Assembly (NCBI GenBank): GCA_035449045.1
Contig: DAOTKC010000003.1
Location: forward strand, 15,343 to 79,342
DNA from: Eubacteriales bacterium
GTDB lineage: Bacteria > Bacillota > Clostridia > Christensenellales > CAG-917
Direction: 5' to 3'
Length of the DNA: 64,000 bases
How positions within the stretch are numbered: position 1 is the first letter of the stretch; every line of letters starts with the position of its first letter. Made by a program: the position numbers and the translations under genes. This document shows, piece by piece, positions 1-64,000 of the stretch. The notes beneath the pieces are model-generated. The model did no database searches, was not told the DNA's origin, and saw only the letters and a program-made list of their open reading frames with translations.

Positions 1-81
1 GACGGCTCCGGGAAGCGCTATTATTGATAAAGGTGCCGTGGGAGTTGTTTCGCGGAATACTTTCTCAAAAAGCGGCGTCAT
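1..81 (-). CDS. 5' end of an unidentified CDS running off the left edge (MTPLFEKVFRETTPTAPLSIIALPGAV...)
   Basis: ATG at 81-79 with GGAGG at 90-86. The frame is open to the window edge. Too short to assign a family. Confidence 0.4.
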   Translation of the reverse strand, partial: MTPLFEKVFRETTPTAPLSIIALPGAV

Positions 82-455
82 TTTTCCTCCGAAGAATCAA
101 ACCTTTCTTTAGAAATTATATCACAAAAAAAATAAAACGCCATCTTTTTGAATGATATACCCCTTAAAATTTTAGCTTAATCACAACAAAATTCTTAATT
201 AGTATTGTTTATTGTCAAAAAAATTAAAATGTATAAATGTCTAATATATTTTACTGTAAAATCAAACCGACAAGGCCGCATATTTATTGAATAAAATTGA
301 AAAAATGTCGCTTTCGTAGCAGGTAATCAATTTTTAGCCCAACATAATTTCGGTGTTCATTTTTTATAGATATAAATTCCGAAACCTGAGGAATAAAGCT
401 CCAAAATTTATTTGCACAAAATACGCTTTTTTGCATAACTAACAAAAAATAAATA

Positions 456-484
456 TTGACGGATAAAGTATATTAAGGTATACT
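456..484 (+). promoter_or_regulatory. sigma-A type promoter for the 547-2851 gene pair
   Basis: TTGACG, a 17-nt spacer, then TATACT, about 60 nt upstream of the ATG at 547, inside a 450-bp AT-rich intergenic region. Confidence 0.5.
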
Positions 485-546
485 TTCAAGGTAACTATAT
501 TTTATTCAAAATATATTTGTTATAGTTTTATGTTAAGGAGCAAGTT

Positions 547-1794
547 ATGGAGTTGAAGCTGCAAGTTATCAAGTTTTTAAAGACCTTGATTTACCTTCTC
601 GGTTTCCCCCTGCTCTTCCTCTTGGCCCTCATAAATTCGATGCCGATGTTCGGCGAAATCGTTTTCAAAGGTTTCGCGGCCAACGGCATCTTGCTTGTTT
701 TGGCGATGTGGGCAGTGGTCGAGTTCGTCCGTTTGTTGTTCAAAGTGGCAATGCGGAAAAACGGTGGAAGCCTGCGTTCGATGATAGTCGCCTGTCTCGC
801 CGTCCTCGTCATGGTGCTGCCGACTTATTTCATCGGCCAAGTGCAGGAGAAAAGGGTGAACGAGGTCCGCGCCGAATATTCGGCATATGTCGTCGACGGC
901 AAGACCATCGAAGTGCCCACCTACGGCAAGCAGGAAGGCTGGTATAGGGCGACCACCAAGGTCAACAAGGCCGAGCGCAAGAGCTATACCGATGCCTTAA
1001 TTTACGATGTTGACGACTGCATGGCGTTTTACAACGGCGTGATGACGTCGAAGTCACTCCCCTACGCCGTTGACCGCAGGCTCTATCTCGAAGACAGCTA
1101 CTACGATAACTGGGGTATGCCGGAAGCGACCGAAAAGCAGCTTAAGGAAGGCGAAAACCTCTTTGTCTACTATACCGGAATCGGCTATAAGAAATACGAC
1201 GCCGACGTCCACGCCGACAAGATGGTGTTTTACATCAATCTAGAAGACCACAAGGCTGAGGACTACACGCCCGACGCCGAGAAAATCGACATCGGCAACA
1301 AATACAAAGAATGCCTGTTCTACTACTCCGACGGCGAATATCTTCTTGTTCCCGCCGTTCCTACCGGCAACGAAGGCACGCTTTATTACTTCATGCCCAA
1401 GCATCCCGTTTCGGGCGGACCCGGCCCGGGCCTCGACATTTGGGGATATGAAAGCTATCTCGGCAAAGTCTACGGCATCAAAACCGTTATTACCCGAGAA
1501 ATAGCGCTTCTTCAAGGCTACGTCGACGACTATGAGGCCGCGCTCGAGTCCGGTCCGGTTGCCGAATCCGATCCTCTATACTTAAATTATCAAATCGCAC
1601 TAAAAGGCGACGCCGAACACTACGACCTGCTCTCGCTCTACGACATTCAGGCGCGGCTTAGCTATCAGCCCTCGCTATATCCCATCTTCGCTGCCAAAAC
1701 CTATATCAATATCTTTGTCGGCGTCGTCGTTATCGGCATCATTTTGATAGGATATCTCGAAGAAAAAGAATATGCCATGCTGGCGGTAAAATAA
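547..1794 (+). CDS. membrane protein of unknown function: 3 N-terminal TM helices, Tyr/Asp-rich ectodomain, C-terminal TM anchor
   Basis: ATG preceded by AAGGAG. Hydrophobic segments at the N-terminus (GFPLLFLLALINS..., ILLVLAMWAVVEF..., IVACLAVLVMVL) and the C-terminus (INIFVGVVVIGIILIGY). I recognise no family. Confidence 0.75.
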   Translation: MELKLQVIKFLKTLIYLLGFPLLFLLALINSMPMFGEIVFKGFAANGILLVLAMWAVVEFVRLLFKVAMRKNGGSLRSMIVACLAVLVMVLPTYFIGQVQEKRVNEVRAEYSAYVVDGKTIEVPTYGKQEGWYRATTKVNKAERKSYTDALIYDVDDCMAFYNGVMTSKSLPYAVDRRLYLEDSYYDNWGMPEATEKQLKEGENLFVYYTGIGYKKYDADVHADKMVFYINLEDHKAEDYTPDAEKIDIGNKYKECLFYYSDGEYLLVPAVPTGNEGTLYYFMPKHPVSGGPGPGLDIWGYESYLGKVYGIKTVITREIALLQGYVDDYEAALESGPVAESDPLYLNYQIALKGDAEHYDLLSLYDIQARLSYQPSLYPIFAAKTYINIFVGVVVIGIILIGYLEEKEYAMLAVK

Positions 1795-1804
1795 GGAGGA
1801 TATT

Positions 1805-2851
1805 ATGAAAAAAGGTATTTTAATCGCTTTAGATGCTATTCTCTTCCTCGCGGGCTTCCCTCTTTTGTTGATTTTGGTTTATTTCCAAACCAAGCACGGC
1901 ATGGATATGGGCTACGGCAACGGCTTCTTCCAAGGCATGGGAGGATGGGTTCCTTTCCTTCTCGCGTCCATCCTTTTCGTAGTTGTCTTAATCGTCGAAT
2001 TAGTGCTCAGGCTGTCCTCTAAAAAGACTATCCCCGCCGGCAAGTCAACTTTTAAAAAGCAGGCATTAAAACTCGCCGCCGCCGGCTTCTGCGTCCTCGG
2101 CGGGCTCATGATTGTTCTCGACATCGCCCTCCCCGAGCTTTTGTTCGACGCCACCAGCAATACCCTTCTTTATGAGGACCTCGTAGGAAACTACGACACC
2201 CAGCACGATATCAACAACGACCTCATTATGCGCTTTATCGAGCTCAACGTCGCTACCGGCGAACTCAACGAGATGTCGGAAGAGGAATACAAAAAGCTGG
2301 GGCTCAACGACGACAAAGTTAGCGAGTTGATTGCTTTGAAATTCGACAGTATTGACAGCGCCTTCGTCCGCTTCAATAAAATTGCCATCGACATGGCGCT
2401 GAAGGGCGTTATGACGGGCGATATCATAGGGCTTTTGATTGTTCCCTTCTCTCAGCCCACCGAGGGTTATCTAGTCTACTTCCCCATGGAAGGCAACGTC
2501 AATATGAATCCCGACGTCGACGGCGACGGCGTGATTACCAAGGAAGAACAGAAGGTCGATTGGAACATTCTCGACATGCTGGGCTCGGTGCCCGATGACC
2601 TCGAACTCCCCGGCGGCATCACGCTCACCACCAGCAACACCGAACGCGGCGTGTTGGACTATCAAAACATGGCTTGGCTGGATTCGGTTGGCTTGCTCGG
2701 CATAATCACCGGCCTCTTCAGCGTCCGCGAGCTGTTCTACATCTTCTCGGCCGTCATCGCGATTGCATCCATTCTGCGCGGTTTTTGCATCGCGGGTTAT
2801 ATGGATTTCTCTAAGGTTAAAGAAGAGCAGTCGGAAGCCGTCCCTGCTTAA
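1805..2851 (+). CDS. membrane protein of unknown function, paralogous topology to the upstream gene, with an EF-hand Ca-binding loop
   Basis: AGGAGG RBS, starting 10 nt after the upstream stop. Shares the GFPLL-containing TM1 and the 3-TM plus C-terminal TM layout. Contains DVDGDGVITKEE, which fits the EF-hand/dockerin-type loop (D-x-D-x-D-G-x-I-x-x-x-E). Confidence 0.75.
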   Translation: MKKGILIALDAILFLAGFPLLLILVYFQTKHGMDMGYGNGFFQGMGGWVPFLLASILFVVVLIVELVLRLSSKKTIPAGKSTFKKQALKLAAAGFCVLGGLMIVLDIALPELLFDATSNTLLYEDLVGNYDTQHDINNDLIMRFIELNVATGELNEMSEEEYKKLGLNDDKVSELIALKFDSIDSAFVRFNKIAIDMALKGVMTGDIIGLLIVPFSQPTEGYLVYFPMEGNVNMNPDVDGDGVITKEEQKVDWNILDMLGSVPDDLELPGGITLTTSNTERGVLDYQNMAWLDSVGLLGIITGLFSVRELFYIFSAVIAIASILRGFCIAGYMDFSKVKEEQSEAVPA

Positions 2852-2865
2852 ATTTAGAAGTTATA

Positions 2866-2901
2866 AAAAAAGGTCGGCTCAAATGAGCCGACCTTTTTTT
2901 A
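2866..2901. terminator. bidirectional intrinsic terminator between the convergent genes 1805-2851 and lacZ
   Basis: AAAAAAA-GGTCGGCTC-aaat-GAGCCGACC-TTTTTTT: a perfect 9-bp stem flanked by an A-run and a T-run. Confidence 0.85.
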
Positions 2902-2971
2902 TAATTCGTTTATATTAAAAATGTTAAAGAAGCTTATTATCTACTATTGCTTCCTATTCATATAATTCGCG

Positions 2972-6076
<3,105 letters not shown>

Positions 6077-6093
6077 TTAAAACCGATAACCTG

Positions 6094-6810
6094 TTAGTCT
6101 TTGATATAGAGAATGCGGCGGCAGTTGGGGCATTCCGTCCAATCCCCCGCGTTCTTAAGCTTGTTTTGGGTGTCAATCGAAATGTCCATAAAGCAACCCG
6201 CGCAACTTTTGTGGGCGGGGTTGTATTCAACGAAGGCGGGCTTTTTGCCTTGCTGGCGGAGAGCGGCGTAGTGCTGCAAAAACTGCGGCGTTATTATATC
6301 CTTCAAAGCATCTCGCGAAGACTTGAGCTCGTCGACTTTCGCTTGGAACTCCTTTCGATATTCGTTGAAGGCTACATTTGCCTGCTTTAATTTTTCGCCG
6401 AGCTCGCGTCCCTGCTTCATGACGCTATCCGATTTCCTTCTTATTTCGTCGATTTTGGCGTTTTGCCTCAAGCATTCCCGCTCAATGGATGCAAGCGCAT
6501 CGGAAAAAGCCGACATCTGCCGCTCGAAATATTCGACGGCGCTCATGCTGTCCACCTCGCTTAAATCGGTGTGCTCGACAAGCTCCTTGATTTTTTCGGC
6601 AAGCTCGGCCTCCTGCTTGGAAAGACGGTCGTAGTTTGAAAGGATGTCGGCGGCCTCGTCGTTAAGACGGCTCAGCGTGGCACCCGCCGCCTTGTATTCG
6701 CTTTGAAGCGCCATGCCCTGACGGTATTGCTTGCTGCTCTTTATTTCGTTTTCGATTTTGAGAATTTCGGCGTCGATGGCCTGATACTTTAATATTGCGT
6801 CAAATTTCAT
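6094..6810 (-). CDS. C4-type zinc-ribbon coiled-coil protein (COG1579/DUF164-like)
   Basis: Long coiled-coil followed by C-terminal CAGC...CPNC. Sits in the conserved position downstream of the Nif3-like gene. Confidence 0.75.
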   Translation of the reverse strand: MKFDAILKYQAIDAEILKIENEIKSSKQYRQGMALQSEYKAAGATLSRLNDEAADILSNYDRLSKQEAELAEKIKELVEHTDLSEVDSMSAVEYFERQMSAFSDALASIERECLRQNAKIDEIRRKSDSVMKQGRELGEKLKQANVAFNEYRKEFQAKVDELKSSRDALKDIITPQFLQHYAALRQQGKKPAFVEYNPAHKSCAGCFMDISIDTQNKLKNAGDWTECPNCRRILYIKD

Positions 6811-6889
6811 ACTTACCTCTGAACTTGATTATTTATCTCATTATTTTTTTTGCTGAAAAATGCGTCCGAATTAGTTTATAAGGGTTTAA

Positions 6890-7669
6890 TTATTCCAATT
6901 CGTAAACCGATTTTATGGGACGGGCGCCTTTATGGATTTCAACTCTTAAACCGCCGAACCGCGACTTTATTATATCTTTCAAGATATCTAAAGCCACGAT
7001 TTCGCTCGAATAGTGGGAAAAGCCGATAAGATTTCTTCCCATCGCATCCGCCTCTACCGCTAAATGGTGCTTTATTTCCGAGGTTATAAAGACGTCGGAA
7101 TTATCGAGCGCGGCTTTAAACGCCTCGGCGTCCCCGCCGCCCGCTCCTGCCACTATGGCGGCAGCCGAGACGCGGCGCGCTCCGTCTCCTACTACGCAGA
7201 CCGTTTTGTCGTCCAACACCTGCGCAACCTTTTTTGCAAGCGGCGCAAGGAATGTTGATATCTTGCCGACGACGCCCATCCCGTCGGGCATTAAACGCCT
7301 TATTTCGGTCAAGCCCAAAAGCTCGGCAAGCCGCCACGAAACGCCGCCTTTTGCGACGTCCAAGTTAGTGTGGCAAGCGTAGTGATTGATGTTGTTTTTC
7401 AAAATCAGCTCGAGCACACGCCCGGAAAAGGATGCGGTGTCAATCGCTTTAATCGGCTTGAAAATATGCGGGTGGTGCGTAACAAGCAGGTTGCAGCCCT
7501 TGGCGGCGGCGGCCTTGACGGCGTCGGGCGTGGCGTCCAAGCTCAACAAAACGCCCGAAACCTCGGCTTTTTGATTGCCCAAGTTAAGCCCGCTGTTATC
7601 GTAATCAAGCGCGGTATCGGCGGGCGCGAACTCCTCGATTGCCGCGGCTATTTCAAAAATTTTCGGCAT
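6890..7669 (-). CDS. Nif3-like dinuclear metal centre protein (YqfO family)
   Basis: Family-typical N-terminus (DYDNSGL, THHP). Synteny sigA-trmK-nif3. Confidence 0.88.
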   Translation of the reverse strand: MPKIFEIAAAIEEFAPADTALDYDNSGLNLGNQKAEVSGVLLSLDATPDAVKAAAAKGCNLLVTHHPHIFKPIKAIDTASFSGRVLELILKNNINHYACHTNLDVAKGGVSWRLAELLGLTEIRRLMPDGMGVVGKISTFLAPLAKKVAQVLDDKTVCVVGDGARRVSAAAIVAGAGGGDAEAFKAALDNSDVFITSEIKHHLAVEADAMGRNLIGFSHYSSEIVALDILKDIIKSRFGGLRVEIHKGARPIKSVYELE

Positions 7670-8294
7670 AAGCTAATATATTCTCCCATTCTTTTAGCTT
7701 TAAGCTCAAGGCGGCCTTCGCCCTTTCGTCCGCCTCCGCAATTTTTTCTTTATACTTTGCTATCCGCGCCTTAGCCCGCGCGATAAATGCGGCGCTGCCC
7801 CTAAGTTCAAGTCCGAATTTTTCCTCTCTCTCCGTCAAATCCCTTTTGCCGCCCTTGGATACCGCGACAATAATGTCATAGAACTTGCCCGACGACTCCA
7901 CCGTGAAATCCCTCTCGATACCGAGCCCCGCCGCTATCAGCGCGCGCCTTAGCTTAGGGGCGTCGCGGTGAGGGCTGAGCACGTATTTGGGATAGGCGGA
8001 GCCCTTGATTATGTCGATAATTTCCAAGCCGCCCATTCCCGTTATCACCACGGTGTCGCACTCGCCGTTCTTAAGCACGGATAGCCCGTCGCCCAAGCGG
8101 AAGTCAATCTCTGCGCCTGCGTCGGCGGCGAGCGCGCGCGCTTTACCCAAGCATTTTTCGCTTATGTCGGCGGCTATCACTCGGCAACCCGAAAGATAGA
8201 GCGCCAGCGCCGTCTTGCCGTGGTCGGTGCCGATGTCGGCGACGCATTCCGCGCCCTTAGCCGCCTCGACTATTGCCTGTATGCGCGCGTCCAT
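7653..8294 (-). CDS. trmK: tRNA (adenine22-N1)-methyltransferase TrmK
   Basis: SAM-binding motif DIGTDHG. Lies immediately downstream of sigA, as yqfN does in Bacillus. Overlaps both neighbours. Confidence 0.85.
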   Translation of the reverse strand: MDARIQAIVEAAKGAECVADIGTDHGKTALALYLSGCRVIAADISEKCLGKARALAADAGAEIDFRLGDGLSVLKNGECDTVVITGMGGLEIIDIIKGSAYPKYVLSPHRDAPKLRRALIAAGLGIERDFTVESSGKFYDIIVAVSKGGKRDLTEREEKFGLELRGSAAFIARAKARIAKYKEKIAEADERAKAALSLKLKEWENILAYAENF

Positions 8295-9361
8295 CAGTCG
8301 ATGTCTTTAAGCTTTTTAATGCGGTTGGGATGGCGGAGTTTTCGGAGCGTCTTAGCCTCGATTTGGCGGATTCTTTCACGGGTAACGTTGAATTCCTTGC
8401 CCACTTCTTCGAGCGTTCTCGGATGGCTGTCGTCCAGCCCGTAACGAAGCCTTAAAACCTTTTCTTCGCGCGGCGTCAGCGTGCTCAACACCTGAACGAG
8501 CTGCTCCTTTACCATGTTGTTTTCGGCGACTTCGGAAGGCGCTTGCGCGCTGTTATCTTCAATAAAGTCGCCCAAATGGCTGTCCTCCTCTTCGCCTATC
8601 GGCGTTTCCAAGGATACCGGGTCCTGCGCGATTTTTTGAATTTCGCGGACGCGCTCCTCCGACACGCCCAGCCGTTCCGCTATCTCCTCGGGCAACGGCT
8701 CGCGCCCCAACTGTTGCATAAGCTGGCGCGTAGCGCGCACCTGCTTGTTGATGGTTTCCACCATGTGGACGGGTATTCTGATTGTGCGCGCTTGGTCGGC
8801 TATGGCGCGGGTTATCGCCTGCCTTATCCACCACGTCGCGTAAGTCGAAAACTTGAAGCCCTTCTTGTAGTCGAACTTTTCGACGGCTTTCATAAGCCCC
8901 AAATTACCCTCTTGAATTAAATCGAGGAATTGCATGCCGCGCCCGACGTAGCGCTTGGCGATGGAAACGACTAGCCTGAGGTTGGCTTCGCTTAGAATGT
9001 CGCGCGCCACCTCGTCGCCCTCCTCCATCTTTTTGGCAAGCTCGATTTCACGGTCGGCGGAAAGCAAGGGAACTTTGCCTATATCCTTAAGATACATCTT
9101 GACGGAGTCGTCGATGTTGCCTTCGCTTATGATTTTTTCGATGAACTCCTCTTCCTCTTCGGCGGAAAATGAATCCTCTTTGACGGGAATGCCCTCCTTT
9201 TCCAGAACCTGAAAGACTTTCTCCATCTCTTCGGCGGTGCCCGGAAGCTGTTCGAGCTTTGCCATTATGTCCTCTTGAGTCACGCTCCCTTTCTTTTTGC
9301 CGAGCTGAATGATCTTTTCGATTTGGGAGGCAAGCAGCGCTTCCTTTTCGTTGTTATCCAT
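8294..9361 (-). CDS. rpoD: primary RNA polymerase sigma factor (SigA/RpoD)
   Basis: Conserved regions 1.2-4.2 (YLKDIG..., [15 protein letters not shown], region 4.2 [20 protein letters not shown]). dnaG-sigA operon order. Confidence 0.97.
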
Positions 9362-9421
9362 ATTTTCCTCGCAATATGTAGTATTAATATAAAAGCAAAC
9401 CCTATAAAAATTTGCCTTGAC

Positions 9422-11200
9422 TCAATATTTTTTTTCCAAAGACTGCGCCGTCAGCTTTTTTTGAAGCGCGGCTATTTTTGTAAGAAGCTCCGGCCGCTCC
9501 TCTTTGTCGGCGTTTTCGAACCTCGCCGAAGCATCGGCGATTTCGGCCTTTATGCTTTCGTTGGCAAGCCAAATCAAAGACTCGATATAATATTTTTCGG
9601 CGGCCTCACCTTTTAAGCCCGGCTCAAATCCGATGACCTTCGGCGCGACGGCGCTGTCGCGAAGATGGTCGAAAATCTGCCCCGGCTGCGGCCTCTTGCC
9701 AAAAGAGACGGCGTCTAATACAAAGTCGAAGACCGCCCTCTCGTCCTCGCTTTTAAACCACTCGCGCCTGACTTTGGAAATATCGGCATACTCGCGCGAA
9801 AACAAAAGCGAGTTAAGCACAAACAACGAGGCCGGCGTGATTTCGCCCGATATTGCCGGCGCGCTTTCAATCGGTCGCGCGGGCGGCTTTTCGGCGGCTG
9901 TTTTATCCAGTTGTTTTCTGAGCACCGCTACCGTAACGCCGCTTTTATCGCTTAAAATCGGAAGATAAACGTCGCGTTCGGAAATATCTTTGATTTTGGA
10001 TAGCAGCGTCAGTGCTTCCTTTAAATATTGCGCACGCTCGCTCGCCGATTTTAAATCGAATTTTTTCTCGATGAGGCCGAGGCGGTATTCGACATGACCG
10101 GGCGCTTCGTCCAAAAGCTTTAAAATGCCCGCCTTCCCCAGTTTCTTTGCGGCGTCATCTGGGTCCATTTCATCGGGCAACGCGATTACCTTGACATTGA
10201 AGCCTTCGTTTACCAAAATATCAATGCTCCGTTCGGCGGCCTTTCTGCCCGCCTCGTCGCCGTCGTAGCAAAGAACGATGTTATTAGTCCATTTTGCGAG
10301 CTCGCGCGCCTGACTTTCGGTGAAAGCGGTGCCCATGCCCGCCGCTGTGTTCAGTATTCCCACCTTGCCCAAAGATATTACATCCATATACCCTTCGACC
10401 AAGATAACCTCGCTGAACCCGCCGGTGCGCTTGAGCGTCTTTAAAAAATTGAGGTTATAGAGCGTTCTGCCCTTGTCAAAAAGAGGGGTGTTGGTGGAAT
10501 TTTTATATTTGGCGATGCCTTCCGGGGGCTTGCCCACCACTCTGCCGCCGAAGGCTACGACCTTGCCCAGCGAGTTTATGATGGGCACGATAATCCGACC
10601 GGCAAGCGCGTCCGACATCCGCTCGCCCGAAAGCACACCCGACAGCTTTAAAAGCCTTTCGGGATAGTTTTTGAGCTTTAGATAAGTCGGAAGCCTGTCA
10701 TAGTCGACGGAATAGCCGAGCCCATAGCGCACGATTATATCTTTTGTTATTCCTCTTGAGTGAAGGTAGGCGCGCGCCTCTTCGGCTTCGGGTTTGGATA
10801 TAAGGTTGTTGTGATAGTGCGTGGCGGCGGATTTCAAAATGTCAAATAAAATCTCGCGGTCATCTTTCGTCTGCCTTTCGCCCTCGCGGCCGCCTTTGAA
10901 TTCGGGCATCTCGACACCCGAGCGGTCGCAAAGATGCTGCACTGCCTCGATGAAGGAAATGTTTTCGATTTCTTTAATAAAGGTTATGACGTCGCCCGAG
11001 ACGTTGCAGCCGAAGCAATGATAAAAGCCGTCGTCTTCGTTGACGGCAAAGGAGGGAGTTTTTTCGTTGTGGAAAGGACAAAGGCCGAAATGGCGGTTGC
11101 CTTTTTTAGATAGTTCTATGTATTCGGAAATGACCTCGACGATGCCGTTTCTCTTTTTTAATTCTTCAAGCCAGTCGGGCGTCAACCCACTCTCTCGCAT
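9422..11200 (-). CDS. dnaG: DNA primase DnaG
   Basis: Zinc finger CPFHNEKTPSF...HCFGC and a Toprim region (EGYMDV, DGDEAGR). Confidence 0.96.
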   Translation of the reverse strand: MRESGLTPDWLEELKKRNGIVEVISEYIELSKKGNRHFGLCPFHNEKTPSFAVNEDDGFYHCFGCNVSGDVITFIKEIENISFIEAVQHLCDRSGVEMPEFKGGREGERQTKDDREILFDILKSAATHYHNNLISKPEAEEARAYLHSRGITKDIIVRYGLGYSVDYDRLPTYLKLKNYPERLLKLSGVLSGERMSDALAGRIIVPIINSLGKVVAFGGRVVGKPPEGIAKYKNSTNTPLFDKGRTLYNLNFLKTLKRTGGFSEVILVEGYMDVISLGKVGILNTAAGMGTAFTESQARELAKWTNNIVLCYDGDEAGRKAAERSIDILVNEGFNVKVIALPDEMDPDDAAKKLGKAGILKLLDEAPGHVEYRLGLIEKKFDLKSASERAQYLKEALTLLSKIKDISERDVYLPILSDKSGVTVAVLRKQLDKTAAEKPPARPIESAPAISGEITPASLFVLNSLLFSREYADISKVRREWFKSEDERAVFDFVLDAVSFGKRPQPGQIFDHLRDSAVAPKVIGFEPGLKGEAAEKYYIESLIWLANESIKAEIADASARFENADKEERPELLTKIAALQKKLTAQSLEKKY

Positions 11201-11388
11201 ATCTCTCCGTATCGGTCAAAAAAAATATATTACTAAACTTGGCGGCGGCTTATAAATTCAATAAAATTTGAATCAAAAAAAAATTTGGCCGCAACTTTCT
11301 CGCGGATTATCTTTTGAGTAAACCTGTCCCTATTAAATATACGACAAAAAAACTCAAATACCTGAATGCCGAAAATAAATGTTGGGAT

Positions 11389-12372
11389 TTAATATCTGCT
11401 TTTAATGTTGATATTGGAGTCGCGGATGGCGTAGACATCGGTCATACCCGCAACAAAATCGGCGGCAACCGTCTCGGGCGGATATTTGTTTAAAAGCGAG
11501 CGGAAAAAGGGCGGCAGCTCGTCGGGATTTTTTAAGTATTTTTCAAAAAGAGTCGTTACTATAAGCTCTGCCGTCGTCTCCTCTTGCGCCGTGAATTTCC
11601 GCGCGTAGACGTTTTCAAAGAGAAAATCCCTGATTTCGAGCAGGGCGGCGTAGGATTCTTCCGACATTCTGACACCGGCCTCGCCGCTGTTACTAACGAC
11701 GTCCAAAACAAGCGAAGCGATTCTGTCCGACTTGGTGGCACCCAGCCGCTTAACCGCCGCCGCAGGCAAATCCTCGGGCATTATCAAGCCCGCCGAAACG
11801 GCGTCGTCAATGTCGTGGTTGATGTAGGCGATTTTATCGGCCAAACAGACGACTGAGCCTTCGTAGGTGGCGGGCGAGCCCGTCAGGCGGTGATTAATTA
11901 TGCCGTCCCTGACCTCAAAAGTGAGGTTGAGCCCTTCCCCGTCGTTTTCTAAAATATCGACGACACGAAGGCTTTGGGCGTTATGCGAAAAAGCGCCGCC
12001 GGTGAGCCGCTTTAAGACGCGCTCGCCTGTGTGCCCGAAAGGGGTGTGCCCCAAATCATGGCCTAGGCTTATCGCCTCCGCCAAATCCTCGTTGAGCCTG
12101 AGCGCGCGCGCTATCGTTCGCGCAATTTGCGATACCTCGAGCGTATGTGTCAGCCGCGTCCTGAAGTGGTCGCCCTCGGGCGCGATAAAAACCTGCGTCT
12201 TGTGCTTTAAGCGCCGAAACGACTTGGAGTGCAAAATCCGGTCGCGGTCTCGCTGATAGTCCGTCCGCAGCGGGCATGGTTCGACAGGCTTAAGCCTGCC
12301 TTTCGTCAGCCTGCTGAAAGCGGCGTAAGGCGCAAGTATCATCTCTTCGATTTTGTAGGTATCCTCTCTCAT
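11389..12372 (-). CDS. dgt: dGTP triphosphohydrolase-like HD-domain protein
   Basis: FQRDRDRILHS-type motif (YQRDRDRILHSKSFRRL) and HD residues (GHDLGHTPFGH). The track start at 12396 is a TTG, so I trimmed to the ATG at 12372 (MREDTYK...). Confidence 0.88.
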   Translation of the reverse strand: MREDTYKIEEMILAPYAAFSRLTKGRLKPVEPCPLRTDYQRDRDRILHSKSFRRLKHKTQVFIAPEGDHFRTRLTHTLEVSQIARTIARALRLNEDLAEAISLGHDLGHTPFGHTGERVLKRLTGGAFSHNAQSLRVVDILENDGEGLNLTFEVRDGIINHRLTGSPATYEGSVVCLADKIAYINHDIDDAVSAGLIMPEDLPAAAVKRLGATKSDRIASLVLDVVSNSGEAGVRMSEESYAALLEIRDFLFENVYARKFTAQEETTAELIVTTLFEKYLKNPDELPPFFRSLLNKYPPETVAADFVAGMTDVYAIRDSNINIKSRY

Positions 12373-12423
12373 AGTGCCTATATGTTTCGCGGGCAACGAG
12401 TGCCCGCGAACCGATTTTTTTTG

Positions 12424-15045
12424 TTATTTTCTGGGCGACTTTATGTTCGCCTGAGCCGCAGCCAGCCTTGCGATGGGGACTCTGAAGGGCGAGCATGAAA
12501 CGTAGGTCAATCCCGTGTTGTGGCAGAACTCGATGCTGGAGGGGTCGCCGCCGTGTTCGCCGCAGATGCCCAGCTTGATGTCGGAGCGGGTGGCTTTGCC
12601 GAGCTCGGCCGCCATTTTAACGAGTTTGCCGACGCCGATTTGGTCTAAGCGGGCGAAGGGGTCGCTCTCAAAGATTTTATTGGCGTAGTAGGCATCTAAG
12701 AATTTGCCGCTGTCGTCGCGCGAGAAACCGTAGGTCATCTGGGTGAGGTCGTTGGTGCCGAAAGAGAAGAACTCGGCTTCCTTGGCGATGTCGTCGGCCG
12801 TCAGCGCCGCTCTCGGAATCTCAATCATCGTTCCCACTTTGTATTCGACGGAAACACCCTTTTCTCTCATGACGGCTTGGGCGGTGGACACCACTATATC
12901 CTTGACGAACTTAAACTCTTTGAGTTCGCCGACGAGAGGAATCATGATTTCGGGAACAACGTCGAGCCCCTCGGCCTTGACGGCTATCGCAGCCTCGATG
13001 ATGGCGCGCGTCTGCATCGCCGCTATTTCGGGATAGGTGACGGTCAAACGGCAACCGCGGTGCCCCATCATGGGATTGAACTCGTGGAGCCCGTCCACGG
13101 TCGCTTTGAGCTCCTTAAATGAAAGCCCCATATCCTTGGCGAGCGCGGCGATTTCGTCGTCGGTGTGCGGCACGAACTCGTGAAGCGGCGGGTCGAGGAA
13201 GCGGATTGTGACGGGATAGCCTTTCATCGCCTTGAACAAGCCGATGAAGTCCTCTCTCTGCATGGGCAACAGCTTGGCAAGCGCCTTTTCGCGCTCCTCC
13301 ACCGTCTTGGAAACTATCATCTCGCGAATGGCGGGAATGCGGTCGTCGGCAAAAAACATATGCTCGGTGCGGCAAAGGCCGATGCCCTCGGCGCCGAAGC
13401 GGTAGGCTACGCCGGCGTCCTGAGGAGTGTCGGCGTTTGTGCGGATTTTGAGGGCGCGGAATTTGTTGGCCCATTCCATGATGGTGCCGAAATCGCCCGA
13501 AAGCGAAGCCTCGACGGTGGGAATCTTCTCGGCATAGACTTTGCCGGTCGAGCCGTCGAGCGAAAGATAATCGTTGCTGCCGTAGGTCTTGCCCGCTATC
13601 GTCAGCTTCTTGGCGTGCTCGTCAATGGCGATGCCGGAGCAGCCCGCTACGCAGCAGGTGCCCATGCCGCGCGCTACGACGGCGGCGTGCGAGGTCATAC
13701 CGCCGCGGGCGGTCAATATGCCTTGGGCGGCATACATACCTTCAATGTCCTCGGGCGAGGTTTCGAGGCGGACCAAAACCACTTTTTCGGTCTTGGCGCG
13801 ATCGCGCGCTTCTTCGGCGGTGAAGCAAATCTTGCCGCAGGCGGCTCCCGGCGAAGCGGGCAGGCCGACGGCGACTTCCTTGGCGTTTTTAATGATTTTG
13901 CTGTCAAACTGGGGATGCAGCAACGCATCGAGCTGTTTGGGGTCAATCATTAAAACGGCCTGTTTTTCGTCAATCATGCCCTCTTTGACGAGGTCGACGG
14001 CAACCTTGATGGCTGCGGCGGCGGTGCGCTTGCCGTTTCTGGTCTGAAGCATATAGAGCCTCCCTCTCTCGATGGTGAACTCCATATCCTGCATATCTTT
14101 ATAGTGGTTTTCGAGAGTGTCGGCGATTTTAACGAACTGTTGATAAACCTCGGGGTTTTGAACTTTCAAATCCTCGATGTGGGACGGCGTGCGGATGCCC
14201 GCCACGACGTCCTCGCCCTGCGCGTTCATGAGGTATTCGCCGTAAAGCTTCTTTTCGCCCGTCGAGGGGTTTCTGGTGAAGGCGACGCCGGTGCCCGAAG
14301 TCATTCCCATATTGCCGAACACCATCGACTGGACGTTAACTGCGGTGCCCCAGTCGCCGGGGATGTCGTTCATGCGGCGGTAGACGATGGCGCGGGGGTT
14401 GTTCCAGCTTCTGAACACCGCTTTAATGGCGCCGATAAGCTGCTCTTTGGGGTCTTGGGGAAAATCCGTCCCCTTTTCTTTTTTATAGAAAGCCTTGAAT
14501 TCCTTGATGAGTTCCTTAAGATTGTCGGCGGAGAACTCGATGTCGTCTTTTATGCCCAGAGCATGCTTATGGCGGTCGATGATTTTTTCAAACTCGCTCT
14601 TGCCGACGCCGGTGACGACGTCGCTATACATTTGAATAAAGCGGCGGTAGCAGTCGTAGGCGAAACGCGGGTTTTCGGTTAGCGCGGCAAGCCCTTCGAC
14701 CGATATATCGTTTAAGCCGAGGTTCAAAATGGTGTCCATCATACCGGGCATGGAAGCGCGGGCGCCCGAACGCACCGATACCAAGAACGGGTTTTTGGCG
14801 TCGCCGAATTTTTTACCGGCGTCTTCCTCCACCTTTTTAAGGGCGGCGAACACCTGCTCGATTATTTCCGGCGCAATCGTCTCGCCGTCGGCGTAATATT
14901 TGGTGCATGCTTCGGTGGTAATGGTGAAGCCTTGCGGAACGGGCATTCCCAAACGGGTCATTTCGGCGAGATTTGCGCCCTTGCCCCCGAATAAGTCCTT
15001 GCGTTTGCCGTCGGCCTCGCTGAAGAGATAAACGTATTTTTTCAT
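12424..15045 (-). CDS. ppdK: pyruvate, phosphate dikinase
   Basis: 873 aa. Phosphohistidine motif GGMTSHAAVVARGMG and a PEP-utilising C-terminal domain. The ATG at 15045 follows GGAGG; the track begins one TTG codon earlier. Confidence 0.96.
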   Translation of the reverse strand: MKKYVYLFSEADGKRKDLFGGKGANLAEMTRLGMPVPQGFTITTEACTKYYADGETIAPEIIEQVFAALKKVEEDAGKKFGDAKNPFLVSVRSGARASMPGMMDTILNLGLNDISVEGLAALTENPRFAYDCYRRFIQMYSDVVTGVGKSEFEKIIDRHKHALGIKDDIEFSADNLKELIKEFKAFYKKEKGTDFPQDPKEQLIGAIKAVFRSWNNPRAIVYRRMNDIPGDWGTAVNVQSMVFGNMGMTSGTGVAFTRNPSTGEKKLYGEYLMNAQGEDVVAGIRTPSHIEDLKVQNPEVYQQFVKIADTLENHYKDMQDMEFTIERGRLYMLQTRNGKRTAAAAIKVAVDLVKEGMIDEKQAVLMIDPKQLDALLHPQFDSKIIKNAKEVAVGLPASPGAACGKICFTAEEARDRAKTEKVVLVRLETSPEDIEGMYAAQGILTARGGMTSHAAVVARGMGTCCVAGCSGIAIDEHAKKLTIAGKTYGSNDYLSLDGSTGKVYAEKIPTVEASLSGDFGTIMEWANKFRALKIRTNADTPQDAGVAYRFGAEGIGLCRTEHMFFADDRIPAIREMIVSKTVEEREKALAKLLPMQREDFIGLFKAMKGYPVTIRFLDPPLHEFVPHTDDEIAALAKDMGLSFKELKATVDGLHEFNPMMGHRGCRLTVTYPEIAAMQTRAIIEAAIAVKAEGLDVVPEIMIPLVGELKEFKFVKDIVVSTAQAVMREKGVSVEYKVGTMIEIPRAALTADDIAKEAEFFSFGTNDLTQMTYGFSRDDSGKFLDAYYANKIFESDPFARLDQIGVGKLVKMAAELGKATRSDIKLGICGEHGGDPSSIEFCHNTGLTYVSCSPFRVPIARLAAAQANIKSPRK

Positions 15046-15097
15046 CAAAAAAAATCCTCCGGAAATAATATAATTCTTTACTATATAAATCTTAGTT

Positions 15098-15126
15098 ATT
15101 CTACACTAATTACCATTTTTTAGCAA
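15098..15126 (-). promoter_or_regulatory. sigma-A type promoter for ppdK
   Basis: Minus strand reads TTGCTA, a 17-nt spacer, then TAGAAT, about 50 nt upstream of the ppdK ATG. Confidence 0.45.
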
Positions 15127-15148
15127 GCGAATTAAATTTCTTGTCGCT

Positions 15149-15173
15149 AAAAAAACGCGTCCCATCGGGACGC
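15149..15173 (-). terminator. intrinsic terminator downstream of corA
   Basis: Minus strand reads GCGTCCC-gat-GGGACGC followed by GTTTTTTT. Confidence 0.75.
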
Positions 15174-15256
15174 AAAGCATAAATTTTTATAAAACTTATC
15201 GGGTAATTTCGAATTATCATAACTTTAATAAGTTAAGAATTAGTATTAGCTAAAAA

Positions 15257-16213
15257 CTATTTCAACATCTTTTTCTTGAAAAGAATGAGACCGGTCACTA
15301 TGCAGCTCACCACCGAAATGCCTATGACAATCCAAAATCCCCAGATTTTGCCTTCCCAAGGCACCTTGGTGTTCATGCCCCAAAACGCCGCTATCATGGA
15401 AGGCACGGCTATCAGAATGGTGAGCGCGGCGAGCAGCTTCATCACTATGTTGAGGTTGTTGGAGATAAGGGAGGCGAAAGCATCCATCGTGCCCGTCAAG
15501 ATGTCGCGGAAAATGTTACACATTTCGAGCGCCTGCCTGTTCTCGATGGAAACGTCCTCCCAAAGGTCCTCGTCTTCTTCGTAGAAATTGTTTTTTTCAA
15601 TGCGCTGCAGCTTATCCAAAACGACTTGGTTGGTTCTTAACGCCGTGGAAAAATAAACCAGCGAATTTTCGAGGTCGAGAAGCTGAATGAGCTCTTTATT
15701 TTTCATCGACTTGTGCAACTCGGATTGGATGCGCTGTGACGCCTTGTCAATCTGCTTTAAGTATTGCAAAAATTTGACGGCGGTCTTATAGAGAATTTGG
15801 AGTAGAAATCGCGTCGGCTTTTTTATCGAAAAATCTTTGACGCGGCCGTTGACAAAATCGGTGGTCAGCGTCGTTTCGTTCAAACAGACGGTTATGACGG
15901 CGCCGCCGCCCCTGATATATGCGAAAGGAAGGGTGGAATATGTATAATATTCTTCCTCGTCCTCGATGACGGGAATATTGAAAAGCACCATGCTGGCGCA
16001 GTCGTCCATCTCGATACGCGAAGTTTCTTCCTCGTCGAGAGCGGATTTAATCAAATCCTCGGCCACTCCCGTCTTTTTGCAGACGAGCTCAATTTCCTTG
16101 TCGTCGGGATTGACCATGTTTACCCAACAGCCAAAAAAAGACTGTCCGTTCAAAACGGATTCGGGCGGCAGCGCGTTGAGAGCGCCGTTTATGTTTTCAT
16201 AAACCTGAATCAT
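15257..16213 (-). CDS. corA: CorA-family magnesium/cobalt transporter
   Basis: GMN signature (FWGMNTKVP) between two C-terminal TM helices. AGGAGG RBS. Confidence 0.92.
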   Translation of the reverse strand: MIQVYENINGALNALPPESVLNGQSFFGCWVNMVNPDDKEIELVCKKTGVAEDLIKSALDEEETSRIEMDDCASMVLFNIPVIEDEEEYYTYSTLPFAYIRGGGAVITVCLNETTLTTDFVNGRVKDFSIKKPTRFLLQILYKTAVKFLQYLKQIDKASQRIQSELHKSMKNKELIQLLDLENSLVYFSTALRTNQVVLDKLQRIEKNNFYEEDEDLWEDVSIENRQALEMCNIFRDILTGTMDAFASLISNNLNIVMKLLAALTILIAVPSMIAAFWGMNTKVPWEGKIWGFWIVIGISVVSCIVTGLILFKKKMLK

Positions 16214-16226
16214 TAGGCCACCTCCT

Positions 16227-16255
16227 AAAAAAAACAGTATGGCTCGCCGCCATAC
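16227..16255 (-). terminator. intrinsic terminator inside the corA 5' leader (attenuator)
   Basis: Minus strand reads GTATGGC-ggcga-GCCATAC-TGTTTTTTTT. It ends about 5 nt before the AGGAGG RBS of corA. Confidence 0.65.
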
Positions 16256-16335
16256 CCGTCGGAGGCGGGAGGCGGTCAGCAGTTTAAGATATGCATCTTA
16301 GATAAAGGGTCTGCGTCCATATTTTCCTCACTTAC

Positions 16336-16364
16336 ATAATAGCATTTTGAGGGCGCCTTTGCAA
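16336..16364 (-). promoter_or_regulatory. sigma-A type promoter for the corA leader
   Basis: Minus strand reads TTGCAA, a 17-nt spacer, then TATTAT. This predicts a leader of about 115 nt. Confidence 0.5.
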
Positions 16365-16414
16365 CCGAATTGAGGCAAAAACGAGGCTTTTTGAAAATTA
16401 AATTATTAAATTAC

Positions 16415-16438
16415 GAAAGCGCGGCAAGCCGCGCTTTC
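16415..16438 (-). terminator. stem-loop downstream of the acidic membrane protein gene
   Basis: GAAAGCGCG-gcaagc-CGCGCTTTC, followed on the minus strand by a U-rich but interrupted tail. Confidence 0.5.
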
Positions 16439-16468
16439 TACCATTCTATGAATTTTAAGTAACGGTTA

Positions 16469-17863
16469 TTATTTTTTTGTTAAGACGTAAACCATCGTCT
16501 TCAAGCCGTCCTTTAAGATTTCCTTATCCCTCGGGTCGGTTGCTGCGGCATAGGCGCCAATCAGCACCTTGGTGATGGCTACATAAGTGCTTCGCTTGCA
16601 GTTGGATGCCCGAATTATCGGGAAAAACGCCTTGAGCTTAATGTATTTTGGCGGTTTTTCCTCGGCTGGAGCGACTGCCTCGGCTGGTTTTTCCGCCTTA
16701 GGCTCGCTCTTTACGGGCGTTACGGGTTCTTCTTTAGGGGCCGGTGGCGCTATGTCCGCCGGCTTGGATGTTTCCGCATCCGCCTCTAAGTCTTTTTCGA
16801 CTTTTTTGTCTTGCGTATCGCTCGCCGTGTCGATAGTGGTCTTGGAAGCCGCTTCATTATTTTCAGCGGAAACAACTGCCGAGGCTTCGGTTTCAGCGTT
16901 GTCCGCTATTTGAAAAAAATCGTTACCGTCAGGCTCGTCCATAACTATGGGGCCTTCGCCGGCATCTTCAAACTCGTCGTCGTAGACACCCTCCATCGGC
17001 TCCTCGACGGCGGGAGCTCTCTCCACCTCGGGGAACTCGTCGATTTCTTCCGCCTCTTCTTCGGAGGCTTCTTCTGCCTGTTCGGCCTCTTCTTCGGCCG
17101 TATCCTCGGCTTCAACCGCCGCTTCTTCGGCTTCTTCCTCCTCGCCCGGGTCTATTTCGGGATAGGCGGCGACGCACTCTGCGACGACCTCGTCGATGGC
17201 GTCGGCAACCTTGTCCAGGAAGCTTTCGGCAGGCTCTACCGTCTTAAAGTTTTGGAGCAGAACCTTGGCGTCCAAGGCGTCCTGCGCGGCATGGAAAGCC
17301 TTGAGCGATGCGTTAGTGTTCAATCTTCCGATTAAAATAAGGACGAAGCTCAAAATCGCGCCCGCAATAATTAAGTATAGCGCGTTTTCAAGCACCGTCG
17401 CGATATCGCTCACCGCCATGCCGAATATGAAGAACAGGCTGGTGAAAACGATGGTCAGCGCGTTGAAGAGGCTGACGCCGAACTCGCGGCAATATTCGAC
17501 GCGGGGTTTGACGTAGCAGACTTCCTCGTTTACGCAGTCGCTGGGAAACCCGAAGCGGATTTCGGAAAAAGCGGCCCATGCGCCTTTGAGCGATTTGGGG
17601 GCTTTTTCTATGCATTTTTTTTCAAAATCCTCGACGTTATCTGCGGTAATAAAATCGCCGCCCAAACCGTTTGTATATTTAACGATTTTCTTTGAGGCGG
17701 CTTTTAATCTGAAAGCTTTGTTTGCGAGGGTAAGCAGCGCGATAACCAAAAATGCGGCAACCAGCGCGATAATTATTGCGATAAACCAGCCGCCGACGCT
17801 GAAACTCGGAATTTTGTCGGTCAAAGCGGTCAGCTTATCGTAGATTTGATTCAAAAAATCCAT
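16469..17863 (-). CDS. membrane protein with a ~170-aa acidic low-complexity linker and a small C-terminal domain; function unknown
   Basis: N-terminal TM helices followed by a Glu/Ala/Pro-rich tract (EEEEAEEAAVEAEDTAEEEAEQAEEASEEEAEE...). The track start at 17893 is a TTG lying under the predicted promoter, so I trimmed to the ATG at 17863 with a GAGGAG RBS. Confidence 0.7.
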   Translation of the reverse strand: MDFLNQIYDKLTALTDKIPSFSVGGWFIAIIIALVAAFLVIALLTLANKAFRLKAASKKIVKYTNGLGGDFITADNVEDFEKKCIEKAPKSLKGAWAAFSEIRFGFPSDCVNEEVCYVKPRVEYCREFGVSLFNALTIVFTSLFFIFGMAVSDIATVLENALYLIIAGAILSFVLILIGRLNTNASLKAFHAAQDALDAKVLLQNFKTVEPAESFLDKVADAIDEVVAECVAAYPEIDPGEEEEAEEAAVEAEDTAEEEAEQAEEASEEEAEEIDEFPEVERAPAVEEPMEGVYDDEFEDAGEGPIVMDEPDGNDFFQIADNAETEASAVVSAENNEAASKTTIDTASDTQDKKVEKDLEADAETSKPADIAPPAPKEEPVTPVKSEPKAEKPAEAVAPAEEKPPKYIKLKAFFPIIRASNCKRSTYVAITKVLIGAYAAATDPRDKEILKDGLKTMVYVLTKK

Positions 17864-17897
17864 AGAAAAAAATCTCCTCGTAAATTTATACAACAGT

Positions 17898-17925
17898 ATT
17901 ATATCACAACAAGTTAAAAAAGCAA
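17898..17925 (-). promoter_or_regulatory. extended -10 sigma-A promoter for 16469-17863
   Basis: Minus strand reads TTGCTT, a 16-nt spacer ending in TG-A, then TATAAT. Confidence 0.5.
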
Positions 17926-18000
17926 TACTTTGATGGTTTATTTTTTGACGGAATATTTTATTATAAGCGCGGGGGCAAATAAAAATGCCGTTGCTGCGGT

Positions 18001-21000
18001 TTAAATAAAAACCGTTTTGCCGTCTTTCAATGAAAACAGCGCCAATTCGTCGATATTTGCATTAATCGCGGCTTTAACTGCCGTTTTGTATAGATAAAGC
18101 TGCTGTTTGTAACTATTTATTAATTCATCAATACTTTTCAGAGATGCCTTGTAATCGACTATTATATTTCTTTCGCCCAAAATCAAAAGGTCGATGACGC
18201 CCTGAACCAAAACCTTATCGGCCGAGTCGGTGGCGAGTATTTTACTTGCCGGAACATACATCATAAACGGTTTTTCGCGGTAGCATTTGCTAAACTTTGC
18301 AAGTTTAATCAAATCGCTTCTTAGGCATCTCAAAATATCGGAAGGCCTGACGAGCGCCGCCGCCTCCGCCGTAAGCACGCCTTCTAATACAAGCTTTTCG
18401 ATAAAGCTTGCTATCTCCTCTTCCGAATCAAGCTCAAAAGGTATCTTCTCCATAACGGCATGGTAGGCCGTGCCCTCCGCCCTGCCGTCGGCGCGCGGCG
18501 CCTCTGCCGAAAGCGCAATCAGCTTTTCCGCTTCGCTTTCAACATCTCCGTTTATGCTCTCTTTAACCGCCTCTCTCGCCTTTTCGTTGAGTTCGGTGAC
18601 GGTGAATTTAGAGGCGAGCGTCGTAGAACTTATATAGGGATATTTAAACTCGAAAACCTCTTTGAATTTTTTGGCATAGGGCGACTCTTCCCCTCTTTCG
18701 GTCAAGTCTAAAACAAGCGGCGCGGAGGTTATAAGGGCGGGCGAAAGAGTTGCGGCGTCGTGGACGGTGACTATGCTTTCAATCTTTGGCATGGAGGGAA
18801 GCAAAAAGTCGTTAAAGCACTTAAATTCGGTTAGGCGACCGGCCGGCTTTTCGGAATATTTGCCCAAAAGGAAGAGCTTACTTTTTGCCCGCGTCATGGC
18901 GACGTAGAAAAGGCGCATTTCTTCTCTGACGGCGCGCTTGTTAGCCAGAGTTTTCGCGGCATCCAAAAACAGGCTGTCGCGCATGATTTTTCGGTCTTTG
19001 TCAAAATATTTGATGCCGAAAATCTCGCCCGCGCCGATGAGGCTGCCGTCTTCAATCAAAAATTTTTCGGAGCCGGTATTAAATTTAATGTTTTCGTTTA
19101 TCTCCGGCACAAAGACGACCTCGTATTCAAGCCCTTTGCTTTTGTGAATGGTGGTGGCCGTAACGGTGTTGCCGCCGCCGCCACGCTCGCGGTTCTGCTT
19201 TTTTTCGTCTTCCTTTATCTTGTCGTAGGCTTCCAAAAAAGCGTGGGGCGAGGCGGCGTCGGAGTCCTCGGCAGCCTTTAAAAAGCGGTGCACCGTCTTC
19301 AAGGCGGCTACGCCCGCCGGCCGCGCCAGCACTGCGGCCTCGTAGCCGCAGTCGGAAATGACTCCCGAAATAAAGTCGTGGACATTTTTATAGCCGCTTT
19401 TGAAGCGGACGTTTTCAAAACGCGATAACGCGGCGGAAAGCTTTTCGTCACAACAGGAATATTTTTTCAAACAGTCGTAAAGGCAACCGCGCTCCTCCCC
19501 TCTCTCAAGCTCGAGCGTCCGCGCCCGCAAAATGTCGGCATCCGAAAGCCCGCCGAACGGCGAAAGCAGATACGCCCCCAAGGGGATATCCTGCCGCGGG
19601 TTGTCGACGGCGGCAAGCAGCGCAAGTAGCTCGCTTTCCTCGCGCGTTTCTTCCTCGGCCGAGGCTGCCTCTATGGGGACGCCGAGCTCGGCAAGGGTCT
19701 CTAATATCGTTTTAACGGGTGCGCTCAACGAGCGGTAAAGGACGGCGAAATCGCCGTAGTCGTAAAAGCCTCCGGCCGGCTTTTTCTTCCCTAGAATCGA
19801 CTTGATATTTTCGGCGATAAATATCCCCTGCGCCCTTGCCGCGCTTATCTCGTCGCCGTCTTCGGTTTCGGGATGAGAAAGCACGCTGTAAGGCTTTTCG
19901 ACGCCTTCTATAATCAGTTTGCCGCTTTTTTCCGAACGTTCGGGGATAAACAAATCGACCGAAACGCCGCCAAAGTCGACTTTTTCTTCGTTTTCGATAT
20001 AAAATCGTCCCCTCCGCTTATAGTCGATGAGGCAGCTTTTTTCGGTCATCGCGGCGTCGAAAACGTCGTTGACGAATTTCAAAATTTGGGGCGCGCTTCT
20101 GTAATTTTGGTTGAGTTCCCAGCCGTCGCCGATTCTGTCGTAATCGTTGAGCCGCCTTAAAAACAATTCGGGGGAAGCCTTGCGAAAACCGTAAATGCTC
20201 TGTTTGATGTCGCCCACAAAAAAGGTGTTTTCGCCGAGAAGCCGGCCGATTATGTATTCCTGAATGGGGTTGATGTCCTGATATTCGTCGATGAAGATAT
20301 ATTTAAACCGCTCTCTCAGTTCCGCTCCGAACATATCGACGAGCCTGACGCCGCCGCGCTCTAAGTCGTTAAAAGTGATTTTGCCGGCGTCCGCCTTGAT
20401 TTCTTGCAAAGTTTTTCTGTAAACTTTAGCCGCCTCTATAAGTTTTAAGGCGTATCGCGCCGAGCATTTCGCGCGGGCGAGCATATCTTCAAAGCTGCCG
20501 TAAAGTTCCTTCCAGCCTTGGTATTTGTCGTAAAAATCATTCGTAAACTTTCGAACATATATTTTTAAGCTCTCCTCAAGAAAGCATTTGCCTCCTTGAA
20601 AATTAGGTTTTTCAAAGTCAAATGTCAGAGCCTCGGCGAGGCCGTCAAAGCCCGCCGCCGCAGCAACCCTCTCCGCGGCTTGCACGGTATCGGAAACGGC
20701 AGAGTAATACTTGGGAGAGTCCTTTAAGCCGGCATAAGAAAGAACGTCTGCCGCCGCCTCGGCGCATGCCGCCGCGACGTCTTTTATGTCGGTTAAAACG
20801 ATTGTTCCCGCCGCGCCCTTTTCGATGGCGGCGAGATTTTGTTGAATTCTTTCAAAAAACTCCTCGGGGTCGGGGCGGACGTCGGCTTCGGCGGATAGCT
20901 CGAAAATTATCTTTTTTAAACCGTCCTCCTTGCGGCCGCCTATGACGTAGGCCAGCTCGGAAAACAGTTCGTCGCCCTTTTCGTAGAAAAAGTCGAAGGC

Positions 21001-21417
21001 AAGCCGCGCGGCGCGGTTCTCGAGGATGGATTTTTCGCCCGCCGACATAATTTGAAAATCGGGCGAAAGATTAAGCGGCTCGAAATATTCGCGCAGCATA
21101 TCGAGGCAAAACGCGTGAACGGTCTTGATTTCGGCAAGCATGATTTCGTCGAGCTGATTTAGCAAATACCCGCGCCTTGAGTCGTCCTTTTCGACTTTTG
21201 CGGCAAGATACAGGTTGACCGCCACCTTTTGGCGGATTTCAGCAGCGGCGGCATTGCCGAAGACAAGCACTAATATATTTTTCAAAGGAACGCCCGAGGC
21301 GACGGTGCGGACGATTTTTTCCACCATTGTCGTTGTCTTGCCAGTGCCCGCGGCTGCCGATACCAACAGCCTGCCGCGCTTTTCCACGGCGTAGCGTTGC
21401 CTCTCGTTAAGCTCCAT
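18001..21417 (-). CDS. addA: ATP-dependent helicase/nuclease subunit A (AddA)
   Basis: UvrD-type helicase motifs (AAAGTGKTT, DEYQD) and a C-terminal PD-(D/E)XK nuclease (GVIDLL...VDYK). ATG at 21417 after GGAGGGAAGGG; the track begins at an upstream TTG. Confidence 0.93.
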   Translation of the reverse strand: MELNERQRYAVEKRGRLLVSAAAGTGKTTTMVEKIVRTVASGVPLKNILVLVFGNAAAAEIRQKVAVNLYLAAKVEKDDSRRGYLLNQLDEIMLAEIKTVHAFCLDMLREYFEPLNLSPDFQIMSAGEKSILENRAARLAFDFFYEKGDELFSELAYVIGGRKEDGLKKIIFELSAEADVRPDPEEFFERIQQNLAAIEKGAAGTIVLTDIKDVAAACAEAAADVLSYAGLKDSPKYYSAVSDTVQAAERVAAAAGFDGLAEALTFDFEKPNFQGGKCFLEESLKIYVRKFTNDFYDKYQGWKELYGSFEDMLARAKCSARYALKLIEAAKVYRKTLQEIKADAGKITFNDLERGGVRLVDMFGAELRERFKYIFIDEYQDINPIQEYIIGRLLGENTFFVGDIKQSIYGFRKASPELFLRRLNDYDRIGDGWELNQNYRSAPQILKFVNDVFDAAMTEKSCLIDYKRRGRFYIENEEKVDFGGVSVDLFIPERSEKSGKLIIEGVEKPYSVLSHPETEDGDEISAARAQGIFIAENIKSILGKKKPAGGFYDYGDFAVLYRSLSAPVKTILETLAELGVPIEAASAEEETREESELLALLAAVDNPRQDIPLGAYLLSPFGGLSDADILRARTLELERGEERGCLYDCLKKYSCCDEKLSAALSRFENVRFKSGYKNVHDFISGVISDCGYEAAVLARPAGVAALKTVHRFLKAAEDSDAASPHAFLEAYDKIKEDEKKQNRERGGGGNTVTATTIHKSKGLEYEVVFVPEINENIKFNTGSEKFLIEDGSLIGAGEIFGIKYFDKDRKIMRDSLFLDAAKTLANKRAVREEMRLFYVAMTRAKSKLFLLGKYSEKPAGRLTEFKCFNDFLLPSMPKIESIVTVHDAATLSPALITSAPLVLDLTERGEESPYAKKFKEVFEFKYPYISSTTLASKFTVTELNEKAREAVKESINGDVESEAEKLIALSAEAPRADGRAEGTAYHAVMEKIPFELDSEEEIASFIEKLVLEGVLTAEAAALVRPSDILRCLRSDLIKLAKFSKCYREKPFMMYVPASKILATDSADKVLVQGVIDLLILGERNIIVDYKASLKSIDELINSYKQQLYLYKTAVKAAINANIDELALFSLKDGKTVFI

Positions 21418-24400
21418 CGCCCTTCCCTCCGCATTTATTTTCGCCGTCAAAATCAGGCCTTGCTTCCTCTCCTTCGAAAACTAAAAAAGTATCGCTTTCG
21501 CCTAAGGCGCCGGCGGTTTTTTCGGATTTTTCGGGATAGTATATCGAGCACGCCGCCTCGGCGGCGCTATCCTCAACCGCTTCAAAATCCTCTCTAATTT
21601 TTACGCCGAGCCCCGAAAACGCGGCGGCGCCGTCCTCGTTTGCCCACGCAAACGATTTTACTTTGAAAACGGCTTTTGAACGCGGCCGCCTCAATTCCTC
21701 GACGCAAAGGCCGAGGTAGTCGCAGTGTTTGCAGCAGTCGCCGATCGGCGAGGGCGCGATGCTGCCCGCCGCGATCTCCTCCGCTGCGCCGGCAATCAGC
21801 TCCTCAACGTATTTTATTTCGCCCAAAAGCTCCTTTTCGCCGATAAAGCCATCGGCTTTTTTGACGGGAAGAAGCGTTTTTGAAAAGTCAGGATAAACCG
21901 AGTCGATGTCCGACGCGCCCTCGGGGCCGGCGACGCGGCCGGTATATCGCCGAAGCTTGCCGTCATCGCTCGAAAACTTGCTTTCGACGGGAATATAAAA
22001 CAGTCCCGCCGGTCTTAAACCCGTCGCGTTTATGACGGCGGCGGCATAGATGTAAATTTGAATTTTCAGCCCTAAATACGCCTGCGAAAGCGAAAACTCG
22101 GAGGCTTTTTGGCTGGATTTGTAATCAAAAATAAGCATTTTGTCGCCGTAAACGTCGACGCGGTCAATTCTGCCGATAAGCTTGAGCTTGCCGAAAGCGG
22201 TGTCGACGACGGCGGGCGGTATCTCATCGCCTCCGATTTTCACCTCTAAATATTTGGGCATAAATTTTGAGCGCTTAAGGTATCCCGAAAGCTCTATGAA
22301 AATTTCGGCGCATTCCTCCCCCAGCCTTTTCATAGTCGCCCTCTCGGCGGCGGAATTTAAAAAGTGGGGATATTTATTCTTTATCAAAGAGTCGAAAATT
22401 TTATTTGCCAAATCCTTGAGCTCGGACTCGGAAAGAATAAACCCATTTTTCATTTTCATCGCCGCACCGAATGCCGACTGTAAAAATGCGTGGATGATAT
22501 TTCCCATCATTAGCGCGTCGAGTTTGGATTCATCGCGCTTTTTGAGCCCGAGATAATAAGTGAGGAAATGTTTATAGGGGCAGGTGAAATAGGTTTCCAT
22601 TCTGGCTGCGCTCAGCGCGCCGCCCAACGGCGGCAGCGCGCCGATTTTTTTAGCCGCGGCAGGCATAGCCGCAAGCGCTTTCTTCCGCTCCATGGAAAGC
22701 AAAGGATAAACGGCTTCGTAGGGCGCCGCCAAGTGCTTGGGGAGGCGCTCCGACGCTGCCGTCATAATCTCGTGGTAGGCGTTTTCGGGCGTGGCGAAAA
22801 AGTGGGCGAAATCGGCAATTTCGCGCTCGGATGGCGAAGCCGAGGCTTTGGGCGCGTTTATTAGCTCCTGAGTGAGCGGCGAGCCGTCGGCATGAATAAA
22901 CAGGTTTTCAAACTCGTTAAAGAGTGTTGACGGACGCCTGAATTCGCCGTTTTGGCCGAGGTCGGAGGCCGTTACGTAAATTTTTTCCTTAGGCTTCGCT
23001 AGAAGCTGTATTAAAAAGAATATTTCGTCCTTGGCCGAAGTCAGGCGCGTTGAAAACAGCGGACGGCCGGTATTTAAGAAGGCGGCCTCCTCGGCGTCGG
23101 TGATGACGGAAGCGCCCTTGACTTCTCTCGGAATCTTTCCCTCGTGCGCGCCGACGACGAACATGGTGTTGACGTCGGCATAGCGGCTCTCGCCCATCTC
23201 GCCGATGAAGACGCAGTCGGCATACATGGGAATGAGCGCGACTTCGAGCGCCGAAACCGCCGACGCGAACATATCGCAAAACAACTTGAATTTTTCGCGG
23301 CGCTCGCCGAAAACCGCTTCGATTTCGGAAAACAAAAGCTTAAGCTTGCCGTCGACCTGCTCTAAGCATTCGGCGTAAAATCGGCTGTCCACCCGCACTT
23401 GCTCTATGTAGTCGGCAAGCTTTTTTTCATATCCGAGCTTTTCCAAAAACTCCTTGGAAAGTCTGACAAACTCATGTCCCGCGATTACGCGGTTTTTAAC
23501 CGAAATAAATCCACTCAAGGCGTCCGACATTAAAGCGCGCGCCGCCTCCGCCGACTCGGCCTCTTCACCGCCCGCCGTAAAGGGTGCTGAAAAGCGGGAG
23601 CGGTCGACGTTGTATTTCAAAACATAGTTTTCCAAGCTGTCGGAATCGACGCCGAGCAAGGGGTTTTTGACAAACTCGAGCACGGCGGAGCGCTCCAAAT
23701 CGGTCTCGACGGCCTTATGCGCCGAAAGCAGCAACCTTATGCCCGCCTGCCATGCGAGCTTTTCTTTTTTGTCGATAAAAAAGGGTATGCCGAAGCGCTT
23801 GAAAACGCGCTTGAATATCGCGGAGTATTCCTCGAGGTCGCCGGCCACTACGACAAAATCCTTATATCGCCTGCCTTCCTCGACGACGCCCCGCCTTATT
23901 GCCGCCGCAATATATGCAGTTTCGCGCTCGATATCGGAAAAGCGGAGGAGTTTTATGCTGTCGGTCTCCACAGGCTTGACATCGCCGAAAGAATATAGGT
24001 TGTGGGCAATTTGGAAAGGAACCGCTTTGAGCCTCGCGAAGCGCTCCGCGACTTCCGTTTTTATGCCCGCCGTTTCCATGATGTATTTTAGCTTTTCATA
24101 GGTGCGGTTGGGATAGAGCCGCTTATTGCTGCCGTAAAAATTGACGACGAGCGCGACGGAGAGAGAGCGCGCTTTGGTTGCCAGTTTTGCTATCACCTCA
24201 TATTCGGGCGAGGAAAACTCGAAAAAGTCGCAGACGTAGACGTTTGCGGGGAAGTCGGTCATTTCCTCTATCGCTTTGGCGAGCCCGATAAGGCGGGAGC
24301 TGGCATCTGAAAATCCGTCCTCAAGCGCCGATACGTAGGCATCATAAATAATCGCGAGGTCTTTAAGTTTTTTCGACGCCGATTTTTCGGCCGCTTTTGC

Positions 24401-24805
24401 GGCCTCTAAAATATCCACAGCCGAAAAACCGCTGTTTCGGAGCGCCGACACCGCAGTAAGAATCTCTTTGGCAAACGCCGGAGACCTTAAACCGCTCTTA
24501 AAATAAACGAGCTTTCCCGCGTTGTCGGAGAGCACCTTCGCCATCAGCATGACTGCGCCCTCGGGCGAAAGGCAGCGGGATTGCGCGCGGTTTTGATATT
24601 TCATGGCGAGCCGCCGAAAGCCCGCCACCTCTATATCAAGCGCACACTCCGTTTTCAGCGAAGTCAAAATGCCTTTTTCAACGTTCATGGTAAATTCGTC
24701 GGGAACGATAATCAAATGGTTGCCGCCTTCCGCTCTTCTTTTTTTAAGCTCGGCGACAATTCCCTCGTAAGCGTCGTAAAAGGTATTTGAGAGATAAATC
24801 TTCAT
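21407..24805 (-). CDS. addB: ATP-dependent helicase/nuclease subunit B (AddB), Fe-S cluster type
   Basis: Sits upstream of addA and overlaps it. Cys ligands CPYKHF ... CKHCDYLGLC flank a RecB-type nuclease motif (IDRVD...DYK). Confidence 0.9.
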   Translation of the reverse strand: MKIYLSNTFYDAYEGIVAELKKRRAEGGNHLIIVPDEFTMNVEKGILTSLKTECALDIEVAGFRRLAMKYQNRAQSRCLSPEGAVMLMAKVLSDNAGKLVYFKSGLRSPAFAKEILTAVSALRNSGFSAVDILEAAKAAEKSASKKLKDLAIIYDAYVSALEDGFSDASSRLIGLAKAIEEMTDFPANVYVCDFFEFSSPEYEVIAKLATKARSLSVALVVNFYGSNKRLYPNRTYEKLKYIMETAGIKTEVAERFARLKAVPFQIAHNLYSFGDVKPVETDSIKLLRFSDIERETAYIAAAIRRGVVEEGRRYKDFVVVAGDLEEYSAIFKRVFKRFGIPFFIDKKEKLAWQAGIRLLLSAHKAVETDLERSAVLEFVKNPLLGVDSDSLENYVLKYNVDRSRFSAPFTAGGEEAESAEAARALMSDALSGFISVKNRVIAGHEFVRLSKEFLEKLGYEKKLADYIEQVRVDSRFYAECLEQVDGKLKLLFSEIEAVFGERREKFKLFCDMFASAVSALEVALIPMYADCVFIGEMGESRYADVNTMFVVGAHEGKIPREVKGASVITDAEEAAFLNTGRPLFSTRLTSAKDEIFFLIQLLAKPKEKIYVTASDLGQNGEFRRPSTLFNEFENLFIHADGSPLTQELINAPKASASPSEREIADFAHFFATPENAYHEIMTAASERLPKHLAAPYEAVYPLLSMERKKALAAMPAAAKKIGALPPLGGALSAARMETYFTCPYKHFLTYYLGLKKRDESKLDALMMGNIIHAFLQSAFGAAMKMKNGFILSESELKDLANKIFDSLIKNKYPHFLNSAAERATMKRLGEECAEIFIELSGYLKRSKFMPKYLEVKIGGDEIPPAVVDTAFGKLKLIGRIDRVDVYGDKMLIFDYKSSQKASEFSLSQAYLGLKIQIYIYAAAVINATGLRPAGLFYIPVESKFSSDDGKLRRYTGRVAGPEGASDIDSVYPDFSKTLLPVKKADGFIGEKELLGEIKYVEELIAGAAEEIAAGSIAPSPIGDCCKHCDYLGLCVEELRRPRSKAVFKVKSFAWANEDGAAAFSGLGVKIREDFEAVEDSAAEAACSIYYPEKSEKTAGALGESDTFLVFEGEEARPDFDGENKCGGKGDGA

Positions 24806-24884
24806 ACAAAAATTTTAACACAGCTTATCCGCTTTCACAACCACGAACGGCTAAAAATTCAAAACTACAAGGCCCGTCATATCA

Positions 24885-24913
24885 TTGCCTAACCGAGCGA
24901 ATGGTGATATAAT
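24885..24913 (+). promoter_or_regulatory. extended -10 sigma-A promoter for the lipoprotein gene
   Basis: TTGCCT, a 17-nt spacer ending in TG-A, then TATAAT, 19 nt upstream of the ATG at 24932. Confidence 0.55.
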
Positions 24914-24931
24914 GTTCTTTAATATTGATTT

Positions 24932-25777
24932 ATGAAGAAAACATTTTATTTATCGGCATTAATAGTTCTTACACTCGCGCTGGCGTTTTCGTTTTCGGCC
25001 TGCTCGGCGACGCCCGTCGAAAAGCGCATGGCGGCGGCCTGGGGGCCTTACGAGCGGCTGACCTATGACGTTATCGAGGACGGCGAAATCATAGGAAGCT
25101 ACGTCTCGACCATCGAGAGCATTGAAAACATCGGCGGCATACCTTTAAAAATCAACGGCGTGCAAATTTCATTCACGGCGGGTTATTTGATAAAAACCGA
25201 GCTTACGATAGGCAATACAAAATGCTACGGCGAGGTTTTCATTCACAAAATCAATAACAATCAGATTTTCCGCCCCGAGGCGAGCCTTTTCAAAAAGGAA
25301 GTCGACGGCGAAATCACCGAGTCGACCTATATCAAGTATGAAAACGGCTCGGCTAAAGTGACCGCCGCAAAAAACGGCGACACTCAAAACTACGACGTCA
25401 AGCTGAAGTCTGTATTTTTCGATAATTTGAGCATCTACTATGTTCTTCGAGCTATGCCCTTTGAGGAAGGCGCGGCCAGCCTTACCTTCCTCGTTCCTCT
25501 CTCGGACGGCTCCGCCGCCAAAATGACGGCGTCCACATCCGCTGCCGCCCCTTTGAGCGGAATAGGCGCGTCAGCTTATTTTTCGGGCGCGGAGAGCGTG
25601 GATGCCTACTTGACTTCTTTGAGCCGCTCCACTTTCGTGCCGGGCGTCAGCTACTACGTTTGCTTCGCCAAACCTAACGCCGCCGCAGACGGAGCCGAGG
25701 TGAAAAAAGCGCCGCTGAAAATCATCGAAAACACTGTCACCTATATGCTGAAAGAAATAAAAACATCTCGCGGGTAG
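24932..25777 (+). CDS. putative lipoprotein of unknown function
   Basis: Signal peptide with lipobox (LALAFSFSAC). No family recognised. Confidence 0.75.
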   Translation: MKKTFYLSALIVLTLALAFSFSACSATPVEKRMAAAWGPYERLTYDVIEDGEIIGSYVSTIESIENIGGIPLKINGVQISFTAGYLIKTELTIGNTKCYGEVFIHKINNNQIFRPEASLFKKEVDGEITESTYIKYENGSAKVTAAKNGDTQNYDVKLKSVFFDNLSIYYVLRAMPFEEGAASLTFLVPLSDGSAAKMTASTSAAAPLSGIGASAYFSGAESVDAYLTSLSRSTFVPGVSYYVCFAKPNAAADGAEVKKAPLKIIENTVTYMLKEIKTSRG

Positions 25778-25883
25778 TCCGATTATAATCGGTGCAGGTT
25801 ATTTCCTAAACCCGATTACTTTTAACCATTTGCAAAACCATTTATAAAAGCTAAACCATAATAAGAATCTATTGATTTGAAAA

Positions 25884-25916
25884 ATACTCCCGAGGCCAAA
25901 CGGGAGTATTTTTTGT
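25884..25916 (+). terminator. intrinsic terminator
   Basis: ATACTCCCG-aggccaaa-CGGGAGTAT-TTTTTG, about 100 nt after the lipoprotein stop. Confidence 0.75.
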
Positions 25917-26063
25917 TTATTATCAAATATTTAGATGAATTTTTCGCTCTTTTTTCCCGCGTTATATTACGCCAATTATTTCTAGATATATTTGAGCCGC
26001 TCCGGGTATAAAAAACGTCGCGAATTGAGAAAATTATAGTGTATTCCAAAAAAGGAGGAAGCT

Positions 26064-26213
26064 ATGCCAGCAAAAATCTTTAAGACAGGCGAAAAACCCG
26101 GTGTGGGCAAATATTCCTGCACCAACTGCGGCACCGACGTCACGATGTCCAACGCGACTTCCAAGATGCCGCCCTGCCCCAAGTGCACCAACAACGAATT
26201 TACCAGAGTTTAA
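26064..26213 (+). CDS. 49-aa zinc-ribbon protein (CxxC-x17-CxxC)
   Basis: Below the ORF-track size cutoff. AAAGGAGGAA RBS 5 nt before the ATG. Translates to MPAKIFKTGEKPGVGKYSCTNCGTDVTMSNATSKMPPCPKCTNNEFTRV. Confidence 0.65.
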   Translation: MPAKIFKTGEKPGVGKYSCTNCGTDVTMSNATSKMPPCPKCTNNEFTRV

Positions 26214-26240
26214 TTAAAAAATAAAAAAGGAGTAAAAATC

Positions 26241-26390
26241 ATGCCTAACCAAAAACAAGAAAACAAGACCAACAACAAAACCCAGCAACGCGGAAACGAA
26301 AACAAGACCAACCAAAAGGCCGGCAACAAGACCGAAGGCAAAACGGAAGGCAAGACCGAAGGCAGAACCAACAATAAAGGTATGAAGTAA
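26241..26390 (+). CDS. 49-aa highly basic N/K/T/Q-rich low-complexity protein with a (TEGK/R)x3 repeat
   Basis: Below the ORF-track size cutoff. GGAG RBS 8 nt before the ATG, 27 nt after the previous stop. Translates to MPNQKQENKTNNKTQQRGNENKTNQKAGNKTEGKTEGKTEGRTNNKGMK. A terminator follows. Confidence 0.55.
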   Translation: MPNQKQENKTNNKTQQRGNENKTNQKAGNKTEGKTEGKTEGRTNNKGMK

Positions 26391-26431
26391 TTCAAACGTA
26401 AAGACTAATTCCGCAAGATAGCGGGAAAAAC

Positions 26432-26462
26432 AAAAATTCGGGCAGTAATGCCCGAATTTTTT
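26432..26462 (+). terminator. intrinsic terminator after the two small genes
   Basis: AAAAATTCGGGCA-gtaa-TGCCCGAATTTTTT. Confidence 0.8.
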
Positions 26463-26596
26463 ATGCAACGACGGTTGATTTAATTATTGATATTAAAAAA
26501 TCTTAACAATTATTAGTTTTATTTTTTACCGATATATGTTTGATATTTATTCTTTCGGTAGCCCAACGAAGCAAAATGCATTTTAACACATTTGGG

Positions 26597-27526
26597 TTAT
26601 TTGTTTTTCCTAAGCAGCGCCAAAACGTTTTCAAGATAGTCGGGAAGGGGCGCGGTAAAGGTCATTTCTTCTCCCGAAGCGGGATGGGTAAAACTCAAGC
26701 GGGCGGCGTGAAGAAGTTGTCCGGATAAATTGAAATCGTCCTTTTTGCCGTAAACGGTATCGCCTACCACGGGATGGCCGATATATTTTGAGTGAACCCT
26801 TATCTGATGGGTGCGGCCGGTCATAAGCTCGAACTCGGCGAAGGTATATGCAGAAAACCGCTCTAAAACTTTATATTTGGTAGCCGCCGCTTTGCCGTCC
26901 TTTACCACCGCCATCGTCTTTCGGTCGCGCGGGTTCCTTCCTATCGGCGCATCTACTATTCCCTCGTCATTTTTTAAAACGCCGTCCAAAAGAGCGAGAT
27001 AAATCCGCTTGGCGCTCTTCGTAGCAATCTGGCGGGCAAGGCTTCGGTGCGCGGCGTCGGTCTTTGCCACTACCAAAAGCCCCGAGGTGTTTTTGTCGAG
27101 CCTGTGGACAATGCCGGGACGGATGACGCCGTTTATTCCGCTCAAACTTCCCAGCCGAAATAACAGCGCATTGACCAAGGTGTGGCTCTTGGACGTCGGC
27201 GAGGGATGGACGGTCAAGCCTTGTTGCTTATTGACGACGGCAAGCTGGTCGTCCTCGTAAACTATGTCGATGGGGATATCCTCGGGAGTTAAATCAAGCT
27301 CCTCGGGCTCGGGCAGATAGAGTGTCAGAATGTCGCCCGCTTTTACCAAATATGATATTTTAATTTGCTTTTCGTCGAGATAAAGTCCGAATTCGGATGA
27401 AACCGTCTTAATTTGCGAGCGCGAAATGTTCGAAACCGCGGCTATAAAACTGTCCGCCCTCATGCCTTTGTGTTCCTCTTCGGCGGCAAACACCAGCCTT
27501 TCCAAAGCCCTGTCCGAGGCGTCCAT
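26597..27526 (-). CDS. rluD: RluA-family 23S rRNA pseudouridine synthase (RluD-like)
   Basis: S4 domain plus catalytic motif HRLDKNTSGLLVVAK. The real start is taken as the ATG at 27526 (MDASDRALERL), 1 nt after the lspA stop. The track ORF extends to 27703 across the lspA tail. Confidence 0.9.
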   Translation of the reverse strand: MDASDRALERLVFAAEEEHKGMRADSFIAAVSNISRSQIKTVSSEFGLYLDEKQIKISYLVKAGDILTLYLPEPEELDLTPEDIPIDIVYEDDQLAVVNKQQGLTVHPSPTSKSHTLVNALLFRLGSLSGINGVIRPGIVHRLDKNTSGLLVVAKTDAAHRSLARQIATKSAKRIYLALLDGVLKNDEGIVDAPIGRNPRDRKTMAVVKDGKAAATKYKVLERFSAYTFAEFELMTGRTHQIRVHSKYIGHPVVGDTVYGKKDDFNLSGQLLHAARLSFTHPASGEEMTFTAPLPDYLENVLALLRKNK

Positions 27527-27527
27527 T

Positions 27528-28142
27528 TCAGCCGCTCTCCCCGTCCGAAGCCGCACTTTCGGACTCTTCGCTTTCGTCCTCAATCGGGGTGCCGTTGTCG
27601 CCGAAACAGGCTTCGGCGTCGCTTCCCATCCCGTCTTCGGCGCTGTTATTTGCCGAGGCGGCGGCTTTCTTTTTTTGAGCGTCCTTAACGACGGCGACCG
27701 CAAGCGATAAAATCAGTAAAACGGCACCCACCGTAATGCAGGTGTCGGCGACGTTGAATATCGCGAAATCAATAAACTGAAAATTGAAAAAATCCCGGAC
27801 GTAGCCGAACTTTATTCTGTCGACCAAGTTGCCTATTCCGCCGGCGAGAATGACTACTAAGGGTAACCTTATATATTTTTTTTCTTTTCTCGCGACTACT
27901 AAATAAACCAAAAGCGCGGCCATGGCAATCGCGGTAAGCACGATGAGCGCCACCGTGCCGTTAGAAAAAAGCCCGAAGGATGCGCCGGTGTTCTCGGTGT
28001 ATCGAAGCTCGATGACGCCCTTAATCAGCGGATGGCTCCTCGTCGCCTTTTCCGCCAAAAACGCGCTGATATAGTGCTTGGACACCAAATCCGCGGTGAG
28101 CAACAGCGCAAATATAACTATTTCAACAATAAAAAAAATCAT
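27528..28142 (-). CDS. lspA: lipoprotein signal peptidase II (LspA) with an acidic C-terminal tail
   Basis: Motifs NTGASFG and GNLVDR and the aspartates of the peptidase A8 family. The ATG at 28142 overlaps the sepF stop (TGATG). Confidence 0.9.
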   Translation of the reverse strand: MIFFIVEIVIFALLLTADLVSKHYISAFLAEKATRSHPLIKGVIELRYTENTGASFGLFSNGTVALIVLTAIAMAALLVYLVVARKEKKYIRLPLVVILAGGIGNLVDRIKFGYVRDFFNFQFIDFAIFNVADTCITVGAVLLILSLAVAVVKDAQKKKAAASANNSAEDGMGSDAEACFGDNGTPIEDESEESESAASDGESG

Positions 28143-28435
28143 CAATCCCCCGTATCGCGTCCGCAGCGCGCCGTAAGTAAAAACATCCTGCCCTTAAGCC
28201 GCTTTATGCCGCCGCTCAAGGCGTAAACCGCGCCGCTTAAAATGTTCATAGCCTTTTCGGCGGAGTCCAGACTGAGTTCGGAAAAATCCACAATCGCCTG
28301 CTCTCCCCTCTTGAGGCTGTTTATTATCTGCTCGGCCTCGTCAAGGCTCTTTATGCTAAAGACCGAAACGATATCCCGCTCGTCGGTTGCCGCGCCCGGG
28401 CTCTTTTTGCCCCCGAAGATTTTATTGGTGTTCAT
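28142..28435 (-). CDS. sepF: cell division protein SepF (short form)
   Basis: SepF C-terminal domain (SLDEAEQIINSLKRGEQAIVDF...ILSGAVYALSGGIKRL). ATG at 28435 after GGGAGG. Sits downstream of ylmE, as in the dcw-cluster tail. Confidence 0.8.
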   Translation of the reverse strand: MNTNKIFGGKKSPGAATDERDIVSVFSIKSLDEAEQIINSLKRGEQAIVDFSELSLDSAEKAMNILSGAVYALSGGIKRLKGRMFLLTARCGRDTGD

Positions 28436-28581
28436 AAAATCCTCCCAAATTGCGATTATTACCGCAAATCGGGCGGCGCTTTTCATTGGTGGCCGAGCCT
28501 CGCCCGGCACTTTTTATCTGGCAATAACTGTTTTTTACTCGTCCGCACAGCCCTATCGGTAACTTACCGATCGGAATTATT

Positions 28582-29262
28582 TTAGGTGCGAGCGCCGAAT
28601 ACCGCGGTGCCCAGCCTCAGCATGTTTGAGCCGAACTTTATCGCCGTTTCATAGTCGTGGGACATGCCGGCGGACAAAATTTCTATTTTCTCGTCGGCTT
28701 CACTTAACGACTTAAACAAATCATAGAGCTTTTGATAGTAAGGCTCGAGCTCGGTCTTTGAAAGAAAGGGCATGACCGCCATAATCCCTTTTATGCACAC
28801 GTTCTCAAACTTTGCCGCGTCCGCCAAAAAATCGCAGGCTAACTCGGGCGCTATCCCGCCCTTAGCGGCGTCGCCCGCGATGTTTATCTCGAGGAGGCAG
28901 TCCTGAACAATCCCGTGTTTTTTAGCCTGCCTGTCAATTTCCGCCGCCAGCTTTAAGCTGTCGAGGGATTGAATGAGCGCGCATTTTCCCGCAACGTATT
29001 TTACCTTGTTGGTCTGAAGCCTGCCGATAAAATGCCACGTTATTTCGGGTGTCCACTTTTCGACAAGCTCCTGAGCGCGATTTTCGCCGAATATCAGCCC
29101 CGATTTAAGCGCATTGACCGCTAATACTAAATCGCGCGGCATCGTTTTGGATGCCAAAGTCACCATAATATCGGACGGCTTGCGATTTACTTCCTCGCAA
29201 GCCCTCACGATTTTTTTCTCGACCTTAACCAAGTTGTCTTTAATTTCTAAAAGCGACAGCAT
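28582..29262 (-). CDS. YggS/YlmE-family pyridoxal-phosphate homeostasis protein
   Basis: Alanine-racemase N-terminal-like fold, about 226 aa, with the motif HFIGRLQTNK. ylmE-sepF synteny. Confidence 0.88.
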   Translation of the reverse strand: MLSLLEIKDNLVKVEKKIVRACEEVNRKPSDIMVTLASKTMPRDLVLAVNALKSGLIFGENRAQELVEKWTPEITWHFIGRLQTNKVKYVAGKCALIQSLDSLKLAAEIDRQAKKHGIVQDCLLEINIAGDAAKGGIAPELACDFLADAAKFENVCIKGIMAVMPFLSKTELEPYYQKLYDLFKSLSEADEKIEILSAGMSHDYETAIKFGSNMLRLGTAVFGART

Positions 29263-30942
29263 TTATTTTTCTTTTGCTTCCAAGACTTTCTCGCTGTATT
29301 CGCCCGTCAGCGTGTTGAAAATCAGCTTTTTGGTATCGCCCTGCTTGAACACTATTTGGATAATATTATTATTTAAGTATTCGGCGGAGATTATTTGGGC
29401 ATCGCTTTTTTTGTAGGTTTTCAAAAGAAGCTGCAATTTTTTGTCATCGTAGGTGCCGATGTCGTCGGAGACGAACAAGATGTTGCCGAACATATTGTTG
29501 ATTTTAGCCAAAATCTCTTTCTGCGTCCACGAATACTTGGCGTTTTCGTCGCGGAGGAAGAAGACGTCGGGGTCGTTGACGAAGGCGCGGCCATCGAGGT
29601 GGCGGCGGAAGATGGTGTTGTTCATGGCGTTTTTGGTGCTGATGATTTCCTGATTGGTTATCTTGGCGTAGAACTTTTCCTTAAAGCTAAGCTCGGCGTC
29701 GCAGCTTATTCTGCAAAGCTCAAACTTGCCGAAAGCGGGAGCCATCGGCACGCCGCACCCTAAAATCAGCTTGTCGCGGCAGCATTCGCGAAGGAAATCG
29801 ACGGCTTCATACATGATTTGCCCACGCGTTTTATTGTTTCTCGGGACCATGCAGGCGCCGTAAAGAAAGTCGAGCTTGACCATGTCGAAGCCCCACTCGT
29901 CAAAAACCTTGTCGAAGCAGCTCTTAATGTATGCCGCGCATTCGGGGATATAGAAATCAAGCGCATAAAAGCCGCCCCACGCGATTCCGGCGACAATGGG
30001 CTTACCTTTTTTGTTTTTAATCGTCCAGTCGGGATGGTCTTTCAGGACCTGAGATTTATACTCGGCGGAAAAGGGCGCCAGCCACAGCCCCGCTTTGTAT
30101 CCCAAGACGTGGACGTCGTCGACAATGGGCTTGAGGCCGCGCGGGAATTTCTCGGGGTTGGGTGTCAGCCAATCGCCGACTAAAGTTTCATAGCCGTCGT
30201 CGATTTGGAAGATGTCGGCCTTGTCGCCCACTCTCGAAAGGCCTTTTAAGTCGCGTAGAATGATGCTTTCGTCGATTTTTTGGAAATAGTTATACCAGCT
30301 TGTATAGCCGCTCATGTGGGAAATCCTCGGCGGAGCTATTTCCATGGCGGCAAAATATTTGTCGAAAACTTCGTCGTAGCCGCCTGTGATTCTGACTATT
30401 TCAAAGAGCGTGTAGGCGGATGCGGGGCTCAGTCCCTCGACGTCCTTTTCAATCCTCACGCGGTCGTGGTTCATGTCGAAGTTAATTATCGTCCAGCCCG
30501 TGCGGTCGGTAAGCGAGCCGATAAGGTCCACTCTCATGCCCGACCTTATGTAGCCGTAGGTATAGCTGTGGAAAGCGCCCGCGACCTTGGCGTAATTTTT
30601 GAACATATAATCGCCCGTCGCGCCCGCGATTTTTTTAATCGCGCCTAAATTGCAAAGGCCGCGAAGCCCGTATTGGCGGTCGGTTTTTTTGTGTTCCTTG
30701 GATGTCGTCCACGATTGATAGCCGTTGGTGAAGACAACCGCGCCCTCGTCGTATACGTATTTATAGCTCAGTGAAACCGCTAAAAGTTCTATTTTCTGCT
30801 TGGGTATTATTTCGAGTTTTAAAAAGTTTTCATTTGAATTTTCGGAGATTTTCAAGGCGAAGTGCTCGTTTTCGGTTTCGGCGCGGAACTTGTAGGCGCC
30901 TATTTTGTAGTCAATCGAAAATCCAAAATCTTTCAAATTCAT
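29263..30942 (-). CDS. alpha-galactosidase-like glycoside hydrolase (clan GH-D, GH36/GH27-like)
   Basis: Melibiase-type motifs FQIDDGYETLVGDW, MVKLDF and NDPD. ATG at 30942 after GAGG; the track begins at a GTG four codons upstream. Its stop codon abuts the ylmE ATG (TAAATG). Confidence 0.65.
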   Translation of the reverse strand: MNLKDFGFSIDYKIGAYKFRAETENEHFALKISENSNENFLKLEIIPKQKIELLAVSLSYKYVYDEGAVVFTNGYQSWTTSKEHKKTDRQYGLRGLCNLGAIKKIAGATGDYMFKNYAKVAGAFHSYTYGYIRSGMRVDLIGSLTDRTGWTIINFDMNHDRVRIEKDVEGLSPASAYTLFEIVRITGGYDEVFDKYFAAMEIAPPRISHMSGYTSWYNYFQKIDESIILRDLKGLSRVGDKADIFQIDDGYETLVGDWLTPNPEKFPRGLKPIVDDVHVLGYKAGLWLAPFSAEYKSQVLKDHPDWTIKNKKGKPIVAGIAWGGFYALDFYIPECAAYIKSCFDKVFDEWGFDMVKLDFLYGACMVPRNNKTRGQIMYEAVDFLRECCRDKLILGCGVPMAPAFGKFELCRISCDAELSFKEKFYAKITNQEIISTKNAMNNTIFRRHLDGRAFVNDPDVFFLRDENAKYSWTQKEILAKINNMFGNILFVSDDIGTYDDKKLQLLLKTYKKSDAQIISAEYLNNNIIQIVFKQGDTKKLIFNTLTGEYSEKVLEAKEK

Positions 30943-31076
30943 AAAAAACCTCACGCCCGTTTTGGGAACATATATAAATTATATAATAATAATACCTGCC
31001 TGTAAAGGCTTTTCCGCCGTGGAAAAAGACAAAAAACCGCGATTTATATCCGCTTTTCTTATTTTAAACCTTTGGT

Positions 31077-32363
<1,287 letters not shown>

Positions 32364-32496
32364 TCAATCTTAAATAATCCCGTCTTTCTGCATGCAAAGC
32401 CGACTGAATTATTATTGACTATTTTGCTTTGCGTTTCGCTTTGATTCTAGTTTTTTATATTTCGATTGTAATAACAGAAAAAGTTTTTTCTTTTTA

Positions 32497-33864
32497 TTAA
32501 TTGTTATTCTTAAATCTCTCTATTATAGTTCTCGCCGCGGTTTTGCCCGCGCCCATGGCGAGAATGACGGTGGCTGCGCCCGTCACGGCGTCGCCGCCCG
32601 CAAAGAGGTTTTCGACGTTGGTTTCGCCGTTTTCATTTATCAAAATCGTGCCTTTATCGGTGGTATTCAACCGTTTAAAGCTGTTTTTGAGCAATGGGTT
32701 GGGAGTCGTTCCCAAAGCCACTATCACTTGGTCGCAGGCTATTTCGTGCTCCGAGCCCGGGACAGCAATAGGCCTTCTGCGCCCCGAAGCGTCGGGCTCG
32801 CCCAACTCCATTTTTATGCATCTGATGCCGGTAACTCGGCCGTTTTCACCCAAAATCTCGATGGGATTGGTAAGCAACCTAAACTCCACGCCCTCCTCGA
32901 GCGCGTGCTCGATTTCCTCGGCGCGGGCGGGCATCTCCTCTCTGGTGCGGCGGTAAACAAGAGTTACTTTGCCGCCCAGACGAAGCGCGGTGCGCGCCGA
33001 GTCCATGGCGACGTTGCCGGCGCCAACCACCACCACGTTCTTGCCGCGAATCAGCGGCGTGTCGGAATCCTCGCGGTAGGCCTTCATAAGATTGACGCGC
33101 GTAAGGTATTCGTTGGCGCTGTATACTCCGTTCAGGTTTTCGCCCTTGACGCCCAAAAACGAAGGCAGGCCGGCGCCCGTCGCGATGTATACCGCGTCGT
33201 TTTCCTTCATAAGCTCGTCGACGGTGATTGTCTTGCCGATAACGGCGTTCAATTCTATTTTGACGCCCAAATCTAGGAGCGTTTCTATCTCGCGCTCCAC
33301 GATATCCTTGGGAAGCCTGAATTCGGGAATGCCATAAATCAAAACGCCGCCCGCCTTGTGAAGGCTTTCGTAGATTGTTACCTCAAAGCCGGCAAGAGCG
33401 AGGTCGGCGGCGGCGGTCAAGCCCGAGGGGCCGCTGCCTATGACGGCGGCCTTGCGGCCGTTTTTGGCGGCGGGTTTTATCTCCGATTTCGCTTTCAACG
33501 CGTAGTCGCCGATAAACCTCTCAAGATAGCCTATGCCGACGGAGCCGCCAAGTTTTGCCTTGCGGACGCAGTATTTCTCGCACTGCTCCTCTTGGGGGCA
33601 GACTCTGCCGCAGACGGAGGGCAAGTTGTTGTCGCCCTTCATGACCTTGACGGAGGCGGCAAAATCGCGATTTTTAATGCAAGAAATGAATTCGGGGATG
33701 GAAACGCCTACCGGACAGCCCTTCTTGCAGGGCGCGTTTTTGCATTGAAGGCATCTCTCCGCCTCTTTGACCGCCGTCTCTTCGTCGTATCCGAGCGCAA
33801 CTTCGCCGAAACCTTTAATTCTCTCTTTAGCATCCGCCGTGGGGATGGGATTTCTTTTTTCCAT
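32497..33864 (-). CDS. nfnB: NADPH-dependent glutamate synthase small-subunit homolog (NfnB/SudA-like)
   Basis: N-terminal 2x[4Fe-4S] cysteine motifs (CLQCKNAPCKKGCP..., CGRVCPQEEQCEKYC) and two Rossmann GxGxxG motifs. Paired with a ferredoxin-NADP reductase-like subunit. Confidence 0.8.
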   Translation of the reverse strand: MEKRNPIPTADAKERIKGFGEVALGYDEETAVKEAERCLQCKNAPCKKGCPVGVSIPEFISCIKNRDFAASVKVMKGDNNLPSVCGRVCPQEEQCEKYCVRKAKLGGSVGIGYLERFIGDYALKAKSEIKPAAKNGRKAAVIGSGPSGLTAAADLALAGFEVTIYESLHKAGGVLIYGIPEFRLPKDIVEREIETLLDLGVKIELNAVIGKTITVDELMKENDAVYIATGAGLPSFLGVKGENLNGVYSANEYLTRVNLMKAYREDSDTPLIRGKNVVVVGAGNVAMDSARTALRLGGKVTLVYRRTREEMPARAEEIEHALEEGVEFRLLTNPIEILGENGRVTGIRCIKMELGEPDASGRRRPIAVPGSEHEIACDQVIVALGTTPNPLLKNSFKRLNTTDKGTILINENGETNVENLFAGGDAVTGAATVILAMGAGKTAARTIIERFKNNN

Positions 33865-33992
33865 ATCTTCCTCGCTGTTTGAGGTCTTCTTAGCTTGTTT
33901 TAGCTTTTTGGGTTGTGTTAAATTTTAACCACAGAATTTGTTAGACTTTTTTTCGCCGTTACTTAGCTTTATTGAACGGAATTTTGAACCAT

Positions 33993-34823
33993 TCAGCCCT
34001 TCTTTGGCGCACCGCTCAAGCGGCAGATATGCTCTTTTTCCTGTTCGACATAGGTGCGTGAGCGCGCCATCGCCTCCTCGAAATCGACGAGGTGGCCGTC
34101 GAACTCGGGCCCGTCTACGCAGGCGTATTTAACTTTACCGCCCACGGTGAGGCGGCAGCAACCGCACATACCGGTGCCGTCCACCATGATGCTGTTCATG
34201 CTAACAATAGTCTTTAATCCGTAGCCGCGCGTGAGGTTGGCGACCGCCCGCATCATGGGCAACGGCCCGACCGCGAATACGGCGTCATAGTTTTTCCCCT
34301 CTTTTATGAGCGCTTCAAGCTTTGCCGTCACAAAACCTTTCTCGCCGCGGCTGCCGTCGTCGGTCACGACGCAGAGATTTTCCGAAAACTGCCGCATTTC
34401 GTCCTCATAGACCAAAAGCGAAGCCGTTCTCGCCCCGATTATGGAATCGGCGGGCTTTCCCTCTTTAAACAAATGCTTAGCCTGCGGATAGACGACGGCG
34501 GTGCCTATTCCGCCTCCGACGAGTAATATTTTACCGAAATCCTCAAGGTCGGTGGCGTTGCCGAGCGGACCTACTAAATCGTGGATATACTCCCCCTCTT
34601 CTTTTTGCGCCAGCTTCATAGTGGTGTATCCCACCGTCTGCACCAAAATCGTTATGCCGTCGTCGTGAATGTCGCAGATGGTAAAGGGCACGCGCTCGCC
34701 CTCGGCGTCGACGCGAAGGATGATAAACTGGCCGGGCTTGGCGTGCGCGGCAACTTTAGAACATAAAAACCGGTATTCAATTGCGTTTTCGGCAAGAGTT
34801 CTCTTTTTCAGTATCTTATACAT
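33993..34823 (-). CDS. nfnA: FAD/NAD-binding, [2Fe-2S] ferredoxin-NADP reductase-like subunit (NfnA/SudB-like)
   Basis: PyrK-like fold with a C-terminal cysteine cluster (CGCC...C). ATG at 34823 after GGAG; the track begins 16 codons earlier. Confidence 0.8.
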   Translation of the reverse strand: MYKILKKRTLAENAIEYRFLCSKVAAHAKPGQFIILRVDAEGERVPFTICDIHDDGITILVQTVGYTTMKLAQKEEGEYIHDLVGPLGNATDLEDFGKILLVGGGIGTAVVYPQAKHLFKEGKPADSIIGARTASLLVYEDEMRQFSENLCVVTDDGSRGEKGFVTAKLEALIKEGKNYDAVFAVGPLPMMRAVANLTRGYGLKTIVSMNSIMVDGTGMCGCCRLTVGGKVKYACVDGPEFDGHLVDFEEAMARSRTYVEQEKEHICRLSGAPKKG

Positions 34824-34922
34824 CGTTTGCTCCGTTTTACATTTTCTATCGCCGCATTTCAGGGCTTTCAACGGCTAATTTTTGTGATTTTACCGAGTAT
34901 GCGGTATTACCTTTTATTGAAA

Positions 34923-35588
34923 TCAGGGATTATTCGCATTGGGCGAAGGGTTAAGCTTTAGCGTGGTCTTATAGTATTCGCAAATATCGGTGAGGGCGCA
35001 GACGCCGCATTCGGGGCTTTGGGCGCGGCAGATGTAACGGCCGTGGAAAATTAAAAGATGGTGGAGATTTCGCCACATCGAACGGTCGAAAAACTCCATC
35101 AGTTGCTGTTCCGTCTTTTCGGGCGTGGCGGCGTCGGCTATACCTATGCGGTTGCTAACTCTAAATACATGGGTGTCGACGGCGATGGCGTCGGAGCCGA
35201 AAGCCACCGAGGTTATGACGTTGGCGGTTTTTCTGCCCACGCCGGCAAGCTTGATGAGGTCGTCGAAGTTATCGGGGACGCGGCCGCCGTAGTTTGCGAC
35301 AATGTCGCGGGCGGCGAAAACGATGTTTTTGGCTTTGTTCCGGTAAAATCCACAGGAAAAAATGTGCGGCTCGAGCTCGGCGGGCTCGATTGCGGCAAAA
35401 GCCTCGGGAGTATTCCAAATTTTAAAGAGTTTTTCGGTGACGATGTTGACGCGCTTGTCGGTGCATTGCGCCGACAAAATCACGGCAACCAAAAGCTCAA
35501 AAGGCGAGCTGTAATTAAGCTCGCAATGCGCCTCGGGGTGCATTTCCTTAAGCCTCGAATATACCGCTTCCGCCAAATTCATTTCCAT
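34923..35588 (-). CDS. nth: endonuclease III
   Basis: HhH-GPD motif (LAGVGRKTANV), catalytic Lys/Asp region and a C-terminal Fe-S cluster Cx6Cx2Cx5C. Confidence 0.93.
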   Translation of the reverse strand: MEMNLAEAVYSRLKEMHPEAHCELNYSSPFELLVAVILSAQCTDKRVNIVTEKLFKIWNTPEAFAAIEPAELEPHIFSCGFYRNKAKNIVFAARDIVANYGGRVPDNFDDLIKLAGVGRKTANVITSVAFGSDAIAVDTHVFRVSNRIGIADAATPEKTEQQLMEFFDRSMWRNLHHLLIFHGRYICRAQSPECGVCALTDICEYYKTTLKLNPSPNANNP

Positions 35589-35756
35589 ATTATGCGTTAT
35601 ATTATGGCATATTTTGGATTTAAGGGCAAGTATTAGGCTCGAAATGTTTTTATTCCTTTTTATCGGCTTAAACGGATTGATATTTTTTGCGGCAGGGCTT
35701 TTTGTAAAAGCCGCGCCGAAAATGCGGCGCGGCTTAAATCGAACTTATTTTGAGCA

Positions 35757-36881
35757 TTAAGCTGAGGTGTGCTTAACTATTTTTTCAATCGCGTTCAAAA
35801 AAGCCGCGGCGTCGCGGTCGGTGTTGTTGAAGCCGACGCTGGCGCGCACCATGCCCTGCTTTTCGGTGCCGTAATATTTATGAAGCAGCGGCGCGCAGTG
35901 AAGGCCGCTTCTGACGGCGATATCGGCGGCGTTCAAAAGGTCGGCGACGTCGCTTGAAGGGATGTCGCCTAAGTTGAATGACACTATTCCCGCCCGTGCG
36001 TCCTTGGTGTAAACCTTGACGCCGAGAGAGGTTAAGCCGTAAATAAGCTCTCCCCCGATTTTTTCAATCAACGCGTTCCCTTCTCTAAGGTGCGAATAAG
36101 TCCAGCGCACTGCCTCGCCCAGCGCGGCTATTCCCGCCGAAAACAGCGTGCCGCTTTCCAAACTTTCGGGATAACCCTCGGGTTGGGTGACGCTGCTCGA
36201 ATATGTGCCGGTGCCGCCCAAAATGAGCGGCGCGATTTTAACTTTGTCGGAAAAGACCAAGACGCCCGTCCCTTGAAAACCGTGAAGCCCCTTATGACCG
36301 GGCAGCGCCAGCATATCGACGCCCATCTTTAAAAAATCAAAATATATGTGCGGCACGCCCTGCGCGCCGTCCACCAAAAAGACTATATTTTTGCTTTTGG
36401 CGAGCTTGCCTATCCCCTCGATATCGGCCACGGCACCGGTGACGTTAGAGACAAAATTTACCGCGATGAGGGATGTATCGCGCCTGATATACGGCTCGAT
36501 TTCGGAGGCAGTTACAAAGCCCTCGTCGTTGGGCTCAATCAGCGTAACCGCCACTTTATCTGTCGAGTTCAGCCGATAAAGCGGGCGAAGCGTGGAATTA
36601 TGCTCTAAAACGGTGGAGATGATGTGTCCTTTGAATCCGCCTTTCAGAAGGCAGAGATTGAGGGCTTCGGTGCAGTTTTTGGTGAACACCACGTTGGCCG
36701 ATTGTGCGGCAAGTTTATCTTGAATTATTGCCCGTGTTTCCTCTATTTTTAAAGCGGTCGTTATGGCGTCGCGGTGGGCGCTTCTGCCGCTGTTGCTGCT
36801 TTTTGTGAGCTCGTTTATCAATATGTTCAAGGCAGACTTAGGCTTAAAGCGCGAGGTCGCCGCGTTGTCAAAATATATCAT
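35757..36881 (-). CDS. class V aminotransferase-fold cysteine desulfurase family protein
   Basis: PLP-lysine context (ALPGHKGLHG) and the active-site loop SGLHCAP. GAGGAA RBS. Confidence 0.8.
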   Translation of the reverse strand: MIYFDNAATSRFKPKSALNILINELTKSSNSGRSAHRDAITTALKIEETRAIIQDKLAAQSANVVFTKNCTEALNLCLLKGGFKGHIISTVLEHNSTLRPLYRLNSTDKVAVTLIEPNDEGFVTASEIEPYIRRDTSLIAVNFVSNVTGAVADIEGIGKLAKSKNIVFLVDGAQGVPHIYFDFLKMGVDMLALPGHKGLHGFQGTGVLVFSDKVKIAPLILGGTGTYSSSVTQPEGYPESLESGTLFSAGIAALGEAVRWTYSHLREGNALIEKIGGELIYGLTSLGVKVYTKDARAGIVSFNLGDIPSSDVADLLNAADIAVRSGLHCAPLLHKYYGTEKQGMVRASVGFNNTDRDAAAFLNAIEKIVKHTSA

Positions 36882-36963
36882 AATTCCTCATTTTCGGACA
36901 TAAAATTTTATTCCATAATATAGTGTATTAGACCGAATGTGATTTGGTTATAGAGGTTATGAT

Positions 36964-37218
36964 ATGAAAGAAAGAACGGGCTCCGGCTTCAGAGCGGCCG
37001 TCTTTAGGTCGCGCTCTCAAGCCATAAAATTTCAGGAGGCGCTGCGAAGTTATAGAATTCCGTCAAATATAATAAACACGCCGAGGGAGCTTTCGCAGGG
37101 CTGCGGGCTCTCGGTGCGATTTGATGAAAGGTTTGAAAAAAACGTAAAAATGGTGCTATCGAGAATGCAGCTTTCCTCCTATGTGGGCATTTACCCGATT
37201 TCGGGCGAAATATTGTAG
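36964..37218 (+). CDS. DUF3343-like small protein (putative S/Se-trafficking partner)
   Basis: 84 aa with the family-typical motif TPRELSQGCGLSVRF. Divergent from the cysteine desulfurase gene. Confidence 0.55.
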   Translation: MKERTGSGFRAAVFRSRSQAIKFQEALRSYRIPSNIINTPRELSQGCGLSVRFDERFEKNVKMVLSRMQLSSYVGIYPISGEIL

Positions 37219-37344
37219 ATTGATAAATCAAACAAAAGCAGGAAAGACGGAAACTAAAGCAACAATAGAGGCCTTGTAATTTAGAACACAAGAACTCGAA
37301 TGAACTTAGGAAGAATAATAGGTCCGGACAAAACATTGAAACAC

Positions 37345-37374
37345 AAAAAAAGCCGACATTTTGTCGGCTTTTTT
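37345..37374. terminator. bidirectional intrinsic terminator
   Basis: AAAAAAAGCCGACA-tttt-GTCGGCTTTTTT between convergent genes. Confidence 0.85.
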
Positions 37375-37402
37375 AATGCGTTTAGAAAAATAAGTTAGTA
37401 AA

Positions 37403-39562
37403 TTAGGTTCTCTTCCAGCTCTTGAACCACTTCTTGACGGAAACCAAGAAGGTGTCGCGCATGGGCGGGATTTCCTTTCTCTGGCCGTTGTTGCAAATCA
37501 TATAAGTGAGGTAGCCGTAGTAAAGCGTGACGAGCACGGCGAACACCGACATCATGATATAGAACACTTCGATGCTCTCGAAGTTGACCAAAGGCCCTGC
37601 CGGCTTAGACGCCACAAATCCCGATATGTTCATGAGCTGGGCGATGTTGAGGAAGTTCAGAAGCGAAAGCGCGAAGAAGACGAAGTAGAGCCGCTTCTCG
37701 CCCGCCAGCATAATATAGGCAAGCAACATGCCGAGCGAAAGGAATAGATAAGTTTCGGTGTGTTTGAGCGTGAACACCGAAATTATGGCGAAGGTGAACG
37801 ACGCCAAAAGCATAAGCTCGAGGCGGTTGCGGTTTTTGAGATAGAGCGAAATGACGTAGACGACCAACACCAGAATGAAGATAAGGTTGAATATCGACGC
37901 CGTATTATTGACTATCTTATTGTTCATGCCGACCATGCCGTAGAGGTTGAAGTTGTTGGAAACGAAATAGTCGACGTCCTTCATCATGGCGGTATATTTG
38001 CCTAAAATATAGAAGGGCTTGGAGGGCTTAGCCGCGATAAATTCATAGGCGAAGGGCAGCGAAAGCAACCAGAACGCCACAAATACGGCCACCGTGCCGC
38101 CGATGGTCAGCGCCAGCAGCTTTTTGAAGTCGCCCTTATCCTGCGCTCTGTATTCTTTATAGCAGAGATAGCCGAGGTAAGCCAGAATGAGCGGCACAAC
38201 TGCCATTGCGTCGAGGCTTAAAAGCACCGAGAAAAGCACGGTGACAAACATCCAAATATACTTCTTTTCTATGAGAAGAATGAATGTCAGAAGGAGTAGC
38301 GCGGCGAGTATGGAATCAAAGCTGCCGCGGACGCCCGAAAGCACCAATGCGACGGGAAGCAGCGCGTAGATAACGGAATAGAGCGCAGCGAGCTTTGGTC
38401 CGACGTATTTCTTGCCGAAGAAGAACAGCATGGCAACCACAGCGGTGTCGGCGATAACGGCAGGAAGTTTCAGAAGAAGCGCGAAGCCCATGCTCGACGT
38501 TTCCAGTTTAAACAGCTTGCCCAGCCCGCCGATGATGCTCAGAATATAGAGTTCGCCCGGCGAATAGAGAGTGGAAGGATTAAGCGTGTAAAACTTATGA
38601 AGACCTTTGGCAATCAGTTGTTGAGCCGTCGAGAGAAGACCCGCCGTTTCTTTGCCGAAGCCATACATTGTGGAAGCAAAAACCATTCGCACCGCGAACG
38701 CAAGCGCTATCAGAGCGGCCGCCACGATAGCGGTATCTTTGAATTTTCCGCCTGTGAAGAAACGCCCTTCGAGCGTGGAACGGTCGGCCAGCATCCGCCT
38801 CAGCACAACATATCCTCCGACGACTAAAGCCGCCGAGAAAATACCTATAAAGGTCTCGAACAAAATTCCGCCGATAGCCTTGTTGTAAAGCACGCTGTCT
38901 TTTCTGACGATATCGGTGACTGTCGCCGACTTGGGAATGCTTTGGACGCGAACCATGGAGACCTTGTCGAAGCGCGCGGTCGCCGCAGCGGGAGCGTCTT
39001 CGGCGCCAACTCTTAAGCATAGCGTGAGATAGTCGGAATTTCTGGGCTTGACGTAGACGGTCGCTTCCGTCCATTTACCGTATGTGAGCTGCTCGGCGAG
39101 CACTACTTCGGTGTTTTCCAAAAAGCTTAAGTGTGCGCCCGTCACGTTGGCAACCGAGCCCGGGGTAGCCTGCGCGTTTTGATAGTAAGCGAGGGTAATG
39201 CGGTAGGTCGCGCCTCTCGTCACCGCGATCGTCTGGTAGGCATAGCCCACGTTGGCGGAGGAGTTGGTGATTCTGAGATACTGCTTGCCGTAGCTTGCGT
39301 CGGGCGTGCCGTTAATCTTGGCGATATCGCCCGTCAGCGTGTGCCCCACCTTATCGAACTTGGTGTTGGCGGCGGTGCCGACTTTGCCGAACTGCCAATC
39401 GGTGAAAGTCGAGGTCTCATCGTCGAAGTCCTCGAAGTTGCCGTTTAAAACCAGCTCTTCGTCAAAGGGGCCGCCGGTGTCGTTGCAGCCGTATAAGAGA
39501 AACGCCGAGGCTATTATAACCGCCGCGATTAAGAGTAAAGCGAATTTTTTATGTTTTTTCAT
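37403..39562 (-). CDS. polytopic membrane protein: lipoprotein-type signal, CBM-like jelly-roll ectodomain and a GT-C-like glycosyltransferase membrane domain
   Basis: N-terminus ends in LLYGC. Residues ~27-215 resemble CBM4_9-type modules (LVLNGNFEDF...W...RIT). They are followed by ~13 TM helices with a YSPGELY loop typical of GT-C (PMT_2/GT39/GT87-like) enzymes. Confidence 0.6.
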   Translation of the reverse strand: MKKHKKFALLLIAAVIIASAFLLYGCNDTGGPFDEELVLNGNFEDFDDETSTFTDWQFGKVGTAANTKFDKVGHTLTGDIAKINGTPDASYGKQYLRITNSSANVGYAYQTIAVTRGATYRITLAYYQNAQATPGSVANVTGAHLSFLENTEVVLAEQLTYGKWTEATVYVKPRNSDYLTLCLRVGAEDAPAAATARFDKVSMVRVQSIPKSATVTDIVRKDSVLYNKAIGGILFETFIGIFSAALVVGGYVVLRRMLADRSTLEGRFFTGGKFKDTAIVAAALIALAFAVRMVFASTMYGFGKETAGLLSTAQQLIAKGLHKFYTLNPSTLYSPGELYILSIIGGLGKLFKLETSSMGFALLLKLPAVIADTAVVAMLFFFGKKYVGPKLAALYSVIYALLPVALVLSGVRGSFDSILAALLLLTFILLIEKKYIWMFVTVLFSVLLSLDAMAVVPLILAYLGYLCYKEYRAQDKGDFKKLLALTIGGTVAVFVAFWLLSLPFAYEFIAAKPSKPFYILGKYTAMMKDVDYFVSNNFNLYGMVGMNNKIVNNTASIFNLIFILVLVVYVISLYLKNRNRLELMLLASFTFAIISVFTLKHTETYLFLSLGMLLAYIMLAGEKRLYFVFFALSLLNFLNIAQLMNISGFVASKPAGPLVNFESIEVFYIMMSVFAVLVTLYYGYLTYMICNNGQRKEIPPMRDTFLVSVKKWFKSWKRT

Positions 39563-39619
39563 TATTGCCTCTAATAGGAATGAATTATTTTGGTGAGGAT
39601 AATTTCTTCTATTAGAAAA

Positions 39620-40054
39620 TTAGAACTTTTTAATTTCCTTGACCTTGGCGGCCTTGCCCTTTCTCTCTCTCAGGTAGTAGAGCTTGGCGCGTCTGACCTT
39701 GCCGTGGCGGATGATTTCGATGTGGTCGATTTTGGTGGAATAGACAGGGAATGTGCGCTCGACGCCGATGCCGTAGGAAAGCCTTCTGACCGTGAAGGTC
39801 TCGCGTAGCCCGCCATTTTTCTTGGCGATAACGGTGCCCTCGAAGTTTTGAAGACGCTCTCTCGTGCCCTCGGTAACTTTGACGAAAACTTTGACGACAT
39901 CGCCCGACGCAACTTCGGGGAAAGCGGCCTTGGCGGCCTCGATATCTTGCTCAGTGAGCTCGGACGCCTCTTTCTTCTTCGCCCTTTGCAGTGCGCGCAG
40001 CGTTAGAATGCGCTCGATTTCTTCTCTTTCGACTAAATCAATGGTGTTGCTCAT
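39620..40054 (-). CDS. rplS: 50S ribosomal protein L19 with a ~29-aa N-terminal insertion
   Basis: Conserved L19 core ([32 protein letters not shown]...[11 protein letters not shown]). GGAGG RBS. Confidence 0.93.
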
Positions 40055-40083
40055 GACATATACCTCCGTTGTTTTAAAACTAA

Positions 40084-40126
40084 GCGTTCGTTCGCGGGTT
40101 CAAAACCCTATATGCCAGAGGAACGC
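40084..40126 (-). promoter_or_regulatory. structured rplS 5' leader (possible L19 autoregulatory leader)
   Basis: Minus strand reads GCGTTC...GGGTT-ttg-AACCC...GAACGC, a nested hairpin 30-70 nt upstream of the rplS ATG. The similarity to the Firmicute L19 leader is positional only. Confidence 0.3.
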
Positions 40127-40214
40127 CGAGTCATAATGCGGTATAAATATTAACATATATAACATTTTTAGACAACCGTTTTTTAGTTCTCTTAGTAATT
40201 AAATAATAAAATTG

Positions 40215-40243
40215 TTGAATATAACGATGCCGCGGGATATAAT
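40215..40243 (+). promoter_or_regulatory. sigma-A promoter for the DUF4349 gene
   Basis: TTGAAT, a 17-nt spacer, then TATAAT. Confidence 0.6.
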
Positions 40244-40262
40244 TAGTTTAAAGAGGTGTGAT

Positions 40263-41243
40263 GTGAAAAAATTTTTATTGACTTTAGTCTGCTTTATCGT
40301 TGTCGCGGCGACGCTCATTGGCCTTGCCGCCTGCAACAGAGGTTATAACGATTCCGAAAAAGGCATAAACCCCGATGAACCTTCCTATGACGAGAGCGGC
40401 AGCACCTCGGATGTGCCCGGCGTCAGCGAGCGAAAAATCGTCTATACCGCTCATCTTACCATTTCGACCGACGACCTTGAGGACGCCATCGAAAAAATCA
40501 ATGCCTTAACGCAAGATGGCGAATGGTTCGACAGCGAATCAATCGGTGAGGAGAGCGCCGTGCTCGTTTTCAGAGTCAAGTCCGACCGCATCGACGCTTA
40601 TTTGGAGGCTCTCAAAACTTGCGGCAAAGTCTATCACCTCGTTAAGAACGCCGAGGACGTCTCTCTCCACTATTATAATTTAGAGTCGCGCATCGAATCG
40701 CTGGAGGCCGAATATGACACCCTTGACGCTCTGCTTGCCTCCGCCGACGACACCGACGAAATTGCCGACATTTTGGCAATCAGAAAGCGCATGACCGAAA
40801 TCGATGTCGAGCTTCGCGCCATTCGGAACGCCATTAACGTCTATGATAGTCAAATCGAAAACAGCATTGTCACCATCACCGTCATCCAAAACTATCAGCC
40901 CGAAACGCCGCCGCCCTTCGGACAAAGAATAGCCAAACTCTTTAAAGACGCATGGAAAGCGCTCGTCGTTTTCTTCAAATGGATAGTGATGGCGATAACG
41001 GCGACCTTCCCCTTCCTCTTGGTCTTCGGAGCCCTCGGCGTCGGTGTGTTCTTTATCGTTCGCGCGGCGCGGATTAAAAACGGCACTTGGCGTTATCCCT
41101 TCCGCCGCAAGAAGAAAGCAAAGGCTACCGATGCCGCAACAAAAATCGAGCCCGCTCAAGAAGCGCCGTCCGAAGAGGTTTTCGATGCGCCGAGCGAGGA
41201 AGTTGCGCCGGGCGGCGACGATACGCCGAGCGGGGATGCTTAA
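40263..41243 (+). CDS. DUF4349-like lipoprotein with a coiled-coil and C-terminal TM segments
   Basis: GTG start after AAGAGG and downstream of the predicted promoter; the track start at 40212 lies upstream of the -35. Signal peptide and lipobox (LIGLAAC). DUF4349-like core (YTAHLTISTDDLEDAI...LESRIESLEAEYDTL...). Confidence 0.7.
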   Translation: MKKFLLTLVCFIVVAATLIGLAACNRGYNDSEKGINPDEPSYDESGSTSDVPGVSERKIVYTAHLTISTDDLEDAIEKINALTQDGEWFDSESIGEESAVLVFRVKSDRIDAYLEALKTCGKVYHLVKNAEDVSLHYYNLESRIESLEAEYDTLDALLASADDTDEIADILAIRKRMTEIDVELRAIRNAINVYDSQIENSIVTITVIQNYQPETPPPFGQRIAKLFKDAWKALVVFFKWIVMAITATFPFLLVFGALGVGVFFIVRAARIKNGTWRYPFRRKKKAKATDAATKIEPAQEAPSEEVFDAPSEEVAPGGDDTPSGDA

Positions 41244-41282
41244 AAAACCCGAAGAATAATATTATTACAATTCAGTAATGAT

Positions 41283-41316
41283 AAACCGCCATTCGGCTAT
41301 CGAATGGCGGTTTTTA
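41283..41316 (+). terminator. intrinsic terminator
   Basis: CCGCCATTCG-gctat-CGAATGGCGG-TTTTT. Confidence 0.85.
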
Positions 41317-41397
41317 TGCTGCATTTCTTAATAACTTGTGAAGGGCGTTTGGTAATAAATATGATTTTTTATTATTAGCGCTAATAAGTTAAAAAAA

Positions 41398-41757
41398 TTA
41401 CCGTTTTTGAAAGGCATTTTCGATGTGGTTAATTTGGCCGTCCAAAATCTCTATGACGTCGAAGCGGATGTCGCGGCCGGCAGCGCGGCGGCAGGATATA
41501 TAGCTTTGGGCGATTTTTATGTAGCCCTGCTGTTTAGATATCCCAACAGCTTCGGCGGGTAAACCGAAGGCGGCGCTCGCTCGTGATTTAATTTCGCAAA
41601 AGACTATGACTCCGTCCTTTTCGGCAATGATGTCCGCCTCGCCGAAAACCGTCTTGAAGTTGGTCTCCAAAATTTTGTAGCCGCAAGACTCAAGATATTT
41701 TTTGGCGGCCGCCTCCCCCATTCCGCCCTTGGCGCGCGTGTTCTCAGCCATTTTCAA
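41398..41757 (-). CDS. YraN-family (UPF0102) endonuclease-like protein
   Basis: 119 aa with the PD-(D/E)XK-like motif GEADIIA...VFCEIKSR. Conserved position after rnhB. Confidence 0.85.
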   Translation of the reverse strand: MKMAENTRAKGGMGEAAAKKYLESCGYKILETNFKTVFGEADIIAEKDGVIVFCEIKSRASAAFGLPAEAVGISKQQGYIKIAQSYISCRRAAGRDIRFDVIEILDGQINHIENAFQKR

Positions 41758-42364
41758 GCAGCAACTTTTTCAAAAAAGTCAAGCGGTGGATTTCGGAGGC
41801 GCCAACGCGCTTTATGGCGTCTAAGTGCGTCTTGGTGCCGTAGCCTTTGTTGTTTTTAAAGTCGTATTCGGGATAGATTTCGTCATATTTCCTCATCAAC
41901 CTGTCGCGAAGGACTTTGGCGATTATGCTCGCAGCTCCTATGGTGTAGGAAAGCCCGTCGCCGCCTATTATGGGAATGCAACGAATGCCTACGTTAAGGT
42001 TAATTGCGTCCGACAAAATGACGTCGGGTTTTATCTTTAAATTGCAGATTGCGGCGTTCATGCACCGCTTTGTGGCCTCTAAAATATTGATTTTGTCAAT
42101 AACTCGATTATCTAGCGACTCGGTGCTGACTGCTACGGCGTGCGATAAAATCAACTCAAACAGCTCCTCGCGCTTGTTTTCGCTAAGCTTTTTACTGTCG
42201 TCCACGCCCTCGATTACGTCATCCAGCCGCATGATTATCGCGGTGCAGGTAACGGGTCCGGCAAGCGGGCCTCTGCCCACCTCGTCGATACCGCATATGT
42301 ATTTGGCACCTTCCGCCATGCATTTAAGCTCGAAGGCGAGTTTGTCGGTCTTTGACGCTATCAT
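41744..42364 (-). CDS. rnhB: ribonuclease HII
   Basis: Motif GIDEVGRGPLAGPV and DSK. Confidence 0.94.
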   Translation of the reverse strand: MIASKTDKLAFELKCMAEGAKYICGIDEVGRGPLAGPVTCTAIIMRLDDVIEGVDDSKKLSENKREELFELILSHAVAVSTESLDNRVIDKINILEATKRCMNAAICNLKIKPDVILSDAINLNVGIRCIPIIGGDGLSYTIGAASIIAKVLRDRLMRKYDEIYPEYDFKNNKGYGTKTHLDAIKRVGASEIHRLTFLKKLLLENG

Positions 42365-43194
42365 GGTTTTTCGAGCATGATCTTGCCCGTTCTCCCTTTT
42401 CTGAAATCGTCGAGCACCGCTTTCGCGGCGCGGTCAATGTCCGCCGCTCCACCTTTTTTTATAAATCCGCGAAGCGCGGCGATATCTTCGAGAATTAGAT
42501 GCGGCGGTTTTGAAATATCTACCGCATAGCGGCTTAAAAATTCCCCGGGCGCAATTGAAATGAGCTTTTTTATTAGCTCACAGGCAAGCTCGGCGGTGTC
42601 AAGAATGTCGTCGCGTATGCTTCCGATAAACGCAAGGTCAAGCGCGTGCTCGGCGTTGTCAAAAGACGCCCAAAGCGTGCCCGGCGTGTCTAAAAGCTCA
42701 ATATTTTTGTCGACGCCTACCCATTGGCGGCCGCGCGTGACGCCGGGACGGTCGCCCGTCGCCGTTTTCTTTTTGCCGCAAAGGCTGTTGATGAGCGTCG
42801 ATTTTCCCGAGTTGGGAACTCCCACCACCATGGCGCGAATGGTTTTGTCAACACCTTTAGCGGCGTATTTTTCCACCTTATCCGACATCGCCTCGGAGAG
42901 AGCGGCGATAACACCGGTAGTGTCGCCCGAGGCGCTGTTGACGGCGGCAAAATATTTCCCTTCCGCCTTGAATTTTTTTTGCCAAAGCTCGAGGTCGCCG
43001 CGGTTTACAAGGTCGCACTTGTTTAAGACATAGATTGGCCGACGCCTTTCAATCAGCGGTTCGAACTTGGGATTCATCGATGCCTCAATCGCGCGGCTGT
43101 CCAGAACGTAGAGAACGGCGTCGACAAGCTTGACGCTTTCGCGCATCTCTCTGACGGCTTTCGCCATATGTCCCGGATACCATTGAATCAACAT
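42361..43194 (-). CDS. rbgA: ribosome biogenesis GTPase A (YlqF/RbgA)
   Basis: Circularly permuted GTPase: NKCDL precedes GVPNSGKSTLIN. N-terminus is MLIQWYPGHMAKA. Confidence 0.94.
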   Translation of the reverse strand: MLIQWYPGHMAKAVREMRESVKLVDAVLYVLDSRAIEASMNPKFEPLIERRRPIYVLNKCDLVNRGDLELWQKKFKAEGKYFAAVNSASGDTTGVIAALSEAMSDKVEKYAAKGVDKTIRAMVVGVPNSGKSTLINSLCGKKKTATGDRPGVTRGRQWVGVDKNIELLDTPGTLWASFDNAEHALDLAFIGSIRDDILDTAELACELIKKLISIAPGEFLSRYAVDISKPPHLILEDIAALRGFIKKGGAADIDRAAKAVLDDFRKGRTGKIMLEKP

Positions 43195-43310
43195 TTTTCC
43201 GCTCTCAAGCCCTAAATAACCTTAGGCCAAACGACTTCTATAGAATTTACAAAAAAAGAAACCTACTACAAATTTTTTCAACTTCTTTCTATTGTAAAAC
43301 TTTTTTTGAA

Positions 43311-43988
43311 CTACTCTTTTTTTTCTATAAGGTCAGGGCGCCTTTTTTTCGTCAGCTCTTCCGACTGACGGCGGCGCCACTCCTCGATGAGTTTATGATT
43401 GCCTGAAATAAGGACGTCGGGCACCGCAATCCCTTGCCAAATCTGGGGGCGGGTGTAGTGTGGATATTCCAAAAGGCCGGCCGAAAAGCTCTCCTCCACC
43501 ACCGACTCGCCGCTTCCCAAAACGCCTTCGATATAGCGAGAAACAGCGTTGATGAGAACGAGCGCGGGAAGCTCGCCGCTAGTCAGCACATAGTCGCCGA
43601 CGGAAATTTCCTCGTCGATTTCGCGGTCTAAAACACGCTGGTCTACGCCCTCGTAGCTACCGCAAAGAAGCACCAGCCCGCTCTCACGGGAAAGCTCCTT
43701 AACCATGTCCTGATTGAGTGTTTTGCCCTTGGGCGAAAGGTAGATTCGTTTGAAGTTGTGTTCAATATCGGCAAAGTCAATGGCGCGCGAGATGGGGTCG
43801 GGCATCATCACCATGCCTGCGCCGCCGCCGAAGGGATAGTCGTCGCACTTCTTGTGCTTATCGAGCGTGTGGTCGCGGATATTTATAACCTCAACCGAAA
43901 ATTTTTCTTCCCCAAGCGCCTTACCCAAAATGCCGACGTTGAGAATTTCGAAAATTTCGGGAAAAAGCGTCAAAACTTTGAAAATCAT
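43311..43988 (-). CDS. trmD: tRNA (guanine37-N1)-methyltransferase
   Basis: TrmD SPOUT motifs (LTLFPEIF, YPFGGGAGMVM, GRYEGVDQR-like). Confidence 0.96.
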   Translation of the reverse strand: MIFKVLTLFPEIFEILNVGILGKALGEEKFSVEVINIRDHTLDKHKKCDDYPFGGGAGMVMMPDPISRAIDFADIEHNFKRIYLSPKGKTLNQDMVKELSRESGLVLLCGSYEGVDQRVLDREIDEEISVGDYVLTSGELPALVLINAVSRYIEGVLGSGESVVEESFSAGLLEYPHYTRPQIWQGIAVPDVLISGNHKLIEEWRRRQSEELTKKRRPDLIEKKE

Positions 43989-44524
43989 CAGTAGCCCTCT
44001 CCGTTCTCTTTCACGGCGATTTTGGCGAATTCTTCGCCGTTCAGCCTAATCTCGCCGCGCTCGACGTCGATATTTTCAATGACTTTTTCCAAAAAGGGAA
44101 ACATCACTGCTTCTCCGCCGCATTCGGCGACGATTATGTCGGACGCGCCGTAGTTTAAGATTTCCTTCACGGTTCCCAACCGCTTTTCGCCTTCAAAAAC
44201 GACGGCGCCGATAAGGTCGGCAATGAAATACTCGCCCTCCGAAAGGGGCACGGCGTCGGCTCGCTCTACTTCGACAAACTTGCCTTTGAGCGTCTCGGCG
44301 GCGTTTCTGTCGTCAATGCCCGAAAGTTTTATGACGATTTCGCCCCTCTGCGGCCGCGCGTATCCGACCTTAAAGGGTTTGCCGCCGACAAAGGCATTTT
44401 TCAGCGCGTTAAAGCGCGAAACATCGTCGGTCAAAGGGAAAACCTTGACCTCGCCCTTGATGCCCTGCGCCTTGACAATTTTTCCGATTTTTATAAACTT
44501 TTCCAAATTTTTTAACCTTGGCAA
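43988..44524 (-). CDS. rimM: 16S rRNA processing protein RimM
   Basis: IGKIVKAQGIKGEVKV N-terminal motif and a PRC barrel. The true start is possibly the TTG six codons downstream of the track start, which is also a TTG. Confidence 0.9.
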   Translation of the reverse strand: MPRLKNLEKFIKIGKIVKAQGIKGEVKVFPLTDDVSRFNALKNAFVGGKPFKVGYARPQRGEIVIKLSGIDDRNAAETLKGKFVEVERADAVPLSEGEYFIADLIGAVVFEGEKRLGTVKEILNYGASDIIVAECGGEAVMFPFLEKVIENIDVERGEIRLNGEEFAKIAVKENGEGY

Positions 44525-44614
44525 AGCCGAAAAATCTACCGACTAACGCGCAAGCGGTTCATTAAAAATGCAAGCATTTTGAGCCCGCTTGCGGCAATCT
44601 TTGCAAAATCCGCC

Positions 44615-44854
44615 TCAGTCCATCTCCTGAATGACGACATTATAGCGGCGGGTATCCTCTTTGGCGCCCGCGGCCTTGACGATGGCGCGGATGGCCTTGG
44701 CGATTCTGCCCTGCTTTCCTATGATTTTGCCGATAACTTTTTTCTCGCAGGTGACGGTGATGTCGACCTCGCTGCCTTTTTCAATCAAGGCGACGCTGTG
44801 TTGGCCTTCGCTGCCTACCAGCTTATCGACGATAAACTCAACAAGTTCAAGCAT
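44615..44854 (-). CDS. KH-domain RNA-binding protein (YlqC family)
   Basis: 79 aa with the KH GxxG loop (IGKIIGKQGRIAKAIR). Sits between rpsP and rimM. Confidence 0.9.
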   Translation of the reverse strand: MLELVEFIVDKLVGSEGQHSVALIEKGSEVDITVTCEKKVIGKIIGKQGRIAKAIRAIVKAAGAKEDTRRYNVVIQEMD

Positions 44855-44862
44855 TTTTCACC

Positions 44863-45102
44863 TCAAATGATGTTGTTCTTTTTGAAAAGACCGCGGACGG
44901 TATCGGTCAGTTGAGCACCGTTGCTAATCCATTTCTTGGCAAGCTCAACGTCGATGTTGACAACGGCGGGCTCTTTGGTGGGGTCGTAGAAGCCGACCTG
45001 CTCGATGTAGCGACCGTCCCTTGCCGTCCTGGAATCGGTGGCTACTATGCGGTAGCTGGGAGCCTTCTTCGCGCCGATTCTCGTCAATCTGATTTTAACC
45101 AT
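44863..45102 (-). CDS. rpsP: 30S ribosomal protein S16
   Basis: [20 protein letters not shown]... Strong GGAGG RBS. Confidence 0.97.
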
Positions 45103-45260
45103 ATTTGTGCCTCCTATGTTTTATAAAAATATTTTTTATTTGTTTGCGAATTGTTTATAGTTTAGATGTGGATTATCCTTGAAGATTGATTCGATGTTTT
45201 TTTGTTTTGTTGTGAATTATCATTCAAAGATAATGCGCTTTGTTGACCACTCTTAGAAGC

Positions 45261-46592
45261 TTAGAACGGGAATCCGCCCCTCTTGCCGAGCCCGCCGCCC
45301 TTGGCCATGCGCGCCATCATTTCCTTGGCCGCCTCAAACTGCTTTAAAAGCTGGTTGACTTCCTGAATGGATGTTCCGCTGCCCAGCGCTATCCTTTTTT
45401 TATGGCCGGATTTAATGATTTCGGGCTTTTGCCGCTCGCGCTTGGTCATCGATTGAATGATTGCCTTGGTGCGCTTGATTTGGTTTTCGTCGATGTCGGC
45501 GTCGGCGCCCTTGAGTTTGGCACCCATGCCGGGAATCATGCCCAGCATGTCCTTTATGTTGCCCATCTTTTTAATGCTTTCGATTTGCGAGAGATAGTCC
45601 TCGAGCGTGAAGCTGTTTTCGCGCATCCGCTTCAACTGCTTTTCGGCTTCCTCGGCCGAAATCGTCTGCTCGGCTTTCTCGATGAGCGTAAGGACGTCGC
45701 CCATGCCCAAAATTCTCGACGCCATGCGGTCGGGATGAAACTCCGAAACGTCCTCGATTTTCTCGCCCGTCCCTATAAATTTGATGGGCTTGCCCGTCAC
45801 CGCCTTAACGGAGAGCGCGGCGCCGCCGCGAGTATCGCCGTCCAGCTTTGTTACGACGACGCCCGTCACCTCGACAGCCTTATTGAAGGTGTCGGCAACG
45901 TTGACGGCGTCTTGGCCGGTCATGGCGTCGATGACGAGCAGAATTTCGGAAGGTTTGACGGCGGCGCGGATATCCTTTAACTCCGCCATCAGCTTATCGT
46001 CGATATGAAGCCGACCCGCAGTGTCGACAATTAGGATATCCATTCCCTTGCTCGCCGCCTCGCGCACCGCGGCTTTGGCAATCTTGACGGGGTCGCCTTG
46101 GCCTTCCGAATAGACCGGCGCCTTGACTTTTTCGCCCAAAATCTGAAGCTGTTTTATTGCCGCCGGACGGTAGACGTCGCATGCCGCCAGCATAACGTTT
46201 TTGCCCTGCTTTTTCAGCATATAAGCGAGTTTGCCGCACATCGTCGTTTTGCCCGAGCCCTGCAACCCGCACATCAGAACCACGGTGGGCGGATTTGGCG
46301 CGGCGGCAAGCTTGGAAACCTTGCTTCCGAGAAGGGCAATGAGCTCCTCGTGAACAATTTTAATGACTTGCTGGGCGGGCGAAAGGCTCTTTAAAACCTC
46401 TTCGCCGAGCGCTTTGTCGCTGACTCTTTGAATGAAGTCCTTGACAACGGTAAAGTTGACGTCGGCCTCGAGAAGCGCAATTCTAATTTCGCGCATAGCC
46501 TGCTTTATTTCAAGCTCGGTAAGCTTGCTCTTGTCGCGGATTTTGGAAAATATATGATTAATTCGGTCGCTTAAATTATCAAACAGCGCCAT
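45261..46592 (-). CDS. ffh: signal recognition particle protein Ffh
   Basis: NG domain (GLQGSGKTT, DTAGRL, TKLDG) and a Met-rich M domain. ATG at 46592 after GGAGGAGG; the track begins 14 codons upstream. Confidence 0.96.
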   Translation of the reverse strand: MALFDNLSDRINHIFSKIRDKSKLTELEIKQAMREIRIALLEADVNFTVVKDFIQRVSDKALGEEVLKSLSPAQQVIKIVHEELIALLGSKVSKLAAAPNPPTVVLMCGLQGSGKTTMCGKLAYMLKKQGKNVMLAACDVYRPAAIKQLQILGEKVKAPVYSEGQGDPVKIAKAAVREAASKGMDILIVDTAGRLHIDDKLMAELKDIRAAVKPSEILLVIDAMTGQDAVNVADTFNKAVEVTGVVVTKLDGDTRGGAALSVKAVTGKPIKFIGTGEKIEDVSEFHPDRMASRILGMGDVLTLIEKAEQTISAEEAEKQLKRMRENSFTLEDYLSQIESIKKMGNIKDMLGMIPGMGAKLKGADADIDENQIKRTKAIIQSMTKRERQKPEIIKSGHKKRIALGSGTSIQEVNQLLKQFEAAKEMMARMAKGGGLGKRGGFPF

Positions 46593-46923
46593 ATTCCTCC
46601 TCCTTTCCGAATAATTCGGCGGCGATATTGTCAAAGTATGCGTTCTTTTCGCCCTCGGATGCGGCCTTGCCGCGCTCTATCAGACTAAGGACCATTTCCT
46701 GTGATTTTATAAGCCCCAGCTTGCTCTCGTAGTCCTTTAACTGCCTCTCGCCTCTGACAATGGCGTCGCGCGCCGCCTGCCTGGAGATATTAAAAATTTC
46801 GGCAATTTCAAAGAGCGAAATATCCTTGTTGTAGTAAAGGTCAATAAGCTCCGCCTGATGCGGCGTCAGCAACTTGCCGTAAACGTCGATGAGCTTGCCC
46901 ATTTCCAATGTTTTTTCCAGCAT
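46579..46923 (-). CDS. ylxM: YlxM/UPF0122 putative HTH protein of the SRP operon
   Basis: Sigma-70 region-4-like HTH (LYYNKDISLFEIAEIFNISRQAARD). Immediately upstream of ffh and overlapping it. Confidence 0.88.
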   Translation of the reverse strand: MLEKTLEMGKLIDVYGKLLTPHQAELIDLYYNKDISLFEIAEIFNISRQAARDAIVRGERQLKDYESKLGLIKSQEMVLSLIERGKAASEGEKNAYFDNIAAELFGKEEEYGAV

Positions 46924-46962
46924 AAGGCCTCGCTGTAAAGGTTTTCGCCTTTACACCATGTG

Positions 46963-46991
46963 ATAATAAACTTATTTTTTTGAAAAGTCAA
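46963..46991 (-). promoter_or_regulatory. sigma-A promoter for ylxM-ffh
   Basis: Minus strand reads TTGACT, a 17-nt spacer, then TATTAT, about 40 nt upstream of the ylxM ATG. Confidence 0.5.
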
Positions 46992-47082
46992 CGAAATTTG
47001 CCAAATAGAAAGAAGTAAATGTGTCAGGCTGTTTTCGGGTATGTTTAGGAAATAATTTTAGAATAATGGGTAAAAAAAGCGA

Positions 47083-48312
47083 CTAATGCTTAAAGGGTAA
47101 AAAATCATCCTCGGCGGCTAGCTTATGGCCGATTATGACGTCGTTACCTAAAGTGATGCCGCGGCGGAGGGCGCTGTAGCCGTATTTGGAGCGGATTTTG
47201 TCGGCGGCGCGCTCGAGGCGGCTCTCTTTATCCCTCTTTTCGTCGAAGAAGCTTATTTGCGAGCTGTCCTCGGGCGTCAGCTTGATGGCCGTCACCGTGA
47301 CTGCGCGGAGGGGGCATTTGGCGAATGAGTGATTTTCTTTTAAAAGGCATAGCGCGCCCTCGGCGAGATCGGTGGCGTTGGATGTCGAATAATCAAAGGC
47401 AAGCTGACGTGATATGCCCTCAAAATCGGGATATTTTATATTGAGGGAGACGCCGTTCGCCTCCATATTACAGCTTCGAAGGCGCATGGCGACCTGCTCC
47501 GAAAGCGCGTAGATGACAGCAGCGGCGTCCTCGTAGCTCGCCATGTCCTGCGCCGTTGTCGTGCCGTTGCCCACGCTCTTGGGAGCCCGCTCGAAAAACG
47601 CCGAATTGACCTCTTCGGTTTCGATGCCGTTGGCATTGTCATGCATACCTTGAGCTATTTTGCCGAAGCTCCTTTTGAGCGCCTCGACGTCGGCGGCGGC
47701 AAGGTCGCCGATTGTGTGAATGCCCATTAGATTTAAGACCTTGGCGGTCTTTTTGCCTATCATCATCATTTCCGACACTTCGAGCGGCCAGACGACCGAC
47801 TTAAAGTTTTCGGGTGATATCTCCGTCGTGGCGTCGGGCTTTTTGAGGTCGCTCCCCAGTTTGGCGAAAATTTTGGTGAAGGACACGCCTACCGACACCG
47901 TGAGGCCGGTTTCGATTTTAACCCGTTCTCTGATTTCGTCGGCAATTTCTTTGCCCGTTCCCAAAAGCGGAAGAGATTCGGTGACGTCGAGCCAGCATTC
48001 GTCGATTCCGAAGGGCTCTACGCGGTCGGTATATCGCTTGTAGATTTCAAACACCTGCCCGCTGTGCTTGACGTATTCGGCGTAATGGGGCGGCACCAGA
48101 ACTAAATCGGGGCATTTTTGCTGCGCCTGCCAAATCGCCTCGCCCGTAATGACGCCCGCCTTTTTTGCAAGCTGATTTTTGGCGAGCACGATGCCGTGCC
48201 GCTTTTTAGGGTCGCCGCAGACGGCGAGAGGGCGGCCGTAAAACTCGGGATGGAACTTCATCTCGACCGAAGCGTAAAAATTATTCAAATCGCAGTGCAG
48301 TATCGTTCTCAT
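47083..48312 (-). CDS. dinB: DNA polymerase IV (Y-family)
   Basis: N-terminal HCDLNNFYASVE, palm motifs (SIDEC-like IDECWLD) and a little-finger domain. Confidence 0.93.
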   Translation of the reverse strand: MRTILHCDLNNFYASVEMKFHPEFYGRPLAVCGDPKKRHGIVLAKNQLAKKAGVITGEAIWQAQQKCPDLVLVPPHYAEYVKHSGQVFEIYKRYTDRVEPFGIDECWLDVTESLPLLGTGKEIADEIRERVKIETGLTVSVGVSFTKIFAKLGSDLKKPDATTEISPENFKSVVWPLEVSEMMMIGKKTAKVLNLMGIHTIGDLAAADVEALKRSFGKIAQGMHDNANGIETEEVNSAFFERAPKSVGNGTTTAQDMASYEDAAAVIYALSEQVAMRLRSCNMEANGVSLNIKYPDFEGISRQLAFDYSTSNATDLAEGALCLLKENHSFAKCPLRAVTVTAIKLTPEDSSQISFFDEKRDKESRLERAADKIRSKYGYSALRRGITLGNDVIIGHKLAAEDDFLPFKH

Positions 48313-48492
48313 ATGCCCATTTTAATTTTACCCGATTAGGAAGCTAATATCAAATTTTTTTTATGTCTTTAATATCAAACAGTCCTCATCTTGCCCCGCG
48401 CAAACTTTTCGGCGCCCTGTTAAGGCTTAAATTTAATAACTCGGATTGCATTTTTGACGCCGCTAATATATAATGATAAGCGAGGTGTGATT

Positions 48493-49356
48493 ATGGACGT
48501 CAAAAAAGCGTTTATCCCCGCCGCAGGCTTCGGCACAAGATTTTTGCCGCAAACCAAGGCGATGCCCAAGGAGCTCCTGCCGATTGTCGACACTCCCGCG
48601 CTCCAATATATCGTGGACGAGGCGATAAACAGCGGCATAACCGATATTTTAATACTTCTCTCGCCCCAAAAAAAGGCCATCATCGACTATTTTTCAAGAA
48701 ATTTCGAGCTTGAGGAGCAGTTGAAGAAGAGTTCCAACTGGCCTGCGCTTTCCCGCCTTCAATCCTCGGTAAATAAGGCCGATATCCGCTTCGCATTTCA
48801 AGACACTATGCTCGGCACCGGCTACGCCATTAACTACGCCGCGGCATGGTCGGCGGGCGAACCCTTCGCCGTGCTGTTCGGCGACGACGTCTTTAAAAGC
48901 ACCGAACCGGTCACTAAACAACTTATCCGCGCCTTTTCGATAACCGGCACGCCGATTTTGGGCGTCCAGAAGGTCGCAGAGCCAATTGCGAGGCGTTGCG
49001 GCGTCATCGAGCCCGGCAAGATTAAAGGCAACATTATCGAGGTTAAAAGCATCATCGAAAAGCCCGAGGGCGAGCTCCCCTCGCCTTACGCCAGCTTGGG
49101 CAGGTTTATCGTCACTCCCGAGATTTTCGACGCCGTGAAGCGGACCAAGCCGGCAAAGAACGGCGAAATCAATTTAACCGACGCTCTTTCGCTGCTTGCG
49201 CGCGAAACGGGAGTTTATGCATGCGAATTCGAGGGAAGAAGATACGATATCGGCGACAAACTCGGTTTTATCATCGCCAACATCGAATTCGGCCTTTCCC
49301 ATCCCGACACAAAATCGGAGCTCATAGACTATCTTTCCGACTTGAAAAAAAATTAA
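48493..49356 (+). CDS. galU: UTP--glucose-1-phosphate uridylyltransferase
   Basis: AFIPAAGFGTRFLPQTKAMPKELLPIVD. ATG at 48493 after GAGG; the track begins 13 codons earlier. Confidence 0.94.
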   Translation: MDVKKAFIPAAGFGTRFLPQTKAMPKELLPIVDTPALQYIVDEAINSGITDILILLSPQKKAIIDYFSRNFELEEQLKKSSNWPALSRLQSSVNKADIRFAFQDTMLGTGYAINYAAAWSAGEPFAVLFGDDVFKSTEPVTKQLIRAFSITGTPILGVQKVAEPIARRCGVIEPGKIKGNIIEVKSIIEKPEGELPSPYASLGRFIVTPEIFDAVKRTKPAKNGEINLTDALSLLARETGVYACEFEGRRYDIGDKLGFIIANIEFGLSHPDTKSELIDYLSDLKKN

Positions 49357-49381
49357 AAAACCCGCTTGTTCATTGCACATT

Positions 49382-49411
49382 AAAAACACCCTCTTGCGAG
49401 GGCGTTTTTTA
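49382..49411. terminator. intrinsic terminator between convergent galU and the Gx transporter gene
   Basis: AAAAACACCCTC-ttgc-GAGGGCGTTTTTT. Confidence 0.75.
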
Positions 49412-49499
49412 ATTTTCCGTTTAAAACGTTTGGCACTAGGTTTGCAGATTTTGAGCTTATAAAAACTAATTATTTGGGTGCGGATTGAAACTGAAACTG

Positions 49500-50039
49500 C
49501 TAAGCTTTATAGACTAAAGCTTTCATGGGAATGTATTTTATGGTAAAGAACAGCGCCGTGCCCGTCGCCAAGCCCGCCGCGGCGCCGGCGAGAAGAAGAT
49601 AGGGGAAATAAATAAACACGCCCGGCCCGATGATTGCCGCGGCGACGGCGAGTTGCGTCAGGTTGTGCAAGATTCCGCCCGCCGCCGAAAGAGCGGGAAT
49701 GCCGAAAAATTTGGTTTTGTATAAAAGGATTATCGCGGTGTAGCTTACCGCAGCCGCGGGAAGCGAATACATCAGCATACCGATGTTTCCCGAAAACAAC
49801 GCAGCGAGCACGCACTTTAAGACGAGCACGACCAAGCCCTGCTTTACGTCGGCAATAATGAACACGCCGAAGACGACGATATTGGAAAGCCCGATTTTGG
49901 CATAAGGCAGCACCGGCACAATAGGCGGAAGCATATTTTCAAGCAACGATAAAATAAGCGCGAATGCCAAAAACACGGCGAGGCGGGCTATCTCTCTTAA
50001 GTTTATTTTTTTATCAGTCTTTTTGCTTTTTTCTTCCAT
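49500..50039 (-). CDS. Gx transporter family membrane protein (heptaprenyl diphosphate synthase component I-like, PF07456-like)
   Basis: 179 aa, 5 TM helices, with the family-typical N-terminus (REIARLAVFLAFALILSLLENMLPP). Confidence 0.75.
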   Translation of the reverse strand: MEEKSKKTDKKINLREIARLAVFLAFALILSLLENMLPPIVPVLPYAKIGLSNIVVFGVFIIADVKQGLVVLVLKCVLAALFSGNIGMLMYSLPAAAVSYTAIILLYKTKFFGIPALSAAGGILHNLTQLAVAAAIIGPGVFIYFPYLLLAGAAAGLATGTALFFTIKYIPMKALVYKA

Positions 50040-50181
50040 TTATTGTCTGGCACTCGGTTCTTGGGAAGTTTTTCTGTTTATTAGCCTTTGCTTGCATCCG
50101 CTTTAAATAGCGAACTCTTTTGAGGTTTCTGTGCATTTGGGCGAATTGTCAACTTTGCCGTTATTTTGCGTTGCGCCGATG

Positions 50182-50568
50182 TTAAGTTATAGCGTCTATG
50201 TCGGTGGCGGTGATTTTTATGACGATTTCGTTGGGAAGGCAAATTATCACCCCTCCCCCACTCTTTATCGGCGCCGAATGGACGCAGTCCTGATTGGGGC
50301 AATCCGAGGTTTTAACAAAAACCTTGCCCTCCTCGATTTTCACAATAAATTTACCGTCGCCTTTTACGTCGACTTCCCTGTCCTCCGAAAGCGGCAGCGA
50401 GTAGACAAGTTTTCCGCTCTCGTAAATTTCTACGGTGTTGCCCGCTTTGGGAACGGCGAGCCAGACAGCAAGCCCGATTAGCGCCAAAACGACGGCGAGC
50501 AACAAAAAATCGCCCCATCGGAAGGGCTTTGAACTTTTTATTTCGTTTATTCTGTCTTCAGCTTTCAA
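50182..50568 (-). CDS. NusG domain II-containing membrane-anchored protein (DUF1312-like)
   Basis: One TM helix followed by a beta-rich domain with the motif CPNQDCV...ICLPNEIVIKI. TTG start 7 nt after the apbE stop. Confidence 0.7.
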   Translation of the reverse strand: MKAEDRINEIKSSKPFRWGDFLLLAVVLALIGLAVWLAVPKAGNTVEIYESGKLVYSLPLSEDREVDVKGDGKFIVKIEEGKVFVKTSDCPNQDCVHSAPIKSGGGVIICLPNEIVIKITATDIDAIT

Positions 50569-50575
50569 AATTGGT

Positions 50576-51583
50576 TCAAATTACGGCGAAGATGTAAGCG
50601 GTGTCCGTGAGAGTAAAGCCGTCGGCATTGACTGTATGATAAGTGTTGCTGTCGGTGATGATGACGGCCGAAAGCCCGTAGTATTTTATTAGCGCGGCGC
50701 CCGCTTGGGCGCCCAGCGCCAAGGCGGCGGTGGCTATTGCGTCGCACCTTCCGCCGTCACCCCCCAAGACCGTAACGCTGATTAAGCCCGACGCCGCGGG
50801 ATAGCCCGTCCTGCCGTCGATAATGTGGCAGTAGCGCCTGCTTTCGTCCTCGGCGTCGAGGTAGTAGCGTTCATAGTCGCCCGAGGTCGTAATACTTGAT
50901 AAAACTCTAAGACTGCCGAAATAAGGGAATTCGGAGGCGCGCGGGTTGCCTATTCCTATTTTTTTCGAGTCACCGACGACGTAGATATTGCCGCCTATGT
51001 TGATAAGCCCCTCGGCGTTTTCGACAAGTTTGAAGACTTCCTCGGCGGCGTAGCCCTTGGCAATTGCGCCGAAGTCTATCTTCATTTGGGAATATTTTTT
51101 GGTGACGGTGCCTCTTTCAAAGTCAACCGTAAAATCGAAAAGATAAGTATAGGGCAATAGCGCCGCTATTTCGGAGGCATCGGGCGGCGTAATCTTATCG
51201 CCCTTGATAGTAAAAGTATCGGGAGAAAAGCGCCAAAGCTCGACGAGCGGGAAGACGGCGGGATTGAATGCTCCCTCCGACGCCACGAAAATCTCAAAAG
51301 CTATTTCAAACATTTTGAGGGTGTCGGCCGATACCTTGACCGCTTCGCCCGCTTGCGCTTCGTTGATTTTTTTTACGTCGCTGTTTTCGAGCGATGTCGA
51401 GAGCGTTTTATCGAGCTCGGTAAGCCTATTAATTATGAGACGTTCCGACTTTGCCGCGCCCGCGCCGCTCAAATTTATTTCAACGGTGGTGCCGAAAATG
51501 AAATATTGCTCCTTTCTCGAGCATGCCGAAAAAAGAGCAATCAAAGTAAGAACAATAATTAAAAATAAGGTAAATTTCTTCAT
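50576..51583 (-). CDS. apbE: FAD:protein FMN transferase (ApbE/Ftp) lipoprotein
   Basis: Lipobox LFSAC and ApbE-family motifs (AIAKGYA, GTSGDYERY-like TSGDYERYY). Confidence 0.88.
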   Translation of the reverse strand: MKKFTLFLIIVLTLIALFSACSRKEQYFIFGTTVEINLSGAGAAKSERLIINRLTELDKTLSTSLENSDVKKINEAQAGEAVKVSADTLKMFEIAFEIFVASEGAFNPAVFPLVELWRFSPDTFTIKGDKITPPDASEIAALLPYTYLFDFTVDFERGTVTKKYSQMKIDFGAIAKGYAAEEVFKLVENAEGLINIGGNIYVVGDSKKIGIGNPRASEFPYFGSLRVLSSITTSGDYERYYLDAEDESRRYCHIIDGRTGYPAASGLISVTVLGGDGGRCDAIATAALALGAQAGAALIKYYGLSAVIITDSNTYHTVNADGFTLTDTAYIFAVI

Positions 51584-51677
51584 CTTACGCGTCCCGCGGC
51601 TTTTATTTTATTTTGAGCCGCCCGCGTCCCACTTTTTTACCGCTCAAAAATCTATGCTTGGGCGGATAAAAGTCAGG

Positions 51678-52541
51678 TTATCTGTGGCTGCTCATGTAGA
51701 TGAGGCCGATGGTGCCCGGCCCGCAGTGCGCGCCTATGACAGGCCCCACGGGCTGTTCCCAAATCTCGATATCGGGAAACACCGAAAGAATCTTCTGCTT
51801 CAGTTCGGCGGCGGCCTCCTCGCAATCGGCGTTGACGATGACGACGGGCGCCGAAATGTCGCGGTTGAGCCCGTTGGTTATCTCGTCAACGAGATAGGAA
51901 ATGGCCTTTTTGCTGCCGTTCACCTTGGCGCAGACGTCGAGCTTGCCATCCTCGGTCACTTTGAGCACGGGTTTTATTTTCATCACCGTGCCGAGGAAGG
52001 CTTTGGCGGCCGATATTCTGCCGCCCCACTTTAAGTAGACCATGTCATCTACTATGAAGCGCACCGCGACTTTGCCGACTATTTCGTTTAAATATTCTAC
52101 GGTTTCGGCGACGGTGTGGCCGGCGTTAAAGAACTTGGCGGCGAGATAGACCAAGAGGCCCGCGCCCATCGAAATGTTGAGCGTGTCAAACTTGGTGATT
52201 TTGGCTTTGGGGTATTTTGCCGAAAGCTCCTTGACGGCGGCTTCGTAGCACTGGAAGGTGCCCGAAAGCTCGGATGAAAACGCTATGTAGAGGATTTCCT
52301 CGCCCGCCTTGAAATAAGGCTCGAAAATTTCTTTGTAATTTTCGCTGTTGAGCGCCGAAGTTACGGGCACGCTGCCCTCGCGCATGCGGCGGTAAAAATG
52401 CTTAAAATCGGTGGTTTCGCCCGAATCGTAGTAGTATTCCTTGCCGTCCAAAGTATAGGGCATTTTAATCATTTGAAAGCCCAGCTCTTTAGCGGTAGTC
52501 CACCACAGCTCGCAATCGGTATCCAAAAATAAAACAGCCAT
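51678..52541 (-). CDS. DegV-family fatty-acid-binding protein
   Basis: DegV/EDD fold motifs (TSALNS, SSELSGT, GPGTIGL). ATG at 52541 after GGAGGG; the track begins 13 codons earlier. Confidence 0.88.
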   Translation of the reverse strand: MAVLFLDTDCELWWTTAKELGFQMIKMPYTLDGKEYYYDSGETTDFKHFYRRMREGSVPVTSALNSENYKEIFEPYFKAGEEILYIAFSSELSGTFQCYEAAVKELSAKYPKAKITKFDTLNISMGAGLLVYLAAKFFNAGHTVAETVEYLNEIVGKVAVRFIVDDMVYLKWGGRISAAKAFLGTVMKIKPVLKVTEDGKLDVCAKVNGSKKAISYLVDEITNGLNRDISAPVVIVNADCEEAAAELKQKILSVFPDIEIWEQPVGPVIGAHCGPGTIGLIYMSSHR

Positions 52542-52647
52542 TTTCCCTCCGAAAATTTTAGTAAACAAATTATAGCACACTAAAATTTATTTTTCAACTG
52601 CATAAAAAAGCGCGGTTTTTACAGTTATTTACAAAACGCAAAGCTTG

Positions 52648-53835
52648 CTATTTAATCTTGGAGCGCGGGTTAACGTCGTTGTTGAAGCCCTTGCCCACTA
52701 TGTCGTGAAGCTCGGTTACGTAGTAGAACGCCTCGGGGTCGACCAAGCTTATATACCGTTTGAGATGAAGCGCCTGACGCTTTCGGACGACGCATACGAG
52801 GTAATTAACGGGATTGCCAGTATACATCCCTATCCCGTCGATATGTGTGACGCCGTGGTGAAGCTGGCTTAGGACGAAGCGCGTAATCTCCTCTTCCTTT
52901 TTGGTTATTATCTTAAATTCCAGCGTCGAAACGAAGGTGCGCTGCATGAACTCGGCGGCAAAACTCGACATAAAGATGGTTATTAGTGAGTAGATGGCGA
53001 GCTCGAGCGAGCCGAACACAATGCCTGCCGATGCCGCGACGCAGGCGTCCATGATGAAGACGAGCCAGACTACCTTGAAGTTGGGAAAGCGGTTTTGAAT
53101 TAAAAGCCCCACTATGTCGCTACCGCCCGAGGAGCAGTTGATGCGAAGCAGCAGCGAAAGCGAAATGCCGCTGAGTATGCCGCCGACAAGCGCCGCCACC
53201 AAAACGTTGCCGGTGAAAGTAGGAATGGGCAAATAGGTGAAAAGCTGCATTAGGCCGGTGAAGACCGCCGTCGAAATCGTGGTCGCTATGACGAAACGCT
53301 TGTTGATGAAAAAGAAAGCAAGAACCATCAGCGGAATATTCATTACTAAAATGACTAGCGGCGCGTTCCAGCCCAGCGTGTTGTAGAGTATGGACGCTAT
53401 GCCCGATATTCCGCCCGGCGCGATTTTGTTGGGCAGCACGAAGACGTTCATCGATATCGCGCGGATAATGCTGACGAGAATTATATAAAAGCCCTGCTTG
53501 AAAGGCGGCGTCTTCTCCAAAGCCTGTTCGGCGCTCTCGGCGTCGGCAGGGTAAGGCCTGAGCGCGCCGAGAAATTTTTTAAATGTCTTTGAAAAGGCAT
53601 TGCCGACGGCATCTTCCGACGATGCCCCGCATTCTTCCTCGGTATCGGGCGCTTTATAAGGCGTATAAGTTTTTACCGCAGGTGATACGCCGAAGCCGCC
53701 GTTGGCCTCGATAAGGCCGCCGGCAGACTCTTTCTTTTCGATTTTTGCGCCATTATCTATATTGCCGGCATTCTCAAGACTGCCGTTTTCGAATTTTCCC
53801 GATGTTTCGGTTATATTTTTATCCTCGGTTTCCAT
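52648..53835 (-). CDS. YitT-family membrane protein (DUF2179 C-terminal domain) with a ~125-aa hydrophilic N-terminal extension
   Basis: YitT core (FVLPNKIAPGGISGIASIL, ...SSGGSDIVG...) and a C-terminal DUF2179-like domain. Confidence 0.85.
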   Translation of the reverse strand: METEDKNITETSGKFENGSLENAGNIDNGAKIEKKESAGGLIEANGGFGVSPAVKTYTPYKAPDTEEECGASSEDAVGNAFSKTFKKFLGALRPYPADAESAEQALEKTPPFKQGFYIILVSIIRAISMNVFVLPNKIAPGGISGIASILYNTLGWNAPLVILVMNIPLMVLAFFFINKRFVIATTISTAVFTGLMQLFTYLPIPTFTGNVLVAALVGGILSGISLSLLLRINCSSGGSDIVGLLIQNRFPNFKVVWLVFIMDACVAASAGIVFGSLELAIYSLITIFMSSFAAEFMQRTFVSTLEFKIITKKEEEITRFVLSQLHHGVTHIDGIGMYTGNPVNYLVCVVRKRQALHLKRYISLVDPEAFYYVTELHDIVGKGFNNDVNPRSKIK

Positions 53836-53854
53836 ACCGCTTCCCTATACCTTA

Positions 53855-54925
53855 TTAATCCTCGTAGCCGTTCAAAAACAGGCTGTCCTCAAGGCGGTAG
53901 TAGTCGCCCTCTTTTACTATTCCGACGCAGTGCTCCTTCATCAGCTCAAATAGCCGCGCGCTGTCAATCAGCATGATGTTTTTGACCTTGGACTGGAGCA
54001 GCCGCGTTTCCTTGGTGAAGTTGCTGTTGGTGATGAGCACGCCCTTTGTCGCGCCGAAGGCGGTAACGACACCTATTAACTCGCGGATTACCTTGACCGA
54101 AACGTAGGCGCGCGAGTTGAGCTTGGTTTTGGACTGGAAGAAGATTTTATCGATGAAGCCCAAGCCGTCCTCCACCGTTAAAATGCCGTCTATTCCTTGG
54201 TCCTCGGGGCCTGCCGTCAGCTCCTCGCTCTTGACGGCGGCGCCGTAGCAGGATTTTAAAAGTTTCATCGACATTTGCTCGAAAAACTCTCCGCCGGCAA
54301 GATTTATGCACTCGATTGCGAGCTTTTTCAAGCGGTTGTTGTATTCCTCGGCCTTGAGCTTTTTGGCGCGGAGCTTCTCTAAGTTGTCGTCGCCCGTCTT
54401 TAGGAGCTTTCCCATCGGGGTGGCGGGATATTTATCGGGATCTTTTAAAATATACTTTTTGACCGATTCGTTCTCTAAAAACTCTTCCTCGATTTCGGAG
54501 AGCACCGATATGCCCTTGTGGGCAATGCTGTTGTCGGCCGATTTTCTCTTGATTATCTGGCCTAAAATGGCTTTCAGTTTATTTTTTTTGCCGCTCGGGC
54601 TGTTGTTCTTAACGTCCTCGGGCGTCAGGTATTTTTTGATGAAATATTCCTGAATTTCCTTTTCGGTGATGGGGATAACGTTCTTTTTCACGAGGTTGTC
54701 CTCGTCCAGCGTCAGAATGTTGGAGTTAATCAGCTCGTTGATGACGACGCCGGTCAGGCTCTTTAGGCGCGACGACAGGCTTTCGCAGCTGTGGTCGGCA
54801 AGCTCCTCGGCGGAATAGCCGAGGTTTTTTATCGTTTCGCTTATCAAAAGCTTGCGCTTTAATTTTGTTCCGTCGGCGAGAATCTTTAAAAGCTCCTCGC
54901 TGATTTTTAATTTTTCAGTCGTCAT
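53855..54925 (-). CDS. mrr: Mrr-family (type IV-like) restriction endonuclease
   Basis: C-terminal Mrr_cat-type PD-(D/E)XK core (GPEDQGIDGI...FFQSKTK...GVLITNSNFTKE). N-terminal winged-helix-like segment and a ~100-aa Lys-rich linker. No adjacent methyltransferase. Confidence 0.75.
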   Translation of the reverse strand: MTTEKLKISEELLKILADGTKLKRKLLISETIKNLGYSAEELADHSCESLSSRLKSLTGVVINELINSNILTLDEDNLVKKNVIPITEKEIQEYFIKKYLTPEDVKNNSPSGKKNKLKAILGQIIKRKSADNSIAHKGISVLSEIEEEFLENESVKKYILKDPDKYPATPMGKLLKTGDDNLEKLRAKKLKAEEYNNRLKKLAIECINLAGGEFFEQMSMKLLKSCYGAAVKSEELTAGPEDQGIDGILTVEDGLGFIDKIFFQSKTKLNSRAYVSVKVIRELIGVVTAFGATKGVLITNSNFTKETRLLQSKVKNIMLIDSARLFELMKEHCVGIVKEGDYYRLEDSLFLNGYED

Positions 54926-54987
54926 TATATCTCTTTTATCGTTATTCGATTTTTTTATTTAGATTTAATTTAGGTGGTAATATTTTT

Positions 54988-55030
54988 AATCCACAATTAT
55001 TCATTATTAATTATTAATTATTAATTATTT
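54988..55030 (+). repeat. copy A of the AATCCACAATTATTCATTATT plus (AATTATT)n repeat family
   Basis: Reads AATCCACAATTATTCATTATTAATTATTAATTATTAATTATTT. Lies in the recN-mrr spacer and overlaps the last codons and stop of recN. Confidence 0.85.
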
Positions 55031-56736
55031 GTTCGGCGCAGCCGCTTATATTCCGCCGCGTGAGCAAGCATGCTTTTTGCGTGCTTTTCGGCAAACTCGC
55101 TGTAATCTCCCCCGCCCGAAAGCCTCGCTATTTCGGCGACCAGCGCCGCTTCGTCCAAGACCTTGAGTTTGGTCAGCGTTTTGCCGTTTTCGACAACCTT
55201 GGTAATGAGGTAGGACGCGTCCGCCATCGATGCAAGCTGGGGAAGGTGCGTCACCGCGACGACCTGCCGCTCCGCAGAAATGTTGTAGAGTTTTTGGGCG
55301 ACGACCTCGGCCATGGCGCCCGAAATTCCCGAGTCAATCTCGTCGAAGACCATCGTCGCTATGTTTTCGAGGGATGCCGTGATGTTTTTCAGTGCCAACA
55401 TAAAGCGCGACATCTCGCCGCCCGATATGATTTTGGCAAGCGGTTTCAGCGGCTCGCCGATATTGGGCGAAATTAAAAATTCAACGGAATCACAGCCGTC
55501 CTCGCGCGCCGATTTAATGACGTCGTCGTCGCTTATTTCGGCAAAGGACACCGAAAACCGAGAGTTTCCCATGCCTAAATCTTTAAGCTCCTTAGTGACG
55601 TCGCCCTCAAAGCTTTGCGCCGCAGCTTTCCGCGCTTTCGTCAGGCGCGACAGCGCGATGACAAGCGCTTCCGACGCCGCTTCCAGCTCTTTTCCGAGCG
55701 CGGCTACTCGCTCCTCGGCGTTTTGAAGAAAATTGAGCTCAACTTCGGCCGAAGCCAAAAAGCGGTTGACCGCTTCGGCTGTGCCGCCGTATTTTTTCAG
55801 TATCGCGCGGATTTTTTGAATCCGCTCTTCAATCGCGGCTTCTTTGCGTTCGTCATATTCCAGATTTCCCGCAATATCTTTAAGAGATTTCGATATATCC
55901 TTAAGTTCTATTTTGGCACCTTCGAGCCTCTCTGCCAACGCCGCAATTTCTTCGTCGAAAGCCGAAACCCTTAAAAGAGAGTTTAGCGCTTGTCCGAGGG
56001 ATGCCAGCGCCGAATAGGAGGAGGCGCCGTTTAACGCGTCATACGCCGTGCCTAAGCCTTCGCCGATGACGCCTAAATTTTGGAGGCGTTTCCGTTCGGC
56101 AAGAAGGGCGTCAAGCTCGCCTTCTTTGACGGAAGCGGACTTTATCTCTTCAATTTGATAGGTTAAAACGTCGATTTTGCGCTCACGCTCGCTAGAGTCG
56201 CCGATTGAAGCTATCTCGGACTCAAGCTTTTTATAGTGCGAATACGCTCGAGCGGCCGCCTTTTTTAATGGGGATATAGCGTCGCGGCCGTAGGCGTCTA
56301 AAAGCTCAAGGTGAAAGTCGGGGTTCAACAAAAACTGGTGCTCGTGCTGGCCGTGGATGTCGGCCAAAAGCGCCGTCAAACCCTTTAGCGTCGACAGGCT
56401 GACCTGCCGATTGTTTATGCGGCACTCGTTTTTCCCCTCCGCCGTCATGACGCGCCTAAGAATGAGGACGTCGTCGTCCGAAATACCGATATCATTTAAA
56501 TATCCCGCTACGGCGGGCGTTATAAAATCAACAAAAACCGCCTCGACCGAAGCGCTCTTCTCGCTGTGGCGGATTAATGTGCGGTCGGCGCGTTCGCCCA
56601 AAACGAAATTGAGGCTGTCGATGATTATCGACTTGCCCGCGCCCGTTTCACCGCTCAGAATATTGAGGCCGGAAAACAGCTCGAGCCCGATATCGTCAAT
56701 CAGCGCGATATTTTTTATGGTGAGGGTTTTTAACAT
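55021..56736 (-). CDS. recN: DNA repair protein RecN
   Basis: SMC-like Walker A (GETGAGKSIIIDSL), coiled-coil, signature motif and Walker B. Confidence 0.96.
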   Translation of the reverse strand: MLKTLTIKNIALIDDIGLELFSGLNILSGETGAGKSIIIDSLNFVLGERADRTLIRHSEKSASVEAVFVDFITPAVAGYLNDIGISDDDVLILRRVMTAEGKNECRINNRQVSLSTLKGLTALLADIHGQHEHQFLLNPDFHLELLDAYGRDAISPLKKAAARAYSHYKKLESEIASIGDSSERERKIDVLTYQIEEIKSASVKEGELDALLAERKRLQNLGVIGEGLGTAYDALNGASSYSALASLGQALNSLLRVSAFDEEIAALAERLEGAKIELKDISKSLKDIAGNLEYDERKEAAIEERIQKIRAILKKYGGTAEAVNRFLASAEVELNFLQNAEERVAALGKELEAASEALVIALSRLTKARKAAAQSFEGDVTKELKDLGMGNSRFSVSFAEISDDDVIKSAREDGCDSVEFLISPNIGEPLKPLAKIISGGEMSRFMLALKNITASLENIATMVFDEIDSGISGAMAEVVAQKLYNISAERQVVAVTHLPQLASMADASYLITKVVENGKTLTKLKVLDEAALVAEIARLSGGGDYSEFAEKHAKSMLAHAAEYKRLRRTNN

Positions 56737-56773
56737 ATAACCAAGGCGGATTGCTCCGCTTTAAGCAAGAGGC

Positions 56774-57226
56774 TTAGTTCATAAACTCGGTCAGCATCTG
56801 CATGACGTGCGGCACCGAGGCCTTGGACGTCACCACGGCGATGATGGTATCGTCGCCCGCTACCACTCCCAAAACGTCGTTGACATTCATCTTGTCGATG
56901 AGGGCGGCAGCCGAGTTGGCGCTGCCGGGAAGCGTCTTTAAAACGACGATATTCTCGGAGGACGATATGGACAACACCGAGCTTTTGAACAGCGTGAACA
57001 GCTTTTGCTCGCTCTTGTCGCCCTGCGGCGCGTGGTAGATATACTTATAGCGCTTGTTGTCGCCCAAAACCTTGACGAGCCCGAGCTCTTTAATGTCGCG
57101 CGACACCGTCGCTTGCGTCGCCTTAACCCCCTCGGCGTTGAGCATTCTGACCAGCGTCTCCTGCTTGTCGATATCGTGCTTTGAAATTAACTCCAAAATG
57201 CGGATTTGTCTGTCGTTTCTCGACAT
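56774..57226 (-). CDS. argR: arginine repressor ArgR/AhrC
   Basis: Winged-helix N-terminus (RQIRILELI...TQATVSRDIKEL) and a C-terminal oligomerisation domain (GTIAGDDTI-like VVAGDDTII). Confidence 0.94.
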   Translation of the reverse strand: MSRNDRQIRILELISKHDIDKQETLVRMLNAEGVKATQATVSRDIKELGLVKVLGDNKRYKYIYHAPQGDKSEQKLFTLFKSSVLSISSSENIVVLKTLPGSANSAAALIDKMNVNDVLGVVAGDDTIIAVVTSKASVPHVMQMLTEFMN

Positions 57227-57229
57227 AAT

Positions 57230-58042
57230 TTACTCCTTGGCGGCCGACCAGCCGCGCAGTTTGTTGATTATTCTGTCATAAAAGTTTTCGTCTTTGAATC
57301 TAATGAACTTTTGTTTGAGTTCGGAAACCTTGATTTCGACGCTTTCCGAAGAGAGCTCGGCAACCAACCTGCCGTCGACGGCCGCCTGCATTTTTATGGG
57401 CGGGTTTTTGGCGCGGACGGTGATTTTGTGATGTCCCGACAAGACGATGGGCCGGCTGTAAAGAGTGTGGGGGCAGATGGGGCTTATGACGACGCCGAAG
57501 ACGTCGGAGCCCACGACAGGCCCGCCCGCCGAAAGCGAATAGGCGGTTGAGCCCGTCGGTGTCGAAACTATTATGCCGTCGGAAACAAAGCCGTCCAAAA
57601 GCATGCCGTCGATGTAGACCTCGGTGACGACCGGCCGCGTGTTGGCGCCCTTGGACAGCACGAAGTCGTTTAGTGCGATATGCTTAATTCCCAGCACGTC
57701 GGCCTCAAGCAGCAACTTTTCCTCAATAAAATAGTCGCCTTCAAGATATTTATTGAAGCATTCAATGGCCTCGCCCGGCTCGGCGGAGGCCAGAAAGCCG
57801 ATCTTGCCTATGTTGACGCCGAGAATGGGCACAGCCGAAGTCGACGTTGCCTCGACAACCTGAAGTATGGTGCCGTCGCCGCCGAAAGCCACCGCCAAAT
57901 CCAAGCCAGCCGCGCTTTCGCGACGGTCGGGTTCGATCATTCTAATTTCCGCCCCGAGTCCCCTCAGATAATCGGTGAAAGCGGTGATCGCCATATTGCC
58001 GCGGTCGCGGCTTTCATAATAAAAAATACCGACTTTTTTCAT
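57230..58042 (-). CDS. nadK: NAD kinase
   Basis: GGDGT motif and the NE/D...TPTGSTAY motif. ATG at 58042; the track begins 15 codons earlier. Confidence 0.93.
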   Translation of the reverse strand: MKKVGIFYYESRDRGNMAITAFTDYLRGLGAEIRMIEPDRRESAAGLDLAVAFGGDGTILQVVEATSTSAVPILGVNIGKIGFLASAEPGEAIECFNKYLEGDYFIEEKLLLEADVLGIKHIALNDFVLSKGANTRPVVTEVYIDGMLLDGFVSDGIIVSTPTGSTAYSLSAGGPVVGSDVFGVVISPICPHTLYSRPIVLSGHHKITVRAKNPPIKMQAAVDGRLVAELSSESVEIKVSELKQKFIRFKDENFYDRIINKLRGWSAAKE

Positions 58043-58349
58043 TTGTCCACCACTCCGCATTATATATCGGACTGAAAAAAAATGCAAACATTTTTGCCAT
58101 TATTTACGCATACTTTGTGCATATTGAATGAATATTTTGAATTTTCTTAGCTTCTCTAATCCTTTGACACCGCTTTACAACACGTTCTATTTAGCTTGTT
58201 TTAACTAAAATTGTCCTAACTTTATAAAATTAATAAATTATCGCTTGCGCCTTTTCGTCGAACCTTAAGCAAATGCGAGATTTTGCTTCCGCTTTTTTAC
58301 AGTAATATTTCGGGCGGATAATAAGACACTAGAAAAAGCGAGGCAGTCT

Positions 58350-59486
58350 ATGAGAAAACTTTTTTTATTTTTTGCGGCCATACTCAGTTTAGCTTCAATC
58401 TTCGCGGCGGTCACTTCTTCCGCCGCCATATTTTCTTTTTCATCGGCGGAGGGGGCGGCCGAGATTTTAGGCCTCAAAATTGACGAAGGGTTAATTACTA
58501 AAATTAAAGAACATTTCGACAAGGAGCCTGCGGCCTCGGGCGGCGAGGAGGTCTATTTGGGCGGCGTTCCCGTTGGCGTCGAGCTGTTCGGCGACGGCGT
58601 CAAAATCATTAAAATTTTGGACGTCATAACCAGCAAGGGCGCGATATCGCCGCTCGCGGGAAAAAACATCGAGGCGGGCGACGTCATCACCCATATCAAC
58701 GGCCACATCGTCCGCTCGGTGGGCGAAGTCAAGGAGCGGTTGCTGGGCTCGGCCGGTCAGGTTACTTTGAGCGTCAAGCGCGGCGATACCTCCTTCACCG
58801 TTTCGGTCACGCCCGCGATTGATGCCGCGACAGGCCTTAGGAAGCTCGGCATCGAGCTTGAAAACAACACCAGCGGCATAGGCACTCTCACTTTCATAAG
58901 AAAAAACGGCCGCTTCGGCGCGCTGGGGCATAAGATTGCCGCCGAAGGCAAGCCCGCGCGCGGGCACGGCAATATTTATTTCGCGCGCATAAATTCCATC
59001 AGGCGCGGCGAAAAGGGCTGCGCGGGCGCGCTTCTCGGCAACTATCCCGTCAAGCGCAAAATCGGTGCGATTGACAAAAACGGGCCCTTCGGCATCTACG
59101 GCGATTGGAACAATCCCCCGCTCAAAACCACGGTATCGGTGGGCAGCCGCGACAAAGTGACGACGGGCGCCGCCCAAATCTATACCACAGTCAAGGGCGG
59201 GCGTCCCGAGCTTTACGACATAGAAATTATCAAAGCGTCGGAGCAAAGCGCGCCCGAAGAAAAGGGGTTGATGATAGTCATCACCGATAAACGGCTGATT
59301 GAGGCGACGGGCGGCATCGTGCAGGGAATGAGCGGAAGCCCCATTCTTCAAAACGGGCTTTTGGTGGGCGCGGTCACGCACGTGCTGACGGGCGAGCCGA
59401 CCAAAGGCTACGGCGTCTATATCGACTGGATGTTGCTTGAAAGCACGGCGGCCTACGGCAACGGCGAGATTGAGATTGCAGCGTAG
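58350..59486 (+). CDS. spoIVB: SpoIVB peptidase (stage IV sporulation signalling protease, S55)
   Basis: Signal/TM segment, PDZ domain, GTLTFI...FGALGH and the catalytic Ser motif GMSGSPI. Confidence 0.92.
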   Translation: MRKLFLFFAAILSLASIFAAVTSSAAIFSFSSAEGAAEILGLKIDEGLITKIKEHFDKEPAASGGEEVYLGGVPVGVELFGDGVKIIKILDVITSKGAISPLAGKNIEAGDVITHINGHIVRSVGEVKERLLGSAGQVTLSVKRGDTSFTVSVTPAIDAATGLRKLGIELENNTSGIGTLTFIRKNGRFGALGHKIAAEGKPARGHGNIYFARINSIRRGEKGCAGALLGNYPVKRKIGAIDKNGPFGIYGDWNNPPLKTTVSVGSRDKVTTGAAQIYTTVKGGRPELYDIEIIKASEQSAPEEKGLMIVITDKRLIEATGGIVQGMSGSPILQNGLLVGAVTHVLTGEPTKGYGVYIDWMLLESTAAYGNGEIEIAA

Positions 59487-59511
59487 CGGCGAAGTGGCTT
59501 CGCCGCTACGC
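59481..59511 (+). terminator. 14-bp perfect hairpin overlapping the spoIVB stop codon
   Basis: GCGTAGCGGCGAAG-tgg-CTTCGCCGCTACGC, followed by an AT-only tract rather than a clean T-run. Confidence 0.55.
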
Positions 59512-59513
59512 TG

Positions 59514-59600
59514 AATTAATAATTAATAATTAATAATTAATAATTAATAATTGTGGATTAGCGGCTTTGCCTAATTAATAATGAATAATGAATAATTGCG
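59514..59600 (-). repeat. copy B of the repeat family (inverted): (AATTAAT)x5, TTGTGGATT, GC clamp, then a second degenerate unit
   Basis: Plus strand reads AATTAAT x5, AATTGTGGATTAGCGGCTTTGCC, TAATTAATAATGAATAATGAATAATTGCGG. Its reverse complement matches copies A and C. Confidence 0.85.
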
Positions 59601-59652
59601 GTAATGTTGAAAGTGATTTTTGAAGAAAAACAAATAGGCGCGAGGCGGCGAT

Positions 59653-60453
59653 ATGGCGATTAAAAGCTCTATAAGCTTCGGGTTGGTTTATATTCCCGTC
59701 GAGCTTCAAAACACCATCAAAAACAACGATATCGGCTTCAACATGATTGACAAAAAGACGATGTCGCGCATTAAGTATAAAAAAACCTGCGTCGACTGCG
59801 AAGGCCGCGAGGTTAAGCAGGAGGATATCGTCAAAGGGTTTGAATACGAGCGCGGCAAATACGTGATTTTAGAGGAAGAAGAGCTGGAAAAAATCAAGAC
59901 GCAAAAGCAAAAGAGCATAGTCATCGAGCGTTTCGTCGATTTGGATGAGATTGACGCTCTCTATTTCGACAAGACTTACTATCTCGCGCCGACGGGAGCC
60001 GAAAAAGCGTTCACGCTGCTTTTAAAGGCGATGAACGACGAGAAGAAAGCGGGGATAGCCAAAACGGTGCTGGGCGCCAAGGAAACCTTGATAGTTATTA
60101 GGGCGCGCGGCGGCGAAATGCTTTTGAGCACTCTCTACTTTAAAGAAGAGGTGCGCCCCAACCCCGCCAAAAACATAGGCGGCGACGTCAGCGACAAGGA
60201 GCTTAGCGTAGCCAAAACCATAATCAAAACGATGGCGGGCAAGTTCGACCCCGAGGAATACCGCGACGAATACCGCGAAAAACTTGTCGCCGCCATCGAG
60301 AAAAAAATCAGCGGCAAAGAAATCGAGACGCCCAAGGAGCGGCCGCAATACCGCGTCGCCAACCGTATGGACGCCTTGGAGTCGACCTTGAAAGGGCTGG
60401 GCAAACCGACTCCCCCGCCCAAGAAAACCTCCCGCCCCCGCGCCACAAATTAA
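59653..60453 (+). CDS. ku: Ku protein (bacterial non-homologous end-joining DNA-end-binding protein)
   Basis: Typical bacterial Ku N-terminus (SISFGLVYIPVEL...) and core (YFDKTYYLAP...), with a basic C-terminal tail. Confidence 0.9.
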   Translation: MAIKSSISFGLVYIPVELQNTIKNNDIGFNMIDKKTMSRIKYKKTCVDCEGREVKQEDIVKGFEYERGKYVILEEEELEKIKTQKQKSIVIERFVDLDEIDALYFDKTYYLAPTGAEKAFTLLLKAMNDEKKAGIAKTVLGAKETLIVIRARGGEMLLSTLYFKEEVRPNPAKNIGGDVSDKELSVAKTIIKTMAGKFDPEEYRDEYREKLVAAIEKKISGKEIETPKERPQYRVANRMDALESTLKGLGKPTPPPKKTSRPRATN

Positions 60454-60478
60454 AACAGCCGCTCTCGCGGCTGTTTTC
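60452..60478 (+). terminator. intrinsic terminator of ku
   Basis: AAAACAGCCGC-tctc-GCGGCTGTTTTC. Confidence 0.8.
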
Positions 60479-60589
60479 AATCCACATTATTCGATTTAGT
60501 TTTTCGTTATTCGTTCGGCGCGCTAGCGCCGGTGTTCGGCGAAGCCGCCCAATCCACAATTATTCATTATTAATTATTCATTATTAATT
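60479..60589 (+). repeat. copy C of the repeat family (two units, forward orientation)
   Basis: Reads AATCCACATTATTCGATTTAGTTTTTCGTTATTCGTTCGGCGCGCTAGCGCCGGTGTTCGGCGAAGCCGCCCAATCCACAATTATTCATTATTAATTATTCATTATTAATT. Overlaps the hisS stop and its last 5 codons. Confidence 0.85.
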
Positions 60590-61845
60590 TTCCGTTTAAA
60601 GAAGTATTTCACCGCTTCGTCCAGCTTTATTTTCTCCACGCTTCCGTCGCCCAAAAACTTGACCTCGGCGGCGTTATTCTTAATTTCATCTTCGCCTATG
60701 ACGAGGACGGCAGCGGCGCCGTTTTTATCGGCGTATTTCATTTGCGCCTTTAAGCTTCTTGCCATGAGGTCGGTTGCGGCGGCGACGCCGTGCAGCCTCA
60801 GCTCATAGACAAGCCTCGCGGCGTAAGGGTATTGCTCCGCCCCGGCCGGCGCGACATAGACGTCTGCTCCGGTGTCGGAAAATCCTTTAAGGCGGCCGCA
60901 GTTTTCAAGCGTCAAAAGCAACCGCTCGATACCCAGCCCGAAGCCGACGGCCGCGGTGGGCTTTCCGCCCAGCGATTCGACAAGCCCGTTATAGCGGCCG
61001 CCGCCGCAGACGGTGCCCTGCGCGCCGATGTCGCTACTGACGAACTCGAAGACGGTATTCGTGTAATAATCGAGCCCGCGGACGATTCTCGGATTGACCT
61101 CGAAAGCGATGCTTAAATCTTTAAGCGCCGCCTTGACTCCCTCGAAGTGGGTTTTGCAGTCGCCGCATAAGTAGTCGGTGATTTTGGGCGCGTTTTCGCC
61201 GATTTTTTTGCAAGCGTCCTCCTTGCAGTCTAAAATTCTTAGCGGGTTTTTTAAGTATCTGTCGCGGCAAGTGGGGCAAAGCGCGGCAAGGCGCGGCTCG
61301 AAGTAGGCGACAAGGGCGCGGTTGTAGTCGGCGCGGCAATCCTTGCAGCCCATGCTGTTGATATAGAGCGTCAGCTTGTCAAGTCCCAAACGGTCGAACA
61401 GCGTCTTGGCAAGGCTTATTACCTCGGCGTCCGCCAATGGCTCAATGGAGCCGAACAGCTCGACGCCGAACTGGTGGTGCTGGCGAAGCCGTCCCGACTG
61501 CGGCCGCTCATAGCGGAAAATCGGCGAGATGTAAAACGCCTTAAAAGGTTGAGGCAGCGCAAAGAGCGAGTTTTCGATAAAGCTTCTGACGACGCCCGCC
61601 GTGCCCTCGGGCTTGAGCGTGATACTGCGCCCGCCCTTGTCCTCGAAGGTATACATTTCCTTGTTGACGATGTCGGTCGTCTCGCCCACGCCGCGCAAAA
61701 ACAGCTCGGTGTGCTCGAAGACGGGCGTTCTTATTTCCTTAAAACCGAAAAGCCGCGCCGTTTCTCTTGCTTGACTCTCGATATATTGCGTCTTATACGC
61801 CTCGCTCGGCAATAAATCCTTAGTCCCCTTGGGAATATTAATCAT
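60574..61845 (-). CDS. hisS: histidine--tRNA ligase
   Basis: Class II aaRS motifs (FRYERPQSGRLRQHHQ, GGGRYN) and an anticodon-binding domain. Confidence 0.96.
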   Translation of the reverse strand: MINIPKGTKDLLPSEAYKTQYIESQARETARLFGFKEIRTPVFEHTELFLRGVGETTDIVNKEMYTFEDKGGRSITLKPEGTAGVVRSFIENSLFALPQPFKAFYISPIFRYERPQSGRLRQHHQFGVELFGSIEPLADAEVISLAKTLFDRLGLDKLTLYINSMGCKDCRADYNRALVAYFEPRLAALCPTCRDRYLKNPLRILDCKEDACKKIGENAPKITDYLCGDCKTHFEGVKAALKDLSIAFEVNPRIVRGLDYYTNTVFEFVSSDIGAQGTVCGGGRYNGLVESLGGKPTAAVGFGLGIERLLLTLENCGRLKGFSDTGADVYVAPAGAEQYPYAARLVYELRLHGVAAATDLMARSLKAQMKYADKNGAAAVLVIGEDEIKNNAAEVKFLGDGSVEKIKLDEAVKYFFKRKINNE

Positions 61846-61967
61846 AACAAATCCTATATTTTTTATTATTTGACTCTGTCCGCTTTTTTGAGCCGCCCAA
61901 ACGCTTTGTTTTTGTGACTATCCAATCACACGACGTAAATGGCGAAAGCCCGCCCAAAGTTTATTCA

Positions 61968-63281
61968 TTACAAAATATATTTGTTCAAGTTCAACGTCTT
62001 CAGGCTCTTTTCGAGGTGTTTTTCAACGTAGGTGTCGTCGATGACGAATTCTCTTTCGCTCTCGCCCGAGGCCTCGAAGGAGATATCCTCAAGCAGTTGT
62101 TCCATGACGGCGTGAAGCCTTCTCGCGCCGAGGTTTTCGCTGTTTTCGTTTTCGAGCGCGGCGACTTTGGCGATTTTTGCTATCGCCTCGTCGGTGAACT
62201 TGAGTTCGACGCCGTCAATTTTCAGAAGCTCTTGGTATTGCATTAAAATGGCGTTGTCGGGTTGGGTGAGAATTTTAATGAAGTCCTCCTCGCTCAAACT
62301 GTCGAGCTCGACTCTTATCGGGAATCTGCCCTGAAGCTCGGGAATTAAGTCTTGTATGTTGGAGATGTGGAAGGCGCCCGCCGCGATAAAGAGGATAAAG
62401 TCCGTCCTTATCGGCCCGTGCTTGGTTTGAACGGTGCTGCCTTCGACAATGGGCAGAATATCGCGCTGAACGCCTTCTCTTGAAACGTCGGGGCCGTGCC
62501 CGCCCGAAGCGCCGGCGACTTTGTCAATCTCGTCGATGAACACCACGCCGTCCTGTTCGGCACGGCGGAGCGCCTCCTGAATGATTGTGTCGTTGTCGAT
62601 TAATTTGGCCGATTCCTCGGAGATTATAAAGTCCATCGCCTGCTTGACGGTGATTTTCTTTCTTTTCTTTCGGGGCGGACCGAACACCGAGCCTATCACC
62701 TGCCCGAAATCAATGCTATTGTCCATTTGGGGGTTGATGTTGAGGGGCTTGGGCTGCTCCTTTATTTCAAGCTCGACCTGAATGTTGTTGAGGTTGCCCG
62801 CCCTAAGCTCGCGGAGGATTTCCTCGCGAATCTCGGCGTCCGACATATCGACTGTCAGCGTCTTTTTGCGGACGGGCAAGAGCGTTTCGACTATTACTTT
62901 TTCGGCGGCCTCGGTGGCGCGCGGCTGAACCTCTTTGTATTTTTCCTCGCGCACCATTCTGATAGCGACCTCCGCCAAATCGCGGATTATCGACTCGACG
63001 TCGCGGCCGACGTAGCCCACTTCGGTGAATTTTGTCGCTTCGACCTTGATAAATGGCGCTCTGACGAGCCTCGCCAGCCTTCTCGCTATCTCGGTCTTGC
63101 CGACGCCGGTAGGCCCTTTCATGATGATGTTTTTGGGCGTGATTTCCTCGCGCAGCTCTTCGGGAAGCCGGCTCCTTCTGTAACGGTTTCTGAGCGCGAT
63201 CGCGACGGCCACTTTGGCTTTTTGCTGGCCGATGATATAGCGGTCAAGCTCCGACACTATATTTTTAGGTGACAGTTCCAT
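61968..63281 (-). CDS. hslU: ATP-dependent protease ATPase subunit HslU
   Basis: AAA+ Walker A GPTGVGKTEIARRLA, an I-domain, Walker B IVFIDEIDK, and sensor motifs. Confidence 0.96.
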   Translation of the reverse strand: MELSPKNIVSELDRYIIGQQKAKVAVAIALRNRYRRSRLPEELREEITPKNIIMKGPTGVGKTEIARRLARLVRAPFIKVEATKFTEVGYVGRDVESIIRDLAEVAIRMVREEKYKEVQPRATEAAEKVIVETLLPVRKKTLTVDMSDAEIREEILRELRAGNLNNIQVELEIKEQPKPLNINPQMDNSIDFGQVIGSVFGPPRKKRKKITVKQAMDFIISEESAKLIDNDTIIQEALRRAEQDGVVFIDEIDKVAGASGGHGPDVSREGVQRDILPIVEGSTVQTKHGPIRTDFILFIAAGAFHISNIQDLIPELQGRFPIRVELDSLSEEDFIKILTQPDNAILMQYQELLKIDGVELKFTDEAIAKIAKVAALENENSENLGARRLHAVMEQLLEDISFEASGESEREFVIDDTYVEKHLEKSLKTLNLNKYIL

Positions 63282-63291
63282 ATTGACTCCT

Positions 63292-63825
63292 TTATACCGT
63301 TTCGACGGTGATGTTGCTGTTGGTAAACACGCAGAGCTCGCTCGCTATTATGAGCGCTTTTTTAGCTATTTCCTCGGCGGGAAGCTCGGTGTTGGCGATA
63401 AGCGCGCGCGCCGCGGCAAGCGCGTAGTTGCCGCCGCTCCCAATGGCGCAGACGCCGCTTTCGGGCTCGATGACGTCGCCCGTGCCGCTCACGATAAACA
63501 GGTTGGTCTTATCGGCGATAATGAGCAGCGCGTCCAGCCGCCTTATGATTTTGTCGTTGCGCCAAAGCTCGGCAAGCTCGACGGCGCTTCGCATAAGATT
63601 GCCCGAATATTTTTGAAGCATTGATTCGAACTTTTCCGACAGCGCAAAGGCGTCGCTGACCGAGCCGGCAAAGCCGACCACCACTTTATCGTTATAAATC
63701 CTTTTAACCTTGACGGCGTTTCCCTTCAATATGACGTGTTCGCCCATGGTGACCTGGCCGTCGCCCGCCACCGCGGTGACGCCGTTCCGCTTAACGGCGC
63801 ATATAGTCGTTCCGTGAATCTCCAT
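63292..63825 (-). CDS. hslV: ATP-dependent protease subunit HslV
   Basis: Ntn-hydrolase N-terminus (..HGTTICAV) and GSGG motif. Immediately upstream of hslU. Confidence 0.95.
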   Translation of the reverse strand: MEIHGTTICAVKRNGVTAVAGDGQVTMGEHVILKGNAVKVKRIYNDKVVVGFAGSVSDAFALSEKFESMLQKYSGNLMRSAVELAELWRNDKIIRRLDALLIIADKTNLFIVSGTGDVIEPESGVCAIGSGGNYALAAARALIANTELPAEEIAKKALIIASELCVFTNSNITVETV

Positions 63826-63985
63826 ATTTTTCTCCTTTTCGGATTTCTTGGCTCATTGCATTCTTGCATTTTCCTCATTGATACTTTTAAATGAGATATA
63901 TTTTTCAAGTTTGTCAATGCCCAAAATCTAAGTCCGCTATTAATAATTATACAAGCCGCAAGTCCGTCATTATCACGCTTCGGGA

Positions 63986-63994
63986 TTATCCACA
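63986..63994 (+). promoter_or_regulatory. perfect DnaA-box 9-mer (TTATCCACA) upstream of hslV
   Basis: Exact match to the consensus DnaA box. It is a single site, so function is not implied. Confidence 0.3.
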
Positions 63995-64000
63995 CCGTTA

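Follow-up and report, generated by a model that had tools for sequence, protein, structure and literature searches.

Composite inverted repeats flanking ku as probable arms of a modular intergenic repeat family in an uncultured Christensenellales bacterium

Introduction

In the stretch of DNA analysed here (64,000 nucleotides, hereafter the window), a stand-alone ku gene lies between spoIVB and hisS and is bordered on both sides by composite inverted repeats. A sequence-only reading of this DNA had described ku as packaged within a one-gene cassette, with a layout resembling a MITE-like or recombination-site-bounded cargo module. The question raised by the locus is whether these flanks are the ends of an element that carries ku, or arms of a repeat family between two of which ku is found.

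Results

The spoIVB and ku genes form a small plus-strand island amid minus-strand genes. A repeat search of the window placed two inverted arms at 59521–59559 and 60551–60589, which are 39 nt long, 95% complementary and spaced 991 nt apart, and the flanks read as had been described: the left flank (59514–59565) is (AATTAAT)x5-AATTGTGGATT-AGCGGC and the right flank (60544–60590) is GCCGCCC-AATCCACAATTATTCATTATTAATTATTCATTATTAATT. By BLAST the inverted repeat stretches to 55 nt at 89%, because GCGGCTTYGCC comes after the core in both arms; on the left this is GCGGCTTTGCC (59561–59571, plus strand), and its counterpart on the right is GCGGCTTCGCC (60538–60548, minus strand). Within the left arm, unit A1 (59514–59559, plus strand) consists of the (AATTAAT)x5 array (59514–59548) and the core AATTGTGGATT (59549–59559), and unit A2 (59572–59601, plus strand; TAATTAATAATGAATAATGAATAATTGCGG) is a degenerate second array with a TAATGAA period that ends in AATTGCGG. 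A2 provides the best sigma-70-like match 5' of ku (TTGCCT-18-AATAAT, 59567–59596). A hairpin with a perfect 16-bp stem and a 3-nt loop (59479–59513, plus strand; −32.6 kcal/mol, z = −7.9 by fold prediction) covers the spoIVB stop codon TAG (59484–59486) and adjoins the left array.

The ku gene (59653–60453, plus strand) encodes a stand-alone protein of 266 aa (Pfam Ku, E = 3e-47) and has a GAGG ribosome-binding site (59642–59645) 7 nt from its ATG. It is followed by an intrinsic, bidirectional terminator hairpin (60452–60477; −17 to −20 kcal/mol) common to ku on the plus strand and hisS on the minus strand. The right arm then runs, on the minus strand, through an inner part B2 (60478–60515), made up of a second core TGTGGATTG and an (AACGAAW)-type 7-nt array; a GC-rich spacer (60516–60550) containing the small hairpin CGGCGC-GCTA-GCGCCG and GCGGCTTCGCC; and unit B1 (60551–60589), which comprises the core AATTGTGGATT (60551–60561) and four AATKAAT units. 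The second degenerate unit that had been claimed for each flank is real, at 59572–59601 and at 60479–60515, the latter being a TTATTCG-type 7-nt array with ATCCACA. Both ku arms are composite and at least 90 nt long. Their symmetry is limited to ~55 nt, and further inward they differ: on the left there is a second array where the right arm has its GC-rich piece and AACGAAW array. Solely the ku ORF, its ribosome-binding site and its terminator are enclosed, as the sequence-only reading had stated and as ORF calls, Pfam and hairpin prediction agree. That reading had overlooked the spoIVB-stop hairpin, the composite arms of at least 90 nt, the overlap of the right arm with hisS and a third copy of the repeat at 54988–55030.

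The last codons and the stop of hisS (60574–61845, minus strand) are overlapped by the right arm, the outer AATKAAT units of B1 encoding the final residues INNE and the stop codon. HisS carries a C-terminal extension of 6 aa (RKINNE), read from the junction and the array, which is missing in almost all of 59 HisS homologues, most of which end in ...YFxK. With the stop and the tail supplied by the array, and the tail nearly absent in homologues, comparison of the predicted proteins shows the right arm to be a secondary insertion that re-terminated hisS.

Chance is excluded as the source of the ku-flank repeats. For the 17-mer AATTAATAATKAATAAT with up to 2 mismatches, 18 matches were counted where 0.04 would be expected. 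The 14-mer AATAATTGTGGATT is present in 3 exact copies, and no more than 3 of 100 shuffled sequences reached 3 or more matches, even with a tolerance of 2 mismatches. The third full copy of array and core, at 54988–55030, overlaps the recN stop and belongs to a solo arm, C (54926–55030, minus strand), with its array over the stop codon (55021–55023) and its core AATTGTGGATT at 54988–54998. After the core, an AT-rich stretch with CGAATAACGATAAA reaches the ATG of a Mrr_cat-type gene (53855–54925), and no inverted partner of this arm lies within 51–55 kb.

BLAST of the arms over ~84 kb around the window recovered exactly three loci, namely solo arm C, the ku pair and a further pair, D, situated ~3.9 kb left of the window (contig L044, 5539–5845) between a radical-SAM gene and rho; dispersal across the whole genome is an extrapolation from these three loci. 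The D arms (D_L and D_R) are 48 nt long, 73% complementary and 202 nt apart, with nested inverted repeats. They enclose non-coding DNA only (100–200 nt) with no cargo gene, and the DNA fold is predicted at −42 kcal/mol (z = −2.1). To the question whether other copies also occur as inverted pairs around single genes, the ~84 kb give a divided answer: two of the three loci are paired (ku and D), the third is solo at recN, and only the ku pair encloses a gene.

In these copies the modules of the full arm follow a fixed order: the (AATKAAT)n array comes first and is capped by the core AATTGTGGATT, next come a GC-rich piece and an (AACGAAW)n array, and a second TGTGGAT core comes last. The inner parts are related across loci: the right ku arm and D_L share a 22-nt block, CGCCGAACGAATAACGAAAAAC (20/22 identical, p < 0.001), its inner homology to D_R has p = 0.001, and B2 in particular is homologous to the inner portions of both D arms, which lie beyond the window (p ≤ 0.001 against both D_L and D_R); the inner parts of the left and right ku arms compare at p = 0.005. 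No dyad symmetry was detected in the basic unit of array and core by the repeat search. Each of the five arms points the same way as the gene at whose 3' end it lies, and three overlap the stop codon of that gene; they start at or within ~30 nt of that stop, except D_R, which instead begins just beyond the rho terminator. Of the ~7 junctions between convergent genes in the 84 kb, 2 have paired arms, against 1–2 of ~55 co-directional junctions.

In nine assemblies of the same species, ku occupies the spoIVB–hisS locus in one orientation (9/9). These assemblies are nearly identical across the 1.2-kb ku region, with four base substitutions in all, and the left array has 5 or 4 heptamer units; a 7-nt indel among near-identical strains indicates slippage. 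Unit number thus differs both among arm copies and among strains. The repeat family exists and is dispersed over three loci in ~84 kb, its arms are composite, and from strain to strain its outer array gains or loses complete 7-nt units. No presence/absence polymorphism of the arms was seen in the nine assemblies, which is a weak test given their near-identity at the ku region. Contigs on which RecN, Ku or HslV is identical, or reaches at least 90% identity, all come from the same species. Further afield, the nearest SpoIVB is 45% identical and its interval is neither syntenic nor provided with arrays; the closest HisS proteins in other organisms reach 62–66% identity, and the closest Ku homologues, 66–70% identical, are stand-alone genes in unrelated contexts, with no arms beside those on contigs L036 and L038.

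As had been noted, no transposase or integrase, and likewise no recombinase, is found among the Pfam-annotated genes of ~84 kb, nor was a Y1 transposase or RAYT-type gene seen there. The outer borders of the ku unit show no target-site duplication (CGCTACGCTG/AATTAAT... versus ...ATTAATT/TTCCGTTT), a comparison that the microsatellite nature of the ends makes ambiguous, and no clear one was found at the D pair. Excision of element D in silico regains an in-frame TAA just before the terminator, yet 374 of ~800 cut combinations likewise yield a stop within 30 nt, so the result does not discriminate. Neither ku nor the Mrr-like gene has a foreign composition; ku (GC3 0.685, codon-usage distance 0.104) falls within the range of the window (0.658 ± 0.041). 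Nothing indicates that ku at present moves with its arms, and the earlier claim that it is packaged in this sense is not supported: nine assemblies have ku here in one orientation, its composition is native, the right arm is fused to the hisS frame and the closest Ku homologues are armless.

Outside this species, a module of ~40 nt comprising array and core is present at no fewer than 8 loci (8 contigs) of FM_56 (JAWXUT01), a 37%-GC Bacillota MAG, and is 35/39 identical to the right ku arm. There it sits within mosaic REPIN/BIME-like repeats, with sibling variants that read (AGTGAAG)n then AAGTTGAGGATAAA; the array is again directly preceded by a hairpin, and the flanking genes are of mixed orientation. 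No transposase Pfam match adjoins the FM_56 copies, and the other repeat modules of that MAG (GGGCGTCAGAGGAC... and TTTATCCGTGGCAC...) do not occur in the window. Multi-unit copies also lie at co-oriented stop codons in the low-GC contigs L021, L023, L025 and L033. Single 21-mer matches in Flavobacteria, Mycoplasmatota and others were rejected as chance, each being the one unit that the search pattern demands, and several fall inside ORFs on the opposite strand. The sequence-only reading had not recognised the repeat as a described element, and it could not be matched to one here: Rfam gave no family for 54.0–61.5 kb at E up to 1, no paper was found with the core and array strings, and plasmid, phage and viral collections returned no match to the arms, the lone match there being 77 nt within ku (Mesorhizobium plasmids).

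Several known element types were considered and rejected for the flanks. An integron cassette is not indicated, as no GTTRRRY-bounded imperfect palindrome (attC) occurs in the ku flanks and no integrase in 84 kb. A DnaA-box cluster or origin-like unwinding element, for which boxes with at most 1 mismatch would be expected beside AT-rich DNA, is not indicated either: the cores TAATCCACA or CAATCCACA match the DnaA box TTATCCACA at 7–8 of 9 positions, with position 2 always A, and GC skew has no inflection at 55–61 kb. As for a LexA (Cheo) box, sought in the arms and around recN and ku, the sole GAAC-N4-GTTC of the window, at 62196, is at chance level.

Discussion

We propose, with a probability of roughly 55%, that the ku flanks are arms of a lineage-specific family of modular MITE/BIME-like intergenic repeats, and that ku lies between two such arms. 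An arm consists of a slippage-prone AATKAAT array capped by the core AATTGTGGATT, to which the full form adds the GC-rich piece, the AACGAAW array and the TGTGGAT core. In this reading the family behaves like selfish intergenic DNA of the MITE/BIME type: it has several copies, some of them solo and others in inverted pairs with a long, imperfect hairpin fold, and it sits at gene 3' ends, above all in the gaps between convergent genes, here that between spoIVB and hisS. Its arms might spread through a putative transposition or recombination activity acting in trans. The pair around ku could have arisen from a palindromic element that acquired ku, or from two arm insertions beside a resident ku; as side effects, upstream genes would meet a stop codon in every frame, and ku and the Mrr-like gene would be preceded by AT-rich DNA resembling a promoter. 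Of the cargo-module description, the true inverted copies, the lack of a nearby transposase or integrase and the occurrence of the family as inverted pairs, one of them cargo-less, are supported. The arms are not specific to ku, however, and no target-site duplication is visible.

Some observations count against selfish spread. The co-orientation of all five arms with their upstream genes, three of them on stop codons, could point to a function in transcripts or regulation, and the maintenance of a 40-nt module between a 50%-GC and a 37%-GC genome hints at a conserved factor that recognises it. Counting against the favoured reading as a whole are the lack of a mobilising enzyme or target-site duplication in ~84 kb and of presence/absence polymorphism in the nine assemblies.

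Among the alternatives, the one that survives best, although we consider it unlikely, is that a non-autonomous, MIC-like transposable cassette carries ku as its passenger, with the arms as terminal inverted repeats, a transposase supplied in trans and element D as a cargo-less vehicle. Composite inverted arms that directly abut the leader and terminator of one gene, with no transposase, are what such a cassette would look like; an 'empty' pair with homologous arms lies 60 kb away, solo arm C precedes another accessory-type gene (Mrr_cat), and MICs with passenger genes have precedent (PMC4337579, PMC5444012, PMC6542083). The closest Ku homologues are also as near as the closest HisS, even though SpoIVB reaches only 45%, and the stand-alone occurrence of those ku genes in unrelated contexts is compatible with a generally mobile ku. 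However, both outer ends are made of microsatellite arrays, of which one has become part of the hisS frame; target-site duplications are not visible, and the arms are symmetrical over ~55 nt only, with differing inner parts. Moreover, ku composition is native, the nine assemblies are identical in content and orientation, no cognate IS occurs in 84 kb, and neither a second locus nor another genome was found with ku between these arms. Were loaded and empty pairs to occur at many genomic sites, the NHEJ gene ku would be cargo of a non-autonomous element.

Somewhat less probable still is a functional reading, in which array and core form a cis element (a portable AT-rich promoter or operator, or a 3'-UTR element after the stop codon) that drives or regulates ku, the Mrr-like gene and short terminator-bounded transcripts. 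The position of the arms relative to upstream genes, described above, would suit such a role, yet this association with stop codons is inflated because the forward strand of the arm has stops in all frames and is therefore excluded from co-oriented ORFs. A gene in the same direction follows A1 (ku) and C (Mrr-like), and B1 and D_L are followed by 70–250 nt that end at a terminator; these last two, however, face only a terminator or an antisense strand. Every copy offers a sigma-70-like TTAATA-17-AATAAT from its array, besides the match in A2 before ku, but the promoter matches are weak (9/12) and automatic in any AT-only 7-nt array. Conservation of the 40-nt module across genomes of 50% and 37% GC, with stop-codon copies in L021, L023, L025 and L033, is in line with a function, and unit-number polymorphism 5' of ku could tune expression. 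Against this, gene orientations are mixed around the FM_56 copies, and the arms have no Rfam family, dyad symmetry, recognisable operator or LexA box, the core being a 7–8/9 match to a DnaA box.

A more speculative proposal, to which we attach a low probability, is that the arms constitute an undescribed single-gene cassette system. Palindromic elements between convergent genes would then serve as vehicles or landing pads, some of them empty (D) and some loaded (with ku and perhaps with the Mrr-like gene). An enzyme acting in trans would mobilise them by recognising the TTGTGGATT end together with the heptamer array, a module common to distant Bacillota; if so, the DNA-repair gene ku would be a mobile accessory in these anaerobes. 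Finally, that the arms are sites at which a site-specific recombinase inverts the ku segment (an inverton- or shufflon-like switch) is very improbable despite the 39-nt, 95% inverted repeat around ~1 kb and the plus-strand island of spoIVB and ku, as the ku leader and terminator lie inside the arms, so that inversion would leave the promoter connection of ku unchanged, solo and empty copies exist, and neither a second orientation (nine assemblies) nor a nearby recombinase (84 kb) was found.

The favoured reading, a lineage-specific repeat family with ku between two of its arms, adds an undescribed small modular repeat family to what is known of uncultured Christensenellales from engineered and anaerobic metagenomes. 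The family is instructive for its strain-variable, microsatellite-like ends, its preference for gene 3' ends and its re-termination of housekeeping genes (HisS, +6 aa). For annotation, it accounts for unusual C-terminal tails and for islands of AT-rich DNA, and perhaps for breaks between contigs; it may also serve as a strain marker.

Comparison with known systems places the family between several of them. Heptanucleotide contingency repeats are known from the hmw promoters of Haemophilus influenzae, where 7-bp repeats occur. The ku locus resembles them in having a tandem 7-nt array 5' of a gene with strain-variable unit number, but its array belongs to a dispersed composite repeat. MICs, such as MIC231 of Bacillus cereus, the Tn3-type MICs of Xanthomonas and the qnrS2 MIC of Aeromonas (PMC6542083, PMC4337579, PMC5444012), share with the ku unit inverted repeats around one passenger gene and no transposase, the architecture that the sequence-only reading had proposed. 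However, what defines them is ends that match an IS or transposon, duplicated target sites and occurrence in more than one context. At the ku unit no target-site duplication is visible, no cognate IS occurs in 84 kb, and neither the closest Ku genes nor the plasmid, phage and viral collections offered ku with its arms in a second context.

Element D (~300 bp, against a MITE limit of ~600 bp) is short and non-coding like MITEs of the ERIC/IRU, Correia and RUP types, and as in these its imperfect inverted arms can pair to give a long hairpin. Terminal inverted repeats are present in both the ku pair (39 nt at 95%, 55 nt at 89%) and the D pair (48 nt at 73%, plus nested repeats). Several intergenic copies, at gene 3' ends and between convergent genes, are a further likeness (three loci with five arms in ~84 kb; at least 8 loci in FM_56), as is the extension or re-termination of neighbouring ORFs, here the HisS tail. 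Unlike MITEs, the family has variable 7-nt microsatellite arrays as outer ends in place of fixed terminal repeats, no recognisable target-site duplication or known cognate IS, arms that also occur singly, and a ku unit of 1.08 kb that encodes Ku. From the BIMEs/REP of enterobacteria and the BOX elements of pneumococci it differs in that the unit of array and core is without dyad symmetry of its own (dyad search), the variable module is a 7-nt microsatellite, and no RAYT-type gene accompanies it in 84 kb. Like them, it forms a lineage-specific family of short extragenic modules of variable number and order, often transcribed as 3' UTRs in those systems, and in FM_56 the module itself is found among REPIN-like inverted 30-mers.

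Inverted repeats flanking ku

The ku gene (59653–60453, plus strand; Pfam Ku, E = 3e-47) lies between spoIVB (58350–59486, plus strand; Pfam Peptidase_S55) and hisS (60574–61845, minus strand). The 3′ end of spoIVB carries a perfect 16-bp hairpin (59479–59513; −32.6 kcal/mol), followed on the plus strand by the left repeat arm: five AATTAAT units and the core AATTGTGGATT (59514–59559), then GCGGCTTTGCC and a second degenerate array terminating in AATTGCGG (59572–59601). A 51-nt plus-strand leader, with GAGG 7 nt upstream of the ATG, precedes ku, the stop codon of which is contained in a bidirectional terminator hairpin (60452–60477; plus strand −17.4 kcal/mol, minus strand −20 kcal/mol). The right arm lies on the minus strand and comprises an outer part of four AATKAAT units and a core identical to the left core (60589–60551), followed inward by GCGGCTTCGCC, a GC-rich piece that contains a small hairpin, and innermost by an (AACGAAW)-type 7-nt array with a second core, TGTGGATTG (60515–60478).

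The sequence-only reading described ku as a one-gene cassette between inverted repeats, each flank carrying a second degenerate unit. The repeats and both second units are present as described: an inverted-repeat search paired 59521–59559 with 60551–60589 (39 nt, 95% complementary), the BLAST match reached 55 nt at 89%, and the array 17-mer gave 18 matches against 0.04 expected from shuffled sequence, which makes chance negligible for the array repeats. Inside the left arm, a second AATGAAT array takes the place of the GC piece and AACGAAW array of the right arm, and the pair is therefore symmetrical over only ~55 nt.

Solo and paired copies near the locus

A third exact copy of the 14-mer AATAATTGTGGATT lies at 54988–55001 (minus strand), within a solo arm, arm C, whose array overlaps the stop codon of recN (55021–56736). 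Arm C stands upstream of the minus-strand gene that comes directly after recN (53855–54925; 356 aa), and an AT-rich stretch including CGAATAACGATAAA extends from its core to the ATG of that gene. The encoded protein, with a C-terminal nuclease domain (Mrr_cat/NA-iREase1) and an N-terminal half that has no domain assignment, may have a defence or accessory function. No inverted partner of arm C was found within 51–55 kb.

With DNA outside both window ends taken from same-species contigs, a further locus was identified ~3.9 kb left of the window start (contig L044, 5539–5845): a cargo-less inverted pair, the D pair, between a radical-SAM gene and rho. Its left arm, D_L, starts inside the last codons of the radical-SAM gene with AATTAATAATTAATAATGAATAATGAATTACTGCGGTGGG and continues through a GC piece into an (AACGAAA)n array; its right arm, D_R, is inverted, more degenerate, 202 nt from D_L and just before the rho terminator. 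The unit (~300 nt) folds into a long imperfect hairpin (as DNA, −42 kcal/mol, z = −2.1). At its centre are GGAGG with an ATG-AAA-TAA mini-ORF after it, and TTATAAT-like hexamers. BLAST searches of ~84 kb with the five arms as queries returned only these three loci. Other copies can thus form inverted pairs, as at D, or stand alone, as at C, and the solo copy at recN and the pair between the radical-SAM gene and rho contradict the view that the repeat packages ku specifically.

For the regions inside the first core, a multiple alignment with pairwise tests linked the right ku arm to D_L through CGCCGAACGAATAACGAAAAAC (20/22 identical, p < 0.001) and to D_R through AACGAAAAACTAAA...TGTGGAT(T/G)GAA (p = 0.001); AAA(T/C)AG(G/C)CGCGAG(A)GCGGC, beside the ORF, is common to both ku arms (p = 0.005). 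These alignments show the arms to be composite and homologous past the array.

Stop codons supplied by the arrays

HisS has 423 aa here, while its 59 closest homologues aligned (62–66% identity) mostly have 413–417 aa. Most of these end in ...YFxK, where the present protein continues at the hisS 3′ end (60574–60591) with RKINNE*, a 6-aa tail not found in almost all of the 59. Because the homologues lack the tail, and because INNE and the stop are encoded by the repeat array, the right ku arm must have inserted later, displacing the original hisS stop. The stops of recN (..TNN*) and the radical-SAM gene (..DFN*) likewise come from the array. Three of the five arms overlap a stop codon; a fourth comes after the spoIVB stop hairpin and the fifth, read in its own direction, after the rho terminator. 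All five share the orientation of the gene whose 3′ end precedes them, which is weak evidence, given that there are only five arms and that the forward strand has stops in all frames, so that it cannot be part of a co-oriented ORF. From this position rule, the inverted arrangement at ku has two possible origins: a palindromic element could have entered the convergent gap between spoIVB and hisS, or two arms could each have become joined to the end of their own gene.

Together, spoIVB and ku (58350–60453) form a small plus-strand island within a long run of minus-strand genes, with spoIVB divergent from nadK-argR-recN; in Bacillus subtilis, spoIVB follows recN. This arrangement suggests a past local rearrangement close to the repeat loci.

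Strain variation and mobility of ku

The order spoIVB-ku-hisS, with one ku orientation, was found in all nine same-species assemblies, which derive from different samples; that the arms bound an invertible switch is very improbable. Alignment of five sequences (window, L040–L043) across the 1.2-kb ku region shows only four base substitutions. At position 60365, in Ku codon 238, the window has G (CGT, Arg238) and four other assemblies have T (CTT, Leu). The left array (59514–59548) has two alleles, with five AATTAAT units (L040, L043, L052–L055) or four (L041, L042, L020), accompanied by gene spacings of 166 and 159 nt, respectively. Since near-identical assemblies differ in unit number, the array mutates like a microsatellite. 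A 1-nt indel lies in the C-run beside the right core (~60545).

That ku is a MIC-like mobile cassette fits the architecture and the existence of an 'empty' inverted pair at D, but the defining signs of mobility were not found, and we consider it unlikely. The sequence-only reading noted no transposase or integrase with ku, and no transposase, integrase or recombinase recognizable by Pfam is encoded in the 84 kb, the gene content of which is housekeeping (addAB, dinB, ffh, rpsP, trmD, topA, dprA, hslUV and others). No target-site duplication is visible at the ku or D pair, and no arms were found on plasmid, phage or viral contigs. In GC3 (0.685) and codon-usage distance (0.104), ku is an ordinary member of the 48 genes in the window (GC3 0.658 ± 0.041). 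The nearest Ku proteins are 66–70% identical; their genes stand alone in unrelated neighbourhoods, and repeats of this kind were not found beside them. Here too ku is stand-alone, as are the homologues on L036 and L038, and no ligD is adjacent to it or elsewhere in the 84 kb. A RecN ≥90% identical to the present one bears a Christensenellales name at NCBI, which places this metagenome-assembled genome in that order. The collections searched contain no relative close enough for a comparison of the spoIVB–hisS interval, the nearest SpoIVB being 45% identical, without synteny; the ~870-nt gap 3′ of its gene (L048, 9200–10060) looks like a structured RNA, which by eye we take to resemble RNase P RNA. 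Some 7–10 kb right of the window end (L040/L041, 413–2982), a DUF2357 gene and a 220-aa partner, the latter with no Pfam match, lie beside comM/dprA/topA and may form a restriction or defence module.

Related modules in other genomes

A scan with AATAATKAATAATTGTGGATT, using one genome per species, matched eight contigs of a single metagenome-assembled genome, Bacillota bacterium FM_56_G125_V (37% GC versus ~50% here); other matches were single. The FM_56 40-nt module is identical to the right ku arm at 35/39 positions, lies directly 3′ of a small hairpin and sits within mosaic repeats with inverted 30-mers, REPIN-like in appearance. In sibling variants, AAGTTGAGGATAAA or AAGTGTGGAATG comes after (AGTGAAG)n. 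The neighbouring genes are ordinary chromosomal ones, e.g. MetRS and DUF1256, with no transposase seen beside the copies. Intergenic regions of this genome (L003–L018) are full of mosaic repeats, many at contig ends, among them REPIN-like units of ~30 nt (GGGCGTCAGAGGACTAACGCACCCTACAAT), present in either orientation, as well as small hairpins (AACCCGCAAGCGGGTT) and 7-nt arrays of several types; the other FM_56 modules were not found in the window.

Most single matches in other genomes were rejected as chance rather than copies, because only the unit demanded by the pattern is present; some lie in ORFs, on the opposite strand. Metagenomic contigs L021/34, L023, L025, L033/35 and L001 carry 3–5 units and a core, mostly at a co-oriented stop codon, and may be either homologues or independent microsatellite expansions.

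Retention of the 40-nt module between genomes of different GC content, the position rule of the arms and weak promoter-like matches (TTAATA-17-AATAAT) in every array are consistent with a functional role in cis, as a portable AT-rich promoter/operator or as a 3′-UTR element. We regard this as somewhat more doubtful still than a mobile ku cassette.

A probable modular intergenic repeat family

We favour, with a probability of about 0.55, a family of modular intergenic repeats, MITE/BIME-like and specific to this lineage, whose heptamer ends are prone to slippage, with ku between two of the arms. No matching Rfam family or paper was found, in keeping with the initial failure to recognize the repeat as a described element. 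Of the cassette proposal, an undescribed repeat able to form inverted pairs stands, and packaging specific to ku gives way to a dispersed family. Within the 84 kb, paired arms occupy two of ~7 convergent junctions, and arms occur at 1–2 of ~55 co-directional junctions; REP- and MITE-like DNA typically shows this bias, being best tolerated between convergent genes.
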